52,437 nt of DNA. Origin: a bacterium. Its GTDB lineage: Bacteria > JACRDZ01 > JAQUKH01. Shown piece by piece: positions 1 through 52,437 of the stretch (position 1 is the first letter of the stretch; each line of letters opens with the position of its first letter). The notes beneath the pieces are model-generated. The model did no database searches. It was given only the letters and a program-made list of their open reading frames with translations, and was not told where the DNA came from. The stretch covers positions 144,603-197,039 of the forward strand of contig JAQUKH010000001.1 in the NCBI GenBank assembly GCA_028719205.1, written 5' to 3'. The translations under genes and the position numbers were made by a program.

Positions 1-145
1 TTGCTGTGCCTTTTTCAGTGGAATAACATCGTATCCCTTCAAAAACACCAAGTCCATAGTGAAGCGTATGCGTCAGAATATGAACATTGGCATCCTTCCA
101 ATCGCAAAATTTCCCATCCATCCAAATTTTTTTAGTTTCCTGCAT
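1..145 (-). CDS. ilvE: Branched-chain amino acid aminotransferase, N-terminal part (runs off window start)
   Basis: Not in the ORF track. Manual translation from ATG at 145 gives [41 protein letters not shown], with the HYG..VFEG motif of class IV aminotransferases. Overlaps the lolD end. Confidence 0.9.
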
Positions 146-836
146 GAATTTTTTCCTCCCTGATAATCCCATCGACTAAGTGTACCCATCTGCTAAGTTT
201 TTTAGCCAGGGATTCATTATGTGTTACGATTATAAATGTTTTCTTTTTATTTTCATTTAATCCCATGATTAAATTTAGTATATAATCGCTGTTTTCTTTA
301 TCAAGACTTCCTGTAGGTTCATCAGCAAGAATCAGCTCAGGATCATTTACTAACGCCCTGGCTATAGCAACACGTTGTTGCTCTCCGCCTGACAGATCAG
401 TCGGTTTGCTTTTTGCCTTATGTTCCAGGTGCACCAATTCTAAAAGGGCAAAAGCCTTCTCTTCTAATTTTTTTCTGCTTACATTCTCGCCATAAATCAA
501 CGACGGCAAAAAAATATTTTCTAAAACATTAAATTCCGGTAATAAATTATAAAACTGGAAGATAAAACCGATTTTTTTATTTCTCCATTTAGCGCTTGCA
601 TTTTCTGAAAAAGTGTTTATATTTTTATCATTAAAAATAATTTCTCCGCTATTCGGTTTATCCAGGGCGCCGATCAAATGCAATAATGTGCTTTTTCCCG
701 ATCCGGAAGGCCCTGAAACACCCAGCATTTCACCGGTTTTCACTTCAAGATTTAACCCGTTTAAAACATCCAGCCTTTTATTCACATCATAATAATACTT
801 TACCAGATCTTTAACTTGTAATATTATATCACTCAT
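132..836 (-). CDS. lolD: Lipoprotein-releasing ABC transporter ATP-binding protein
   Basis: Walker [42 protein letters not shown]; directly downstream of the LolC/E permease. Confidence 0.88.
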
Positions 837-2064
837 ATCTTAACGCTTCCACAGGATTAAGTTTTGATGCCTGATGTGCCGGATACAATGTTGCTAATGT
901 GCATATGAAAACAGCCATAATTGATACAAAAAGTACATCCCTCATTTCCAAATGAGTAGGAAGTTTACTCAGATAATAAACATCAGCGGGTATTATAGTA
1001 ATATCGAATGTATTCTCGATAAACTTAATAATACGATCTAATGAATTGGAAAGCCATATACCGCTGACTGCCCCTAAGCAAGTCCCAACTAAACCGATTA
1101 TAGATCCAAGCATTATAAATATAAAGCGTATACTTCCTGAACTCGCGCCGAGGGATTTTAAAACACCTATATCCTTTGTTTTTTCCATCACTATCATGAT
1201 CAGGGTGCTTATTATGTTAAAAGCCGCAATCAAAACACATAACGTCATAATAATTATCATTACGATCTTCTCGAGCTTAAGAGCGGAAAAAAAGTTGCGG
1301 TTCATATCTCCCCAGCTCCTGACCCAATAAGGCTCCCCAAGGCTTTTTTGAAGGTCTCTGCTTATTTCTTCCGCTTTATTAAAATCAGAAACCCTTGTTT
1401 CTATCCCGGTTACCGCGCCTATGTCCATACCATAGAGCTTTTGCCCGCTCTTAAGGGAAATGTACGCTAAGCTCGCGTCATATTCGTACATTCCTGTTTC
1501 AAATAACCCTACAACCTGAAATTCATTTGATTGGGGCATCATACCCATAGGGGTCATGATCACCTTTGTAATAGCAACTAATTTATCACCAACAGATAAA
1601 CCGAGTTTCGCGGCCAATTCACTTCCTAAAATAATCCCTTTTTCTCCAAAATTCAATTTGCCTTCAATGATATTCTTTCCTACAGAATTTACAATTTCGG
1701 GCCTTTCCTGTTCAACTCCTCTTATAATAACTCCGACCGTACTGGTTTTTGATTGAAGAATACTCTGGCCATAAATAAAAGGCGCGCTGGATGTAATTCT
1801 TTTCTCCCGCTTAATCAAATCTAATACCTTTTCATAATCCTGCAGGCCTTTATCGCCGTGCTGATAAATAACAATATGACTGTTTGTTCCAAGGATCTTA
1901 TCCGTTAGATCCTTTTCAAAACCGCTCATTACAGATAAAACCGTTATAAGTGCCATAACACCCACAGCAACCCCGAGAATTGATATAAGGGTTATTATGG
2001 GAATAAACGCCTGACGGCGTTTTGTTATTAAATAACGAATGCTTACAAACCATTCGAAAGACAT
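829..2064 (-). CDS. Lipoprotein-releasing ABC transporter permease (single LolC/LolE-family gene)
   Basis: N-terminal RYL..ISILGVAVGV..SVMSGF, MacB-type periplasmic domain, C-terminal [15 protein letters not shown]. Confidence 0.9.
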   Translation of the reverse strand: MSFEWFVSIRYLITKRRQAFIPIITLISILGVAVGVMALITVLSVMSGFEKDLTDKILGTNSHIVIYQHGDKGLQDYEKVLDLIKREKRITSSAPFIYGQSILQSKTSTVGVIIRGVEQERPEIVNSVGKNIIEGKLNFGEKGIILGSELAAKLGLSVGDKLVAITKVIMTPMGMMPQSNEFQVVGLFETGMYEYDASLAYISLKSGQKLYGMDIGAVTGIETRVSDFNKAEEISRDLQKSLGEPYWVRSWGDMNRNFFSALKLEKIVMIIIMTLCVLIAAFNIISTLIMIVMEKTKDIGVLKSLGASSGSIRFIFIMLGSIIGLVGTCLGAVSGIWLSNSLDRIIKFIENTFDITIIPADVYYLSKLPTHLEMRDVLFVSIMAVFICTLATLYPAHQASKLNPVEALRYE

Positions 2065-2070
2065 GCTATT

Positions 2071-3498
2071 TTATAATTCCTTTTTCATGTGCGGGAAAAG
2101 TATGACATCCCGTATCGAATTACAATTACAGAGAGTCATAACCAAACGGTCAATTCCTATTCCAAGACCGGCTGCGGGAGGCATACCATATTCCAAAGCA
2201 TGAACAAAATCTTCATCTATGACCTGGGGCGTCTCGTCATCCTTATCATTCAATTGTTCTTCAAGTTTTTTTCTCTGTTCTATCGGGTCATTTTGCTCTG
2301 AATAAGCATTACCTAATTCCTGTCCGCCGATAAAAAGCTCAAAACGCTCGGCAAGCGCGGAATTATCATCCCGTGTTTTAGACAAAGGACTGAATTCTAT
2401 CGGATAATCGGTAATAAAAGTAGGCTGTATAAGGCTTGGCTCCACCAATTCCTCAAATATCTTATTTTTCAATTTATTGCCCGCGTGCCCCTGCGCTTTG
2501 AATATTTTTTCGTGTTTTTCATAAACCGCCGGTTCTATCTTCTTTAAAGCTTCTTCAAAGGTCAGGATATTCCAGGGAGGCGTTAAATTTATCTTTTTTC
2601 CGTACATTTCAAAATCGAGTGAACTAAACACTTCCTTCGCTACGTTTACAATTAAATTCTGACATAATTCCAGAACACTTTTATAGTTAACATATGCCTG
2701 ATATATTTCGATCATTGTAAATTCCGGATTATGGCGCGTGGATATTCCTTCATTCCGGAAATTGCGGTTTATTTCATATACTTTCTCAAAACTGCCGACC
2801 AAAAGCCTTTTTAAATAAAGTTCGGGAGCAACCCTGAGATACAGATCCATATCCAACGTGTTATGATGTGTAATAAAAGGCCTTGCGGTCGCGCCGCCCC
2901 ATAAAGGCTGCATCATCGGGGTTTCGACTTCTAAAAACCCCTCTTTTTCCAGGTAGTCCCTTATTGATTTAATTATCTTTGAACGGTAATAAAATACCTT
3001 TTTAACATCATCATTTACTAAAAGGTCCAAATATCTCTGCCGGTATCTTAATTCAACATCTTTCAAACCATGCCATTTTTCAGGAAGCGGCATCAAGGAC
3101 TTACTCAAAAATGTCATTTCTTTCGCGAAAATCGTAATTTCTCCCGTATGTGTCTTAAAAATTGTTCCTTCAATTCCTATAAAATCACCTATATCCAATG
3201 CCTTTGAAAATTCTTTTTTATTATCAGTATCAAGCTTTAGATATACCTGTATCTGCCCGCTTTCATCCTTAATATTGAAAAATACTGTTTTCCCATGGCT
3301 TCGGAAAGAAACTATCCTGCCTGCGGCTTTAAAGGTCTCTTTACTTTCTTCGTTTTGAGCCAAAGAGGAATATTTATCAAGAATGGTTTTTGCAGGCGTT
3401 TTCCCCGGAAAAGCATGAGGGTATGTATCAATATTCAGATTCTTTAAACTTTCTAATTTTTTTAATCTCTCAGCTGTCAAAAGGTCAATATTTGCCAT
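2071..3498 (-). CDS. lysS: Lysine--tRNA ligase (class II)
   Basis: PLPEKWHGL, RYRQRYLDL, YLRVAPELYLKRL, FRNEG..HNPEF, GLGIGIDRL. Confidence 0.98.
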   Translation of the reverse strand: MANIDLLTAERLKKLESLKNLNIDTYPHAFPGKTPAKTILDKYSSLAQNEESKETFKAAGRIVSFRSHGKTVFFNIKDESGQIQVYLKLDTDNKKEFSKALDIGDFIGIEGTIFKTHTGEITIFAKEMTFLSKSLMPLPEKWHGLKDVELRYRQRYLDLLVNDDVKKVFYYRSKIIKSIRDYLEKEGFLEVETPMMQPLWGGATARPFITHHNTLDMDLYLRVAPELYLKRLLVGSFEKVYEINRNFRNEGISTRHNPEFTMIEIYQAYVNYKSVLELCQNLIVNVAKEVFSSLDFEMYGKKINLTPPWNILTFEEALKKIEPAVYEKHEKIFKAQGHAGNKLKNKIFEELVEPSLIQPTFITDYPIEFSPLSKTRDDNSALAERFELFIGGQELGNAYSEQNDPIEQRKKLEEQLNDKDDETPQVIDEDFVHALEYGMPPAAGLGIGIDRLVMTLCNCNSIRDVILFPHMKKEL

Positions 3499-3534
3499 GA
3501 TTTTCCACTTTCTTTATTGTTTAACAAATTAGTT

Positions 3535-3564
3535 ATTATACTCTTTTAATTGATTTTATGTCAA
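3535..3564 (-). promoter_or_regulatory. Sigma70 promoter for lysS-lolC/E-lolD-ilvE
   Basis: Exact TTGACA (3564-3559), 18-nt spacer, exact TATAAT (3540-3535). Confidence 0.75.
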
Positions 3565-3615
3565 GGACAAAGTGGCCTATTTTTATTATAATTTTCTAAT
3601 AATATTCAGATTAAC

Positions 3616-3644
3616 TTGACCTAACCCAAAAGCTTAGATACAAT
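3616..3644 (+). promoter_or_regulatory. Sigma70 promoter for the diguanylate cyclase, probably leaderless
   Basis: TTGACC-N17-TACAAT; only 7 nt (ATCTGAT) between the -10 box and ATG 3652, no Shine-Dalgarno. Confidence 0.65.
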
Positions 3645-3651
3645 ATCTGAT

Positions 3652-4908
3652 ATGGAAAACATTCTTGTTGTTGAAGACAGTATTTTATCCAGCCAAATGA
3701 TCGTAAACAGACTTACAGAAAAAAATGAATTTAAAGTAATTTGTGTTAAAAACATGGCCGAAGCGACTAAATTTTTAGACAATTTCCCCGAAGAGATCTT
3801 TGCGGCAATTGTTGAATTTAAGTTGCCTGACGCGCCTAATGGCGAAGTTATAAATATTTTTGTTGAGAAAAATATTTCTGTAATTGTATTTACCGTAATT
3901 GTAAATAAAGAAATAAGGGAAATTGTATGGTCAAAATCAGTAACGGACTACGTGCTTAAAATTGATCCTCATAATCTTGACTATATAATGGCCTCTCTCA
4001 GGCGGCTCAAAAAAAATCCTGAAATAAAAATCATTGTCGCAGTAAAAGACGCATCGTTCGCTAAGGAAATTAAAAGGCTTCTAAATATACATAAATATAA
4101 TGTCATTGTAGCTGAAGATGGATTAGAGGCTTTAAAATTTATTGAAAATAATCCTGAAACAAAAGTTGTTATAACCGAATTAAACATTCCTAAAATGGAT
4201 GGATTCGCGCTGATATACCATATTCGAGAAAAATATACGAAAGACGATCTTGCCGTAATTGGCATTAATCCTGAAGATGATCCTCTTTTATCAACACGTT
4301 TTATTAAATACGGCGCGAATGATATTATTTTAAAAAAATCTTTTATTCCTGAGGATTTCTATCGTCATATTACTCAAAACCTGGAGAATATCGAACATAT
4401 TGAAATGGTGAGGAACGCGTCTTTGATCGATTTTCTTACCGGCCTTAATAACCGAAGGTATTTTTTTGAATTTGGGCAAAAGCTTATTGAAAATGCTTTG
4501 AGAAATAATATTTCTTTAACCTGTGCTATGCTTGATATAGATGAATTCAAAAAAATAAACGATACTTACGGCCATGATACCGGAGATCTAGTTCTTACAC
4601 AAATTTCTTCGATATTAAAAAGTAAAATTCGAAAATCGGATATAGTCGCAAGAATCGGCGGTGAAGAATTTTGCGTATTAGCCGTTAATATGAAAAAAGA
4701 ATTTGTGTTTAAAGTATTTGATAATCTGCGCAAAGAAATTGAAAATAATTATATAGATATAGGTAACGGCAATAAAATAAATATTACTGTTAGTATAGGA
4801 GTTTATAATAATTTTTTACCAAATCTTGATGATATACTTAAAAAATCTGATGATCTTCTCTATGAAGCAAAAAAAACAGGAAGGAACAAAATAGTACTTA
4901 GCAGGTAA
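3652..4908 (+). CDS. REC-REC-GGDEF diguanylate cyclase (PleD-like architecture)
   Basis: Two receiver-like domains, DFLTGLNNRR, DIDEFKKINDTYGHDTGD, RKSD I-site, GGEEF active site. Confidence 0.92.
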   Translation: MENILVVEDSILSSQMIVNRLTEKNEFKVICVKNMAEATKFLDNFPEEIFAAIVEFKLPDAPNGEVINIFVEKNISVIVFTVIVNKEIREIVWSKSVTDYVLKIDPHNLDYIMASLRRLKKNPEIKIIVAVKDASFAKEIKRLLNIHKYNVIVAEDGLEALKFIENNPETKVVITELNIPKMDGFALIYHIREKYTKDDLAVIGINPEDDPLLSTRFIKYGANDIILKKSFIPEDFYRHITQNLENIEHIEMVRNASLIDFLTGLNNRRYFFEFGQKLIENALRNNISLTCAMLDIDEFKKINDTYGHDTGDLVLTQISSILKSKIRKSDIVARIGGEEFCVLAVNMKKEFVFKVFDNLRKEIENNYIDIGNGNKINITVSIGVYNNFLPNLDDILKKSDDLLYEAKKTGRNKIVLSR

Positions 4909-4922
4909 TAGGAGAATACCGG

Positions 4923-5780
4923 CTACTTTAAATGTTCTTCCGCGGTGGGTATCCATTTACCTTCATTGGGATCTTTTGCAGCCTGTTCTAAATATTTTCG
5001 CCAAAATTCTTTAGCCTTATCTTTCTCATTGATCTTTTCATACACTAAGGCTAAATTCATATACGCAGGGCTGTAATTTTGTTTGATATTTATCGCTTTC
5101 TCAAATTCCTCTATCGCTTTATCCCATTTCATCTGGCTATAATAGGATAATCCCAATGTGTAATGTGATTCCGGTAATTTATCGGCTTTCTGCAATTCGC
5201 TTTTCGCCAGTTTATAAAGCCCCATATGTTCATATACCAGGGCAAGTTTATAATTTACTTCTACCAGCTCAGGATTTACAAATAAAACATTTTTATACTC
5301 CTCTTCAGCCCAGTTATATTGTTTTCTATATGCATAATCATCAGCCGAGATCATTAATCTCACGGAAATTTTGTCCAAAACGTCTTTTCCCTCTTTAGCA
5401 TATGGGCTTTCAGGAAAATTTTTAATAATTTGTTTGTATAGCGGCACATATTCTTTATATGAACCGTATCTTTGCTTAATTTTTATCATACATTCCATAC
5501 AATTCAGAACATACTTGCTGTCAGGACATTCTTCTAATATTTTGTTATATTCTTTGTATGCCTTTAACCACTTTTCCTTTTGTTTTAAATTTTCTTCAAG
5601 ATCTACGATAAGCCTGCCGGTTTCGTCTTCTAATTTAAATAATGCCTGCGCCTTTTCAAAATTTATCTTAGCTATTTCGTCCTGTTCTTCAACTGACTTT
5701 TTACAGCCGGAAAAAGATAACATGATCAAAAATATTATAAATATTTTTTTATTTATAACTGATAACTGATAACTGTTCAC
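4923..5780 (-). CDS. TPR-repeat lipoprotein (BamD/YfiO-like N-terminal half)
   Basis: Hydrophobic leader ending in lipobox FSGC; YPxS-type repeats (CPDS, FPES); several TPR helices (HYTLGLSYY, AYMNLALVYE). GTG start is uncertain. Confidence 0.7.
   Translation of the reverse strand: MNSYQLSVINKKIFIIFLIMLSFSGCKKSVEEQDEIAKINFEKAQALFKLEDETGRLIVDLEENLKQKEKWLKAYKEYNKILEECPDSKYVLNCMECMIKIKQRYGSYKEYVPLYKQIIKNFPESPYAKEGKDVLDKISVRLMISADDYAYRKQYNWAEEEYKNVLFVNPELVEVNYKLALVYEHMGLYKLAKSELQKADKLPESHYTLGLSYYSQMKWDKAIEEFEKAINIKQNYSPAYMNLALVYEKINEKDKAKEFWRKYLEQAAKDPNEGKWIPTAEEHLK
5755..5775. repeat. Heptamer tandem repeat (ATAACTG)x3, i.e. (CAGTTAT)x3 on the minus strand
   Basis: Read directly: ataactg ataactg ataactg. 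Confidence 0.8.
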
Positions 5781-5783
5781 TTA

Positions 5784-6947
5784 TTATTTCCCCATTCCTA
5801 CTTTTTGCGCTTTTTGAAAAACTTTGCCTTCTGTTTGAATTGACGGCGCGATAATAATTTCAGTTAATTGCATTTCCCTGATATTTTTAGCACCAAGATT
5901 TCCCATTGAAGTTTGTAACGCTCCTGCTAAATTCTGCGAGCCATCATCTAATTTTGCCGGCCCGAATAAAATTTCTTTCAGAGTTCCGGTTGTCCCTACT
6001 TTTATCCGTGTCCCACGCGGTAAATTAGCGTGAGGTGTTGCCATTCCCCAATGGAATCCTCTTCCCGGCGCTTCTTTAGCTTTCGCGAACGCGGAACCGA
6101 TCATTACAGCATCCGCCCCGCAAGCAATCGCTTTGCATATATCCCCGCCTATATTCATCCCGCCATCAGTAATAATTGGAACGTATTTACCTGATTTTTT
6201 ATAATAAAAATCTCTCGCGTCCGCGCAATCAATTGTAGCAGTTACTTGAGGGATCCCAATTCCTAAAACACCTCTGGTTGTGCACGCGGCGCCCGGCCCG
6301 ATCCCTACGAAAATACCATCCGCTCCGGTTCCCATAAGTTCCAATGCTACTTCGTATGTAACACAATTGCCGATAATTACAGGAATCTTCATCTTTTTAC
6401 AAAACGCTGACAGATCAAAAGTTTTATATTCAGAAGAAATATGTTTAACGGTAAGAACTGTAGATTGAACTACAAATATATCAACCCCTGCCTCCTGAGC
6501 TATCTCGCCAAAACGTTCCGCTCTTTGAGGGATTGAAGATACAACCGCGGGAACATTATGAGCCTTGATCTCCTTGATCCGCTTAGCTATAAGTTCTTCT
6601 TTTATCGGTTTAAGATAAACTTCCTGAACTAATTTTGTTGCATCCTCAGGTGACGCGTTTGCAATTTCATCCAAAACTACGGATGGATTTTCATATCTGG
6701 TCTGAATTCCTTCCAGGTTCAAAACCGCGAAACTGCCTAATTTACCCATTTCCACGGCAAAATTTGTATCAACTACCCCATCCATTGCAGCCGCTATTAT
6801 GGGAATTGAAAACTTTTTATCACGGAGTTCCCATTTGATATCAACTTCATTTGGATTAACCGTCAGATTACCCGGAACTAACGCGATCTCATCAAAACCA
6901 TAACACCGCCGGGCCTTCCTGCCCCTGCCAATATATTCTCCACCCAT
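5784..6947 (-). CDS. GuaB3-family IMP dehydrogenase-related protein (no CBS domain)
   Basis: YGFDEIALVP, AAAMDGVV, catalytic loop GIGPGAACTTR, ITDGGM..GGDICKAIACGADAVMIGS, WGMA; SD AGGAGG upstream. Confidence 0.88.
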   Translation of the reverse strand: MGGEYIGRGRKARRCYGFDEIALVPGNLTVNPNEVDIKWELRDKKFSIPIIAAAMDGVVDTNFAVEMGKLGSFAVLNLEGIQTRYENPSVVLDEIANASPEDATKLVQEVYLKPIKEELIAKRIKEIKAHNVPAVVSSIPQRAERFGEIAQEAGVDIFVVQSTVLTVKHISSEYKTFDLSAFCKKMKIPVIIGNCVTYEVALELMGTGADGIFVGIGPGAACTTRGVLGIGIPQVTATIDCADARDFYYKKSGKYVPIITDGGMNIGGDICKAIACGADAVMIGSAFAKAKEAPGRGFHWGMATPHANLPRGTRIKVGTTGTLKEILFGPAKLDDGSQNLAGALQTSMGNLGAKNIREMQLTEIIIAPSIQTEGKVFQKAQKVGMGK

Positions 6948-6988
6948 AAAGAACCTCCTCTTTTTTTGAGATTATAACATTTATTAAA

Positions 6989-7777
6989 TTACTTATCTAT
7001 ATTTTTTTCCAATATTAATCTAAGCCCTTTTAAAGTCAGAAAAGGATCAACAATATCAATACTTTTAACATCTTTAGATAAAAATCCGGATAGTCCGCCT
7101 GTGGCTATAACTTTAGAATTCTCCTTAAATTTTAATTCTTTTTTAAGCGCGCGGATAATGCCTTCTGTCTGAAAAATAGTACCATAGTACAATCCTGAAT
7201 TTATTCCATCAACAGTATTTTTACCAATGATATTTAATGGTTTAATTATTTCAACCTTTGGCAGTTTTGCCGTTTTTAAATATAATACTTCCGCTGATAT
7301 CTTTATACCGGGGAGAATAATACCCCCCAGATATTCTCCTTTTTCACTAACACAATCATAAGTTGTGGCAGTCCCGTAATCTACAATGATAACCGGCCCT
7401 TTATATTCCTTGAACCCGCCTACCGCGTTCGCGATCCTATCCGCTCCAAGTTCTTCAGGATTATCTATGACAATCTTAATATCCAAATTTATTTTATTTC
7501 CTGCCTCGATCGGAATAATATTTAAATATTTTTGGCTGAACTTTCTAACTTCCTTACCTGTTTCAGGAACTACGTTTGAGATAATGAACGCCTTTATTTT
7601 CTTTGACGATACATTAATTTGTTTGATAAAGCCGTCAATTAAGGAAATATACTCATTTGTTTTTCTTCCCTTAACCGTATCAAACCGCCAGCTTTTGAGT
7701 AATTTCATACCTTTAAAAATACCGACACTCGTTTGAGTATTACCAATATCAAAGGCTAGATAGTAATTATCGTTCAT
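6989..7777 (-). CDS. coaX: Type III pantothenate kinase
   Basis: DIGNT, LGADR, VDYGTATT, GG.ILPG, VIATGG. Confidence 0.95.
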   Translation of the reverse strand: MNDNYYLAFDIGNTQTSVGIFKGMKLLKSWRFDTVKGRKTNEYISLIDGFIKQINVSSKKIKAFIISNVVPETGKEVRKFSQKYLNIIPIEAGNKINLDIKIVIDNPEELGADRIANAVGGFKEYKGPVIIVDYGTATTYDCVSEKGEYLGGIILPGIKISAEVLYLKTAKLPKVEIIKPLNIIGKNTVDGINSGLYYGTIFQTEGIIRALKKELKFKENSKVIATGGLSGFLSKDVKSIDIVDPFLTLKGLRLILEKNIDK

Positions 7778-7813
7778 TATTACCCCTTAAAATTAGAATC
7801 TTCTCATTCGTTA

Positions 7814-8785
7814 TTAATTAATAATATCACCGCTGCTAATTTTTATTAACTTCCCGGATTTATCTTTTAATATAAGGCATCCGCTTTCATCAATCCTGAT
7901 CGCCTTGCCTTTTATAATACCGGTTTGTGTTTCAACATTGATCATTTTGCCAAGATTACAACATAATTCAGAATAAATTCTAATAATATCATTTTTATTA
8001 CCCGGGAATCTCAGATATCTATTTTCAATATTTTCTAAAATACCAACTAATAATTTTACGCGTGATATTATATTCCCTTTAGCAATTTTTAATGAGCTTG
8101 CCTTATCCTTTAAATATTTCGGATAATCTTTTGTGTTAAGATTTACATCGATTCCAATTCCGATTATCAGGAAATTTATTTTATCAATTTCCGCTTTCAT
8201 CTCCAAAAGTATCCCGCCGATCTTTTTGTTATTTACCAGCAGGTCGTTCGGCCATTTTATATTTACATCCAGATCCTGTGTTCTTTTTATCGTTTCCGCG
8301 CAGGCAACAGCTGTTAATAAAGGCATTAATGTTATATCAGAAAAATTGAACTTAGGTTTTAAAATGAGCGAGAACCACAAGCCTTTTCCTTTAGGAGAAA
8401 ACCATTCCCTTCCCATTCTGCCACGGCCGTTAGTTTGAGATTCTGCGATAAATACAGCGCCTTCATCATTGTTTTTCAAAGCGTATTGATACGCCAGGTC
8501 ATTTGTTGAACCGGCTTTCTCAAAAAATAATATTTTTTTACCGATTGTTTTTGTATTTAATTCAGAAAATATCTCTTCCGGCGTAAAACATTCTTTTTTG
8601 CCGGTCAAATAATAACCTTTACGAGGTATCGACCTGATATCATAACCTTCGCTTTTTAAGATATTGATCTTTTTCCATATCGCCGTTCGTGAAACATTAT
8701 TTTTATTACTTAATTTGCTCCCGGAAATAATATTCCCGTTCTTCAGTTCTTCTAATATTCCTGATGACAGCTTTAATGATTTCAT
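7814..8785 (-). CDS. birA: Bifunctional biotin--protein ligase / biotin operon repressor with N-terminal wHTH
   Basis: SGSKLS..VSRTAIWK HTH, STN, QTNGRGRMGREW, KWPND, KKIGGIL. Confidence 0.95.
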   Translation of the reverse strand: MKSLKLSSGILEELKNGNIISGSKLSNKNNVSRTAIWKKINILKSEGYDIRSIPRKGYYLTGKKECFTPEEIFSELNTKTIGKKILFFEKAGSTNDLAYQYALKNNDEGAVFIAESQTNGRGRMGREWFSPKGKGLWFSLILKPKFNFSDITLMPLLTAVACAETIKRTQDLDVNIKWPNDLLVNNKKIGGILLEMKAEIDKINFLIIGIGIDVNLNTKDYPKYLKDKASSLKIAKGNIISRVKLLVGILENIENRYLRFPGNKNDIIRIYSELCCNLGKMINVETQTGIIKGKAIRIDESGCLILKDKSGKLIKISSGDIIN

Positions 8786-9714
8786 TTAATTATCAGGCTC
8801 ATATCCAGCGCTTTGGCTGAGTGTGTAATCGCCCCGATGGAAATATAATCCACTCCTGTCCGCGCGATTTGTTTTACATTATTCAAATTAATATTTCCCG
8901 AAGCCTCAAGTTTTATCTTCTCAGGAACGATTCCGCGGGCTTTTTTCATATCAGATATTTTCATATTATCGAGCATAATAATATCCGGCGAATAATGAAT
9001 TGCCTCTATAAGTTCTTTAATATTTTGCACTTCAATTTCCACTAATTTATTTTTTACGGCCTTTTTTTTCAGGAGCTCAAATATTTTTGTTATTCCATTA
9101 TTTATTTTTATATGATTTTCTTTGATCAGTATCATATCATCCAGGCCAAAACGATGATTAAAACAGCCGCCGGCCTTTACAGAGTATTTTTCTAAAAATC
9201 TATACAGGGGCATTGTTTTGCGCGTATCCAGTATTTTAACAGAATGCGGTTTTATCATTTTATTAAATTTATTTGATAATGTTGCTATCCCTGAAAAATG
9301 CTGAAGAAAATTCAATGCCACTCTTTCCCCTTTAAGAATAGAATCAGCCGGGCCTGATATAACAGCGATAACATCTCCATTTTTTACTTCATCCCCGTCT
9401 TTTTTATTAAAAGATATTTTAATATTTTTATTTATCAATAAATATATATCCCTGACAATGAACAAACATGAAAGGACTCCGGTTTCTTTGGCCCTGATCT
9501 CCGCGCGAACGGTCTTATTTTTTGGAATTAGATAAAAGGATGTTATATCCGTACCGTTAATATCTTCTTTTAAAGCAGATTTGAGCATTTGCGGATAACT
9601 TATCGGAAAATATCCTTTAAATTTTTTACTATTTAGAATTTTACTATTAAATATCTCAGGCAGGGAAACAGCATTATTTTCGGCAAAACAATGTGTGGTT
9701 CTTCTAGAGAACAT
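8782..9714 (-). CDS. nadC: Nicotinate-nucleotide pyrophosphorylase (quinolinate phosphoribosyltransferase)
   Basis: ER.ALNFLQ.FSGIAT, DTRKT, NHRFGLDDMILIKENH, IMLDN, EASG; true start codon uncertain. Confidence 0.95.
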   Translation of the reverse strand: MFSRRTTHCFAENNAVSLPEIFNSKILNSKKFKGYFPISYPQMLKSALKEDINGTDITSFYLIPKNKTVRAEIRAKETGVLSCLFIVRDIYLLINKNIKISFNKKDGDEVKNGDVIAVISGPADSILKGERVALNFLQHFSGIATLSNKFNKMIKPHSVKILDTRKTMPLYRFLEKYSVKAGGCFNHRFGLDDMILIKENHIKINNGITKIFELLKKKAVKNKLVEIEVQNIKELIEAIHYSPDIIMLDNMKISDMKKARGIVPEKIKLEASGNINLNNVKQIARTGVDYISIGAITHSAKALDMSLIIK

Positions 9715-9985
9715 AATTTTTACGTTTGGCTATATCTTCTCTTGTTTTCATGTACATAGCCTTATATTCAGAACTACCTTCAGGTATATTGCGGGAATAA
9801 GAACTCATTATCTTTTTTGTTTCAGCTTCGATTTCATCTTCAATTGACAAGTCATTAATGATTATTTTCTTAACAAACTCTATTAATTCATCCTCATCCA
9901 GATCCGAATAAATGAGATCATCATCCAATATCCTGCCTACTATCTTATAACTTAGATCAACTATCCTGTCTTCACTTAAACGCAC
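9704..9985 (-). CDS. DUF507-like small protein
   Basis: MRLSED N-terminus, E..IE.E..K acidic helix, short C-terminal K..YVL; tandem with a paralogue. Confidence 0.65.
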   Translation of the reverse strand: MRLSEDRIVDLSYKIVGRILDDDLIYSDLDEDELIEFVKKIIINDLSIEDEIEAETKKIMSSYSRNIPEGSSEYKAMYMKTREDIAKRKNYVL

Positions 9986-10002
9986 TTTAATGGCTCCTTA
10001 TT

Positions 10003-10284
10003 TTATATAACAAAACCTTTCTGTTTCACTAGCCTGTCTTTAACCTTTTTCAGAAGGCTATAATGGTCTATTGATCCATCCTTAATCTCTTTCTGATGTT
10101 GTTCTATTATCATTTTTGCTTCCTTGTCAATATCATCTTCCTGTTTCATATTCTCTAATATAACGCCGGATATCTTAGTTTGTAAAACATCTAAAGTAGC
10201 ATTTAATGTAATTCCCTTATAACCTTGCATTTTTAAGGCAATCTCTTTTCCCATATTTACAATTTTGTCTTCATTAATACGCAT
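10003..10284 (-). CDS. DUF507-like small protein
   Basis: MRINED.., EDDIDKEAK, KVKDRLVKQKGFVI; start moved to ATG 10284, which follows a GAGG SD. Confidence 0.65.
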   Translation of the reverse strand: MRINEDKIVNMGKEIALKMQGYKGITLNATLDVLQTKISGVILENMKQEDDIDKEAKMIIEQHQKEIKDGSIDHYSLLKKVKDRLVKQKGFVI

Positions 10285-10324
10285 TTTTAACCTCATCTAT
10301 TAATTTAAAAAAGTAATTTTACCT

Positions 10325-10969
10325 TTATTTGCAGGTTTTGTCAAGATTAATGAAAGGATTTTTGATAACGCGTATACCTGACAGTTTTTTTATTATTTCC
10401 AGATTTGATTTTTCTGAAAGGTCCTCCATATCAGGACTTGTTTTATTAAAAACAAGGCAAATTATTTTAATTTTATTTGAAAGTAAAGCATTAATTGTTA
10501 ACAGGGTATGATTGATGGTTCCAAGGCCCGGACGACAAACAACTATAACGGAAAGACCTAATTTTTTAATAAGATCAATAACAAAATAATTTTTTTTGAT
10601 AGGTACCAGAACCCCCCCTATCCCCTCAACTACCATAAATTCATGTTTTTTGCATAATTTTTCATATGATGAATATATTTTGTTTAAATTTATCTCTCTT
10701 TTTTCAATTAATGAAGCAGGATACGGAGCAATCTGTGTTTTAAAACAAATTGGATTAATAAGTTCCAACGGATCACTCACCCCTGCCGCTTTTTTCAATA
10801 TTAAAGCGTCATTTGAAACAAAATGGTTTCCCCTTTTTTTGCCTCCGCTTCCAACCGGTTTCATAATACCGACATTAATACCTTTTTCCTTTAAGCCGCA
10901 CGCAATTGCCGCGCTAATTATTGTTTTGCCAACCCCGGTATCGGTTCCTGTAATAAATATTCCCCGCAT
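10325..10969 (-). CDS. bioD: Dethiobiotin synthase
   Basis: FITGTDTGVGKT, MKPV.SG, VEG.GG, LGTINHTLL. Confidence 0.96.
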   Translation of the reverse strand: MRGIFITGTDTGVGKTIISAAIACGLKEKGINVGIMKPVGSGGKKRGNHFVSNDALILKKAAGVSDPLELINPICFKTQIAPYPASLIEKREINLNKIYSSYEKLCKKHEFMVVEGIGGVLVPIKKNYFVIDLIKKLGLSVIVVCRPGLGTINHTLLTINALLSNKIKIICLVFNKTSPDMEDLSEKSNLEIIKKLSGIRVIKNPFINLDKTCK

Positions 10970-10972
10970 AGA

Positions 10973-12325
10973 TCAAATTTCCTCTGTAACCTTTTTTATC
11001 GCTTTATGAACAATATCAAGCATAGCTTTTATTTCATTTTTTAAAATTGATAACGGCGGCATCAAGACGATCACGTTACCAAGAGGCCTGATAATAAGTC
11101 CGTTTTTGCGCGCTTCCTTAGTAACTTTTATACCGATCTTTTCATCCCATAAATATGGAACTTTCGTTCTTTTATTTTTCACAAGCTCAAGCCCAACCAT
11201 CATTCCGCATTGACGGATATCACCAACATGTTCTAATTCTATAAATTTTTCTAAATTATTTTTAAAATATTCAATTTTCGGTATCAATCTTTTTAATGTT
11301 TCCTCTTTTTTAAATATTTTTAAATTGGCCAATGCAACCGCGCACCCTATAGGGTTACCGGTGTAACTGTGCCCATGGAAAAATGTTTTCATTTCCTTAT
11401 AATCACCCAAAAATGCTTTATAAATATTTTCTTTCACTAATGTAGCGGCTAAGGGAATATAGCCTCCTGTAATACCTTTAGCTATACACATAATATCAGG
11501 TATTACATTTTCCCGCTCACAGGCAAACATCGTCCCTGTCCGTCCAAATCCTGTAGCTACTTCATCAGCGATCAGCAGGATATTGTATTTATCGCAAAGC
11601 CTTCTCACTTCATCCAGAAAACCGGGTGGCGCAACGATCATCCCGCCTGCACCCTGTATCAACGGTTCAATAATTAAACCCGCTATTTTATTATGATTTT
11701 TTTTGATCAATATTTCTAACTTATTAACACATCTGCTTTTATTTATATTTTTACAATTATGTTTTTCTTTGCACCGATAACAATATGGATATTCCGCGAA
11801 AATTGTTTTAAAGAGCAATGACCTGTAACATTGATGAAAAAGGCCGATTCCCCCGACACTTACAGCGCCAACTGTATCGCCGTGATATGCATTCTTAAAA
11901 GCGATGAAATTTTTCTTTTTTGGTTCAGGATCAGCCTTTTGCTTCCAATATTGAAAAGCAATTTTTAACGCGATTTCAACCGATGTCGCGCCATTATCCG
12001 AATAAAATAGCTTAGTTAATCCTTTTGGCGCGATATTAATAAGTTTTTCAGCAAGTTCAATAGCGGCAGGATGAGACAAACCTAAAAGCGTGGAATGAGC
12101 TATTTTTTTTAATTGAGACCTGAAAGCGTCATTTAATTCTTTTTTTTGATGTCCATGAACTGTCAACCACAACGAAGAAACACCATCAATATACTTATTT
12201 CCATAAATATCATACAAATAGACCCCTTTTCCTTTTTCTATTATAAGGGGCACTTCAGAACAATAATCCTTCATCTGAGTAAAGGGATGCCATATGTATT
12301 TTTTGTCTTTTTCCTCCAAACTCAT
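10973..12325 (-). CDS. bioA: Adenosylmethionine--8-amino-7-oxononanoate aminotransferase
   Basis: WHPFTQM, AYHGDT, IADEVATGFGRTG, AKGITGGY, HGHSYTGNP. Confidence 0.96.
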   Translation of the reverse strand: MSLEEKDKKYIWHPFTQMKDYCSEVPLIIEKGKGVYLYDIYGNKYIDGVSSLWLTVHGHQKKELNDAFRSQLKKIAHSTLLGLSHPAAIELAEKLINIAPKGLTKLFYSDNGATSVEIALKIAFQYWKQKADPEPKKKNFIAFKNAYHGDTVGAVSVGGIGLFHQCYRSLLFKTIFAEYPYCYRCKEKHNCKNINKSRCVNKLEILIKKNHNKIAGLIIEPLIQGAGGMIVAPPGFLDEVRRLCDKYNILLIADEVATGFGRTGTMFACERENVIPDIMCIAKGITGGYIPLAATLVKENIYKAFLGDYKEMKTFFHGHSYTGNPIGCAVALANLKIFKKEETLKRLIPKIEYFKNNLEKFIELEHVGDIRQCGMMVGLELVKNKRTKVPYLWDEKIGIKVTKEARKNGLIIRPLGNVIVLMPPLSILKNEIKAMLDIVHKAIKKVTEEI

Positions 12326-13317
12326 AAATTAACCTCTAGACCCAGATCCTCGATCATTTCCCAATCTAATTCATGAGGCCGGCCCGCTGTAGTCAAATAA
12401 TTTCCGATCATCATACCGCTCGCGCCGGCATAAAATATCCAGCTTTGAAGCTGTCTGAGATTTTTCTCCCTGCCTCCGCACACCTTAATATCTCTTGATG
12501 GCAGTATAATTCTAAAAATAGAAATAATATTAAGTATTTCCATCGGTTCCAAAGGAGGCTGCTTTTCTAATGGCGTACCGGGAATAGGATTAAGAAAATT
12601 AAGCGGAATTGAATCAACTTCAAGTTCTCGCAGTGAAAATGCAAGGTCAAGGCGGTCGTCCCATGTTTCACCCATTCCAAATATACCTCCTGAACATGCC
12701 TGCAGACCGTATTTTTTCACTATTTTAACTGTTTTTACCCGGTCAGCCCAGGTATGCGTTGTGCAAATTTCCTTAAAAAATCGTTCTGATGTCTCCAGAT
12801 TATGATGATAGCGGGTTATGCCTGCATCCTTTAACATTTTGCAGGTTTCATCGGTTAATTCGCCTAAGGAGGCACAAGGCTTAATATCTATTTCATTTGA
12901 TATTCGTTTTACCGCGGAAATTATCCTTAAAAGGTCACTCTTCTTCTCTATGCTGCATCCGCTGGTAATAAGGCCATACCTGCTTGCCTTTAATCCCTTT
13001 ATCCTTCTGGCGCCTTCCAGCATTTCATTTTCTTCTACCAACGGATATGTCTTAACATTTGCTGAGTTATGTCCTGATTGCGCGCAATATTTACAATCTT
13101 CCGAACAATTTCCTGATTTAATATTCGCGATCCCGCAAAGATTGATTTTATCACTAAAATATTTTTCACGTATCTTATTTGCAAGGTGATGTATTTCAAA
13201 GGGGCTTTTCTGAATTAAGGAAACAATTTCAGCCGCTTCAACCCTGCCTATATCAATACCACGGCTTAATTTTTGCTCAATTTTATCTATAAATGATTTT
13301 ATTTTCATATTTCCCAT
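12322..13317 (-). CDS. bioB: Biotin synthase (radical SAM)
   Basis: CSEDCKYCAQS (CxxxCxxC), YHHNLETS, CSGGIFGMGE, GNYLTT. Confidence 0.97.
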   Translation of the reverse strand: MGNMKIKSFIDKIEQKLSRGIDIGRVEAAEIVSLIQKSPFEIHHLANKIREKYFSDKINLCGIANIKSGNCSEDCKYCAQSGHNSANVKTYPLVEENEMLEGARRIKGLKASRYGLITSGCSIEKKSDLLRIISAVKRISNEIDIKPCASLGELTDETCKMLKDAGITRYHHNLETSERFFKEICTTHTWADRVKTVKIVKKYGLQACSGGIFGMGETWDDRLDLAFSLRELEVDSIPLNFLNPIPGTPLEKQPPLEPMEILNIISIFRIILPSRDIKVCGGREKNLRQLQSWIFYAGASGMMIGNYLTTAGRPHELDWEMIEDLGLEVNL

Positions 13318-13333
13318 TTATTTATTTTTATAC

Positions 13334-13363
13334 ATTATAATACATATATTAATTTATTGTCAA
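13334..13363 (-). promoter_or_regulatory. Sigma70 promoter of the bioB-bioA-bioD directon
   Basis: Exact TTGACA (13363-13358), N18, exact TATAAT (13339-13334). Confidence 0.75.
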
Positions 13364-13387
13364 CTATAGTTTATTTATGGTTTACCT
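13357..13387. promoter_or_regulatory. Candidate BirA operator (bioO) overlapping the bioB -35 box
   Basis: TTGTCAAC-N15-GTTTACCT, close to the BirA consensus TGT(A/T/C)AAC-N14-16-GTT(T/A/G)ACA; HTH-bearing birA is in the same directon. Confidence 0.65.
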
Positions 13388-13437
13388 AAAATTAATTCTT
13401 GACATAAATATTAAAATGGTCTAATCTCTACAAAATA

Positions 13438-14655
13438 ATGAGATATATTTTATTACATACAATCTTGTTTACATTTCTGATAAACGCCGCTTTTTCATCA
13501 GATCTTTCCGTTATTCAAACAAACAAAATTTCTCAAATTCAGCTTGCTTTAGCTGATAACAAATTAGATTTAAGATCTTTTAAAATTAATTTAGCCGGCA
13601 GGATCTTAAATCAGCCTATTATCCTGACCCCTGAAAATCTTGGAGAATGGGGAAAGATCTATTTTGAGGTTATTCCGCCTGATAACTATTCTTCAACGTT
13701 AAGTATTGACATATCCATAGATGCGGTTACATTCCGGAAAACCTCAAAAAATTCATTCTATTTTGAATTTGAGCCTGAAGATAATAAAACATATATAATT
13801 ACTATGCGTGTTTTAACAAATGATAACGCGGAAATAAGAACATTCAGGGAATATCCGATAACTTTTATAAGATTCCCTGAAAAACATTATTCTCAGCTCA
13901 TAAAGAATATTATTACAATAGCATTTAACAATAAAGATCCTTCTGCTTTTTTAAAACATCTTTCAAACACGTATACTGACCCTGAAAATAACCGTTATGA
14001 TGAAATAGAAGACAAATTAAACCTGGAATTTAAAAAATATAGTAATATTAAATTCACAATAAAAAATTTTGAAATCAGCAGATTGGATTCGGTAAAATTC
14101 AAGGTAACGTTTGAATGGACCAAATCATATGAAAAAAATGATGGAAATAATATTGAAAATATATTTGGAAAATCAATTTTTATTTTTGAAAATGACCTTA
14201 TAATTCAAACAAGCGGTGACTCAATATTTATGGATTCATCTGTAAATAAGCAATTATCTGCGAATTCCGGGGTGCTTAAAGGCGGAACCGTTAATCTGAC
14301 GCCGAATGAATCTTTTGAATTTTTAACAGAAACATTTTATAAAAATGACAGGTTTAAAGGCGATATAGCAGTAAAAAAAGACGGTAATTTTTTATCATTA
14401 TACGTTCCCGGAGGCGTGATACAGGATATGGGAATAACAGCATTATCGGAAATCAAAGAGGCACCTGAGACTGGATATTCAGAAGAAACACAGGTGATCA
14501 TTGGGCACAGCTATTGTCTCCGGAATAATAACAATAGATTCGCAAAACTTCAAATTACTTATGTTGAAGGCTCCGAAATCGGACAAACCTCCGTTCTTGT
14601 CAGTATAAATTGGATCTATCAGGAAAAAGAATGCAGGATATTAAGGCCTCAATAA
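13438..14655 (+). CDS. Secreted hypothetical protein with a central NTF2/SnoaL-like domain
   Basis: Signal peptide (..INAAFS); IAFNNKD..AFLKHLS..Y pattern typical of NTF2-like folds; TTGACA-N17-TAATCT promoter at 13399-13427. Confidence 0.55.
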   Translation: MRYILLHTILFTFLINAAFSSDLSVIQTNKISQIQLALADNKLDLRSFKINLAGRILNQPIILTPENLGEWGKIYFEVIPPDNYSSTLSIDISIDAVTFRKTSKNSFYFEFEPEDNKTYIITMRVLTNDNAEIRTFREYPITFIRFPEKHYSQLIKNIITIAFNNKDPSAFLKHLSNTYTDPENNRYDEIEDKLNLEFKKYSNIKFTIKNFEISRLDSVKFKVTFEWTKSYEKNDGNNIENIFGKSIFIFENDLIIQTSGDSIFMDSSVNKQLSANSGVLKGGTVNLTPNESFEFLTETFYKNDRFKGDIAVKKDGNFLSLYVPGGVIQDMGITALSEIKEAPETGYSEETQVIIGHSYCLRNNNNRFAKLQITYVEGSEIGQTSVLVSINWIYQEKECRILRPQ

Positions 14656-17612
14656 CTTTTTCCGAAACTGTTTCCTAAAATATACAGATCACTTCCGTCT
14701 ATTATTTTATCTTTATTCAGGTCAGCTTTCGGATTCCAGGTGCTTTCTCCCTGCGTTTTACCGAATGAAGATCCAAAAATAGAAAGATCCTCGCCATCTA
14801 TGATATGATTTAAATTAAGGTCTGATATTTCTATTGAATTCAAAAAGTAAATATTATCCCATTCAACAATTATACTGAAATCGCGTTTTGAATCTCCGTC
14901 CTGCCAATCAATCGCGTAATCTTTTATACCTGCCATATCTATTTTTTTATCTTCTTTTTTATCATAAAGAATTACGCGAAAATTAAGCGGCGGATTAATA
15001 ACATCCCAGGATAAGGTTGTTTTATCTTTAACATTAGTTTCAATTACAAAATCAAAGTTTGTAATCTCTAAAGCGCCAAAATTCCCGCATGCACGGTAAT
15101 CAGTTCTATATCTTCCATTATCCTTCCCCCAATCTGAATGAGGAAAATATAACGATACATAGCTTTCTACCGGAGGCGGTTCAGACAGATCATTGAAATC
15201 ATATCCGTTTTTCGCGCCGGGTAGAAATCCAAGATAATTTTCATTATCAATATAATTCTTTGACATTACTTTTAGTTTTAATCCCCACCCGTCATTTTTT
15301 ACTTTACGGGAAGGTGAATTTACAGTCATTAAACCGGTGGCATTAGCGTCATATTTTGGGAAAACAATAGTTATATCTTTATCACTTCTATTTTTAACCC
15401 AAAATCCAATATCCGGTGAAATAGTGGTAAGATCCAAATATGATCTTTTAGCGTTGGTAGTATCATAATCATATGTCAAAAACTGATTTTCAAGCCAGAT
15501 ATTAGATGTATCAGTGACATATATCTCAACAGTATCTTGTTTAACCTTGATCTTTGAACTTGCAATTTGGTAAGCGAATGGATCAGCAATTTGCGTCCAA
15601 CCGGGAGATAAAGAAATTGCAGAAACTTTATCAGGGTCAACAGAAGCACCGTTTACTTTAAGCGGTAACGTATCAGGTATATTATCTCCCTTAATTTTGA
15701 GCCAGAAAGCATCACCCGGATCAAAAGTTGTATCATAGTTATTAGAATATTCTTTTTTTGCGGTATTCCACCGGTAAACTCTTCTATCTTCCGATAAGCT
15801 TAACGCGTAATCAATATTTGAGCTGTCAAGGACCAATGGGAAGGAAACCATTTTCCATGTCCACGTAGGAAAAGGAACGGTATAACCGGCAACTTTAACG
15901 CTCAAATTTCCCACAACTTCTTTTTTATTATCCGCCCAATCAGTCGCAATGATCTTGTAAGAAATTCCCCTGGGGGTAATATATTCTTTTGGAATTTTTA
16001 TTGATTTTGTTAATTTCAGTATAGATAAACCTCCTTCCGTATATATTGGAACAAAGGCATTCTCACCTTCCCCGTTTTTCTTAACAAAAAATTCGCCTTT
16101 TGTTAAAGCGATATTGTCAGAGACAGTAACAGTTACATAAGAATCTTCACCGTTATTTAGTAAACCAAATAGATCAGTTCCTTCAATTTTAGGAACGGTA
16201 GTATCAAGGTTTAAATTAAGTGAAGTTACCGTTATAATTTTTGAATCTGATACTTTTGAGCCGTTATTATCTGTTACCCGGACTTTTGGATGATATGTAC
16301 CTGAGGAACCATAAATATATATAGCGGTATTTACATTATTATTTGTAAGATCGTATGTTCCGTTCCCGTCAAAATCCCATTCGTATAATGTAATTGAACC
16401 GTCATAATCAACTGCATTTGCGGTAAAGTTAATAGTTAATGGGAATCCCCCCGTGTCATGATTTGACGTTATATTTACTGCAGGTGGAAAATTTCTTTGA
16501 GTATATTTTGTGTTTGATTTGGGAAATGGATAATTATAAAAAACTACGCCACAAGTTCCAAAACTATCAGAAGAATCATAAATGCAGTTATTGATTATAC
16601 TATTATCAATAGTGCTCCACCAATTGTAATAAACAACATTTAAATCATTAGGCGAATTATTAACAAAATAATCGTTATTAACCGCACCTGTATCAAAAAT
16701 AAAGTTATTATATAAAGCATATATATTTGCGGAACTGCCTGTATTATAAATCCCTAATCCATCATTTGCGGAATTATAAGCAAGAGAACAACTGTCAAGA
16801 AAAAGTGTGCCATTATCGTTATATGCCGCACCACCATAATTAGCTTTATTATAATATAAGTTGCTTTCAAGAATATTAACCTGACTGTTATCTGATAATA
16901 ATATCCCGCCTCCGTTTTCAGTCATCAAGCCACAATTTCTTATTTCGCTGCTTGAAATAATAATTACCGAAGAAGGCGCGGCTTTAATTCCGTGTTTCGC
17001 ATTTTCCAAAATTGAGTTACTTAAAAACCCGATTGAAGAAGTATCAAATAAAATCCCTTCCCAATCTCCCGTTTCTAAAGAAGTAAATCTTATAAAATTA
17101 TTGCTTTCACCGATGGCATATAGCGCACCCTTTACATTAAAATGCGCGCTCGAACTAAATTTCAGCTCTGAGCCTGCTCCAATTACTAAAACAGCGCCTG
17201 TATCTATTACAACATCCGAAGTAATAAAATATTCGCCGGGGATTAAATTAGCATAACCGGAAATTGTTCCTGATAAATTATTTATGGTCTGTTGTAAAGC
17301 AAATATTTCTGTTGTGTCTGCGCCAACATAATTTGTTCCACTATATACTTGTACTTTCGGATAATAAATTCCTACTGTATTATAAGTATAAACCGCCGTA
17401 CTTTCCGTATTGCTTGTTTCATAAGCCCCATCTCCATCCAGATCCCATTCATAAATGTAAATCGCTGGGGCAGTAACTTCAACTCTAAAGTTTACTTGTA
17501 ATGGGGCAACTCCGCTATTTTTGTCATACAACAAACTCACATCCACTGCGGATAATGGGGCTTGCAATAAGCTTAATATTGCTATGATTAATAAAATATT
17601 TATTTTTTTCAT
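14649..17612 (-). CDS. Large secreted multidomain protein: PKD, beta-helix, PKD, Ig-like, C-terminal dockerin-like domain
   Basis: Signal peptide from ATG 17612 (MKKINILL); PKD motifs YEWDLDGDG and YEWDFDGNG; GG.I/GG.A beta-helix repeats; duplicated Ca-loop tail DLNLNHIIDGEDL...DLNKDKIIDGSDL. Confidence 0.75.
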   Translation of the reverse strand: MKKINILLIIAILSLLQAPLSAVDVSLLYDKNSGVAPLQVNFRVEVTAPAIYIYEWDLDGDGAYETSNTESTAVYTYNTVGIYYPKVQVYSGTNYVGADTTEIFALQQTINNLSGTISGYANLIPGEYFITSDVVIDTGAVLVIGAGSELKFSSSAHFNVKGALYAIGESNNFIRFTSLETGDWEGILFDTSSIGFLSNSILENAKHGIKAAPSSVIIISSSEIRNCGLMTENGGGILLSDNSQVNILESNLYYNKANYGGAAYNDNGTLFLDSCSLAYNSANDGLGIYNTGSSANIYALYNNFIFDTGAVNNDYFVNNSPNDLNVVYYNWWSTIDNSIINNCIYDSSDSFGTCGVVFYNYPFPKSNTKYTQRNFPPAVNITSNHDTGGFPLTINFTANAVDYDGSITLYEWDFDGNGTYDLTNNNVNTAIYIYGSSGTYHPKVRVTDNNGSKVSDSKIITVTSLNLNLDTTVPKIEGTDLFGLLNNGEDSYVTVTVSDNIALTKGEFFVKKNGEGENAFVPIYTEGGLSILKLTKSIKIPKEYITPRGISYKIIATDWADNKKEVVGNLSVKVAGYTVPFPTWTWKMVSFPLVLDSSNIDYALSLSEDRRVYRWNTAKKEYSNNYDTTFDPGDAFWLKIKGDNIPDTLPLKVNGASVDPDKVSAISLSPGWTQIADPFAYQIASSKIKVKQDTVEIYVTDTSNIWLENQFLTYDYDTTNAKRSYLDLTTISPDIGFWVKNRSDKDITIVFPKYDANATGLMTVNSPSRKVKNDGWGLKLKVMSKNYIDNENYLGFLPGAKNGYDFNDLSEPPPVESYVSLYFPHSDWGKDNGRYRTDYRACGNFGALEITNFDFVIETNVKDKTTLSWDVINPPLNFRVILYDKKEDKKIDMAGIKDYAIDWQDGDSKRDFSIIVEWDNIYFLNSIEISDLNLNHIIDGEDLSIFGSSFGKTQGESTWNPKADLNKDKIIDGSDLYILGNSFGKSY

Positions 17613-17613
17613 T

Positions 17614-19152
17614 CTATCTGGCCTTTTTATTAGCTTTATCCGGCGGCCCCGGCGGCAAATCATTTACTTTAAATTCCCTGAAATATCTCATCGATTTATT
17701 ACCTAACATATCTTCCAATTCTACAGAAACTTTCCAATTCCCATCAGCCTTTCTGCCAAGAAATTTATATGGTGTTACCGTTATTGCGTATTTTTTCAAA
17801 CTATAATCATATTGCATAACTAATTGGAAGGAGCTCCCATTCTGGTGAAATAAAGTCAAATTTATATATTTTTTCATTTCTGAAAATTCATCGTCAGCTT
17901 CAACAGATATTTCAACTGATTCTTCTATATTAACCGGGTTTGGCGTAATATTAAAACTCGTTAAATTTGGAGGGCGCGTATCCAGATAAACCACCCTGGT
18001 TTCTCTGCTTTCATTTCCCGCTCCGTCAACAGCGCGAAATTCCAGGATATTTTTACCTTCATTAAGCATATAATTAGTATTAATAATACCTGCAATTAAA
18101 TGAATTTCCTGCCCATTAATAAAAAATTTGAGTCCTTCCTTCGCAACGTCATATTTATAAATAGTCTGAATACTTTTTTCACCATCTTTATTAACAGAGG
18201 TAAAACTAAAATTTATATTCCCCCCCGTTGCCCTGTCAGTTACTAAACCGACTATTCTTAAATTTCTGTTATTTGTAGCCCTCTTTCCAAATTCAGAAGT
18301 TGTGACCTTAATTATTGGAGGAGAAGTATCTTCACCTGTATTTATTGTGAAATTAAAATTACCATTTTCATCTGATTTTGTTGTAAGCGATTGTCCTGTA
18401 GAAGAGACCATATTAATCGTATTCCCGGGATCTGCCTGGCCTTTTATACTTGCCACACCTTTATCATTTTCAACAGATAATATTTTTGGAGAATTAATCT
18501 CCCCTTTTTTAATTAATTCTTCCTTTGCCTTTTCCAGATTTTCAAAACGTTCGAAATCAGAACCTGAAAGGACCCCGCTCCCGATAAAAGCTCCATCTAT
18601 ACCGACCAGAAAATATTTATTTTCTTCAATTACCTGTTCCCCTCCCGTTTTTATCGAACGCACATAACCTAAACCGCTCTTCAGCCCGATCCATGTCTCT
18701 CCATTTGGCTCAACGTGGATAAATACCGTTGTTCCCCGGAAACCAACCAGCGCTACGGGCGTTTCTATCTCAAAAGTATCTCCCTTTTTTAATTTCTCAA
18801 TTTTTCCGACCAGATCTCCGGCAAATAATTTAAAAGAAAATTTCTTTGTATTTGATTTATTATCCGTAAACAATTTTTGTATATCAAAAGTTGTATTTTC
18901 ACCAATATTAAAGATACTGTCATCAGGAAGCCTTAATTCAACCTTAGTTTTAAGCCTTGTCCTGATGCGGTCTTTCGGATAAAGCATCATTTTAAGCTTA
19001 ACATCTTCCCATTCTTGCTTTTGAGCTCTTTTTGCCTCAGCTTTACCTTCATAATAAATAAGCTGAGCTTCTTCTTTGGTTTCTTTTGCCGCAAATGAAT
19101 ATACCATTGGCATTATCATCAAAACTAAAATAACAAATTTAATATTTCTCAT
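17614..19152 (-). CDS. FecR-domain protein with C-terminal Ig-like domains
   Basis: Signal peptide; D.IRT..VEL..PDDS.F.IGENT and FEIETPVALVGFRGT FecR motifs; DT.PP and A.D.AGN Ig-like motifs. Confidence 0.8.
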   Translation of the reverse strand: MRNIKFVILVLMIMPMVYSFAAKETKEEAQLIYYEGKAEAKRAQKQEWEDVKLKMMLYPKDRIRTRLKTKVELRLPDDSIFNIGENTTFDIQKLFTDNKSNTKKFSFKLFAGDLVGKIEKLKKGDTFEIETPVALVGFRGTTVFIHVEPNGETWIGLKSGLGYVRSIKTGGEQVIEENKYFLVGIDGAFIGSGVLSGSDFERFENLEKAKEELIKKGEINSPKILSVENDKGVASIKGQADPGNTINMVSSTGQSLTTKSDENGNFNFTINTGEDTSPPIIKVTTSEFGKRATNNRNLRIVGLVTDRATGGNINFSFTSVNKDGEKSIQTIYKYDVAKEGLKFFINGQEIHLIAGIINTNYMLNEGKNILEFRAVDGAGNESRETRVVYLDTRPPNLTSFNITPNPVNIEESVEISVEADDEFSEMKKYINLTLFHQNGSSFQLVMQYDYSLKKYAITVTPYKFLGRKADGNWKVSVELEDMLGNKSMRYFREFKVNDLPPGPPDKANKKAR

Positions 19153-19166
19153 TTTTTCCTATTCTT

Positions 19167-19211
19167 ACCTCCCCCTTCCCCTCCTTGGCAAGGAGGGGAT
19201 TTAGGGGTGGT
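19167..19211. repeat. REP-like palindromic element, copy 1
   Basis: ACCTCCCCCTTCCCCTCCTTGGCAAGGAGGGGATTTAGGGGTGGT; inner stem TCCCCTCCTT/AAGGAGGGGA; 43/45 identical to 46267-46311. Confidence 0.85.
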
Positions 19212-20989
19212 TAAAACACCGCTGTTACTTCTCCGCCGATCTTACGGATAAAATAATCCAAACTGTCATTTTCATCATTATTATCCAATATACTATATTT
19301 TAAACTAAATGATACATTTTGAGATATATAAAACTTTGACTCTATGTCGCGGCTGAACCTCTCTAAAACTTTGACGCCATTCTGGCTGGTATAATCATAT
19401 TCCAGGTATGGGATCAAAACGCACTTATCTTTCCAAAGAACAATATTTGATTGAATATTCGCTAAATAATATATCTGTTTCTGGCCGAGATTTTTATATT
19501 TAAAATAATTATAATTAAAATATGGCAGCAAACTGAGCCTGTCTTTTTTTATACCCCAATTCCACGAGACATACCCGGAATATCCTGAGTAATCATTTGT
19601 ATTCAGCAGATTGTCTTTATATTTCGAATACTGAACATTATAAGTAACCCAGGTTTCCTCACTATATTCATCGCGAATAGTTACCGCGTAAGTATCATCA
19701 TTCGTATCTTTTTCATCAGGCCTGTTACCATTTTTAGTTGTATTTTTATATTTAAATTCAGTGTTTCCCGATTCAGGATAATATTTAAATTTATATTCCT
19801 GGATCCTGGTAACTGTAGTTGTTTCAATATCCGATTTATTCACATTATCATTATATTTTTCAAAATTTCCCACTAGAGAATATTTCTTTGACAAAATAAA
19901 CTCATTTTCAAAGTCATAACCTTTTTTATCGGTTTCCAGATATGGATTTCCTTCACTGTGATAATTCGGATCAACTTTCTGGTAAATCATCTTTGTCAGC
20001 CATATTTTAGTTAAATAATTTATTTTGATGTTTGAAGCCTGATCCGTAAAAGTAGTATCCTTATCACCTTTCCGATATTTACTTTCCCCATATTCACTAT
20101 CTATCTTCAGCCTGTCATCTAAAAAATGAAAATGCCCATCAATCCCGATAATATCATTTTTCAACACCGGATACAAACTGGATGTTGAATCGACTGATTG
20201 TGGATTTGGTATTGAGGACATATCATCTTTTGCCGAAATAATATTCGCTCCCGCATCAAAAAAACGGTTAAATTTATTTTCAACCCTTATGGCTGCCATA
20301 TGCTGGCTGAAATCTCCTTCCTTAACATCCAGGATATTATTGCCGTTACTATCCTCTCCCGGATCAATTATTGAGTTCCCGTTTCTGTCCTCTTTAATAG
20401 GCTCTATTGCCTGTTGAGATTGCGCGACAAAAGCTTGAATAATCAGCCTCTCATTAAAAACTTTTTTAAATCCCAAACCTCGGACAGTTAAACCCTCTAA
20501 AGTAATACTTGAATAGCTTGGATAAAAATCACCCGCGTTAATTGTAACATCGCCTTTTACCGCCTCTAAACGAAAAGTATCAACAATAAGCCTCTTTTTC
20601 CAGGTACTAAAAGACAGATCAGCCAGATTCGATAGGTCCCACCCTGAATTTGTACCCATTAATAAATAACTTAACTTTTGGTTCAAACCTGAATAGTCTG
20701 TCCCGACTTCTTTCAGATTGTCATTCATCTTGATGTCTGTTAACGAATAAGTAAGGCTTCCAGCGATATTATATCTTTTAATGTTATACCAATCAGGTTG
20801 TTTTTGCAAAGCATCCGCAGTATCGCTTTTCATTTCCACAGCAGTTTCTTTCATCATAGTAGTGTCCACCGTTTCAACTGAATCTACCTGTGCCATATCA
20901 TTTTGCGCGCCGGAGGAATTAACTAATAGAACAGAAATGGATATAAAAACGGCAATAAAAGCCTTTTTATATTTTTTGTAGAAGCTCAT
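19211..20989 (-). CDS. Predicted outer-membrane beta-barrel protein with a Ca-binding loop insertion
   Basis: Signal peptide from ATG 20989; alternating Tyr/Phe-rich amphipathic strands; GDFYP.YS..TL.G...RG and Y..V.P.Y.S.GNP motifs; C-terminal GGEVTAVF beta-signal. Confidence 0.65.
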   Translation of the reverse strand: MSFYKKYKKAFIAVFISISVLLVNSSGAQNDMAQVDSVETVDTTMMKETAVEMKSDTADALQKQPDWYNIKRYNIAGSLTYSLTDIKMNDNLKEVGTDYSGLNQKLSYLLMGTNSGWDLSNLADLSFSTWKKRLIVDTFRLEAVKGDVTINAGDFYPSYSSITLEGLTVRGLGFKKVFNERLIIQAFVAQSQQAIEPIKEDRNGNSIIDPGEDSNGNNILDVKEGDFSQHMAAIRVENKFNRFFDAGANIISAKDDMSSIPNPQSVDSTSSLYPVLKNDIIGIDGHFHFLDDRLKIDSEYGESKYRKGDKDTTFTDQASNIKINYLTKIWLTKMIYQKVDPNYHSEGNPYLETDKKGYDFENEFILSKKYSLVGNFEKYNDNVNKSDIETTTVTRIQEYKFKYYPESGNTEFKYKNTTKNGNRPDEKDTNDDTYAVTIRDEYSEETWVTYNVQYSKYKDNLLNTNDYSGYSGYVSWNWGIKKDRLSLLPYFNYNYFKYKNLGQKQIYYLANIQSNIVLWKDKCVLIPYLEYDYTSQNGVKVLERFSRDIESKFYISQNVSFSLKYSILDNNDENDSLDYFIRKIGGEVTAVF

Positions 20990-22853
20990 AAATTTTAGTC
21001 TCAGCCTTTCTTCCTTTAACTGTAACATTCCCTAGATCTTTTACAATAAATTTATCTCTAACTTTCTCATAAGTAGATTCACTGATAATTATGCTTGTTT
21101 TATAATCTTTGTTCAACGATTCGATTCTTGAACCTAAATTCACATTATCACCGATAACCGTATAATCCATTTTAGTATCTGAACCCATATTCCCCAGGAT
21201 CATATTACCTGTATTAATGCCAACGCCGATCTTAAACTGATGTTTCCCTTTTTCTTCCTGTTCCTTAGAAAACTTATTTGCCTCTTCTATCATCTCTAGC
21301 GCGCAGAGACAAGCACGCTCGGCATGGTTTGCCTGAATAATTGGAGCCCCAAAAACTACCATTATCGCGTCACCTATGAATTTATCAAGCATTCCGTCAT
21401 GTTTAAAAACGATCTTTGCCATCCTTCTGAAATATTCATTTAAAACCGCAACATTTTCCTTTGGTGAAAGATTTTCAGAAAATGTCGTAAAACCCCTGAT
21501 ATCTGAGAATAAAACTGTAAGTTCTTTTTCCTCGCCGTAAAGATTGATCTTTTCAGGATCCTGCATTAATTCTTTTAATACTGCAGGAGAAACATATCTC
21601 TGGAACGCGCCTTGTATGAATTTCTTTTGTTTCCGTTCAGATAAATATTTATAACCCAGATTGCCCGTAAAACTTGTAAAAATTACCAAAGTCGGTTTTA
21701 TCAACGGGAGCCAGATACTATTTTTCTGAAAAAGAACTAACGCGGAAGTAAAATATAGAATCCATAAAAATGCTGTTGCTATTATCGAAATTCCAAGTGA
21801 AAAAATATTAGATATAACAAAACAAAATAAGCTTAAAAATAATAGAATTATTATGGCCTGCTTACTATTTAATTCTATCACAAAATTTTTGTTTATAATA
21901 GTAAAAAAAGCATTAGCATTTATTTCAATTCCCGGTGATATTTCCTTAACAGGAGTCGACCTTAGATCATAAGCTCCGGCGGCTGTCGCGGCAATAAAAA
22001 CAATCTTATCCTGAAAATACTCCTTTGGTACAATTTGCTCATAAATCTTCCAAAAAGGTATATACCTGAAAACATAATAACCGGCATAATTCACGAGCAT
22101 TTGATTATCTTTTCCGACAGGGATTTTTATATCATTAAAATGAAAATATTTGCCTTTTTCAAGCCGAATATTTTCATTTGAAATACCTAAATAATCTATA
22201 GCCATTTTAACCGCAAACTGCGGATACGCCCTTTCTTCATGCTTTATAAAAAGCGGAATACGGCGGATTATTCCATCCCGGTCATTTTTCAGGTTGATAA
22301 ATCCAATACCCTTTGAATTCTGAACAATCCCATAAATAGGCGGGAAAATATATTGTTCCCAATAAATAGCAGTATCTAATTCATTTCCTAATGGATAGCT
22401 GAATGAACGTATTATTTCGTCATTAGTTCCTGGTTTAGCAGAAAAATAATAGCTTGAATATACTCTTTGCGATCTTTTTATTGATTCAATAAGCAGGTTA
22501 TCATCTTTCAGATCTTTTGAATTTTCAGTAAAAAGAACATCGAAACCTATCTGTTTTGCCCCGCCTTCGCTTATATAATCAAGTACCTTAGCATACATAC
22601 TTCTCGGCCATTCGCTGATCCTGCCTAATTTTGTCGCGGATTCATCATCAATTTCAATAATAACAATGTTCTGAAATTCTTCCTTAAATTTTTTATTGTA
22701 ATAATCCGTGCGGAAATTAAAACGGCTGTCTAAAGTTTTTCGTTCAAAATCCTCAAAAAAACTCAAATATTCAGTAAAGAGCAGAATAAATAACACCGAG
22801 CAGACACTTATAGCAAAACCTATTGAAAGGTTTTTTACCTTTGACTTCTCCAT
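20967..22853 (-). CDS. CHASE2-domain class III adenylate cyclase
   Basis: IVIIEIDDES, WPRS.YA, IGFDVLF, DRDGIIRRIPL (CHASE2); three TM helices; FSDIRGFT, DKFIGDA (ATP-specifying Lys), YTVIGDNVNLGSRIE, VKGR. Confidence 0.93.
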   Translation of the reverse strand: MEKSKVKNLSIGFAISVCSVLFILLFTEYLSFFEDFERKTLDSRFNFRTDYYNKKFKEEFQNIVIIEIDDESATKLGRISEWPRSMYAKVLDYISEGGAKQIGFDVLFTENSKDLKDDNLLIESIKRSQRVYSSYYFSAKPGTNDEIIRSFSYPLGNELDTAIYWEQYIFPPIYGIVQNSKGIGFINLKNDRDGIIRRIPLFIKHEERAYPQFAVKMAIDYLGISNENIRLEKGKYFHFNDIKIPVGKDNQMLVNYAGYYVFRYIPFWKIYEQIVPKEYFQDKIVFIAATAAGAYDLRSTPVKEISPGIEINANAFFTIINKNFVIELNSKQAIIILLFLSLFCFVISNIFSLGISIIATAFLWILYFTSALVLFQKNSIWLPLIKPTLVIFTSFTGNLGYKYLSERKQKKFIQGAFQRYVSPAVLKELMQDPEKINLYGEEKELTVLFSDIRGFTTFSENLSPKENVAVLNEYFRRMAKIVFKHDGMLDKFIGDAIMVVFGAPIIQANHAERACLCALEMIEEANKFSKEQEEKGKHQFKIGVGINTGNMILGNMGSDTKMDYTVIGDNVNLGSRIESLNKDYKTSIIISESTYEKVRDKFIVKDLGNVTVKGRKAETKIYELLQKI

Positions 22854-22861
22854 AGTTTATA

Positions 22862-22890
22862 ATACTAAACACATTTGATTATTTTTACAA
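22862..22890 (-). promoter_or_regulatory. Candidate sigma70 promoter of the cyclase operon, near-leaderless
   Basis: TTGTAA-N17-TAGTAT, 8 nt before ATG 22853, no SD. Confidence 0.5.
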
Positions 22891-22891
22891 G

Positions 22892-23608
22892 TTATTTTTT
22901 CAATTTTTCAATTTCACTTTTTACCAAATACCTGAAATTACCTTCTCTCAGGTCCCCTAAATTAACCGGCCCGAACTTTATTCTTTTGAGTTCCACAAGA
23001 TAATATCCTATATTGTTTATCATCTTCCTGATCTGGCGTTTTTTTCCTTCAGTAATGGTTAATTTTATTTCAGAAATATCCGAATTCCGGCTGATCACCT
23101 CTACTTTGGCAGGGGAAGTTTTTATGCCGTCAACCATAATACCAGCTTCAAGCCGCGCGATATCAATATCTTTTATATCATTCTTTATTTTAATATAATA
23201 TACTTTATTGATCTCAAATTTGGGATGAGTTAGTTTAAAACACATTTCACCGTCATTAGTCAAAAGCAGCAAGCCGGTTGTATCTTTATCCAATCTGCCG
23301 ACGGGAAATAGTTTTACATTAATTCCCTTCAACAGATCAAAAACCGTCTTTTCCGCGTGAACATCTTTAACAGTAGTAATATATCCCCTGGGCTTATTTA
23401 ATAATATGTAAATATTCTCTTCTTTTGAAGGAACAACTATTTTGTTATTAAATATAACTTTATCTTTTTCAGGATCAATTTTAAGGCCCGGGTTCATTGC
23501 CTTTTGCCCATTTACCGAAATTTGCCCTGAACGCATTAATTCTTCAGCAGAACGGCGCGAAGCAATACCGCAGTCGGCAAGATATTTTTGTAATCTTATT
23601 TGTGCCAT
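22892..23608 (-). CDS. rluB: rRNA pseudouridine synthase, RsuA/RluB family with S4 domain
   Basis: RLQKYLA.CG.ASRR, LNKPRG, PVGRLDKDTTGLLLLTNDG, EGKKRQIR. Confidence 0.85.
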   Translation of the reverse strand: MAQIRLQKYLADCGIASRRSAEELMRSGQISVNGQKAMNPGLKIDPEKDKVIFNNKIVVPSKEENIYILLNKPRGYITTVKDVHAEKTVFDLLKGINVKLFPVGRLDKDTTGLLLLTNDGEMCFKLTHPKFEINKVYYIKIKNDIKDIDIARLEAGIMVDGIKTSPAKVEVISRNSDISEIKLTITEGKKRQIRKMINNIGYYLVELKRIKFGPVNLGDLREGNFRYLVKSEIEKLKK

Positions 23609-23621
23609 TTTATTCAGGAAA

Positions 23622-24467
23622 TTATTTTACAATAATTTCAATTAAATTATAACTTTTTTCTTTAAGAAGGTTTTTAAGATGTTTTGAAGTTCTCTTAGAA
23701 GACGATGAAATATAATTGATCAAATATTCCTGTTTATTCGCATTGGTTTCATTTTGAGGGATCAATAAGCGATCCGCTTTTATTTTCAATTCATACCTTC
23801 CGAAACATATCACTACCAATGTATTTTTTACTAACTGGTAATCCTCTACCTTCATAAATAACTTATCTACTTCCGAAGGAGATTTATTTTCAGCTTCATT
23901 CAGGATATTCTGCAATGGTTCACTTTCAATAGTATCCGACGGAATTACGTCGTCTATTTTAGCAAATTGCGTATTTTCAGGAAGCAATATCTTTGTCCCA
24001 ACCCATAGAACATCCGGATTTTTTATTAATGGATTCATTTTCAGGCATAAATTGATAATATTTTTTAATTTTATTGGACTGACTAAATTATATTTATTTG
24101 AAAGAATTGACCATAAGGAATCCCCTCTTTTGACCACATAGCTTACCGATTTTATCTCAACAGTTTCAGGGGCATCAATTATGGCGTCAGTTTTAATATT
24201 ATCTGAAGCGGCATATTTTATATCGACTTCTTTTGTCAATTTCAATTTTCTATTGCTGTAAATAACATTATCGTCCTTTATCCATGGATTAGCCTGCCTT
24301 ACTTCCTCCGCGAAACTTGAAAAATCCAACGGATTTATATGTAATTCGTTAATGGCAATATCCCAGAGAGTGTCCCCCTCTTTTATTGTATATTCAAACT
24401 CATAATCACAGTAAGAATAACTGCTAATGCCTAAAATAATAAATATAATTGTTAAATATTTTTTCAT
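23622..24467 (-). CDS. Secreted protein with two LysM domains
   Basis: Signal peptide; YTIKEGDTLWDIA..NPWI and YVVKRGDSLWSI..NPLIKNPDVL..G.KILLP. Confidence 0.8.
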   Translation of the reverse strand: MKKYLTIIFIILGISSYSYCDYEFEYTIKEGDTLWDIAINELHINPLDFSSFAEEVRQANPWIKDDNVIYSNRKLKLTKEVDIKYAASDNIKTDAIIDAPETVEIKSVSYVVKRGDSLWSILSNKYNLVSPIKLKNIINLCLKMNPLIKNPDVLWVGTKILLPENTQFAKIDDVIPSDTIESEPLQNILNEAENKSPSEVDKLFMKVEDYQLVKNTLVVICFGRYELKIKADRLLIPQNETNANKQEYLINYISSSSKRTSKHLKNLLKEKSYNLIEIIVK

Positions 24468-24487
24468 AATAACCCGCCTGAATTTAA

Positions 24488-24514
24488 TTATCGGCTAATC
24501 TTTAAAACATTTTA
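24488..24514 (-). promoter_or_regulatory. Sigma28 (FliA/SigD) promoter
   Basis: TAAA-N15-GCCGATAA, an exact consensus match, 20 nt upstream of the LysM ATG. Confidence 0.75.
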
Positions 24515-24517
24515 ATA

Positions 24518-25048
24518 CTATTTTATATTCGATATTTTATTATGGTATGTGGATCTTACTTTTTGGAAAAAAGACAGGCTGATATCTGATTTATAATCAG
24601 GGTATGTCCATGGCCATCCTCTGTAATTCTTATCCTGATAATAAAGGGTAACTTCGGCATAAATGCCTTTTCCGATATATATCCGGTGCGTAAAATCTTT
24701 GGTTGACGCGAGAACCAGTTTGGCGAGAGTTAAATAACCCGGGTCAATATTGACTATCCGTTTATTATCTTTTAAATGCTTAGATTCGATCTGATTTGTA
24801 AATATCTTAATATCCGAAAGCGATACAGGATCAATTAATTTTTCAAATGAAATAAATTTCTTTTTTAGGCCCAGGCCCATTTCTTTTTCATAATAATCCG
24901 TGTAAGTAAAATCAAATATTTCGCTTTTAAGGTCAATGAGCCCGTATTCAGCTGCAAGTTTTTCCTCAACAACATTAAAAAGCTCCAGATTATTTGAATA
25001 AATAGCGGTAATCAGCTTAACAGGAAGGCTATTTCTTTCTTTGCCCAT
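24518..25048 (-). CDS. DUF4416-family protein
   Basis: F..TDYYEKEMG, R.VNIDPGYL, VLASTK.F.HRIY...GIYAEVTL, WTYPDY; start at ATG 25048 after a GGGG SD. Confidence 0.8.
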   Translation of the reverse strand: MGKERNSLPVKLITAIYSNNLELFNVVEEKLAAEYGLIDLKSEIFDFTYTDYYEKEMGLGLKKKFISFEKLIDPVSLSDIKIFTNQIESKHLKDNKRIVNIDPGYLTLAKLVLASTKDFTHRIYIGKGIYAEVTLYYQDKNYRGWPWTYPDYKSDISLSFFQKVRSTYHNKISNIK

Positions 25049-25742
25049 GAATCCCTTTCTTTTTTCTTTGCTCCATGCCTTTCCCATCGCATACCTTTAC
25101 GCAAATTCCGCATATAAATTGACCAATGCCGGGGATTTTAGCGAATTCCTTCAGTTTTCCTAAACAATCTTCGCGTTTAAAATTTCGCGAATCTTTTTCG
25201 ATAGCGCTTATTGGACAAACAGAAATACATTTATAACAATCGCCGCAACCCGTTTTAAGTGGAGAACCGGTATCCAGCGGGTAATTCGTAAGTATTGTCG
25301 CGTACCGCGCCTGCGAACCATAAACAGGATTGACCAAAAGGTTATTCCTGCCCCACCAGCCAAGGCCCGCGTTAAAAGCTACGGAACGGTGTGAAACCTG
25401 AGCTAATTGTTTTTTCCAGTCAATGATCTGTGACGCGGGTATCGGTATCGCCTTATATCCCTTGCTTTGTATCAATAGAGCGACATCATGCGTGATCTTA
25501 TCAATAATATTATTCGTTTGCCTGTAATGATGAAAATAAAGCTGCGTCGGGTGGTCTTTTATCGTTTCTAAAATTCCCGAAAGCAATGGCATCCCGATGG
25601 AAATCCCAAAATTCAGATCATCCAAAATCTTTCTATCATCAAAAATAAATTCTTCTTTAAGTTTCGATATATCCGCGACTCCGCTTATGACTATCCCAAT
25701 TTTTTTTAAATAGTTTTTTATTATTTTGTTATTATTTTCCAT
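25029..25742 (-). CDS. QueG/reductive-dehalogenase-like 4Fe-4S dicluster protein
   Basis: SH...A..AGLG..GRNNL...P.YGS..R..TILT; CGDCYKCISVCP and CGICVKVC; start at ATG 25742. Confidence 0.75.
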   Translation of the reverse strand: MENNNKIIKNYLKKIGIVISGVADISKLKEEFIFDDRKILDDLNFGISIGMPLLSGILETIKDHPTQLYFHHYRQTNNIIDKITHDVALLIQSKGYKAIPIPASQIIDWKKQLAQVSHRSVAFNAGLGWWGRNNLLVNPVYGSQARYATILTNYPLDTGSPLKTGCGDCYKCISVCPISAIEKDSRNFKREDCLGKLKEFAKIPGIGQFICGICVKVCDGKGMEQRKKKGIHGQRKK

Positions 25743-25743
25743 G

Positions 25744-25968
25744 TTATTTTTTATCAAATATAAAATAAATACTTGTCGCAATAGCAATAATAATTGATAT
25801 TACCAGTATTAAAATACCGCTTAGGAAAAGAAAACTTCCTGAAAAATAAAAAATCTCATTATCCCTGTAAAAATAGTACATGGCATATTGCGAAAACCCT
25901 AAAACACCAAGTACACTTCCTATCCATATCGACGAAGCAAATATTATTTTCCAAGATTTTTCAGTCAT
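25744..25968 (-). CDS. Small two-TM membrane protein
   Basis: 74 aa, two hydrophobic segments, AAGGA SD, fits exactly between its neighbours. Confidence 0.65.
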   Translation of the reverse strand: MTEKSWKIIFASSIWIGSVLGVLGFSQYAMYYFYRDNEIFYFSGSFLFLSGILILVISIIIAIATSIYFIFDKK

Positions 25969-25977
25969 TTTAATCCT

Positions 25978-26901
25978 TTATTTTTTTGTTATCGCGATAG
26001 CCGAGTACCCGACTACTTTGTTTTTGTCGCCCGCCGGGACATCCCCTGAATTAGCCATGTTTAAAACCTGGACATTATTCGCGCCCATTTTTTTAGTAAC
26101 GATCATTTCAACTAAAACCCCCGATAAGCCGCAAAGCTGGGTTTCATTATGCATAGCAGGTTTTATTAAAGCCAACGGATCAAGAGTTTTAATTGCTTCA
26201 ATACCGATATTATCCATTTTTTGAGCGGTCTTATAATCATAATAGTGTGATAGATCCGTGCTTGCGATCAATAAAACATTTTTATCTTTTATCGCGTTAT
26301 AAATAATCTCAGCCGCCGATTCCAGTATTTCATAAGATTGTGTCCCGAATACGATAGGTATTATCTCAAAACCCGGCTTCAAAACCCGTTGTAAAAACGG
26401 TATCTGAACTTCAATCGAATGTTCATTGATATGTGGAAGCATATCCGCCTTGAATATTTTATCATTTTTTAATAGTGTTTCTGCAATAGATTTATTTATC
26501 TTTACTTCGCCAAGAGGTGTCAGGAAATAATTATCATCCCCGTTTTTATAATATATCGAACCATAATTAAAAGGCATAATATGGCTGCCGCCCAAAATTA
26601 TCACAACATCATATTTTGTATCTTTTATTAATTTATAGGAATAAGCCGCCACCTGCCCCGAATAAACATAACCCGCGTGCGGGCTTATCAGGCCCAGAAG
26701 CTCCCCTGCAGGTTTCACAGGATTAGCCTTAGCCAGGAACTCATCAACCATTTTTATCAATTCTTCTTTCCCGTCGGGATAGAACTGCCCCGCGACAGCC
26801 GGTTTTCTTATCATTTTCGCGTCAGTTTCTCTAATAAATAAGTTTAGAAAAATGATTGCTGTAAAAATCATAAAATAAAACAATATTTTAGTTTTCATCA
26901 T
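25978..26901 (-). CDS. amrB: AmmeMemoRadiSam system protein B (MEMO1 family) with an N-terminal hydrophobic leader
   Basis: RKPAVAGQFYP, PHAGYVYSG, EHSIEVQIPFLQ, ASTDLSHY, LCG, NSGD..VVGY. Confidence 0.88.
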   Translation of the reverse strand: MMKTKILFYFMIFTAIIFLNLFIRETDAKMIRKPAVAGQFYPDGKEELIKMVDEFLAKANPVKPAGELLGLISPHAGYVYSGQVAAYSYKLIKDTKYDVVIILGGSHIMPFNYGSIYYKNGDDNYFLTPLGEVKINKSIAETLLKNDKIFKADMLPHINEHSIEVQIPFLQRVLKPGFEIIPIVFGTQSYEILESAAEIIYNAIKDKNVLLIASTDLSHYYDYKTAQKMDNIGIEAIKTLDPLALIKPAMHNETQLCGLSGVLVEMIVTKKMGANNVQVLNMANSGDVPAGDKNKVVGYSAIAITKK

Positions 26902-27580
26902 TTGTTCTCAAATTACTTTCGATATAGTCCTTGAATCCGTCAAAAGAACACTCTTTTAAAGACAGGCTCATAGAGCATTTTCCCACATTATTGACTTCAT
27001 GGCAATCAGAAAAAGTCAAAGGGATAATATTATACCTGCTGTATCTTTCCATAAATTCCTCTTTTTTATCCGAATAATGCAGATCAAACAAATAAATTCC
27101 GAGTTTTATTAATACAGGAATTGATAACATTCGGCTTTCATTTTTATCCTGATGCGTGGAAATGATCAACACGTTATACTTATTTAATATTTTTACTGCA
27201 TCGGGAAGTTTTTTTGTAATCAGGAATTTGCCATTCCCATGTTCTTCATCCGGGACTTTTAATTCAGAAAGTAATTTATTCCCAATGTTTTCTATATTGT
27301 TTTCTTCGCTGAAAATAATTACTAAAGAAAGTTTCTCGTGAGAATCTGTCTTTACAGAGAGTTCCATTCCGGGAAGCACTTTAACCTTTTCCTTTAAACC
27401 AATAGCTTTTATATCTAAATAATTTTTTAAAGTATAATGGTCGGTAACAGCGATAAGATCTAAACCCTTATCTTTTGCCTGTTGGATAATTGCCTTATTT
27501 ATACCGTCATTATCAAGATTATCAGCTTTAAAGCATTTAGAGGCTTTTGTATGAACATGAAGATCTAAATTATATAACAT
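26888..27580 (-). CDS. PHP-domain metallophosphoesterase
   Basis: DLHVHT, IAVTDH, PGMELS, FSDCH. Confidence 0.8.
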   Translation of the reverse strand: MLYNLDLHVHTKASKCFKADNLDNDGINKAIIQQAKDKGLDLIAVTDHYTLKNYLDIKAIGLKEKVKVLPGMELSVKTDSHEKLSLVIIFSEENNIENIGNKLLSELKVPDEEHGNGKFLITKKLPDAVKILNKYNVLIISTHQDKNESRMLSIPVLIKLGIYLFDLHYSDKKEEFMERYSRYNIIPLTFSDCHEVNNVGKCSMSLSLKECSFDGFKDYIESNLRTNDEN

Positions 27581-27586
27581 ATAAAA

Positions 27587-28927
27587 TCAATTTTTTATAA
27601 CCTTTTCTTTACATTGTTCCCTGCACAAATTACATTGAATACATTCCCCTTTTTCAATAAAAATATCCTCATCTACGCTGCATATTTCTAAAGGGCATAT
27701 AGCTTCACACTTCCTGCATAAATCACAGTTTTTTTTCGCTTTCAAAGGAAAAATCGAAAAATTTGATAATAATGACAAAAACGCTCCAACCCCGCATAAA
27801 TATCTGCACCAGAACCTGAAAATAAAAAATGATGTTATTAACAAAAATATCAGGAACGCGAAAAATATAATTTCCCCTCTTAAACTGAAAATAGTATTAA
27901 AAGGTTCATAATTCGTAAAACCTATATTCCCGGTGACAAATACAGCGCCGACTATTAAGATCAACAAATAATATTTTATTAAGCGCGCCTTTTTCTCATC
28001 ATCGTTCAATATTTTAACATGGAATGGGCTGATTTTTCCGAGAAGTTCCTGTATTGCTCCAAACGGGCAGATCCAGCCGCAATATATCCTTCCCCAAAGC
28101 ATGGTCGTTATAAATGTCAAAACAAACAAAAAATACCACGATAAACTTGAAACAATATCGGGGATCCTGCCTGTAAATATATTAATTAAGCTTATTATCG
28201 AAATATAATTAAGTTCTAAAAACCCGAAATATAATATCGCTCCAGTCAAAATAAAATACCGTCCATAACGTATGCCGTTCAAATAAAAATATATTGCTAA
28301 AACAAAAAACAATGTAATTATATATATATTATAATTTTTATAAATATCTTTCCACTCAAAGGATATTTTTTGTTTAACCTCTAAATTAAAGAATTTATTT
28401 GCCGCCAGCTTAATCGACTTTTCAACAGCTGACACCACTGCCTGGCTTGAAATAGTCGCGCGTGTTATACCGTCCAGATCTCTACCTAATTTAAATTCAC
28501 TTTTGTGATCCAGTTTTTTAAACTGATCGGTAAAAACCGGTTCCTGAAGAGTTTGAACATACGAGGGAGTCTCATTATGCGATAATATTTTTATACCCTT
28601 TACCTGCCCCTTATTATTCATGCCTATTAGAATTCTTATTTTTCCCGCATATCCTCTGATATCAGGGGCGAAATCCGTAGAAAGAAAGCATAATCCAACA
28701 AGCTTTTTTTCACCTTTTTCATTTATCGCGTAAACTTCATAGTGAGGCGGCGACCCTTTTTTCTCTGAAAATCCATCAGCCTCAGGGTAGACAAGAGATA
28801 AGGATCTTATTTCTAACGAAATATCTTCTTTTTTTGTTTTTTCCTGATAAGTCTTCGCAATGATCAATAAACATATTATAATTACATTTATCCAGACAAA
28901 TATTCTATTTTTTTGTTTTTTATTCAT
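27587..28927 (-). CDS. FMN-binding plus membrane 4Fe-4S protein (NosR/NirI/PceC-like)
   Basis: RGYAG.I, HNETP, DGITRAT flavinylation-type motif; TM bundle with YCGWICPFG and WCRYLCG; C-terminal CDLCRKCEAICP and CIQCNLCREQC. Confidence 0.8.
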   Translation of the reverse strand: MNKKQKNRIFVWINVIIICLLIIAKTYQEKTKKEDISLEIRSLSLVYPEADGFSEKKGSPPHYEVYAINEKGEKKLVGLCFLSTDFAPDIRGYAGKIRILIGMNNKGQVKGIKILSHNETPSYVQTLQEPVFTDQFKKLDHKSEFKLGRDLDGITRATISSQAVVSAVEKSIKLAANKFFNLEVKQKISFEWKDIYKNYNIYIITLFFVLAIYFYLNGIRYGRYFILTGAILYFGFLELNYISIISLINIFTGRIPDIVSSLSWYFLFVLTFITTMLWGRIYCGWICPFGAIQELLGKISPFHVKILNDDEKKARLIKYYLLILIVGAVFVTGNIGFTNYEPFNTIFSLRGEIIFFAFLIFLLITSFFIFRFWCRYLCGVGAFLSLLSNFSIFPLKAKKNCDLCRKCEAICPLEICSVDEDIFIEKGECIQCNLCREQCKEKVIKN

Positions 28928-28946
28928 AGAAGTGAATACTTCAAGA

Positions 28947-29408
28947 TCATTTAAATTCCGGCTCTAATTTAAAGCCCTCTATTAATTTAAACACTTCTTT
29001 CTCTTTTTTCCTCATAATAACAAAATCTTTTTCTTTAATATGATCATAACCAAAAAGATGCAATATTCCATGTATTAAAAGTATTTTTAATTCCTCCTCA
29101 AAACTATGTTTATAATCTCCAGCTTGTTTTATCGCTGTTTCCACTGAAATGACCACATCGCCTATCAAATCGGAAGAAATATCAGTAGCTATTTCACCTT
29201 CCCTTAATGAGAAAGATAAAACATCGGTCGGTTTATCTTTTTTTCTGTATTTCTTATTTAATTCCCGGATAGTTTTATCATCAACAAACGTAATCCCGAT
29301 TACCGGCTTTCCGGGACTCATACTTTTAAGGATCGTATTAATTATTATTTTTAATTCTTTTGAAGGCAATTTGACTGACTTTTGCCAATTGTTTATCAAT
29401 ATTCTCAT
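28947..29408 (-). CDS. ybeY: rRNA maturation endoribonuclease YbeY
   Basis: LN..YR.KDKPTDVLSF, GDVVIS, HGILHLFGYDH. Confidence 0.95.
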   Translation of the reverse strand: MRILINNWQKSVKLPSKELKIIINTILKSMSPGKPVIGITFVDDKTIRELNKKYRKKDKPTDVLSFSLREGEIATDISSDLIGDVVISVETAIKQAGDYKHSFEEELKILLIHGILHLFGYDHIKEKDFVIMRKKEKEVFKLIEGFKLEPEFK

Positions 29409-30831
29409 CAACTAAATCCTCAGTTTTAGGATAATCCACCCTGCTATGGTATATTCCGCTTAGAACTCTTTCAAAAACCTGCGTAATTTTTGTAATATCC
29501 CTAAGGCTTAATTCACATTCATCCAGCTGACTATCCTTTAATTTCTCATTTATAAGCCTGTTTATCAATGATTTAAGAAGATTAGGCGTCGGATTAGTTA
29601 ACGTCCTGGAAGCAGCTTCCACAATATCGGCCAGCATAACTATTCCCGCTTCTTTTGATTGGGGTTTAGGCCCTGGATAACGATAATTTTGTTCAGATAA
29701 ATTTTCAGAAGGATTTTCCTTTAAGGCCTCCTGATAGAAAAAAGAAACCAGACTTGTTCCGTGATGTTCCCTGATAATATTAACTACGCCTTCACTTAAT
29801 CTATATTGATCTGCCAGATCAACCCCGTCTTTCACATGAGAAATAAGTATAAGACTGCTCATGTTAGGTGTTAATTTATCATGTATTTTTGTACTATTAT
29901 TTTCTGAAAAATATTTTGCTTTATTAAGTTTTCCAATATCATGGAAATAGGCGCTTGCCCTCGCTAAAAGGCTATTCGCGCCAATTGATTCCGCGCCTGC
30001 TTCAGCCAGATTCCCGACAACAATGCTGTGATGATAAGTACCTGGAGCTACTAACGCAAGATTTTTCAGTAAAGGATGATTCAGGTCAGTCAATTCTATC
30101 ATTCTTATGTCTGTTGTCAGATTAAATATATTTTCAAAAACTATCAATAAAATACCTGATAAGGAAATGGCAAGAAGCCCGCCAAGAAAACCCCACCCCA
30201 TCTCCTGCAAGGTCTTAAAGGAAGAATAATGATTACCTATAAGATTAATGATCAGAATAAGCACGCTATTCCCCACTCCAAGTATCAATCCTGCTAAAGG
30301 AATACTTATTCTTTTTCTTAAATGAAATACTGAAAATATACCGATCCAATTAGTCAAAAGCAGGAAAAATGAATAATTTAACGTGTTATCTTTCATCAAA
30401 CCGATCAAGATCCCTGCCAGGCTGCTTATAAAAAACGCGAGATTAGGTTTTAATAAAGTTGACAACAAAATACCTATAATTGCCCCGGGAACCAAATAGA
30501 TCGATATATCCAGCCAAAAAAGTAATTTTATCATAACAAAAGAAACTACTAAAATCAGACCTGTTATAAGTAATTTTGTTTCGGATTTAAATATCTTTGG
30601 CTGAAATAAATAGATATATATCCCGCTTAATAGAACAAAAAGTGATACCAATAATATTCTGCCCAAAATAGACATCAATTTGAAAGTTTCGGGCAGTATA
30701 ATTACAGTTAAAAATACTATTAATGACAATATTAATTTAATGTATTTTGATTCAGATCGTTTTTCTTTTATATCTGAATAAAATATTATTTTACTCTTTT
30801 TTAATCTATCTTTTAACTTCTCTTTGAGCAT
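29338..30831 (-). CDS. Multi-TM HD-family phosphohydrolase (PgpH/YqfF-like, putative c-di-AMP phosphodiesterase)
   Basis: APGTYHHS, FHDIGK, HVKDG, EHHGT, YRYPGPKP, MLAD..EAA; conserved position between phoH and ybeY. Confidence 0.85.
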   Translation of the reverse strand: MLKEKLKDRLKKSKIIFYSDIKEKRSESKYIKLILSLIVFLTVIILPETFKLMSILGRILLVSLFVLLSGIYIYLFQPKIFKSETKLLITGLILVVSFVMIKLLFWLDISIYLVPGAIIGILLSTLLKPNLAFFISSLAGILIGLMKDNTLNYSFFLLLTNWIGIFSVFHLRKRISIPLAGLILGVGNSVLILIINLIGNHYSSFKTLQEMGWGFLGGLLAISLSGILLIVFENIFNLTTDIRMIELTDLNHPLLKNLALVAPGTYHHSIVVGNLAEAGAESIGANSLLARASAYFHDIGKLNKAKYFSENNSTKIHDKLTPNMSSLILISHVKDGVDLADQYRLSEGVVNIIREHHGTSLVSFFYQEALKENPSENLSEQNYRYPGPKPQSKEAGIVMLADIVEAASRTLTNPTPNLLKSLINRLINEKLKDSQLDECELSLRDITKITQVFERVLSGIYHSRVDYPKTEDLVDENIDKQLAKVSQIAFKRIKNNN

Positions 30832-31759
30832 AAGCCTCTATTATTTTTTGTACCAGTTCATGCCGGACTACATCATTTCCGTTGAAATAAACAAATGAGA
30901 TGCCTTCTATATCCTTTAGTATTTCCTGTATCTCAATTAAACCTGATCTGCGGTTTGAAGGAAGATCAACTTGAGTTATATCACCGGTAATAACTGTTTT
31001 TGAATTAAATCCCAATCTTGTAAGAAACATTTTCATCTGTTCAGAAGTCGTATTTTGAGCTTCATCCAGTATAATGAAAGCGTTATTTAATGTCCTGCCA
31101 CGCATGTATGCCAAAGGGGCTACTTCAATTATACCTTTATCCATTAGCCTCTGCACTTTTTCAATTTCCATCATATCATAAATTGCGTCATAAAGCGGCC
31201 TTAAATACGGATCAACTTTTTCACTAAAAGAACCGGGTAAAAATCCTAAATTTTCCCCGGCTTCTACCGCAGGCCTTACTAATATTATCCTATCCACTTC
31301 TTTGTTTTTCAAAGAGGAAACAGCCATTGCCATCGCAAGATACGTTTTCCCGGTTCCCGCGGGCCCTATACCAAAAACTATATCATATTTAATTATAGCT
31401 TCAACATATTTTTTTTGCCCTAAAGTTTTCGGTTTGATATGCCTGTCACGGCGTGAAACAGACAGATCTTCAGTTAAAATATCCGATGTTTTTAGCATTT
31501 CCTCATCTTGCAATGATCTTATAACCAGATCAATATCATCTTTACTTATTGAATTACCTTTTTTAATTAATTTTAAAAGTTCTTCAATAACAAAAAATAC
31601 TTTTTCAACTGAATTTCTATTGCCTTTTATTATTAATTCATTTCCTCTTGAAAATAGCTTGGCATCAAATTTATCTTCAATTATATTTATATTCTTATCA
31701 TTTTGTCCAAAAAGAGAAAACGCGATTTCATTATTTAACAAGTAAACTTTTTTTTCCAT
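30806..31759 (-). CDS. phoH: PhoH-family ATPase
   Basis: GPAGTGKT, RPAVEAGE.LGFLPG, PLAYMRGRT, LDEAQN, TGD.TQ.DL. Confidence 0.95.
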   Translation of the reverse strand: MEKKVYLLNNEIAFSLFGQNDKNINIIEDKFDAKLFSRGNELIIKGNRNSVEKVFFVIEELLKLIKKGNSISKDDIDLVIRSLQDEEMLKTSDILTEDLSVSRRDRHIKPKTLGQKKYVEAIIKYDIVFGIGPAGTGKTYLAMAMAVSSLKNKEVDRIILVRPAVEAGENLGFLPGSFSEKVDPYLRPLYDAIYDMMEIEKVQRLMDKGIIEVAPLAYMRGRTLNNAFIILDEAQNTTSEQMKMFLTRLGFNSKTVITGDITQVDLPSNRRSGLIEIQEILKDIEGISFVYFNGNDVVRHELVQKIIEAYAQREVKR

Positions 31760-31770
31760 AAAATTAAAAA

Positions 31771-31806
31771 ACTCTTATTATCAATTTTGATTATGATAAT
31801 AAGAGT
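31771..31806 (-). terminator. Inverted repeat, probable intrinsic terminator after the LysM gene
   Basis: 13-bp stem ACTCTTATTATCA / TGATAATAAGAGT with a 10-nt loop, followed by a T-run on the minus strand. Confidence 0.6.
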
Positions 31807-31838
31807 CTATAAAAATAACTTGTTTCTATCACCGTTTT

Positions 31839-32492
31839 TTAGCGGGGAATATCAAAAATTTGATAAGGATAAATCAATTTAGGGTCTTTAATTTGATCTT
31901 TATTAGCTTTATATAACCTCGGCCATTGATATGGATCACCGTAAATCTTATCTAATCCCGCAATCTTCCATAAACAATCACCCTGTACAACCTCATACTC
32001 AGTGGGCCTTGGGCCTGCTCCAATTATTCCCCTGGGTATATCAAATATTTGATCAGGATATATCAGATCCGGATTTTTTATCTTATCCCTGTTTGCCCAA
32101 TATATCTTTTTCCATTTATAGGGATCACCATATATTTTTTCCATCTTCGCGATCACCCAAAGGCAATCGCCTTTTATAACTTTATATTTTGTGGGTTTTT
32201 CTTTTAATTTCTTTATCTCTTCTTCAACAGCTTTAATTTCATCAGTTTTCGTTAAAGTAAGCTGTTCTTCATCACTGATTTCTTTCTTTAACCGGGATAT
32301 TTCTGACTGCAGGCTATCATATTCATTTAATAATTGCTTAGTTTCATCCTGAAGTTTTTTAATGGCATCTTCTAATACTGTTTTGGATTCATCTATTAAT
32401 GCCTGAGATTCAGCATCAGCAAAAATTTTCACATCAGATGATATTACAAAAAACAACATAAAAATAATGGTAAAAATAATTTTTCTATTCAT
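31839..32492 (-). CDS. Secreted coiled-coil protein with two tandem LysM domains
   Basis: Signal peptide, heptad region, two near-duplicate units Y.V..GDCLW.IA...IYGDPY.W...Y.AN.D.IK.P.LIYP.QIFDIPR. Confidence 0.88.
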   Translation of the reverse strand: MNRKIIFTIIFMLFFVISSDVKIFADAESQALIDESKTVLEDAIKKLQDETKQLLNEYDSLQSEISRLKKEISDEEQLTLTKTDEIKAVEEEIKKLKEKPTKYKVIKGDCLWVIAKMEKIYGDPYKWKKIYWANRDKIKNPDLIYPDQIFDIPRGIIGAGPRPTEYEVVQGDCLWKIAGLDKIYGDPYQWPRLYKANKDQIKDPKLIYPYQIFDIPR

Positions 32493-32495
32493 ATT

Positions 32496-33476
32496 TTATT
32501 TCTCAATTAAACTATTTCTTTTTCCGGTTAAATCGTTTAGTTCATTGACCAAAGTTGCGGTTTTTGCTTTTAATTTTTCCAGCTTTTCTTTCAGCGAATC
32601 TCTTTCTTCTCTAGCGCTTTTGACCTTTCTCTCGGCATCGTCCCTGTCTTTTTTCGCCTTATAATATTTTTCTATCAGACTCAGCATTCCCGATTCAGTC
32701 TCTTTGAGTTTAGCTAAAGACTGTTTTAAAATAATTTTTTCTTCTTCTTTTTCACTAATTTCAATTTTATACTTTAAAAGATCAGATTCTGCCGCTGATA
32801 TTTCTTTTACACCTTCAATAATACCGCTCAAATCGTTCTTTTTCAACGATTCAGTTAAAGTTTCCTTAGCTTTTTCGAATCTTTTCAGTTTTGATTCAAT
32901 GTTCCCTTTTTTAACTACTGCTTCATCTTTTGCTTCACCGGCAGATTTTATCGCTTTTTGGGCAAACTCTCTTGATTCTGGATATTTAGCGGATTTAAAA
33001 CTCTGCTGCGCCTGATTTAACGATGCTGCTGCATTGCTTATTTTCTGAGAAGCGTATACCTCAGCTTCAGCTTTTTTAGCTTCCGCAATCGCTTTCTCCG
33101 CTTCCTCAATTTTTACAGCGGATTCAGAAATCTCTATAGCCAACTCAGCGTAGTTAATAGCAGTATTTCCATATTTAATAGCTTTCAAATAATTTTCTTT
33201 TGCGATCTTATAAGATTTCTTATGATTAAGAACACCATCATTATAGTATTTTTCTGCTTCTTTTAACGAAGAGATCGCAGAATTCAGGTTATCAGGCGAA
33301 TATTTTTCAGCACCTTTTTCTTTTGCGATTTTTATTTTCTCTTTAGCTGTAGATATTATATTCTCAGCCTGCGACTTATATCCATTTAATTCCGCCAGCT
33401 GTTTCATATTCGGGGCACAGGCAATCCCGGCAATGAATAAAAAACTAATGATCAGTTTTAATCTATTTTTCATCAT
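32496..33476 (-). CDS. Alpha-helical lipoprotein with DUF4398-like repeats
   Basis: Lipobox GIAC; repeated AK..GAEKYSP / AK..EAEVYAS helical hairpins; long coiled coil. Confidence 0.65.
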   Translation of the reverse strand: MMKNRLKLIISFLFIAGIACAPNMKQLAELNGYKSQAENIISTAKEKIKIAKEKGAEKYSPDNLNSAISSLKEAEKYYNDGVLNHKKSYKIAKENYLKAIKYGNTAINYAELAIEISESAVKIEEAEKAIAEAKKAEAEVYASQKISNAAASLNQAQQSFKSAKYPESREFAQKAIKSAGEAKDEAVVKKGNIESKLKRFEKAKETLTESLKKNDLSGIIEGVKEISAAESDLLKYKIEISEKEEEKIILKQSLAKLKETESGMLSLIEKYYKAKKDRDDAERKVKSAREERDSLKEKLEKLKAKTATLVNELNDLTGKRNSLIEK

Positions 33477-33482
33477 ATTCCT

Positions 33483-33510
33483 ATTTTAACAATATTTATT
33501 AACTTGTCAA
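33483..33510 (-). promoter_or_regulatory. Sigma70 promoter with extended -10 for the lipoprotein-LysM pair, probably leaderless
   Basis: TTGACA-N16-TAAAAT with TGn extension; ATG 33476 is the 7th nt after the -10 box. Confidence 0.6.
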
Positions 33511-33535
33511 CGAAAAAAAATATATATTTTTTCAA

Positions 33536-35293
33536 TTATACTTTATTGTCGGTTTTTATGCTTAATTCCTTTAATTGTTTTTCAGAAACCGTATCCGGCG
33601 CTCCTGTTAAAAGGCATGTTGCTTTTTGTGTCTTTGGAAAAGCAATAACTTCGCGTATATTTTCCGTTCCTATCAGGATCATGATCAGCCGGTCCAATCC
33701 AAAAGCAATTCCTCCATGAGGCGGAGCGCCAAACGCTAGAGCTTCAAGAAGAAATCCAAAACGCCCTTCTGCCTCTTCTTTACCGATCTTTAAAAGCTCA
33801 AACATTTTTTCCTGCATTTCCCTCTGGTGTATCCGAATACTTCCACCACCGATCTCATTGCCATTTAAAACCAGATCATAAGCACGCGCGGTAATCTCCC
33901 CCGGATCAATATTCAAATTCGCGCCTTCATTCGGAGAGGTAAAAGGATGATGCATAGCGACATAACGTTTATCTTCTTCACTGTATTCAAAAAGCGGGAA
34001 ATTAATGATCCACGCAAATTCATATTTTTTATTATCTATTAAATTAAGTTTGTTTGCCAAATAATTCCGTAAATGTCCCAATGACTGCCATACAATTTTA
34101 ACTTTATCCGCGACAAAAACCAGGAGATCGCCGTTTTCACCCTTCATCTCCGATTTTATTTTTTCTAAAATATCCGGCGTAAAAAATTTAGCAATGGGAG
34201 ACTTTATTTCATTATTTTCAATCTTTAACCAGGCTAATCCTTTTGCCCCGAAAATTTTTGCTTCTTCCGTTAACTTATCGATTTCCTGGCGCGAAAATCC
34301 GGCTCCGTTCGGGATTTTAATTCCACGAACAACTCCTTTTGAGTCAACTACTTTCTTAAATACCTCAAATTGGCTTAATTTAACAATATCAGATACTTCT
34401 ATGATCTCTAAATCAAAACGCAAATCGGGTTTATCTGAGCCATATTTTAAAATCGCGTCTTTATAATCTAAACGCCTTAAAGGAGTTTTTAACTCTCCTT
34501 TATTTAATTCTTTCCATATTGATTTAAACATTCCCTCGGTTAAATTCATAACATCTTCTTCACTTACAAAAGACATCTCAAGATCAACCTGAGTAAACTC
34601 AGGCTGCCTATCAGCCCTTAAATCCTCGTCACGGAAACATTTTACTATCTGATAATATCTTTCAAAACCTGAAATCATTAAAAGTTGTTTAAAAAGCTGT
34701 GGAGATTGAGGCAACGCGAAAAATTTCCCCGGACTCAAACGGCTGGGCACCAAAAAATCCCGCGCTCCCTCCGGCGTACTTTTGGTTAAAAACGGTGTTT
34801 CAATGTCGCAAAATCTTTCCTGATCCAGAAAATTTCGTATTGTTCTTCCCACCTTATGCCTTAACAAAATGTTCTTCTGCAAATCTCCTCTCCTGAGATC
34901 AAGAAACCTGTAACGCAGCCTTACATCCTCACCGACCTTATCACCTTCATTTAAAGCAAAAGGCAGCGGCAATGACCTGTTTAATATGTCTAATTTTTTT
35001 ACGATAATTTCAATTTTACCTGTAGGAAGGTTAACATTATCCGTTCCAGCCGGCCGGAATTTCACTTCACCTTCAATAGCCAGAACATATTCGTCACGTA
35101 TAACATTTGCTTCTTTATGGGATTTCTGGTCTATCTCAGAATTAAAAACAATTTGAGTAAGGCCATAACGGTCCCGCAAATCAATAAAAATCAATCCGCC
35201 ATGATCTCTGCGGCTGTTAACCCATCCCATTAAGATCACCTGTTTTCCAATATCACCTTCATTTAATTCTCCGCAATTATGTGTTCTTTTCAA
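33536..35293 (-). CDS. aspS: Aspartate--tRNA ligase, probably non-discriminating (Asp/Asn)
   Basis: RRDHGG, STPEGARDF, LPQSPQLFKQ, FRDEDLRADRQPEF, GAD insert, PPHGGIAFGLDR; TTG start overlaps the hisS TGA. Confidence 0.97.
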   Translation of the reverse strand: MKRTHNCGELNEGDIGKQVILMGWVNSRRDHGGLIFIDLRDRYGLTQIVFNSEIDQKSHKEANVIRDEYVLAIEGEVKFRPAGTDNVNLPTGKIEIIVKKLDILNRSLPLPFALNEGDKVGEDVRLRYRFLDLRRGDLQKNILLRHKVGRTIRNFLDQERFCDIETPFLTKSTPEGARDFLVPSRLSPGKFFALPQSPQLFKQLLMISGFERYYQIVKCFRDEDLRADRQPEFTQVDLEMSFVSEEDVMNLTEGMFKSIWKELNKGELKTPLRRLDYKDAILKYGSDKPDLRFDLEIIEVSDIVKLSQFEVFKKVVDSKGVVRGIKIPNGAGFSRQEIDKLTEEAKIFGAKGLAWLKIENNEIKSPIAKFFTPDILEKIKSEMKGENGDLLVFVADKVKIVWQSLGHLRNYLANKLNLIDNKKYEFAWIINFPLFEYSEEDKRYVAMHHPFTSPNEGANLNIDPGEITARAYDLVLNGNEIGGGSIRIHQREMQEKMFELLKIGKEEAEGRFGFLLEALAFGAPPHGGIAFGLDRLIMILIGTENIREVIAFPKTQKATCLLTGAPDTVSEKQLKELSIKTDNKV

Positions 35294-36558
35294 GGCAATA
35301 CCTCCTTCTTAACTAGATCAAATAACTCTTCAAATTTTATTTCTCTCTGTACTCCGGTATTCATAGAACGCAATAAAACAATACCTTTTTCTAATTCCTG
35401 ATCACCTAAAATTATAACTCTTTTAGCTTTAAGTTTATCAGCTGTTTTTAACTGGCTTTTTAAAGATCTCTGTCTATGATCGATCTCACAACTGATCCCT
35501 GATTGACGGAATTTATTTGTTAATTCAAAAAGATATTCATAGGCTTTTTGGGATCCGACGGCAATATTATAAACTTCGAGGCTTGACATTTCTGGCCATT
35601 TTTTGCCGATACTGTCAAGCGCGAGAACAATTCTTTCGACACCCATAGCAAATCCGATACCGGGAATTTCATCTCCTCCCAGTTCATGGATCAGCTTATC
35701 ATACCTGCCTCCAGCGGCAATCGCGTTTTGTGATCCAAGCGATGAAAAAATGATCTCAAATGTTGTACGCGTATAATAATCCAGGCCGCGAACTAAACGC
35801 GGATTCATTTTATAATTTATCTTTAAAAGATCTAAATGCGCCTTTACCTCAGCTAAATGCGCCTGACAATCCGGACAGATCGCATCTGTAATTTTCGGAG
35901 CTTCGTTTAAAAAATTTTGACATTCAGGAATTTTGCAATCAAACATCCTTAATACATTTAAATTAAATCTTTCCTGGCAATCCGGGCAAAAGGCGGTAAC
36001 GTTCTTTGCTAATGCTTCCTTTAGAATATCTTTGTATTTCCCACGGCATTTCTCACAGCCCACGCTGTTTAGTTCAACCTGTATATTCTCAAGTCCCGCA
36101 AGTATAAAATAATTATACACCAGCGAAATTACCTCCGCGTCGAGGCTTGGTTCAGCGCTTCCGATCGCCTCAACACCGATTTGAGTATGTTGTCTATACC
36201 TGCCAGCCTGGGGCCTTTCATAACGGAACATAGGCCCTGTATAAAAAAGTTTTGTAATTGAATTATCCGCAAGATTATGTTCAAGGAAAGCCCTCATGAC
36301 ACCGGCAGTTCCTTCCGGCCTGAGGCATAATTTTCTGCCCTTGCGGTCATCAAAAACATACATTTCCTTTCGTACGATATCCGTGCCCTGCCCGATTCCG
36401 CGGACAAACAAAGATATTTCCTCAAAAATAGGCGTTCTTATTTCTTTATAACCATACAAAGAAAATATTTCCCGCGCTTTATTCTCTAAAAACTGCCATT
36501 TATTAACTTCATGAGGAAGTATATCTTTAGTACCTCTTACAGCTTTAATTTTTTCCAT
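35290..36558 (-). CDS. hisS: Histidine--tRNA ligase
   Basis: RGTKD, LRPEGTA, FRYERPQAGRYRQ, LVRGLDYY, GGRYD. Confidence 0.97.
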   Translation of the reverse strand: MEKIKAVRGTKDILPHEVNKWQFLENKAREIFSLYGYKEIRTPIFEEISLFVRGIGQGTDIVRKEMYVFDDRKGRKLCLRPEGTAGVMRAFLEHNLADNSITKLFYTGPMFRYERPQAGRYRQHTQIGVEAIGSAEPSLDAEVISLVYNYFILAGLENIQVELNSVGCEKCRGKYKDILKEALAKNVTAFCPDCQERFNLNVLRMFDCKIPECQNFLNEAPKITDAICPDCQAHLAEVKAHLDLLKINYKMNPRLVRGLDYYTRTTFEIIFSSLGSQNAIAAGGRYDKLIHELGGDEIPGIGFAMGVERIVLALDSIGKKWPEMSSLEVYNIAVGSQKAYEYLFELTNKFRQSGISCEIDHRQRSLKSQLKTADKLKAKRVIILGDQELEKGIVLLRSMNTGVQREIKFEELFDLVKKEVLP

Positions 36559-36916
36559 AATTTTTTAAATTCTTTTTTAAATTACTAAATATCAGAACCG
36601 CAGAAATTACGCCTAAGGAATCTGCTAAAAAATCAGCCCAATCACAACATCTTCCTGGAACAAAATATTGATGGATCTCATCAAGCCCGCCATAAAATAT
36701 TGAAAATAATATAGCGTAAAGCTCTGTTCGTTTTCTATTATAACTCTCAATTGAATTAAAAACTAAATATCCAAGTAATCCAAATTCAAAAAAATGTATT
36801 ACTTTATCAAATTCGGGGATAGGAGGCAATTTAACAGGTTGAGACAGAGAAGAAATATAAAAAATCAGGAATAGATAAAGAACTGTTATAATCCGAAAGA
36901 GAGGCCTTTTAGTCAT
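36545..36916 (-). CDS. VanZ-family membrane protein
   Basis: DKVIHF.EFG.L, DEIHQYFVPGR, D..AD..G. Confidence 0.88.
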   Translation of the reverse strand: MTKRPLFRIITVLYLFLIFYISSLSQPVKLPPIPEFDKVIHFFEFGLLGYLVFNSIESYNRKRTELYAILFSIFYGGLDEIHQYFVPGRCCDWADFLADSLGVISAVLIFSNLKKNLKNYGKN

Positions 36917-37803
36917 TTAGATACCGTTAAACCTGAATCTGTTCCTAACAACAAAATATCTTTAGAGTCTTTGTAAATAGTATTGATCGCATTGTTTTTT
37001 AATCCCGGATTTAGTTCCTGCCATTTATTGTTCTTTATCGTTTGTATTTCCCCCGACCTCGTCCCAACCATCAAAGAACCATTTTTATCTAAATAAACCG
37101 ATGAAACCTGATCATCCTTTAATTTACTATTTCCAGTATTATAGATTATCCATATATGATTGTTATACTTAAACAGGCCTTTATTTGTAGCCAACCATAA
37201 ATTATCATAATCATCTATCAGAATATTATTTATTTCAAAATCCTCTAAATCGCTGGTGTCAAGTTTCAATTCCTCTAAAATGTCATTTTTAATAAAGTAA
37301 ATGCCGGACTTTGCGCCGATCCAAATATCCCCTGAAGCAGAAAAAACAATACTATTTACATCCCAAACAGGATAAGTCTTAAATTTGTCACCATTATACA
37401 TAACAAGTAAATCATTATTACGTCCGATCCACAAATTATCATTTTTATCAACCGCTAAACTTTGTATGTAAGAATCTTCTCTCCCCATTCCGAACGGCGT
37501 AATAATTTTTTCTTCATTTCCGATATTGAGACAAACTACATTTTTCCCTATTCCAAAATAAATATTTTTTTTAGCGTCTTCTGCTATTCCTGTTACCTTC
37601 TCACCTTTTTTAATATTTTTTGCGTCATTATATTTTTCATCCTTTATCCTATAAATACCGCCGGATGTAGCGATCCATAAATCATTCATTGAACTGGAAT
37701 ATATAAAATTTATCTTATCCTTTAGTAATACTTTCTGTTCACAGCTTACCGAGCTTACCAAAACCATCATAATAAATATTTGTAATATTATTTTATTTTT
37801 CAT
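36913..37803 (-). CDS. Beta-propeller lipoprotein (Reg_prop-type repeats, no kinase domain)
   Basis: Lipobox-like SVSC; repeated D..(G/D)NLW(I/L)(G/A)T..G(I/L) blades. Confidence 0.75.
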   Translation of the reverse strand: MKNKIILQIFIMMVLVSSVSCEQKVLLKDKINFIYSSSMNDLWIATSGGIYRIKDEKYNDAKNIKKGEKVTGIAEDAKKNIYFGIGKNVVCLNIGNEEKIITPFGMGREDSYIQSLAVDKNDNLWIGRNNDLLVMYNGDKFKTYPVWDVNSIVFSASGDIWIGAKSGIYFIKNDILEELKLDTSDLEDFEINNILIDDYDNLWLATNKGLFKYNNHIWIIYNTGNSKLKDDQVSSVYLDKNGSLMVGTRSGEIQTIKNNKWQELNPGLKNNAINTIYKDSKDILLLGTDSGLTVSK

Positions 37804-37808
37804 AAATT

Positions 37809-39599
37809 TTATTCACCAATCATTTTTAGCGCTTTTTCTATTTCAACTTTTATTTTTTCATTTTGAATTGACGCTAATTTGCTCTTTAAAGAAGAAATTG
37901 CCGATTTATCCCTGATCTCTCCCAAAGAACGAATTATCCCGATTAAAGTAATTTCCTTTGAATTATCAAGGTTTTTAATCAACTCAGGAACTGACACAGT
38001 TCCTAAATCACGCAGGGCATAAATTGCCCTATATCTCAACGCTGAGTCTTCAGATCCTAAAACCTCGATCAAGGATGGTATTACTTCTTTATGTTTTAGT
38101 TTCACAAGCACATAAGCAATATTCATTTTGCTCCATAGGTCCTCAACGCTCAGTTCTTTTATTAATTCAGGCAAATTATTCTCTCCAAACTCAATAAGTA
38201 TTTCAGTCGCGGTTGCAGTCTGCAGATCATCCTGATCTTCTTTTAAAACATTTATTAACGCGGGAACCGTTTGTTTACCTATCTGTAACAACATTTTCTT
38301 ACTTTCATCCTTACTATTCTTATCTTTTAATCCATCTACCAAAGTTTCAATTGAAAGAGGGGTTCTTTTTACTATAATAGCCCTGATTCTTTCCCTAAAC
38401 GGATCAAGCCCTTTTTCCTCCTTTATTAAAGCATCTAAAAGGGTCTTATCAACATTTTTATCTTTAAGCCTTATCATTATATCTTCCGCGTCATAAGAAA
38501 AGTCTTTAACGGCAAATAATCTTAATAAAAAAAGAAAATTTCCACCGCCTAAATTAACCAAAGCATCTTTATAATAACCTCTTATGTTTATATCATCAGC
38601 CTTTATTAACCTGTTTAATATTTCAGTCGCGTAATAATCTCTCGGTTCCATTTTAGTCGTTAAGTGATTTCTTACTTTTTCTGAAGGATCAGTTATATTA
38701 TCTAAAAGAAAAACTTTAAGATCATCTGACTTTTGGCTGCAAAGAATGTCAATTATCACGATTTTTTTGTTTTCATCCTTGGATTCTTTCCAAACACTGT
38801 TTAAATTATCCGCCACTACACAACTATCAGGATAATTACATAAAAAATTAGTTATTTCTTCCTCCAACCTGCCGCCGGCCGTCTTAAATAACTCTACGGC
38901 TGATATTACAGCATCCTCTTTTCTTTCATTGATCATTTCCTTAGCTAAAAGGTTAACCGGTTCAATCACGCTAGCGGACAACTTTACGATCTCCATTAAA
39001 GCTTCTTTAGTATTCGCATTAATTATTTCCTCTGTAATTATTTTTGCCGTAATATAATTTTTTTCATCTTTTTCCTGAAGGTTTAAAAACAAAGGCTCAA
39101 TTAATTTAACACCTAAAAGCGGCATTTGTTTTACTAAAATTTTATTTTCAGGAAATTGGTTTAAATAATTTATTAACGGCCTGATAACTTCTTTATCGTC
39201 TGTTTTAACAAGGGCAATAATGGCTTCGTTGTTTATATCTATTTTTTCAGAAGGATTTAAACACTCCGATAGAAAAACTATATTATCATTTAACCTCATT
39301 TCTCCCAAGGCATAAATAATGTTTCTTTTTGCCTCGTAAGAGCTGCCGGCGTAAATATTTTTAAGATCGGCACTTGCGGATACCTTATCTAAACCGGCAA
39401 GCACATAAATAGCCGCGATCTTATATTCATCATTCTCATCAGTAAGATATTTTTTTACAGAGTTATAGTCTTTAGAATTTTTCATTTCAGAAAGCACCGC
39501 AGCTGCATTATTATGGAATGTAATATCAGACTTTGCGCTGATCGAACTAAATGAAAATATTATTGTAACTACTAATAGTATTAACGTTTTTCTTTTCAT
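37809..39599 (-). CDS. Exported HEAT-repeat protein
   Basis: Signal peptide; repeats such as IIYALGE, VPALINVL, IPSLIEVL..R..AI.AL, IIRSLGEI. Confidence 0.75.
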   Translation of the reverse strand: MKRKTLILLVVTIIFSFSSISAKSDITFHNNAAAVLSEMKNSKDYNSVKKYLTDENDEYKIAAIYVLAGLDKVSASADLKNIYAGSSYEAKRNIIYALGEMRLNDNIVFLSECLNPSEKIDINNEAIIALVKTDDKEVIRPLINYLNQFPENKILVKQMPLLGVKLIEPLFLNLQEKDEKNYITAKIITEEIINANTKEALMEIVKLSASVIEPVNLLAKEMINERKEDAVISAVELFKTAGGRLEEEITNFLCNYPDSCVVADNLNSVWKESKDENKKIVIIDILCSQKSDDLKVFLLDNITDPSEKVRNHLTTKMEPRDYYATEILNRLIKADDINIRGYYKDALVNLGGGNFLFLLRLFAVKDFSYDAEDIMIRLKDKNVDKTLLDALIKEEKGLDPFRERIRAIIVKRTPLSIETLVDGLKDKNSKDESKKMLLQIGKQTVPALINVLKEDQDDLQTATATEILIEFGENNLPELIKELSVEDLWSKMNIAYVLVKLKHKEVIPSLIEVLGSEDSALRYRAIYALRDLGTVSVPELIKNLDNSKEITLIGIIRSLGEIRDKSAISSLKSKLASIQNEKIKVEIEKALKMIGE

Positions 39600-39608
39600 A
39601 TTTTTATT

Positions 39609-40190
39609 TTATTTTTTTACAACCGGGGCCGGTTTTTGATCCTTTACCTCAACAGGGAATATTGGTTGTGTAAGTTCTATTTTTTCTTTAATCTTCGGGA
39701 TTTCTGCTTTAGCCAGCGCGATCCATTTACTTCTTTGGGTAAGAGAATAATCCTTTGGGACATGGACATTTTCAATATTATTTGTCTTTATACTTCTAAC
39801 CTGATCTTCAGTCAAGGGAATATATGAATCTGCTATCATTTCTTTAGGATTATGCCTGGCAGGTTCAGCCTCGCGTATTCCATCAGGATAAATTGGATCG
39901 CCCAGTATCATCCCGGCTTCCAAGTCACTTGCGGGAAATTTTTTCACGGTATAAGAGGTAAGTATCTGCTCTACTGTTTCCTGAGCCCATAAAGCCTGTT
40001 TATAATAATCAAAAGCCTTTGGAATATCTCCTTTATTTTCCCATTCAACACCCATAGCGTAATATTCCCTGCCTTCATTATATGCCTCTTTCGCGCGCGC
40101 AAGGACCTCAAATACTGTCATGGCAATAGTAATAAGATAAACAACAAAAATTATCAATAACGCTTTAAATATTTTTTTAGGTGTTAACAT
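39609..40190 (-). CDS. Membrane-anchored hypothetical protein (TPR-like helices with an inserted domain)
   Basis: N-terminal TM; YYAMG..AFDYYKQAL; internal LEAGMILGDPIY..LTEDQV..I..VHV segment. Confidence 0.6.
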   Translation of the reverse strand: MLTPKKIFKALLIIFVVYLITIAMTVFEVLARAKEAYNEGREYYAMGVEWENKGDIPKAFDYYKQALWAQETVEQILTSYTVKKFPASDLEAGMILGDPIYPDGIREAEPARHNPKEMIADSYIPLTEDQVRSIKTNNIENVHVPKDYSLTQRSKWIALAKAEIPKIKEKIELTQPIFPVEVKDQKPAPVVKK

Positions 40191-40873
40191 TAATCTCTCC
40201 TATTCCTTAAAATTAATAATCTTATTAATTGCATTGCGGCCATAGCAGTTGCCGCGACATAAGTGAGAGCGGCCGCGTTCAAAACTTTACGGCTTCCTTC
40301 CAATTCTTCGTCAGATAAAAATTTATTTCCCTGTAAATTTGCCAATGCCAAACGGCTTGCGTTAAATTCAACCGGCAGCGTAATTATATGAAACAACACA
40401 GCTAAACTAAAAAGCAATATTCCAATATCCATCAATATTCCCGCTGATCTAAAGAAGAAACCGATAAAAAACAGAGGAATAGCCAGTTGAGAGCCTATAT
40501 TTGCCGCCGGGACAATTGATGAACGGATTTGCATCGGGAAATAACCGTTTCTGTCCTGAATCGCATGCCCGACTTCATGAGCCGCAATTCCAAGCGCGGA
40601 TAAAGAATTGCTGTTATAAACCTCATATGAAAGCTTTAATTTTTTGCTTCGCGGGTCATAATGATCTGTTAAAACTCCGGGCTGCACTTCAACACTGACA
40701 GATAAGCCGTTGTTGACAATCATCTGTTTAGCGGCATCCGCTCCTGACATACCACGCGACGACTTTATTTTTGCGTATTTTTCATATGTTGATTTCACTT
40801 TAAATTGCGCGTAAAAAGCAAAAGCAAGCGCAGGCAGCAAAAATATCATTGATGGATCAAAAAATGGAAACAT
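40190..40873 (-). CDS. Neutral zinc metallopeptidase (YugP / Zn_peptidase_2 family)
   Basis: LTDHYDP, AAHEVGHAIQ (HExxH), TLPVEFNAS.RA, AAALTYVA; AAGGAG SD. Confidence 0.92.
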   Translation of the reverse strand: MFPFFDPSMIFLLPALAFAFYAQFKVKSTYEKYAKIKSSRGMSGADAAKQMIVNNGLSVSVEVQPGVLTDHYDPRSKKLKLSYEVYNSNSLSALGIAAHEVGHAIQDRNGYFPMQIRSSIVPAANIGSQLAIPLFFIGFFFRSAGILMDIGILLFSLAVLFHIITLPVEFNASRLALANLQGNKFLSDEELEGSRKVLNAAALTYVAATAMAAMQLIRLLILRNRRD

Positions 40874-40943
40874 TCTGAAATCACTCCTTCTTTACTTTTG
40901 TTTTGGAATATGTATTATATCAAAATATTTATTAAAAGCAAAT

Positions 40944-43037
40944 TTATTTTCCAAAATTCATCGCAAGTAAAGCCAGGTCATTCCCGTCAATTATCAGATC
41001 TTCATTTAAATCCGCGTAAAGATTCCAATTGGAATTTTGAGGATTAGATCCGAAAGCTTTTGCCATATCATATAAATCATGGCCGTCAACACGGTCGGCC
41101 GAACCCGAAGAAACCGTATCAATATTACCCATAGGCTTGCTCAAATATTTAAGCCCGATAGCCATAACCGCTTCAGCAATTGCTCCATCACTATAAGTGA
41201 CCTTGACCTTGACATTATATGTACCTATTATATTATAGGTGAAGTTTAGGGTCTTAACGGTTGTTGTTGTCTCATATTTATCATCCCCATTAAAATCCCA
41301 TTCGTATTTAATAATATCGCCGTCTAAAGCTGTTGTATCAGCGGTAAAATTCACTAACCAGGGTGAATGGGATAAAATTTCGGCTGTAAGTTTTACTACC
41401 GGCTGTTGAACAAGTGAAATTTTCGCGGTCATGATATCGCCATAATTCGAAACACCGGTAATCGCGATCCTGGTATGAGTATTATTTTTTAATCTGGAAC
41501 CGGGGATTGTATCATTAGTAAAATCCGAATTATTTCCTGAAAAGAAAAACATATTCTTATCGAGAGGAGTTTGTTCGGTATCCAACTGACTGAAGCCTAA
41601 AATACCTTCATCGGCCTCTTCAACATCCACACCTTTATCGTTCACATCAGCATTAACATCGTTAAAGTTGAAGTTCGAAGACGTAAGTTTTGAATTATCA
41701 ATATGATAAATAACCACTCCTCCGTGGCCTGATGCCTCTTCAAAACGCTGGAAGCCCATGTCATATCCTGAAAACTGCCGGTTTTCCAAAAGAAAATATT
41801 GATCCGGATCTGATGTGTTAACCCGGAAAACAGATGAACCATCACTGTCAGTCTTTGGAAGCGTAATATCCTGTCCGGAATCTATTGTTGTTACTTTCCC
41901 CCATGAAAGATATTCTTTACTCCATGCTGATAATTGTGTAGGCATAGACCCGTGAAATTCTCCTGTTTTTGATGCCCAGCTGCCATTTCCCATTAAATCA
42001 AAAAATCCTACGCCATAAGAATCCCCGTTTCCAGGATTGGTATCGTATAAATCCGGCAGTGAAAAAATTAAATGTCCGAGTTCATGCGCCATTATTCCGA
42101 TAGTAGCAAGGTGATCTCCGTGCCTTTCGCCTATTTCACAATAGTCCTCTATCGTTATCGTACTATCAACTATCGGATAACCTACCGAAAACATAGACCA
42201 TCGATGGCCCCAGATTGATGGTGCAGCAGGACCCGCGGAACGTTCATATCCCGCGACAATAATTATAATTGAAAGCTCATCAGTAGAAATAGTACTATCC
42301 TTATTGTAATCGTACGATGCATAGTTAATATATGGATCTGCTAGTGTAATCGCGTCTTTGGCAATCTGTTGATTCGTAGAATCAGAAATAACATCAGTAG
42401 AATCACCTGTATTTGGATGTTTGTAAGGCAAATGCAGCCACCCAATTATACCGTCATCTGTTACCCCGGAGGTTTCAGACGCAGGACTAATGGATACCGC
42501 GGAATATGACACTTTTTGATAATAGTCCGAAACACTGCTGGTTTCTCCAAAAAATAAAGGTTGAATATCCAACGGGTCATATGTTCCGGCAGTATCTAAA
42601 AAATCAACACAGATAACTAATAGCTTTCTGTCTCCCGCAACCGGATTACTTTCGGTTAAACTATTTCTCGAACCAAAATCGATATTACCATTTCTATATT
42701 TAATTGATTCTTTCTTAACAGACTGGTATGAATTCAAACCTTTGGGTATATTAAATTTAGAAGGCTCTACTTCCCCGACAACCAGCCTTGAAACATTATC
42801 GGACTGATAATATTCCCAATTGCCGTTAGCCGCGTTTTTGTAAATTCCATAACCTTCTTTTGTTGTGATCCAATTATACCTTTCATCACCATGAAGCCTT
42901 GCTTTAAAAGTTTTCCCGGAAGGTTGCTTTAATATAATAAGGTTATTATCAGCCGGCCCGGCATTTGCTTTTAAGGATAAACCTAATAATAGAAATATCG
43001 ACAAAAACAAAATTTGCCTGTTCATCATTATTTTCAT
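40944..43037 (-). CDS. M6-family (immune inhibitor A-like) metalloprotease with PKD and C-terminal dockerin-like domain
   Basis: Signal peptide; QPSG..GDE propeptide; IWGHRW, HELGH..SLPDLY, LMGNGSW, W.K..L.W, YFLLENR; PKD YEWDFNGD; tail RVDGHDL...ADLNEDLIIDGNDL...FGK. Confidence 0.88.
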   Translation of the reverse strand: MKIMMNRQILFLSIFLLLGLSLKANAGPADNNLIILKQPSGKTFKARLHGDERYNWITTKEGYGIYKNAANGNWEYYQSDNVSRLVVGEVEPSKFNIPKGLNSYQSVKKESIKYRNGNIDFGSRNSLTESNPVAGDRKLLVICVDFLDTAGTYDPLDIQPLFFGETSSVSDYYQKVSYSAVSISPASETSGVTDDGIIGWLHLPYKHPNTGDSTDVISDSTNQQIAKDAITLADPYINYASYDYNKDSTISTDELSIIIIVAGYERSAGPAAPSIWGHRWSMFSVGYPIVDSTITIEDYCEIGERHGDHLATIGIMAHELGHLIFSLPDLYDTNPGNGDSYGVGFFDLMGNGSWASKTGEFHGSMPTQLSAWSKEYLSWGKVTTIDSGQDITLPKTDSDGSSVFRVNTSDPDQYFLLENRQFSGYDMGFQRFEEASGHGGVVIYHIDNSKLTSSNFNFNDVNADVNDKGVDVEEADEGILGFSQLDTEQTPLDKNMFFFSGNNSDFTNDTIPGSRLKNNTHTRIAITGVSNYGDIMTAKISLVQQPVVKLTAEILSHSPWLVNFTADTTALDGDIIKYEWDFNGDDKYETTTTVKTLNFTYNIIGTYNVKVKVTYSDGAIAEAVMAIGLKYLSKPMGNIDTVSSGSADRVDGHDLYDMAKAFGSNPQNSNWNLYADLNEDLIIDGNDLALLAMNFGK

Positions 43038-43038
43038 C

Positions 43039-43608
43039 CTATTGATAATTTAAACTCCCGCCGATCCATGATGTGCCGGCGATATTGGGATTATGCGCGT
43101 TTGATGATTTCAAAGCGCTATTCTGGACATTAAATCCTATAGCAGTATTCGCCTGCGTTGTTAGCGCCCTAAAAACAATAGTAACTAACGTTCCATCTCC
43201 ATTTGCGCCCGGAACATCTCCTTTTTTATCACTACCGACCAGTAAGGTACCTTCCTTTCCCCTATCCAGCATAGCGGAAAATACAATATCTCCTTCCGTA
43301 CCTAAATAATCTCCTTTTCTTAATGATATATAGTTTATTTTACTGCTATCGTATGTTATTTCAATCGCGGCACCATATACATCCGTCCCGTTTTTTACCT
43401 TAACAGCTAAATTTATCTCATCATTATTTATTGAAACTTGTTCTAAATATACTGTATTATCTGAAGGGGTGCCTGAAGGAGTGAAAGAAATTGTATCACC
43501 TGTACCGGTAAGCGGCATTGATGACCCGCCACCGCTTTTGCCACAACTGTTCAAAATAAATAGGACTGAAATACTTATTATACTTATTAAAAACTTAAAT
43601 CTTCTCAT
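43039..43608 (-). CDS. Cohesin-domain lipoprotein
   Basis: Lipobox LNSC plus G/S linker; cohesin pattern V.VKN..DVYG....ITYD...I......GDYL...G.L..G......G.GTL.TI.F.A; stop codon 1 nt before the protease ATG. Confidence 0.75.
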   Translation of the reverse strand: MRRFKFLISIISISVLFILNSCGKSGGGSSMPLTGTGDTISFTPSGTPSDNTVYLEQVSINNDEINLAVKVKNGTDVYGAAIEITYDSSKINYISLRKGDYLGTEGDIVFSAMLDRGKEGTLLVGSDKKGDVPGANGDGTLVTIVFRALTTQANTAIGFNVQNSALKSSNAHNPNIAGTSWIGGSLNYQ

Positions 43609-43616
43609 ATTTATAT

Positions 43617-43646
43617 ATTATACCGTAATATTGGATAAAAAATCAA
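43617..43646 (-). promoter_or_regulatory. Candidate sigma70 promoter of the cohesin-protease pair, near-leaderless
   Basis: TTGATT-N18-TATAAT, 8 nt before ATG 43608. Confidence 0.5.
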
Positions 43647-43661
43647 CCTAAAACTGCTATT

Positions 43662-44567
43662 TTATTCCCCCAGAACTTTAATTTCCGGCTCCAGGTTAAC
43701 TCCAAATTTGTTATAAACTCTTTTCTGGATTTCTTTTATCAAAGAAAGAACATCAAATGCCTTAGCTTTATCAGGATCCACATTTATAATGAAACCGGCA
43801 TGTTTTTCTGAAACTCTCATTGAACCAATTTGTAAGCCCTTACAGCCTGATTTATCAATAAGCGCGGCGGCGAATTTCCCGTTCCCGGGATTTTTAAAAA
43901 TACTTCCCGCGCTGTGATATTCCAATGGCTGTGTTTCTTTTCTTTTTTTTATATATCCATCAATCCGTTCTTTTATGTCTTGCGGCGAATCCTTTTTTAA
44001 TAAAAGTTCGGCTTTAGTAATTATATCTCCACTCTCACTAAAAATACTTTTTCTGTAACCAAAATCCAGTTCTTCTTTTTTCCATTCTTTTTTCTCTCCG
44101 CCTCCGGAAACTCCCCATATCCTGAGAACAAGATCACCTATACATTTGTCTTTTACACCGGCATTCATTGCCACGGCACCGCCAACATTTCCCGGAATTC
44201 CGATAGCAAATTCCAAACCGCCAAACTCCATTTCCTGCGTGAATCTTACAAGCTTAGGCAATAAAATACCCGCTGACACTTCAAATATATTATTATGTAT
44301 ATCAATTGTATTTAATATTCTTTCGGTCTTAATAACGATCCCTGTGATACCCTTATCCTTTACTAAAACATTTGAGCCGCGCCCTAGCACACACCATGAT
44401 ATATTATTATTACAGGCATACTGCAAAATATTTATTATATCATCTTCATCATGAGGAAAAACTAAAATGTCCGCCGGCCCGCCTACTTTAAAACTTGTAT
44501 GCCGGGACATCGGTTCGTTAAATAATATCTCCCCTTTAATTTTTAATTTTATATTATCTTTATGCAT
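43662..44567 (-). CDS. murB: UDP-N-acetylmuramate dehydrogenase
   Basis: HTSFKVGGPA, G.GSN.L, GIPG.VGGAV.MNAG, F.YR.S, SAGSIFKNP, KHA.FI.N. Confidence 0.96.
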   Translation of the reverse strand: MHKDNIKLKIKGEILFNEPMSRHTSFKVGGPADILVFPHDEDDIINILQYACNNNISWCVLGRGSNVLVKDKGITGIVIKTERILNTIDIHNNIFEVSAGILLPKLVRFTQEMEFGGLEFAIGIPGNVGGAVAMNAGVKDKCIGDLVLRIWGVSGGGEKKEWKKEELDFGYRKSIFSESGDIITKAELLLKKDSPQDIKERIDGYIKKRKETQPLEYHSAGSIFKNPGNGKFAAALIDKSGCKGLQIGSMRVSEKHAGFIINVDPDKAKAFDVLSLIKEIQKRVYNKFGVNLEPEIKVLGE

Positions 44568-44613
44568 TTAAAACTGATACTATCATAAAATATTATTATA
44601 AACAAATATATTA

Positions 44614-44642
44614 TTGTGAAACCATAACCACATGTATATAAT
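44614..44642 (+). promoter_or_regulatory. Candidate sigma70 promoter of the four-gene redox operon
   Basis: TTGTGA-N17-TATAAT, 10 nt before ATG 44653; overlapped by TGTG-N10-CACA dyad. Confidence 0.5.
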
Positions 44643-44652
44643 ATAATAAAAT

Positions 44653-45525
44653 ATGAAAAATATTCTTTTATTGTTCTTTTTGTTATATATGCCAAATTTA
44701 ATCGGCTGTTCAGTAAAAGGCGATAAACTTTATATATTTAAAATTGCTGATATCCCGACTGAAAAAGACTGGGAGAATTCATTATCTTATTATTTACCTG
44801 TAGAAAAAGGAAAACTCAACCAAAGTTCGCCTAAGCTTTCAAAACTGGATAAAGAAACCATTCACGCGTCAAACAAAACATGCCATCATGTGGCCCCGTC
44901 TACCCCGGTTGACATTAAACTTTCGGCTTTCTATAACGAAAGTAATTTGTTTTTAAGGATTCAATGGCCTGATAAAAATAAAGATGATCAGCCGGCAGTA
45001 TGGGATAAAGATACAAAAACATTTGATAAAACCAAAGGCAGTGAAGACGGTTTGGGAATTATCTGGAACAAAGAGAATATTCCATCCGCCAACTGCTTAT
45101 CAAGCTGTCATCTGAATGAATGGCAGGTGCAAAATTCAATACTTACACCAACACATCAGATGAAAACAAAAGATAATGAAATATATGATCTTTGGATATG
45201 GTGGGCAGGCAGGAATACGAAAGATAATTCAATTTGGGAGATAAATATTGATAGTTCAGGTATTGACGAAAACAAATATTTCTTGCAAAATACCGGCAAA
45301 ACACCTAATATATATTCTCAAAGTTTTTATAAGGACGGCTTCTGGACTTTGACTATTACAAGCCCTTTAAATGATAATAACAAAAATTTCATTGCCGGTA
45401 ATTCTTATCATTTTCAAATTGCGGTTTTTGATAACACGTATTCTGATCATAGCATTACTTCCGAAATTCAGGATATGATTTTTATTAAAAATGAGATTAA
45501 ATTTAAAAAGGATGAAATCTTATGA
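44653..45525 (+). CDS. Lipoprotein with an ethylbenzene-dehydrogenase-gamma-like (EB_dh/DOMON) heme domain
   Basis: Lipobox LIGC; A.Y....LFLRIQWPD, EDG..I.W, CLSSCH, DLW.W.AGR, DG.WTL, F.IAVFD. Confidence 0.7.
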   Translation: MKNILLLFFLLYMPNLIGCSVKGDKLYIFKIADIPTEKDWENSLSYYLPVEKGKLNQSSPKLSKLDKETIHASNKTCHHVAPSTPVDIKLSAFYNESNLFLRIQWPDKNKDDQPAVWDKDTKTFDKTKGSEDGLGIIWNKENIPSANCLSSCHLNEWQVQNSILTPTHQMKTKDNEIYDLWIWWAGRNTKDNSIWEINIDSSGIDENKYFLQNTGKTPNIYSQSFYKDGFWTLTITSPLNDNNKNFIAGNSYHFQIAVFDNTYSDHSITSEIQDMIFIKNEIKFKKDEIL

Positions 45526-46265
45526 AAAATTTATTTTTACTGTTTACCGGTTTAATTATTTTGTCCTCAACGAGTAACGCGTTCTTTTGGGATAAGAAAA
45601 AGGATCAACGGTCAGTTATTTCAGGCAAGGCGCTTATGCCTGTGGAAAACATATATATCTATGTTTATAAAGAAGGCAATGACCTGCATGGCCCCCCATA
45701 TACTATCTCCGAGGCAACTAACGCAAATGGTGAATTCAAATTTGAACTGCCGGACGGTTCTTATTTTTTCGCGGCAAGAAAAAGAATGAGCGGAGATCAA
45801 CAAGGGCCTGTACAACCGGGAGATATCAAAAGTGAAACTATCGGGCCTATAAGTATCAAAAACGGAAAGCCTGTTACATTAAATATAGACTGTTTCGTAA
45901 AACAAGGAGATGATAAGGCTATCACCAATCCTTTAGAAACAAGTAAAACCGGCATAAGCGGCACAATTTACGATGCCGATGGTAAACCGGTAGAAGGTGT
46001 CCGGATACATGTATATACATACGTACAGATGTCTGAAAGGCCTAAATTTGTATCAGTTAAAACCGGGCCGGATGGAAAATATATTGTTTATTTACCTCAG
46101 GGAGGAACATATTACCTTTCCGCGCGTGATAAATTCGGAGGGCCTCCTAAAATCGGAGACCTCTATGGCAGATACGATCAGGGAACCATTAATCCATCTG
46201 CCATTATTGTCAAAGATAATGAGATAAAAAAGGATATTAACATTATTGTCAATAAAATATGGTAA
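45522..46265 (+). CDS. Secreted protein with two carboxypeptidase-regulatory-like beta-sandwich repeats
   Basis: Signal peptide; twice ISG....V.VY...T..(N/D)G.(F/Y)...LP.G.Y...AR..GP...GD. Confidence 0.7.
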   Translation: MKNLFLLFTGLIILSSTSNAFFWDKKKDQRSVISGKALMPVENIYIYVYKEGNDLHGPPYTISEATNANGEFKFELPDGSYFFAARKRMSGDQQGPVQPGDIKSETIGPISIKNGKPVTLNIDCFVKQGDDKAITNPLETSKTGISGTIYDADGKPVEGVRIHVYTYVQMSERPKFVSVKTGPDGKYIVYLPQGGTYYLSARDKFGGPPKIGDLYGRYDQGTINPSAIIVKDNEIKKDINIIVNKIW

Positions 46266-46266
46266 G

Positions 46267-46311
46267 ACCTCCCCCTTCCCCTCCTTGGCAAGGAGAGGAT
46301 TAAGGGGTGGT
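46267..46311. repeat. REP-like palindromic element, copy 2
   Basis: ACCTCCCCCTTCCCCTCCTTGGCAAGGAGAGGATTAAGGGGTGGT; two mismatches to the copy at 19167-19211. Confidence 0.85.
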
Positions 46312-46346
46312 GAATAAAATGGCGTAAAAAATAATTACACTTAAAA

Positions 46347-47276
46347 ATGAACAAAAAAATAATATTTATACTATCAGGCCTGTTAGTAGTAATAATCTTG
46401 GCAATATTTTTTTACCAGAAACCAATAAATTTAACCACAATAGAAGATATTAACGAGGCATCACAAAAGGCCAAAACCGGCGACAAAAGAGCTATAAAAT
46501 TTTTGATCAGAAATTTAGAAAATGCGAATACCGATATACAAAAAGAGGCTTATAACAGTATCACAAAAATCGGCAAACCTGCTGTTCCATTGCTTTTAAA
46601 ACTTCTCGAAAACAAAGACCCTGCTTTACAGGACTATGGCGCGGGCCTTTTAGGGGGTATTAAGGATAAGGAAACCGTACCGGTATTGATAAAAAATCTT
46701 TTTTCACCGGATTTTAAACATAAATATGTTTTATGCTGGGCGTTAGGCGAGATCAGCGACACAAGCGCTATCATTCCTTTGATCAGCCTTTATCCAAAAG
46801 AAAAAGAAGACACCCAAAAATATATTTTAAGGTCCATAGTTAAGATCGGTAAGCCCGCGATACCTTTTCTTTTAAATAATCTCGAAAGTAATGATCTAAA
46901 TCTCCAAAAATTAAGTATTCTTTCATTAGGACAGATCCGCGGGAAAGATCTTGTGCCCCCGCTTCTTAAAATTGTAAATGAAAAAAATATTGAATATGTA
47001 GTTTTAGCGCTGGGAGACCTGGCTGACCCCGAGGGTATCGATTTTCTAGTCAAATCTTTAAAACATCCCGTCTGGCAGGTCCGGCAAAAGTCCGCCCAGT
47101 CATTAACCCGTTTTACCGACACGAGAATTTTACCGCCTCTTCGCGCCGCCCTGAATGATGAAGTAGTGGCTGTCCGTGAATGGGCCGCGAAGGCAATCGA
47201 ATGTATCAGCGAAGAGAAATGTAAATATAAAAACGGAAAAGGAGAACTTGTTTTTCCTGACAGTTTATATCGTTAA
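46347..47276 (+). CDS. Membrane-anchored HEAT-repeat (PBS-lyase-like) protein
   Basis: N-terminal TM; IGKPAVPLL, ALGEI, IGKPAIPFL, VR..AA.A repeats. Confidence 0.8.
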   Translation: MNKKIIFILSGLLVVIILAIFFYQKPINLTTIEDINEASQKAKTGDKRAIKFLIRNLENANTDIQKEAYNSITKIGKPAVPLLLKLLENKDPALQDYGAGLLGGIKDKETVPVLIKNLFSPDFKHKYVLCWALGEISDTSAIIPLISLYPKEKEDTQKYILRSIVKIGKPAIPFLLNNLESNDLNLQKLSILSLGQIRGKDLVPPLLKIVNEKNIEYVVLALGDLADPEGIDFLVKSLKHPVWQVRQKSAQSLTRFTDTRILPPLRAALNDEVVAVREWAAKAIECISEEKCKYKNGKGELVFPDSLYR

Positions 47277-47299
47277 GCAGTGAATAGTAGTAACATAAA

Positions 47300-48748
47300 A
47301 TGAAGAATTTACTTAAAAATAAAACTATAAAAGATTTAATAAAGCAAGGGTTATTCCCGGGTCTGTTTCAATTTTTAACTCTGGTTGTTCTAATTTTAAT
47401 TTTAGTTTGGACATGGCCGAATCACAATATTGCCGGAATTTCAGCGTCTGATCCGCTGATCTATACAAATCTCGGTAACCTGCTTTTTTGGATCTATTGG
47501 ATGATGGGAATGATAATTCTTGTTCTTCTATGGGGAAGAACATGGTGCGCCATCTGCCCTATCGGAATGGTCAACGGTATCGCGGGCAAATTTGGATTAA
47601 AGCTCAATTATCCTAAAAAATTGCGCAACTGGTATCTTCTTGTTGTTGTTTTTATACTTTTACAAATAACAATTAATATATCAAAATTAAATCATTATCC
47701 TGACTTAACCGCTCGCCTTATATTTATTTTTATTCTTCTTGGCACTATATTCGGTCTGCTTTTTCGCGGCCGTGTTTTCTGCAGATATTTATGCCCCGTT
47801 GGCAGTATGATCGGAGTCTATTCCTGTTTTTCCCCTCTCGAACTTCGCGTAAAAGATAAAAAAATATGCGCGCAATGCCTTAACAGGGAATGCGTCAAAG
47901 GTAAAACAAACGCGTTTTCCCTTTGTTTAGGAAAAACCGAGTTCCCTGTACAAAATAACGCTATACCCTGCCCTGCCGATATTTTTCCCGCGACACTTGA
48001 AGAAAATACACATTGCTATTTTTGCGGACAATGCGTAAAAGTCTGCCCTAATGATAATGTCCGGTGGAACACAAGAAATATATTTAAAGAAGTGCTTCTG
48101 CCAAATGAAAGGCCTTTTTCTGAAACACTTTTTATCATCGTATTATTAGGCATGATAATGGAAAAATTTGTCCCGATGTGGCCGGGTCTGCAGGAGAAAA
48201 TATTCCCTGAAAGTTTACCCGCTCTAATATTTTATATCTGGATATATCTGATCCTGCCGGGAATAATAATTCTTTTACCGTCTTTTTTGATTTATTTTAT
48301 TTCCAAAATAAGGATTAAACAGCCCGATGAAACCGGCCAAACCGCTGAACCGGTATCCTTAAATAAAATAATCGCCTATGGAAGTAATATTTTCATTCCG
48401 GTTATATTCTTTTCGCATTTCGCGTTAGCCCTGGTAAAAATATTCACTCGCGGAGGATATATTTTTTACGGATTAATGGATCCCGTGGGCATAAAAACAT
48501 ACAGGGCTATTTACCAGGCCGAAATCATAAAAGCTCCTGAAAGTATTCTTCCTGTTTTCATACTCCGCTGGATTGTGCTTTTACCCGTTATTTTCGGAAG
48601 CATCATCTCTCTGATCACCGTTTTCAAATTAATTAGATCTAATTCATTCAACAAAAACAGCTACGCCTTCGCAATCATAAATTCCGTAGTAATTTTTGCC
48701 GTAAGTTTAATGTTTTTATTGATCGTTAGAAATTGGTTATTCAATTAA
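47300..48748 (+). CDS. Polytopic membrane 4Fe-4S-binding protein (NapH/MauN-like polyferredoxin)
   Basis: GRTWCAICP, FCRYLCPVG, CAQC...C, CYFCGQCVKVCP; about 9-10 hydrophobic segments. Confidence 0.8.
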   Translation: MKNLLKNKTIKDLIKQGLFPGLFQFLTLVVLILILVWTWPNHNIAGISASDPLIYTNLGNLLFWIYWMMGMIILVLLWGRTWCAICPIGMVNGIAGKFGLKLNYPKKLRNWYLLVVVFILLQITINISKLNHYPDLTARLIFIFILLGTIFGLLFRGRVFCRYLCPVGSMIGVYSCFSPLELRVKDKKICAQCLNRECVKGKTNAFSLCLGKTEFPVQNNAIPCPADIFPATLEENTHCYFCGQCVKVCPNDNVRWNTRNIFKEVLLPNERPFSETLFIIVLLGMIMEKFVPMWPGLQEKIFPESLPALIFYIWIYLILPGIIILLPSFLIYFISKIRIKQPDETGQTAEPVSLNKIIAYGSNIFIPVIFFSHFALALVKIFTRGGYIFYGLMDPVGIKTYRAIYQAEIIKAPESILPVFILRWIVLLPVIFGSIISLITVFKLIRSNSFNKNSYAFAIINSVVIFAVSLMFLLIVRNWLFN

Positions 48749-49155
48749 AACGGGACTTCATCAGTCGGCCCTTCAAATTCAGATTCAGATGATTGATTTT
48801 TTTTACCGGCGGATGCCCCGTCTTTCTTCGGTGATTTGAAGAACACGCTTTCAGCTATTACTTCTGAAATATAGTGTTTCGTGCCATCCTTGCCGTCATA
48901 AGACCGGTTTTCTATCCTGCCCTGAACTGTCACAAATGTCCCTTTAGTCAGCCTCTCCGCTACATGTTCTGCGAGTTTTTGCCAGCAGACAATATTATGA
49001 AATGTAGTTACTTCTTCCCATTTATCATCTTTTTTAATACTCCGGCTGGTAGCAAGCCCAAACTTGGCAACTGCGGCTCCTGACGGCGTAAAACGCAATT
49101 CAGGATCTTTGGTAACATTTCCGATCAGAAAACATATGTTTTGCGAAAATTGCAT
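48745..49155 (-). CDS. ssb: Single-stranded DNA-binding protein
   Basis: LIGN..KDPELRFT.SG, V.VQGR...R.Y, acidic tail DEVPF. Confidence 0.95.
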   Translation of the reverse strand: MQFSQNICFLIGNVTKDPELRFTPSGAAVAKFGLATSRSIKKDDKWEEVTTFHNIVCWQKLAEHVAERLTKGTFVTVQGRIENRSYDGKDGTKHYISEVIAESVFFKSPKKDGASAGKKNQSSESEFEGPTDEVPF

Positions 49156-49292
49156 GATTTTTCCTTTCTATAAAATAAAAAAATAAAGACCGAAGTAATA
49201 ATATATCATTTTAAAATGTAAATCAATGATTTTATTTGCATTGTTATCCTTTCTATGATATATTTTCAGGCGAAACAAATATATATAAAAAA

Positions 49293-49718
49293 ATGGCACC
49301 ATTTATAAAAATTAAATTATTTGCTAACCATGGCCACATTAATAATGAAATGGAGAAAATGATAAGACATATTTCGATATTTAATACTCCGTTAGCAATG
49401 ATAAATGAAAATATCTGGCATCCTCCAACAGATGTCTGCGAGAATAAAAATGAATTTATTATCGTAATGGAGATAGCCGGAATGAAAAAGAATGATTTTG
49501 ATATATCAGTTTCAAACGACGCTCTTACTATTTCAGGCCACCGCCATACCAATGCAAAAGAATGTAAAACTCCGAATAATTATAACCAGATGGAAATACA
49601 TACCGGTTATTTTGAAAAAATTATTTATTTACCGATCAAAATTAACACTAAAAAAATAAAGGCAACTTATCAAAACGGTTTTCTGAAAATTATTTTATCT
49701 AAAACCTTTAAAAGATAA
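49293..49718 (+). CDS. Small heat shock protein (Hsp20/alpha-crystallin)
   Basis: W.PPTDV.E, EIAGM, LTISG.R, MEI..G.FE..I.LP, A.Y.NGFL.I.L; start moved to ATG 49293 because the track's TTG 49236 coincides with a TTGCAT-N17-TATATT promoter. Confidence 0.88.
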   Translation: MAPFIKIKLFANHGHINNEMEKMIRHISIFNTPLAMINENIWHPPTDVCENKNEFIIVMEIAGMKKNDFDISVSNDALTISGHRHTNAKECKTPNNYNQMEIHTGYFEKIIYLPIKINTKKIKATYQNGFLKIILSKTFKR

Positions 49719-49733
49719 TTCTAAAAAATAAAT

Positions 49734-52082
49734 ATGAGCAGATTAGACGGATTCAGCCAGGACGAAATAGAACATATAGATGTACCTGATACTCTCCCCA
49801 TCCTGCCGATAAGAGACACTGTACTTTATCCTTTTATCAGCATACCCCTTATCATCAATTCAAAAAAATCTATCAAGCTGCTGGATGATATTATGTCCGG
49901 CGATAAAACTTTGGGGCTTGTTGCTACACATGGAAATATAGAAGACCCGAAAGCTTCTGACCTTTATTTATTTGGAACCGCGGCAAAGGTAATTCGTCTT
50001 TTGAAATTTCCGGAAGGAACGATCCGGATAATCGTAAGCGGGATCCGCAGAATAAAAATAGACAAAATAATACAGGAAGAACCATATTTCGTTTCTAAAA
50101 TTACCCATGTAAAGGATCTAATAGATAATAATATTGAGCTTGAAGCAACGGCGAAAAATGCCGCCACCCAATTTCATAAGATCATTTCTCTTCAGCCGTA
50201 TCTGCCCGACGAATTAAAAATTGTCGCGATGAATATTGACAACCCCGGGCTTTTGGCTGATTTTGTCGCGTCGAATTTGAATCTCAGCGTTGTGGAAAAA
50301 CAGGATATTCTTGAAACCTTTGACGTTAAAACCCGTTTGGAAAAAGTTACGGTATTCCTGAATAAAGAACTGAAACTTCTCGAATTAGGATCCAAAATCC
50401 AGGAGAATGTGCAGAATAAGATCGACAAAACACAGCGTGAATTTTATTTGCGTGAACAAATGAAAGCTATACAGAATGAGTTAGGAGATGATGATGAACG
50501 CAGTTTAGAGGTTAAGGAATTAAGAGATAAAATTGAAAAAGCAAATATGCCGAAAGATGTCGAAAAAGAGGCTGTAAAAGAAATTAACAGGCTGCAGAAA
50601 ATGCCTCCCGGCGCCGCGGAATATACCGTATCCAGAAATTACCTGGACTGGTTAATATCACTGCCCTGGAGCATAGAAACAAAAGACAACCTCGAGATCG
50701 TTGACGCGAAAAAGATCCTTGATGACGACCATTACAACCTTGAAAAAGTTAAAGAAAGAATTTTAGAATATCTCGGAGTACGAAAACTGAAGCAGGATAT
50801 GAAGGGCCCTATTCTATGTTTCGTAGGCCCGCCCGGCGTTGGAAAAACATCTCTTGGAAAATCTATCGCGAGGGCGCTAGGCAGGAAATTTATCAGAATG
50901 TCTTTAGGCGGTGTCCGTGATGAGGCTGAAATAAGAGGACACAGGCGGACTTATGTAGGAGCTCTGCCCGGGAAAATAATTCAGGGAATCCAAAAGGCAG
51001 GTTCCAGAAATCCTGTTTTTATGCTGGATGAAATTGACAAACTTGGAACTGATTTCCGTGGAGATCCGTCATCCGCTCTTTTAGAGGTACTTGATCCGGA
51101 ACAAAATAACAGTTTTACAGACCATTATATTAACCTTCCTTTCGATCTGTCCAAAGTAATGTTTATTACCACGGCAAATATTCTTGACCCGATTCCACCT
51201 GCACTTAGGGACAGGATGGAAGTAATTGAATTACCCGGTTACTCTCTTGACGAAAAAATATTTATCGTGGAAAGATTTCTTATCCCCAGGCAATTAAAGG
51301 AGCACGGATTGACTAACGAAAACCTGCAATTTTCGAAAGATGTCTTACCGGAAATTATACAAAATTACACTCAGGAAGCCGGTTTAAGGAATCTGGAAAG
51401 AGAAATTGCCACTATCTGCAGGAAAACAGCAAAAGAGATCGCTAGCGGTTCTAAAAACAAATTTGTTATACAAAAGAAAAATTTATATAATTATCTAGGG
51501 CAGATAAAATATTATTCTGAAACCGCGCAACGCCTGACTGAACCCGGCATAGCTATCGGCCTCGCATGGACCCCGACAGGCGGGGACATAATTTTCATTG
51601 AATCAACAATGATGAAAGGCGGTAAAAATCTTAGCCTTACAGGACAGCTTGGTAATGTAATGAAAGAATCCGCGCAGGCAGGCTTAAGCTACATACGGTC
51701 ACACTCAAAAAAATTAAAGATAAAAGAGGATTTTTTTGATAAATACGATATACATCTTCATGTACCGGCCGGAGCGATCCCAAAAGACGGCCCATCAGCA
51801 GGAACTTCCATTACTACCTCTCTTGTTTCTCTTCTTACCGGGCGAAAGGTAAAAAATAATCTTGCAATGACCGGTGAAATTACTCTGAGGGGAACGATCC
51901 TCCCTGTCGGCGGGATAAAAGAAAAGGTTTTGGCCGCGCTGCGAGCCGGTATAAAAACAATTATACTGCCTGAAAAAAACAAAAAAGATATTATAGAACT
52001 CCCGACTCATATAAAAAATAAATTAAAATTTATTTATGTAAATAAGATAGATGAAGTTTTAAAGGCGGCATTGGAAAGGTAA
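49734..52082 (+). CDS. lon: ATP-dependent Lon protease
   Basis: LON N-domain, GPPGVGKTS, DEAEIRGHRRTY, LDEIDK, PKDGPSAG, VGGIKEK. Confidence 0.98.
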   Translation: MSRLDGFSQDEIEHIDVPDTLPILPIRDTVLYPFISIPLIINSKKSIKLLDDIMSGDKTLGLVATHGNIEDPKASDLYLFGTAAKVIRLLKFPEGTIRIIVSGIRRIKIDKIIQEEPYFVSKITHVKDLIDNNIELEATAKNAATQFHKIISLQPYLPDELKIVAMNIDNPGLLADFVASNLNLSVVEKQDILETFDVKTRLEKVTVFLNKELKLLELGSKIQENVQNKIDKTQREFYLREQMKAIQNELGDDDERSLEVKELRDKIEKANMPKDVEKEAVKEINRLQKMPPGAAEYTVSRNYLDWLISLPWSIETKDNLEIVDAKKILDDDHYNLEKVKERILEYLGVRKLKQDMKGPILCFVGPPGVGKTSLGKSIARALGRKFIRMSLGGVRDEAEIRGHRRTYVGALPGKIIQGIQKAGSRNPVFMLDEIDKLGTDFRGDPSSALLEVLDPEQNNSFTDHYINLPFDLSKVMFITTANILDPIPPALRDRMEVIELPGYSLDEKIFIVERFLIPRQLKEHGLTNENLQFSKDVLPEIIQNYTQEAGLRNLEREIATICRKTAKEIASGSKNKFVIQKKNLYNYLGQIKYYSETAQRLTEPGIAIGLAWTPTGGDIIFIESTMMKGGKNLSLTGQLGNVMKESAQAGLSYIRSHSKKLKIKEDFFDKYDIHLHVPAGAIPKDGPSAGTSITTSLVSLLTGRKVKNNLAMTGEITLRGTILPVGGIKEKVLAALRAGIKTIILPEKNKKDIIELPTHIKNKLKFIYVNKIDEVLKAALER

Positions 52083-52105
52083 ACAAGGGGTCATGACCCC
52101 TTGTT
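52082..52105. terminator. Perfect 24-bp palindrome between convergent lon and gltD, likely bidirectional terminator
   Basis: AACAAGGGGTCATGACCCCTTGTT is its own reverse complement. Confidence 0.7.
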
Positions 52106-52107
52106 AT

Positions 52108-52437
52108 TTATTTTGACAGGTAATCGTCAATCGCTTTTGCGGCATTCCGTCCTTCGGATATCGCCCAGACAATTAATGACTGGCCCCGGCGCATGTCGCC
52201 ACAGGCAAATATTCCATTTTGAGATGTGAGATAATTCTGGCTGGTTTTAACATTGCCTCTTTGATCCAGCTCAACCGCGGATTCTTTAAGCAGGCCTTCA
52301 TGTTCAGGGTGGACAAAACCTAACGCAAGTATAATGAGATCCGCATTAATTTCAAACTCCGTCCCGGGGATCTCTTTCATAACATGAGCGCCCTTAGCAT
52401 CTTTTTGCCATTCAACATTCACGCATATAATCTTTTT
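52108..52437 (-). CDS. gltD: Glutamate synthase small subunit, C-terminal part (runs off window end)
   Basis: ADL.ILALGF, IFACGDMRRGQSL.VWAI.EGR.AA; frame open to base 52437. Confidence 0.9.
   Translation of the reverse strand, partial: KKIICVNVEWQKDAKGAHVMKEIPGTEFEINADLIILALGFVHPEHEGLLKESAVELDQRGNVKTSQNYLTSQNGIFACGDMRRGQSLIVWAISEGRNAAKAIDDYLSK

Follow-up and report, generated by a model that had tools for sequence, protein, structure and literature searches.

Four tightly packed genes on the minus strand of a contig from an uncultivated bacterium (JAQUKH010000001.1; the window is the whole stretch of 52,437 nucleotides that was analysed) raise the question of whether they encode separate envelope proteins or a single device that reports events at the cell surface to a cyclase in the inner membrane. 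From 5' to 3' they encode a cyclase, a beta-barrel, a FecR-domain protein and a large secreted protein, called gene 4 here (Table 1). An earlier note, made from the sequence alone, had listed these parts and proposed that they form one envelope-spanning cAMP module. Both the list and the idea are supported by the barrel fold, the co-conservation and the single-copy adjacency described below, and we hold, with rather modest confidence, that the four genes make up one envelope-spanning sensory device with cAMP output, a split form of the NsrA-CyaK relay of Sinorhizobium meliloti.

Table 1. Features of the four-gene cluster (positions are those of the window)
Feature	Positions	Strand	Evidence
CHASE2 class III adenylate cyclase, 628 aa	20967..22853	-	Pfam, hydropathy, PDB sequence matches, conserved columns
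Outer-membrane beta-barrel, 592 aa	19211..20989	-	AlphaFold2, VIA-align, Foldseek
REP-like 21-nt G+C-rich palindrome CCCCTCCTTGCCAAGGAGGGG	19178..19198	.	Genome site count
Exported FecR-domain protein, 512 aa	17614..19152	-	Pfam, NCBIfam, hydropathy, alignment A5
Gene 4, secreted surface protein, 987 aa	14649..17612	-	Pfam, comparison with G001
Variable head of gene 4, a right-handed beta-helix	16722..17159	-	PF13229
X module, conserved C-terminal module of gene 4, without Pfam family	14778..15935	-	BLASTP, alignment A6
Dockerin-like tail of gene 4	14670..14825	-	PF00404, sub-threshold

Concerning the junctions, the end of the cyclase gene overlaps the beginning of the barrel gene (ATG at 20989) by 23 nt, the barrel and FecR genes are separated by 58 nt, and a single nucleotide lies between the stop codon of the FecR gene (17614-17616) and the ATG of gene 4 (17612). 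The 58-nt gap contains the palindrome CCCCTCCTTGCCAAGGAGGGG. Allowing up to 3 mismatches, the genome has 25 distinct sites for it, of which 8 match exactly, while the reversed pattern, used as a control, gave 0; therefore the previous description of the gap as filled by a REP element is fair, and the account of four tightly linked minus-strand genes with their overlap and 1-nt gap is borne out by the sequence. In a congener (G001) the same junction is 6 nt long and has no palindrome. As already noted, no domain of an ECF sigma factor or of a TonB-dependent receptor is present in the 12 ORFs scanned around the cluster, and no cytochrome domain was found in the neighbouring ORFs scanned. A convergent ORF of 405 aa (13438-14655) was considered as the counterpart of the 377-406-aa proteins located upstream of FecR in triads with long barrels, and was discarded because it is unrelated to them by BLASTP. 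Promoter and terminator scans gave results close to the shuffled expectation, and the minus-strand terminator-like sites were all intragenic. Among sequencing runs the stretch occurs in three DNA runs of a single study, one of which may be its source, and in no listed RNA run.

One objection is that four unrelated envelope genes are neighbours by chance within one co-directional run. The run does extend well past the four genes, continuing upstream through rluB-like, LysM, DUF4416 and other genes, and synteny within the genus reaches the flanking housekeeping genes, so that conservation at this level carries little weight. The overlap and the 1-nt gap at the junctions speak against this objection, and so do the copy numbers: the genome contains one class III cyclase (the sole PF00211 match), one FecR gene (the sole PF04773 match), one X module and one full-length match to the barrel family, and all of them are adjacent.

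The cyclase had been described as a CHASE2 protein with intact catalytic motifs, and both Pfam domains, CHASE2 (PF05226, E 2.1e-57, 195 bits) and Guanylate_cyc (PF00211, E 2.2e-32, 112.6 bits), together with the conserved columns, agree with this description. Hydropathy reveals two hydrophobic segments, at residues 6-33 and 324-376, with CHASE2 between them (approximately residues 21-343, periplasmic) and the cytoplasmic cyclase domain after them (443-623); searches against PDB sequences returned adenylate cyclases (best E 5.2e-42). In an alignment of 47 sequences D451 and D495 are invariant and K491, T565, N572 and R576 are conserved in at least 90%. We take these residues to have the roles assigned in class III cyclases, that is metal for D451 and D495, adenine for K491 and T565, and the transition state for N572 and R576, and the product is presumably cAMP rather than cGMP. 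For a complex of CHASE2 (residues 32-330) and FecR (residues 22-200 of the FecR protein), a prediction run without controls spoke neither for nor against a contact (run scores 0.33, 0.00 and 0.00). We know of no established ligand or activation mechanism for CHASE2. The factors that it recognises were also called unknown in the accessible text of a 2016 study (PMC5192318).

The FecR protein, reported earlier as exported and extended by Ig-like domains, does show this architecture: a signal peptide, the FecR domain (PF04773, E 7.3e-10, residues 61-147), Ig-like domains matching Big_6, Big_13 and Glucodextran_B, and a C-terminal Pro-rich motif, DLPPGPPDK. Its signal peptide runs straight into the FecR domain, and it possesses no cytoplasmic anti-sigma part, no transmembrane anchor and no cysteine. 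Partial NCBIfam matches link it to the Leptospira FecR-type lipoproteins LipL45 and Lsa33, and among PDB sequences it found weak Ig-domain matches only (best E 0.034).

The product of the second gene had been predicted to be a barrel, and its AlphaFold2 model, based on an alignment of 33 sequences, is indeed all-beta, with 26 strands by DSSP (pLDDT 86.5, pTM 0.74). This model supersedes a fold on 5 close sequences, which was unusable (pLDDT 28.9); the more remote relatives came from an exhaustive protein search, since word-index searches with sequence or profile gave only close ones. A signal-peptide-like N-terminus leads into an acidic linker (residues 24-70, about 45 aa), modelled with low confidence, and then into the barrel itself (74-591), and the chain terminates in ...TAVF. 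MtrB is a barrel of 26 strands, and it is also the best structural match of the model (6r2q_B; VIA-align Z 22.2, rmsd 3.5 Å over 467 residues, identity 12%; Foldseek E 5e-10), while the ushers FimD and PapC reach Z 14-18. At the sequence level no Pfam family, Slam/DUF560 and ushers included, was matched at E up to 0.01, nor any NCBIfam family, and the profile of the barrel family had 0 matches in PDB sequences at E up to 10. A Slam or type 11 secretion channel was considered and rejected, as the protein has no DUF560 match and the 26-strand model no helical repeat domain.

In a second explanation the barrel and the FecR-Ig protein are an export or display device. They would serve as a dedicated outer-membrane translocon or anchor for the gene-4 protein or for the FecR-Ig protein itself, much as an usher, an MtrB sheath or a Slam-type channel does, with the cyclase as a separate neighbour or only a monitor of the state of the device. 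The best fold matches are barrels that enclose or pass proteins, but the barrel of the window has no Slam/DUF560 or usher match in Pfam, and in the FecIRA system the FecR domain acts as a signalling adaptor, not as cargo.

Gene 4 encodes a signal peptide, a PKD stretch, a right-handed beta-helix, a second PKD stretch, a conserved module of about 400 aa (the X module) and a dockerin-like tail. Of the earlier description as a PKD/beta-helix protein with a dockerin tail, the first two elements are confirmed (PKD, E 3.2e-11, in two stretches; Beta_helix, PF13229, 29.2 bits against a cut-off of 25.9), while the Dockerin_1 match (PF00404, E 0.0017, profile positions 2-54 of 57) remains sub-threshold, at 18.9 bits against a cut-off of 22.9. 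The tail contains two Ca-loop-like segments, DLNLNHIIDGEDL and DLNKDKIIDGSDL, resembling D-x-N-x-D-x-I-D-G-x-D-L, and the genome has 12 ORFs with a cohesin domain (PF00963), mostly of about 190 aa, one of which is in the window (43108-43425). The counterpart in G001 is 57% identical over the C-terminal 509 aa, and its N-terminus is an RCC1 propeller. By BLASTP the X module also matches a protein encoded upstream of a FecR-barrel pair in each of three other families (G325:C49, 1e-28; G278:C37, 1e-11; G258:C51, 1e-5). Its profile (A6) was present in 37 of 63 genomes and, outside the genus, at 96 distinct loci, 19 of which have a match to FecR, CHASE2 or the barrel no more than 5 kb away. An atlas look-up returned, as leads only, clusters without a common Pfam family (best scores 0.88-0.90). 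The surface protein, which the earlier note had regarded as the unusual addition to the system, is thus a member of a recurrent family of FecR partners, and what is lineage-specific in it is the dockerin-like tail and the swapped N-terminal head. Such a recurrent, head-swapping surface protein beside FecR genes was not found in the literature searched. Two homologues of gene 4 (L050, L054) have a sub-cut-off match to the type IX secretion signal domain CHU_C, and a third (L047) has an end that looks similar by eye; these proteins may have another export route, which counts against an export function of the barrel. Concerning the type IX secretion tail PF18962, the genome of the window gave one sub-threshold match and the control genomes gave none, so that this search is uninformative.

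The barrel-family profile (A2) has matches in 75 of 401 genomes, that of the window (G000) included. Gene-neighbourhood conservation had been named as a check of the proposal, and we cross-tabulated by hand the A2 matches with those of PF05226 and PF04773 in 58 genomes outside the genus, using a radius of 5 kb. Out of 76 distinct barrel-family ORFs, 16 are near both FecR and CHASE2, 5 near CHASE2 only, 15 near FecR only and 40 near neither, while the rough chance expectation, based on 251 FecR plus CHASE2 match rows in approximately 195 Mb, is about 1 in 76. The genes are neighbours in many unrelated families, about 30-fold above the rough chance estimate, and co-conservation of all four gene families reaches far beyond the genus; neighbourhood by chance, already disfavoured by the junctions and copy numbers, is in our opinion highly improbable.

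The same counts bear on the export device, since 21 of the 76 barrel-family ORFs adjoin a CHASE2 gene. At the loci fetched, all eight CHASE2 proteins scanned have a cyclase domain, seven of them encoded next to a barrel gene (L040-L046) and the eighth in a FecR-CHASE2 pair without barrel (L048). However, the closest trios of gene 4, FecR and barrel outside the genus (G325:C49, G278:C37 and G258:C51) have no adjoining CHASE2 gene, as an export device would allow, and therefore cAMP output is not obligatory for the trio. No FecR or CHASE2 gene adjoins the next-best barrel match (G258:C1), and some barrel-family genomes (G314, G160, G057, G285, G315, G209 and G041) lack FecR and CHASE2 altogether. 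Weighing both sides, we judge the export device rather unlikely.

A third explanation limits the signalling unit to the periplasm: the FecR-Ig protein would be a ligand-binding or inhibitory partner of CHASE2, and the barrel and gene 4 would serve some other function at the surface. FecR-CHASE2 pairs without a barrel do exist (G325:C40, G060:C16, G376:C61), and a similar role was proposed for a Burkholderia LysM-FecR protein encoded next to a CHASE2 histidine kinase, according to the accessible text of PMC5192318. On the other hand, a barrel gene lies between or beside FecR and CHASE2 in the 16 triads, NsrA joins its FecR domain and its outer-membrane part in a single chain, and FecR is the only link common to all the pairings observed. 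We consider this restricted pair decidedly unlikely. The lengths of the FecR and barrel proteins are also complementary: FecR proteins of 512-872 aa are paired with barrels of 549-657 aa, those of 226-258 aa with barrel proteins of 787-928 aa, and the fused NsrA has 1197 aa.

From these data we infer a mechanism for the sensory device, in which every protein contact, as well as the direction of signalling, is conjectural. The 26-strand barrel would sit in the outer membrane and the exported FecR-Ig protein would be the periplasmic adaptor between the barrel and the inner-membrane cyclase, which it would contact at the CHASE2 domain in the periplasm. The gene-4 protein would be the extracellular partner, with a conserved C-terminal module that keeps it at the surface, perhaps with the help of the dockerin-like tail, which could bind one of the cohesin proteins of the genome. 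Its exchangeable head (beta-helix and PKD here, RCC1 propeller in the congener) would meet a ligand or a surface, and this event would alter the contact between FecR and CHASE2 and thereby the activity of the cyclase. The genome has 5 ORFs with cNMP-binding domains, whose products would read the cAMP.

A bolder version, tentative and in our view rather doubtful, is a trans-outer-membrane complex similar to MtrCAB that serves signalling, not electron transfer, through a mechanical relay in the barrel. Here the stalk of FecR Ig domains would run through the inside of the 26-strand barrel, in the way that MtrA runs through MtrB, and the C-terminal module of gene 4 would cap it at the surface, as MtrC caps MtrA. 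The exchangeable heads (beta-helix, RCC1 propeller and, in relatives, cadherin/Ig) would bind a ligand or surface, and a pull or displacement would pass from the barrel to the FecR head, then to CHASE2, and change the level of cAMP. If this version were true, the X-module proteins beside FecR genes would constitute a large class of extracellular sensor heads, exchangeable and so far undescribed.

In this putative operon and its relatives the adaptor, barrel, sensor enzyme and surface protein are on separate genes, so that each contact becomes separately testable, and the FecR domain emerges as the common hub. The recurrent surface protein with its swapped heads suggests what the input to such systems may be, and since the cluster would be the sole class III cyclase source in the genome, that input may set the entire cAMP signalling of the organism.

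How does the proposed device compare with known systems? With FecIRA it shares a FecR-family periplasmic domain paired with an outer-membrane barrel. Unlike FecIRA, however, it has, among the 12 ORFs scanned, no ECF sigma gene, no membrane-anchored anti-sigma FecR, and no TonB-dependent receptor, plug or STN domain, and its output is a cyclase. MtrCAB of Shewanella (PDB 6r2q) has the same barrel fold and, likewise, periplasmic and extracellular partners encoded alongside, but the FecR-Ig protein, having no cysteine, has no haem-binding CXXCH, and the neighbouring ORFs scanned have no cytochrome domain; the resemblance is one of fold and layout only and says nothing in favour of electron transfer.

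CHASE2 sensors beside FecR proteins have been described before. A Burkholderia operon encodes a response regulator, a LysM-FecR protein, a CHASE2 kinase and a DUF4136 protein (PMC5192318); as in the window an exported FecR-domain protein adjoins the CHASE2 sensor, while its output is a histidine kinase, LysM replaces Ig on the FecR protein, and the accessible text includes no barrel or surface protein. In Campylobacterota the adenylate cyclases all have CHASE2, and most of them share a gene cluster with a phosphodiesterase, a TPR protein and an outer-membrane protein that has a FecR domain, which the authors take as one signalling pathway (PMC9239204). Thus, as far as the accessible text goes, a cluster of CHASE2 cyclase and FecR outer-membrane protein was already known, and the pairing of a CHASE2 cyclase with a FecR-domain protein is common to both; the Campylobacterota cluster adds the phosphodiesterase and TPR proteins, its FecR protein is described as being itself the outer-membrane protein, and no large surface protein is mentioned there.

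NsrA-CyaK of S. meliloti was the only studied case found in the literature searched, and it involves a fused protein from a symbiont. The analogy with it turned out to be closer than had been claimed, as NsrA, encoded directly upstream of cyaK, itself carries a FecR domain (E 1.5e-15); TPR repeats come next, and a C-terminal region of some 650 aa completes the chain. The FecR domains of NsrA and of the window align at E 1e-6, and CyaK shares 26.5% identity with the cyclase of the window across 89% of the length. No sequence similarity links the barrel to the C-terminal part of NsrA (best BLASTP E 2.5; hhalign with a 22-sequence profile, probability 0.1%), and the reading as a split NsrA is consequently based on the FecR domain and the CHASE2 cyclase that both systems share, together with the position, not on homology of the barrels. 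According to the accessible text of PMC13001267, a plant protein is sensed by way of NsrA and elicits the response of the S. meliloti cyclases. Both systems (CyaD1 and CyaD2 belonging with CyaK) combine a CHASE2 class III cyclase with a FecR-domain protein and an outer-membrane barrel component encoded beside it, and in both the output is cAMP, predicted from sequence in the case of the window. NsrA is a single chain of FecR, TPR and C-terminal part, whereas the cluster in the window has one gene for the FecR-Ig protein, another for the barrel and no TPR and, unlike NsrA-CyaK, also encodes a fourth, extracellular protein.

The four genes lie together on the minus strand (see the table), and the tight linkage described in the earlier note was borne out when the junctions were read base by base: genes 1 and 2 overlap by 23 nt, genes 2 and 3 are separated by 58 nt, and a single base stands between the TAG of gene 3 and the ATG of gene 4. 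The 58-nt gap does hold the REP element reported there, namely a 21-nt G+C-rich palindrome; the G+C content of the genome is about 34%. Its family, CCCCTCCTTGCCAAGGAGGGG, was found at 25 distinct sites of the 2.59-Mb assembly at three mismatches or fewer, 8 of them exact, and a reversed-pattern control under the same threshold gave 0 sites; the palindrome is a REP-like dispersed element. In the congener G001 the same junction measures only 6 nt and this copy is absent, so the element is an insertion, outside the module proper. A 405-aa ORF whose N-terminus is hydrophobic runs convergently with gene 4, the 3' ends overlapping by 7 nt; it lacks matches in Pfam and NCBIfam and is kept in G001 at about 65% identity.

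Location of the genes and other features (window coordinates; those with an L prefix refer to loci fetched from other genomes)
Feature	Position	Strand	Remark
Gene 1, CHASE2 cyclase, 628 aa	20967-22853	minus	ORF
Gene 2, barrel, 592 aa	19211-20989	minus	ORF
Gene 3, FecR-Ig protein, 512 aa	17614-19152	minus	ORF
Gene 4, surface protein, 987 aa	14649-17612	minus	ORF
REP-like palindrome, copies in window	19178-19198 and 46278-46298		23 further sites elsewhere in genome
405-aa ORF	13438-14655	plus	Convergent with gene 4
Cohesin-domain ORF	43108-43425	minus	
377-406-aa proteins upstream of FecR	L040:9012-10181, L041:9617-10837, L042:9807-11021, L043:2716-3849		

Gene 1 is predicted to encode a CHASE2 receptor-type class III cyclase, with Pfam matches to CHASE2 (2.1e-57) and Guanylate_cyc (2.2e-32), hydrophobic segments at residues 6-33 and 324-376 in the hydropathy profile, and a catalytic domain matching solved adenylate cyclases at E down to 5.2e-42. 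The catalytic motifs appear intact, as had been claimed: in a 47-sequence alignment D451 and D495, which we take to be the two metal ligands, are invariant, and conservation reaches 90% or more at K491 and T565 (presumably the Lys/Thr adenine pair of class III cyclases) and at N572 and R576 (presumably Asn and Arg of the transition state).

For gene 2 neither Pfam nor NCBIfam gave a match. A word-index search returned close relatives only (at least 69% identity), while an exhaustive profile-free search gave 42 proteins at E <=1e-3, several of them nearly full length at 25-27% identity. An AlphaFold run with 5 sequences was unusable (pLDDT 28.9) and a 33-sequence alignment was used instead, yielding a model (pLDDT 86.5, pTM 0.74) in which 26 beta-strands run from residue 74 to the closing ...TAVF at the C-terminus. 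The top Foldseek match to this model was MtrB (6r2q_B, E 5e-10), which VIA-align superposed with Z 22.2 and rmsd 3.5 A over 467 aligned residues, above the FimD and PapC ushers (Z 14-18). Judging from the strand count and the best structural match, the barrel postulated from the sequence is modelled as a large MtrB-like outer-membrane barrel; an Omp85/BamA homologue is encoded in the genome. A loop insert of the barrel, NGNSIIDPGEDSNGNNILD... (residues 184-238, window ~20280-20440), looks like a Ca-binding-type repeat in a surface loop; giant proteins of 1599-2565 aa repeat its motif 8-18 times, and a match is also found in a 1574-aa ORF of the window's genome (C10:28274-28510).

The description of gene 3 as an exported FecR protein extended by Ig-like domains agrees with its predicted features: a signal-peptide-like N-terminal segment in the hydropathy profile, then a FecR domain (7.3e-10) and the Ig-like domains Big_6, Big_13 and Glucodextran_B. 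The protein is without a cytoplasmic anti-sigma part, its sequence contains no cysteine, and among NCBIfam models it partially matches the Leptospira FecR-type lipoproteins LipL45 and Lsa33. Long FecR-Ig proteins share a Pro-rich C-terminal motif, which may be a docking peptide: DLPPGPPDK in gene 3 (window 17614-17650), DLPPPPPDK in L006, DIPPLPEER in L047 and PDLPPDNGN in L051.

For gene 4, a signal peptide, two PKD stretches and a right-handed beta-helix (29.2 bits against a cut-off of 25.9) were recovered; the dockerin tail of the earlier description stands on a C-terminal Dockerin_1-like match which covers nearly the whole profile and falls below the Pfam cut-off (18.9 against 22.9 bits, E 0.0017). 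The fourth gene of G001 encodes 1477 aa and starts with an RCC1 propeller instead of PKD and beta-helix, but over its final 509 residues, tail included, it is 57% identical to gene 4, so the head is exchangeable and the C-terminal part is kept. Homologues of this part form the C-terminal regions of large proteins whose genes immediately precede FecR-barrel pairs in three other families (G325:C49, E 1e-28; G278:C37, E 1e-11; G258:C51, E 1e-5). A profile of the conserved C-terminal module matched 37 of 63 genomes in 121 rows, merged by hand into 96 distinct loci outside the genus, 19 of them with a FecR, CHASE2 or barrel match no more than 5 kb away and 77 without one. The surface protein therefore recurs as a partner of FecR genes and is not the unusual addition for which it had been taken; the lineage-specific part is the tail, whose place is occupied in two of these three upstream homologues (L050 and L054) by a match, below cut-off, to the type IX secretion signal domain CHU_C, and in L047 by an end that looks similar by eye. 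At L050 the module homologue (G278:C37:24890-26167) forms the C-terminus of an open frame some 8000 aa long, so the module can cap giant surface proteins.

The window's genome has 12 cohesin-domain ORFs, mostly of about 190 aa and one of them in the window, and 6 dockerin rows; several cohesin and dockerin genes are mutually adjacent, and on contigs C24, C3 and C8 several cohesin ORFs adjoin large proteins that bear a dockerin. On these domain matches, cohesin-dockerin surface display seems to be in general use in this genome, which suggests a non-cellulosomal form of it in the lineage.

Conservation of the neighborhood was evaluated outside the genus, since G001 and G002 retain the four-gene cluster and its flanking housekeeping genes alike and within-genus synteny thus says little. 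The barrel-family profile matched 75 of 401 sampled genomes, the window's own included, and CHASE2 and FecR matches were located in 58 genomes outside the genus, 14 further barrel-matching genomes being left out; these adjacency counts, and those of the gene-4 module, were cross-read by hand from coordinate tables. Among 76 distinct barrel-family ORFs, 16 have both FecR and CHASE2 within 5 kb, 15 FecR only, 5 CHASE2 only and 40 neither. The rough chance expectation, from 251 FecR and CHASE2 rows in about 195 Mb and ignoring genome kinship, is about 1 in 76, so the association holds beyond the genus and a chance neighborhood of the four genes, for which the within-genus synteny would leave room, is very improbable. 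We consider it unlikely, too, that a periplasmic FecR-CHASE2 pair merely has unrelated neighbors: locus L048 does carry such a pair without a barrel, but those 16 barrels stand near both partners.

ORFs of 18 fetched loci were scanned against Pfam. A cyclase domain was present in 8 of 8 CHASE2 proteins scanned, seven beside a barrel gene (L040-L046) and one in L048. In L040-L043 the genes follow one order: a conserved protein of 377-406 aa, FecR (226-254 aa), barrel (820-928 aa) and CHASE2 protein. Long barrels accompany short FecR proteins, and the barrels beside long FecR-Ig proteins (512-872 aa) are short (549-657 aa), a pattern that would fit domains moving between the two genes. The unannotated proteins directly upstream of FecR in these four long-barrel triads are mutually related (E down to 2e-42) and unrelated to any window gene. 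After the cyclase of two triads come a cNMP-binding protein with an AI-2E transporter (L045:12159-13771, G292) and a PglZ-domain response regulator (L042:1803-3359, G066), likely readers or effectors.

We lean, by a modest degree, towards reading the four genes as an envelope-spanning sensor with cAMP output; the gene set noted earlier was confirmed and its interpretation supported in part. In such a sensor the outer membrane would carry the barrel and, at its outer face, the surface protein; the FecR-Ig adaptor would form the bridge to the CHASE2 domain of the cyclase, whose cAMP would be read by cNMP-binding proteins. The analysis established the gene products' make-up, the barrel fold and the co-conservation; every protein contact and the direction of signal flow are our inference. 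In the window's genome (92.7% complete), PF00211, PF04773 and the gene-4 module have one match each and the barrel family one full-length match, all within the cluster, and 5 cNMP-binding ORFs were found. Against the sensor stand the nearest trios of gene 4, FecR and barrel outside the genus, which are without an adjacent cyclase, the 40 barrel relatives with neither partner nearby, and some genomes in which barrel relatives occur but FecR and CHASE2 are both absent. In the main rival reading, the barrel and the FecR-Ig protein would serve to export or anchor the surface protein; with CHASE2 near 21 of the 76 barrels, we hold it to be rather unlikely. An MtrCAB-like threaded complex, with a mechanical or binding signal carried through the barrel, is similarly doubtful. 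Outside the window, the genome's second CHASE2 protein (928 aa; C1:96963-99749, L008 6963-9749) is fused to a sigma-54 activator domain and followed on the same strand by genes for a Peptidase_C14 caspase-like protein, two CsgG/FlgO-like proteins and a caspase plus Lcl_C protein.

CHASE2 and FecR clusters have been published, so the core idea is already in print: PMC9239204 reports clusters in Campylobacterota that combine a CHASE2 cyclase with a FecR-domain outer-membrane protein, a TPR protein and a phosphodiesterase and interprets them as a single pathway, and PMC5192318 describes a LysM-FecR protein encoded beside a CHASE2 histidine kinase. The analogy drawn earlier with NsrA-CyaK of Sinorhizobium meliloti, an outer-membrane receptor and a CHASE2 adenylate cyclase, proved closer than had been supposed. 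A tblastn search of plasmids with gene 1 gave CyaK, 26.5% identical over 89% of its length. Immediately upstream of cyaK, in the position of nsrA, lies a gene that ends at the cyaK start and is annotated as FecR domain-containing; its 1197-aa product comprises FecR (1.5e-15), TPR repeats and some 650 residues more. The FecR domains of NsrA and gene 3 align at E 1e-6, and no sequence relation was found between the barrel and NsrA. Both systems thus have FecR, an outer-membrane part and a CHASE2 cyclase, but NsrA itself holds the first two beside cyaK, whereas the window encodes all three as separate genes.

Follow-up and report, generated by a model that had tools for sequence, protein, structure and literature searches.

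A small lipoprotein carrying a single cohesin domain and a secreted M6-type metalloprotease ending in a divergent dockerin are encoded side by side in the 52,437 nt stretch of DNA analysed here (the window), an arrangement that the genome contains at least six times, with a separate cohesin lipoprotein and another cargo in every instance. We favour, with a probability of roughly 65%, the interpretation that these are anchor-cargo cassettes, in which a lipid-anchored cohesin holds a dockerin-tailed cargo on the cell envelope, with one anchor per cargo; the repetition of the design with different cargoes suggests a general tethering device, rather than one specific to proteolysis.

The two genes lie on the minus strand, as do all the features of this locus described below. 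That for the 189 aa lipoprotein (43,039 to 43,608) is followed by that for the 697 aa protease (40,944 to 43,037), with a single base between the TAG stop codon of the former and the ATG of the latter, as the initial annotation had described. An AGGA motif sits 8 nt 5' of the ATG found at codon 4 of the protease, hence translation may instead begin at Met4 or Met5, in which case the gap would be about 10 nt. The unit had also been credited with a promoter of its own. A sigma-70-like sequence (TTGATT and TATAAT separated by 18 nt, with 10 of 12 hexamer positions matching; 43,617 to 43,646) does fall inside the 53 nt gap separating murB from the cohesin gene, but it constitutes weak evidence, such matches numbering 29 in the region and 19.8 +/- 4.7 in its shuffled versions. 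No terminator-like site was seen 3' of the protease gene.

The N-terminus of the lipoprotein, MRRFKFLISIISISVLFILNSC, reads as a signal peptide ending in VLFILNSC (43,543 to 43,608), with the lipobox L-N-S-C placing the candidate lipidation site at Cys22 (43,543 to 43,545). The asparagine at the -2 position of the lipobox is unusual relative to the consensus, and the cysteine is invariant, being found in 18 of 18 aligned homologues and in all 24 of a wider set. The motif GKSGGGSS follows, at the start of the anticipated Gly/Ser linker (residues 23-39, GKSGGGSSMPLTGTGDT; 43,492 to 43,542), which is also rich in threonine; the pLDDT is below 50 for residues 21-34. The remainder of the protein (residues 40-189; 43,042 to 43,491) is, as originally proposed, essentially one cohesin domain. 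The Pfam cohesin model PF00963 matches residues 62-167 with 41.6 bits, relative to a gathering score of 24.1, and the AlphaFold2 model, with a pLDDT of around 95-98 over residues 40-189, has the nine-stranded jelly-roll beta-sandwich of the cohesin fold. A Foldseek search with this model retrieved 70 PDB chains at E <= 0.001, the best being 5k39_A (E = 5.9e-7), and among the matches listed all are cohesins, of type I, type II or non-cellulosomal kinds. The 189 aa protein is hence a cohesin lipoprotein, its lipidation being predicted from the lipobox, and is one of eight 'family A' paralogues in the genome.

The protease begins with what reads as a Sec-type signal peptide without a lipobox (approximately residues 1-26, ending LSLKANA/GP; 42,960 to 43,037). 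Its description as a secreted M6 metalloprotease with a HELGH motif is upheld by the NCBIfam model TIGR03296 for the M6 domain, which matches residues 141-429 (41,751 to 42,617; 174.4 bits, cut-off 110.8), and by the presence of the HExxH zinc motif as HELGH (residues 318-322; 42,072 to 42,086); the LPDLYD sequence that follows resembles the M6 motif. However, the Pfam M6 model PF05547, originally proposed as the check, gave no match to the protease at E <= 0.1, and InhA-like_VEG reached 17.3 bits, under its cut-off of 27.6. Sequence comparison with solved structures found no M6 structure at E <= 0.01, the matches being only to PKD domains, those of collagenases. Such a domain had been placed ahead of the tail in the initial annotation, and residues 544-621 (41,175 to 41,408) indeed match PKD_4 (34.7 bits) and PKD (31 bits), both above their cut-offs.

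The last 65 residues of the protease (633-697; 40,947 to 41,141) are, from their sequence relationships, a divergent dockerin. With the Dockerin_1 model PF00404, the isolated tail scores 17.4 bits and longer pieces 14.6-16.8 bits, all short of the cut-off of 22.9. Paralogous tails in the same genome pass this cut-off with 24.8-31.6 bits (24.8 and 25.5 for tails at 47-64% identity, and 31.6 for a more distant one), thereby supporting homology of the protease tail to dockerins, and the latter scores 122 bits against the genome's own tail profile. The duplicated calcium loop originally described is intact only in its second copy (40,977 to 41,012), where the canonical D-L-N-E-D-L-I-I-D-G-N-D of residues 676-687 supplies ligand positions 1, 3, 5, 9 and 12 as D676, N678, D680, D684 and D687. 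In the first loop (41,076 to 41,126), which is non-canonical, an insertion of around five residues (consensus SPGS) replaces positions 3-5, with positions 9 and 12 kept as D656 and D659; the distant relatives L025 and L028 have a canonical first loop. Modelled in isolation, the tail forms two helices with a mean pLDDT of 75. The top five rows of a Foldseek search with this model are dockerin chains (E = 0.59-2.9), none of them significant, and Z did not exceed 2.6 in a VIA-align comparison with 48,161 chains.

The tail is nevertheless predicted to dock on the neighbouring cohesin. Modelling of the two together, as the initial annotation had recommended, used 70 residues of the tail and gave ipSAE values of 0.89, 0.89 and 0.85, relative to 0.00 for the best of three controls; the pLDDT of the partners was at least 88, and the runs shared at least 98% of their contacts. 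In calibration, 116 of 157 solved complexes attained the mark set for this score, as did two of 215 mismatched pairs. Given that cohesin and dockerin are a textbook, solved pair, the score may reflect memory or likeness rather than the behaviour of the copy found here. In the model, the dockerin helices pack onto one face of the cohesin sandwich. The predicted contact positions of the cohesin have a mean pairwise identity of 0.39 among the eight paralogues, compared with 0.56 for the rest of the domain, and 0.33% of random position sets are equally low, though the comparison is uncorrected for solvent exposure, and the surface is the more variable part of any protein; it is not counted here as evidence of specificity. 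On the tail, positions 26, 30, 32 and 33 (in the 70-residue numbering) vary among the paralogues on an otherwise conserved helix 1.

A census of the 2.59 Mb genome (around 2,376 ORF-level genes), also recommended at the outset, revealed 13 cohesin ORFs by phmmer, each having one cohesin match (the 12 Pfam cohesin matches fall in 12 different ORFs), and 12 dockerin-tailed ORFs by a search with the tail profile. Six cohesin/dockerin pairs are immediate neighbours in the same orientation, separated by -11 to +18 nt, where about 0.13 would be expected by chance (Poisson P of about 6e-9, a rough estimate). A seventh cohesin gene precedes a DUF5122 repeat gene cut by the end of a contig, and the matching tail-bearing half opens another contig; this is probably a further pair split by the contig break. 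Five of the 12 dockerin-tailed genes and six of the 13 cohesin genes are without an adjacent partner. The lipobox cysteine is present in all eight family A cohesins and in three of the five others, whilst a signal-peptide-like N-terminus lacking a lipobox can be read in 10 of the 12 cargoes; of the other two, one is truncated where its contig starts and C3 is ambiguous. Such an N-terminus is also present in the DUF5122 ORF that closes C46. No T9SS tail was seen on the cargoes, the dockerin forming the very C-terminus: 10 of the 12 profile matches extend to the last position of the profile, at or within two residues of the end of the protein.

These data bear on whether the two genes are functionally linked at all. 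Were the tail a generic calcium-binding, EF-hand-like terminus, and its position beside a cohesin gene incidental, the sub-threshold Pfam score and the lack of a significant structural match for the isolated tail would be accounted for. The excess of adjacent pairs would not be, nor would the recurrence of the arrangement in the genomes of four relatives and of one member of another phylum, the correlated divergence of cohesins and tails (both described below) or a complex model scoring well above its controls, and we consider this explanation most improbable.

Besides the M6 protease, the cargoes include a subtilase with its prodomain, RCC1, LVIVD, DUF5122 and other propellers, VWA domains, cadherin-like repeats and fn3 domains. 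Those of the cassettes in this genome range from 127 to 1,176 aa, and proteases account for two of the 12 dockerin-tailed proteins. None of the 12 matches a Pfam glycoside hydrolase family at the cut-off, the nearest being GH85_C in C32 (25.2 bits, under the cut-off of 27), and the original observation that no such enzyme is recognisable in the window held for Pfam families at their cut-offs in 48 of its 50 ORFs, the two excluded being truncated by the window ends. The suggestion that the pair represents a minimal, protein-degrading analogue of the cellulosome has been rejected: all 13 cohesin ORFs have a single cohesin, such that there is no multi-cohesin scaffoldin, no dockerin-bearing glycoside hydrolase was found, and the cargoes are mostly non-enzymatic, the same cassette bearing RCC1, VWA, beta-propeller and cadherin-like proteins.

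As many of these cargoes are adhesin-like (VWA, cadherin-like, fn3 and propeller proteins), the cohesins might alternatively bind the dockerin-tailed adhesins of neighbouring cells, with the diverged pairs serving aggregation or kin recognition. This would fit the greater variability of the predicted contact positions in the eight paralogues (0.39 versus 0.56, with the proviso on solvent exposure given above), and the accessible text of Murali et al. (2023; PMC10553843) describes adjacent cohesin and dockerin genes as adhesins highly expressed in consortia. However, the adjacency and near-overlap of the genes point to assembly within the producing cell, and the two protease cargoes are not adhesins; adhesion between cells or to a matrix therefore appears highly unlikely.

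The envelope concerned is that of a diderm, as had been supposed: the genome encodes Omp85/BamA (195 bits), LpxC (342 bits) and three secretins. In such cells a Sec signal alone takes proteins just to the periplasm, and the Lol pathway likewise leaves most of its lipoproteins facing this compartment. The same contact could consequently be made on the side of either membrane that faces the periplasm, with the cargoes remaining in the periplasm; both proteins appear to have only Sec-type signals, and no surface-export motif is recognisable after Cys22. We nonetheless judge periplasmic tethering unlikely, as the cargo domains are generally typical of extracellular or surface proteins, the cargoes are large (up to 1,176 aa here, and 2,779 aa in the related genome G002), and the three secretins could export folded proteins. 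The preferred location is the outer face of the outer membrane, although this assignment is conjectural.

One of the secretins raises a different possibility for the function of the tails. It is a 653 aa protein with STN, Secretin_N, Secretin and C-terminal Cohesin domains, whose gene shares a pilus or T2SS-like cluster with those of a T2SSE ATPase, PilM, PilN, PilO and pseudopilins; the gene for a further cohesin, of 185 aa, comes next. Cohesin-bearing ORFs of 630-796 aa are also found in six other genomes (G001, G002, G004, G026, G049 and G169). A cohesin of the secretion machinery could conceivably read the tail as a sorting signal, with the cognate lipoprotein receiving the cargo afterwards, or else the lipoprotein itself might be an export partner; the secretin and the adjoining 185 aa protein are candidate readers, and the location of 10 of the 12 tails at or near the C-terminus is one that sorting signals often occupy. 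However, the cohesins of the secretins are only around 31-33% identical to those of the lipoproteins. Furthermore, the C-terminus of a secretin lies at its periplasmic rim and usually binds a pilotin, a position better suited to secretin assembly than to the choice of cargo. Such a hand-over during export hence seems distinctly unlikely.

In the favoured anchor-cargo interpretation, both the lipoprotein and the protease would be exported by Sec. The 189 aa protein would be lipidated at Cys22, with its flexible Gly/Ser linker displaying the single cohesin, whilst the M6 protease would fold outside the cytoplasm and its C-terminal dockerin would plug into the cohesin, mainly through dockerin helix 1 and presumably in a calcium-dependent manner. 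The protease would thereby be retained at the envelope in a 1:1 ratio, and translational coupling of the near-overlapping reading frames may help to set this stoichiometry.

Pfam cohesin matches occur in 54 of 301 sampled genomes. Conservation of the gene pair in relatives was evident for the cassette type, which is found in four of the five other genomes of the phylum (two copies in G001, four in G002, and one each in G003 and G004) and in G022 from another phylum, but not for this particular combination, as no cohesin and M6 pair was found in any of the five with the query used. The nearest M6 relative, from G003, has 40% identity and a different C-terminal module, which suggests that the tail and cohesin together behave as an exchangeable anchoring module; no cohesin ORF lies within the 4.1 kb examined around this gene. 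A search with the cohesin alignment found only two related loci in genome contigs, on one contig of the congeneric G002, and none in metagenome contigs. Outside the phylum, a tight pair was present in one (G022) of 11 regions around small cohesin ORFs and in none of nine regions around full-length relatives, with G026 and G195 having a dockerin gene on the other strand, 2.7 and 4.8 kb away respectively; other types of dockerin may have escaped these adjacency searches, as the tail profile used is specific to one family.

Across 16 pairs, the divergence of cohesins and tails is correlated (Mantel r = 0.85, p = 5e-5), implying that the two parts are inherited as a unit. This correlation stems from the deep splits between cassette types; restricted to the eight closely related pairs, the test detected no pair-specific co-divergence (Mantel r = 0.21, p = 0.19). 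It is a more speculative and, in our estimation, doubtful extension of the model that these represent private, mutually specific pairs, which have diverged at the contact and do not cross-react, with the secretin-fused cohesin perhaps reading tails for export; the variability of the predicted cohesin contact positions, and that on helix 1 of the tails, would be consistent with such divergence.

Cohesins and dockerins are found in many non-cellulolytic microbes, and this genome provides an unusually clear outline of what they may bind there. Since six or seven dockerins, on unrelated cargoes, have their likely partner encoded alongside in the form of a small lipoprotein, the proposed function lends itself to direct testing with short recombinant fragments. 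If the anchor-cargo interpretation is true, it shows how proteases and adhesin-like proteins can be retained on the envelope of an uncultured diderm lineage in the absence of type IX or sortase-type tails. Should the eight closely related pairs also prove mutually specific, they would constitute a natural toolkit of small, mutually orthogonal connectors between proteins, available ready-made, and, were the secretin cohesin to read tails as well, this would add a new sorting route in diderm bacteria.

The arrangement can be compared with several known systems. In OlpA, OlpC and SdbA of Clostridium thermocellum, as here, a single cohesin of the same fold on a cell-bound protein holds a dockerin protein, and PDB entries 3ul4, 4dh2 and 2bm3 are among the Foldseek matches of the cohesin model. 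Those anchors are attached to a monoderm wall by SLH domains and bind type I or II dockerins; the proteins that they hold are glycoside hydrolases or scaffoldins, whose genes are not individually paired with an anchor gene. Here the anchor is a lipid, the cell is diderm, an anchor gene adjoins each cargo gene of a cassette, and there is no glycoside hydrolase in the 12 cargoes. Cohesins and dockerins also serve outside cellulose degradation, proteases being among the proteins that carry them; examples of non-cellulosomal modules are the cohesin of Archaeoglobus fulgidus (2xdh) and the toxin and glycosidase complexes of Clostridium perfringens (2jh2 and 2ozn), of which 2xdh and 2jh2 are likewise among the Foldseek matches. 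A survey by Peer et al. in FEMS Microbiol Lett in 2009 reportedly covers such non-cellulosomal modules. To our knowledge, reports of these concern scattered modules or enzyme-enzyme complexes, and we know of no repeated cassette of lipoprotein anchor and cargo in a diderm. As regards the protease, it resembles the InhA-type M6 metalloproteases in passing TIGR03296 and having the HExxH motif, but InhA itself has no counterpart of the PKD and dockerin end seen here.

No description of lipoprotein-cohesin/dockerin cassettes was found in the literature searched, as far as the available text of these papers extends; that of PMC11557425 contains no mention of 'lipoprotein' or 'Gram-negative'. The nearest is Murali et al., in which an adhesion role for cohesins and dockerins is proposed for syntrophic sulfate-reducing bacteria and ANME archaea. 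Its available text does not mention lipoprotein anchors, one-to-one cassettes or copy number, detail that its S10 Table may hold. The syntrophic sulfate reducers, in which the adjacent cohesin and dockerin genes are treated as consortia adhesins, share several features with the bacterium studied here, being diderm and non-cellulolytic, with adjacent genes and with S8 protease and adhesin-type domains in the same set of proteins.

The upstream member of the pair, at 43039-43608 on the minus strand, encodes a 189 aa lipoprotein whose signal peptide finishes in L-N-S-C (Cys22) and leads into a Gly/Ser/Thr linker and a single cohesin domain (Pfam PF00963, 41.6 bits; cut-off 24.1). In an AlphaFold2 model built from 18 homologues, residues 40-189 have a pLDDT of about 95-98, and a Foldseek search with this model matched 70 PDB chains at E<=0.001; among the matches listed, all were cohesins, including type I, type II, C. 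perfringens and the Archaeoglobus non-cellulosomal (2xdh) representatives. The single-cohesin lipoprotein proposed in the initial annotation is therefore upheld. The unit had also been given its own candidate promoter: a promoter-like site does exist 5' of the cohesin gene, and constitutes weak evidence.

A single base separates the cohesin stop codon from the ATG of the second gene (40944-43037, minus strand), which encodes a 697 aa protein; since an AGGA motif lies 8 nt 5' of codon 4, the true start may instead be Met4 or Met5. The product begins with a Sec-type signal peptide, followed by an M6 protease domain (NCBIfam TIGR03296, 174.4 bits, cut-off 110.8) with HELGH at residues 318-322, one PKD domain and a 65 aa C-terminal tail. 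Hence the spacing and architecture originally described stand, with the M6 identity coming from the NCBIfam model, as the Pfam M6 model suggested for this purpose gave no match. The proposed check of the tail with Pfam Dockerin_1 (PF00404) yielded only 17.4 bits, short of the cut-off of 22.9; its second calcium loop is canonical, and its first carries around five inserted residues that distant relatives, with canonical loops, lack.

No terminator-like site was found 3' of the protease gene, including the 70 nt separating it from a same-strand gene for a membrane Zn_peptidase_2 protein (40190-40873; PF04298, 285.6 bits), which is followed by genes for a TPR-like protein and a 596 aa HEAT-repeat protein. 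Elsewhere in the window, two adjacent small minus-strand ORFs correspond to the C-terminal (9704-9985, profile positions 95-180) and N-terminal (10003-10296, positions 1-92) halves of Pfam DUF507; either one gene has been split or the family occurs here in a form encoded by two genes.

The suggestion that cohesin and tail be modelled together was followed by predicting the complex of cohesin residues 36-189 with a 70 aa tail, both supplied as alignments, and two calcium ions. The predictions had ipSAE values of 0.89, 0.89 and 0.85, against 0.00 in all three controls, with a partner pLDDT of at least 88 and at least 98% of contacts common to the runs. In the tool's calibration 116 of 157 solved complexes reached the mark, against two of 215 mismatched pairs, figures that apply only roughly here because our own alignments and ions were supplied. 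As cohesin-dockerin is a solved, textbook pair, a passing score shows the likeness of this model to known complexes and is not proof of binding by the present copy. In the predicted contact the tail engages cohesin residues 78-83, 108-117, 123-131 and 162-175 through its inserted loop (tail residues 16-19), helix 1 (22-37) and last helix. When the tail was modelled on its own, neither Foldseek, whose top five rows were dockerin chains at E=0.59-2.9, nor VIA-align (Z<=2.6) returned a significant structural match.

The recommended census of the genome (2.59 Mb in 68 contigs, 92.7% complete) revealed that the pair is one of several. Pfam cohesin matches above cut-off were found in 12 separate ORFs, and phmmer with the window's cohesin detected 13; eight of these form a close family with 47-74% identity, all retaining the lipobox cysteine. 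A profile constructed from five tails detected 12 ORFs, eight scoring over 100 bits (the five used to build it included) and four scoring 47-59 bits. The close-family cohesins and close-family tails are equal in number, at eight each. In six cases a dockerin-tailed gene and a cohesin gene are immediate neighbours in the same orientation, separated by -11 to +18 nt, the cohesin coming first in two and the cargo in four; roughly 0.13 such pairs would be expected by chance among about 2376 ORF-level genes (Poisson P ~6e-9, a rough estimate). Contig C46 has a seventh cohesin gene and, 50 nt beyond it, a DUF5122 repeat gene truncated by the contig end (C46:14606-15576, stretch L069), and contig C10 begins with a DUF5122/cadherin-like gene bearing a dockerin tail (C10:1-1512, stretch L057). 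The two contig ends carry the same repeat motif; these are probably pieces of one gene split at the repeat, which would make a seventh cassette.

Five dockerin-tailed genes lack an adjacent cohesin gene, and six cohesin genes lack an adjacent partner, one of them lying 38 nt from a contig end. The former include the gene for the window's second dockerin-tailed protein (14649-17663, minus strand), which is 1004 aa long, has one PKD domain and scores 50 bits with the tail profile; upstream of this gene is one encoding FecR and Ig-like domains (17614-19152). The closest paralogue of the window's cohesin, at 74% identity, is a 372 aa lipoprotein with two PKD domains ahead of the cohesin (C24:15517-16635, stretch L062) and no adjacent dockerin gene.

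The 12 cargoes, assigned using Pfam and, for the M6 domain, TIGR03296, are diverse. Two are proteases, the 697 aa M6 protease and a 1176 aa S8 subtilase that also has a prodomain, PKD and LVIVD repeats. Two are propellers, one of 947 aa with RCC1 repeats and one of 647 aa of the DUF6242 type, and a further 382 aa protein has a sole, below cut-off match to DUF6242. The 1004 aa protein has PKD, and one of 1139 aa has LVIVD and PKD; the remainder comprise a VWA protein (884 aa), an fn3 protein (924 aa), the DUF5122/cadherin-like protein and two proteins of 344 aa and 127 aa that matched no family at E<=0.001. None of the 12 has a Pfam glycoside hydrolase match reaching cut-off; the one row of that kind, GH85_C in the fn3 protein, scored 25.2 bits against 27. 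With proteases accounting for only two of the 12 and the other families varied, the system is not devoted to proteolysis. The initial reading was correct as to the parts and, in the predicted model, their likely contact, and too narrow in proposing a proteolytic complex.

We consider the best-supported mechanism, with a probability of roughly 65%, to be a one-to-one tether encoded as a cassette, in which the cohesin lipoprotein would hold a dockerin-tailed cargo on the cell. The genome encodes Omp85/BamA (195 bits), LpxC (342 bits) and three secretins, hence the cell is diderm, and 10 of the 12 cargoes have a signal peptide-like N terminus without a lipobox (the ORF on C10 lacks its start at the contig edge, and the 127 aa protein, on C3, has an ambiguous N terminus). 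Sec signals by themselves would leave both lipoprotein and cargo in the periplasm, and the main rival explanation is the same tether differing solely in its periplasmic placement; the kind of domains found in the cargoes suggests surface exposure instead. A possible link of dockerin tails to export is a 653 aa secretin on contig C10 (L137:11690-13651) with the domain order STN, Secretin_N, Secretin and a C-terminal cohesin, which is clustered with genes for a T2SSE ATPase, PilM, PilN, PilO and pseudopilins and followed by a 185 aa cohesin protein without a lipobox (L137:13677-14234). ORFs of 630-796 aa with a cohesin also occur in G001, G002 and G004, of the same phylum, and in the further genomes G026, G049 and G169; a literature search for secretins with a cohesin domain found nothing relevant.

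Tails are present in five of the six genomes sampled from the phylum, and such cassettes recur in the congeneric G002 (four) and G001 (two), in G004 and G003 (one each), and once in G022, of another phylum. Several tail genes in the phylum's other genomes had no cohesin in the stretch examined, some being at contig ends. Cohesin and tail distances are correlated over 16 pairs (Mantel r=0.85, p=5e-5), so the cassette is passed on and duplicated as one unit; among the eight closest pairs they are uncorrelated (r=0.21, p=0.19), and pair-specific co-divergence was not detected. When conservation of the window's own pair was assessed, neither congeneric genome contained a close counterpart of the M6 cargo. 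The nearest relative of this cargo, on contig C23 of G003 (L139:532-2637; 40% identity over residues 3-550), has a different C-terminal region with a hydrophobic end stretch instead of PKD and dockerin, and the 4.1 kb examined there contains no cohesin ORF. This pattern fits an exchangeable anchoring module.

Further afield, the cohesin profile matched, at E<=0.001, 3172 of 1.84 billion cluster representatives, of which 496 reached E<=1e-10 and 34 reached E<=1e-30. Many, drawn from sources of diverse composition, are full-length lipoproteins of 180-200 aa, and some have multiple cohesins. Three metagenome proteins among the best matches, P0015, P0020 and P0036, have five to 12 cohesin stretches; the ends of P0015 and P0020 presumably resemble a type IX secretion sorting domain. 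Pfam cohesins occur in 54 of 301 sampled genomes and matches to the small-lipoprotein profile in 31, and tight adjacency of cohesin and tail was found in one of around 20 regions outside the phylum, where dockerins of other types may escape the tail profile.

The interest of the system lies in its copy number, the diversity of its cargoes and the chance of mutually specific pairs. Non-cellulosomal cohesins and dockerins were reportedly treated by Peer et al. in 2009. In the literature searched, we found no account of a lipoprotein-cohesin cassette recurring with different cargoes; adjacent cohesin and dockerin genes of diderm sulfate reducers have been described as adhesins (PMC10553843). Non-cellulosomal cohesins are themselves already known (2xdh, 2jh2), and single-cohesin anchors that keep dockerin proteins on the cell are already established in clostridial cellulosomes (3ul4, 4dh2, 2bm3).
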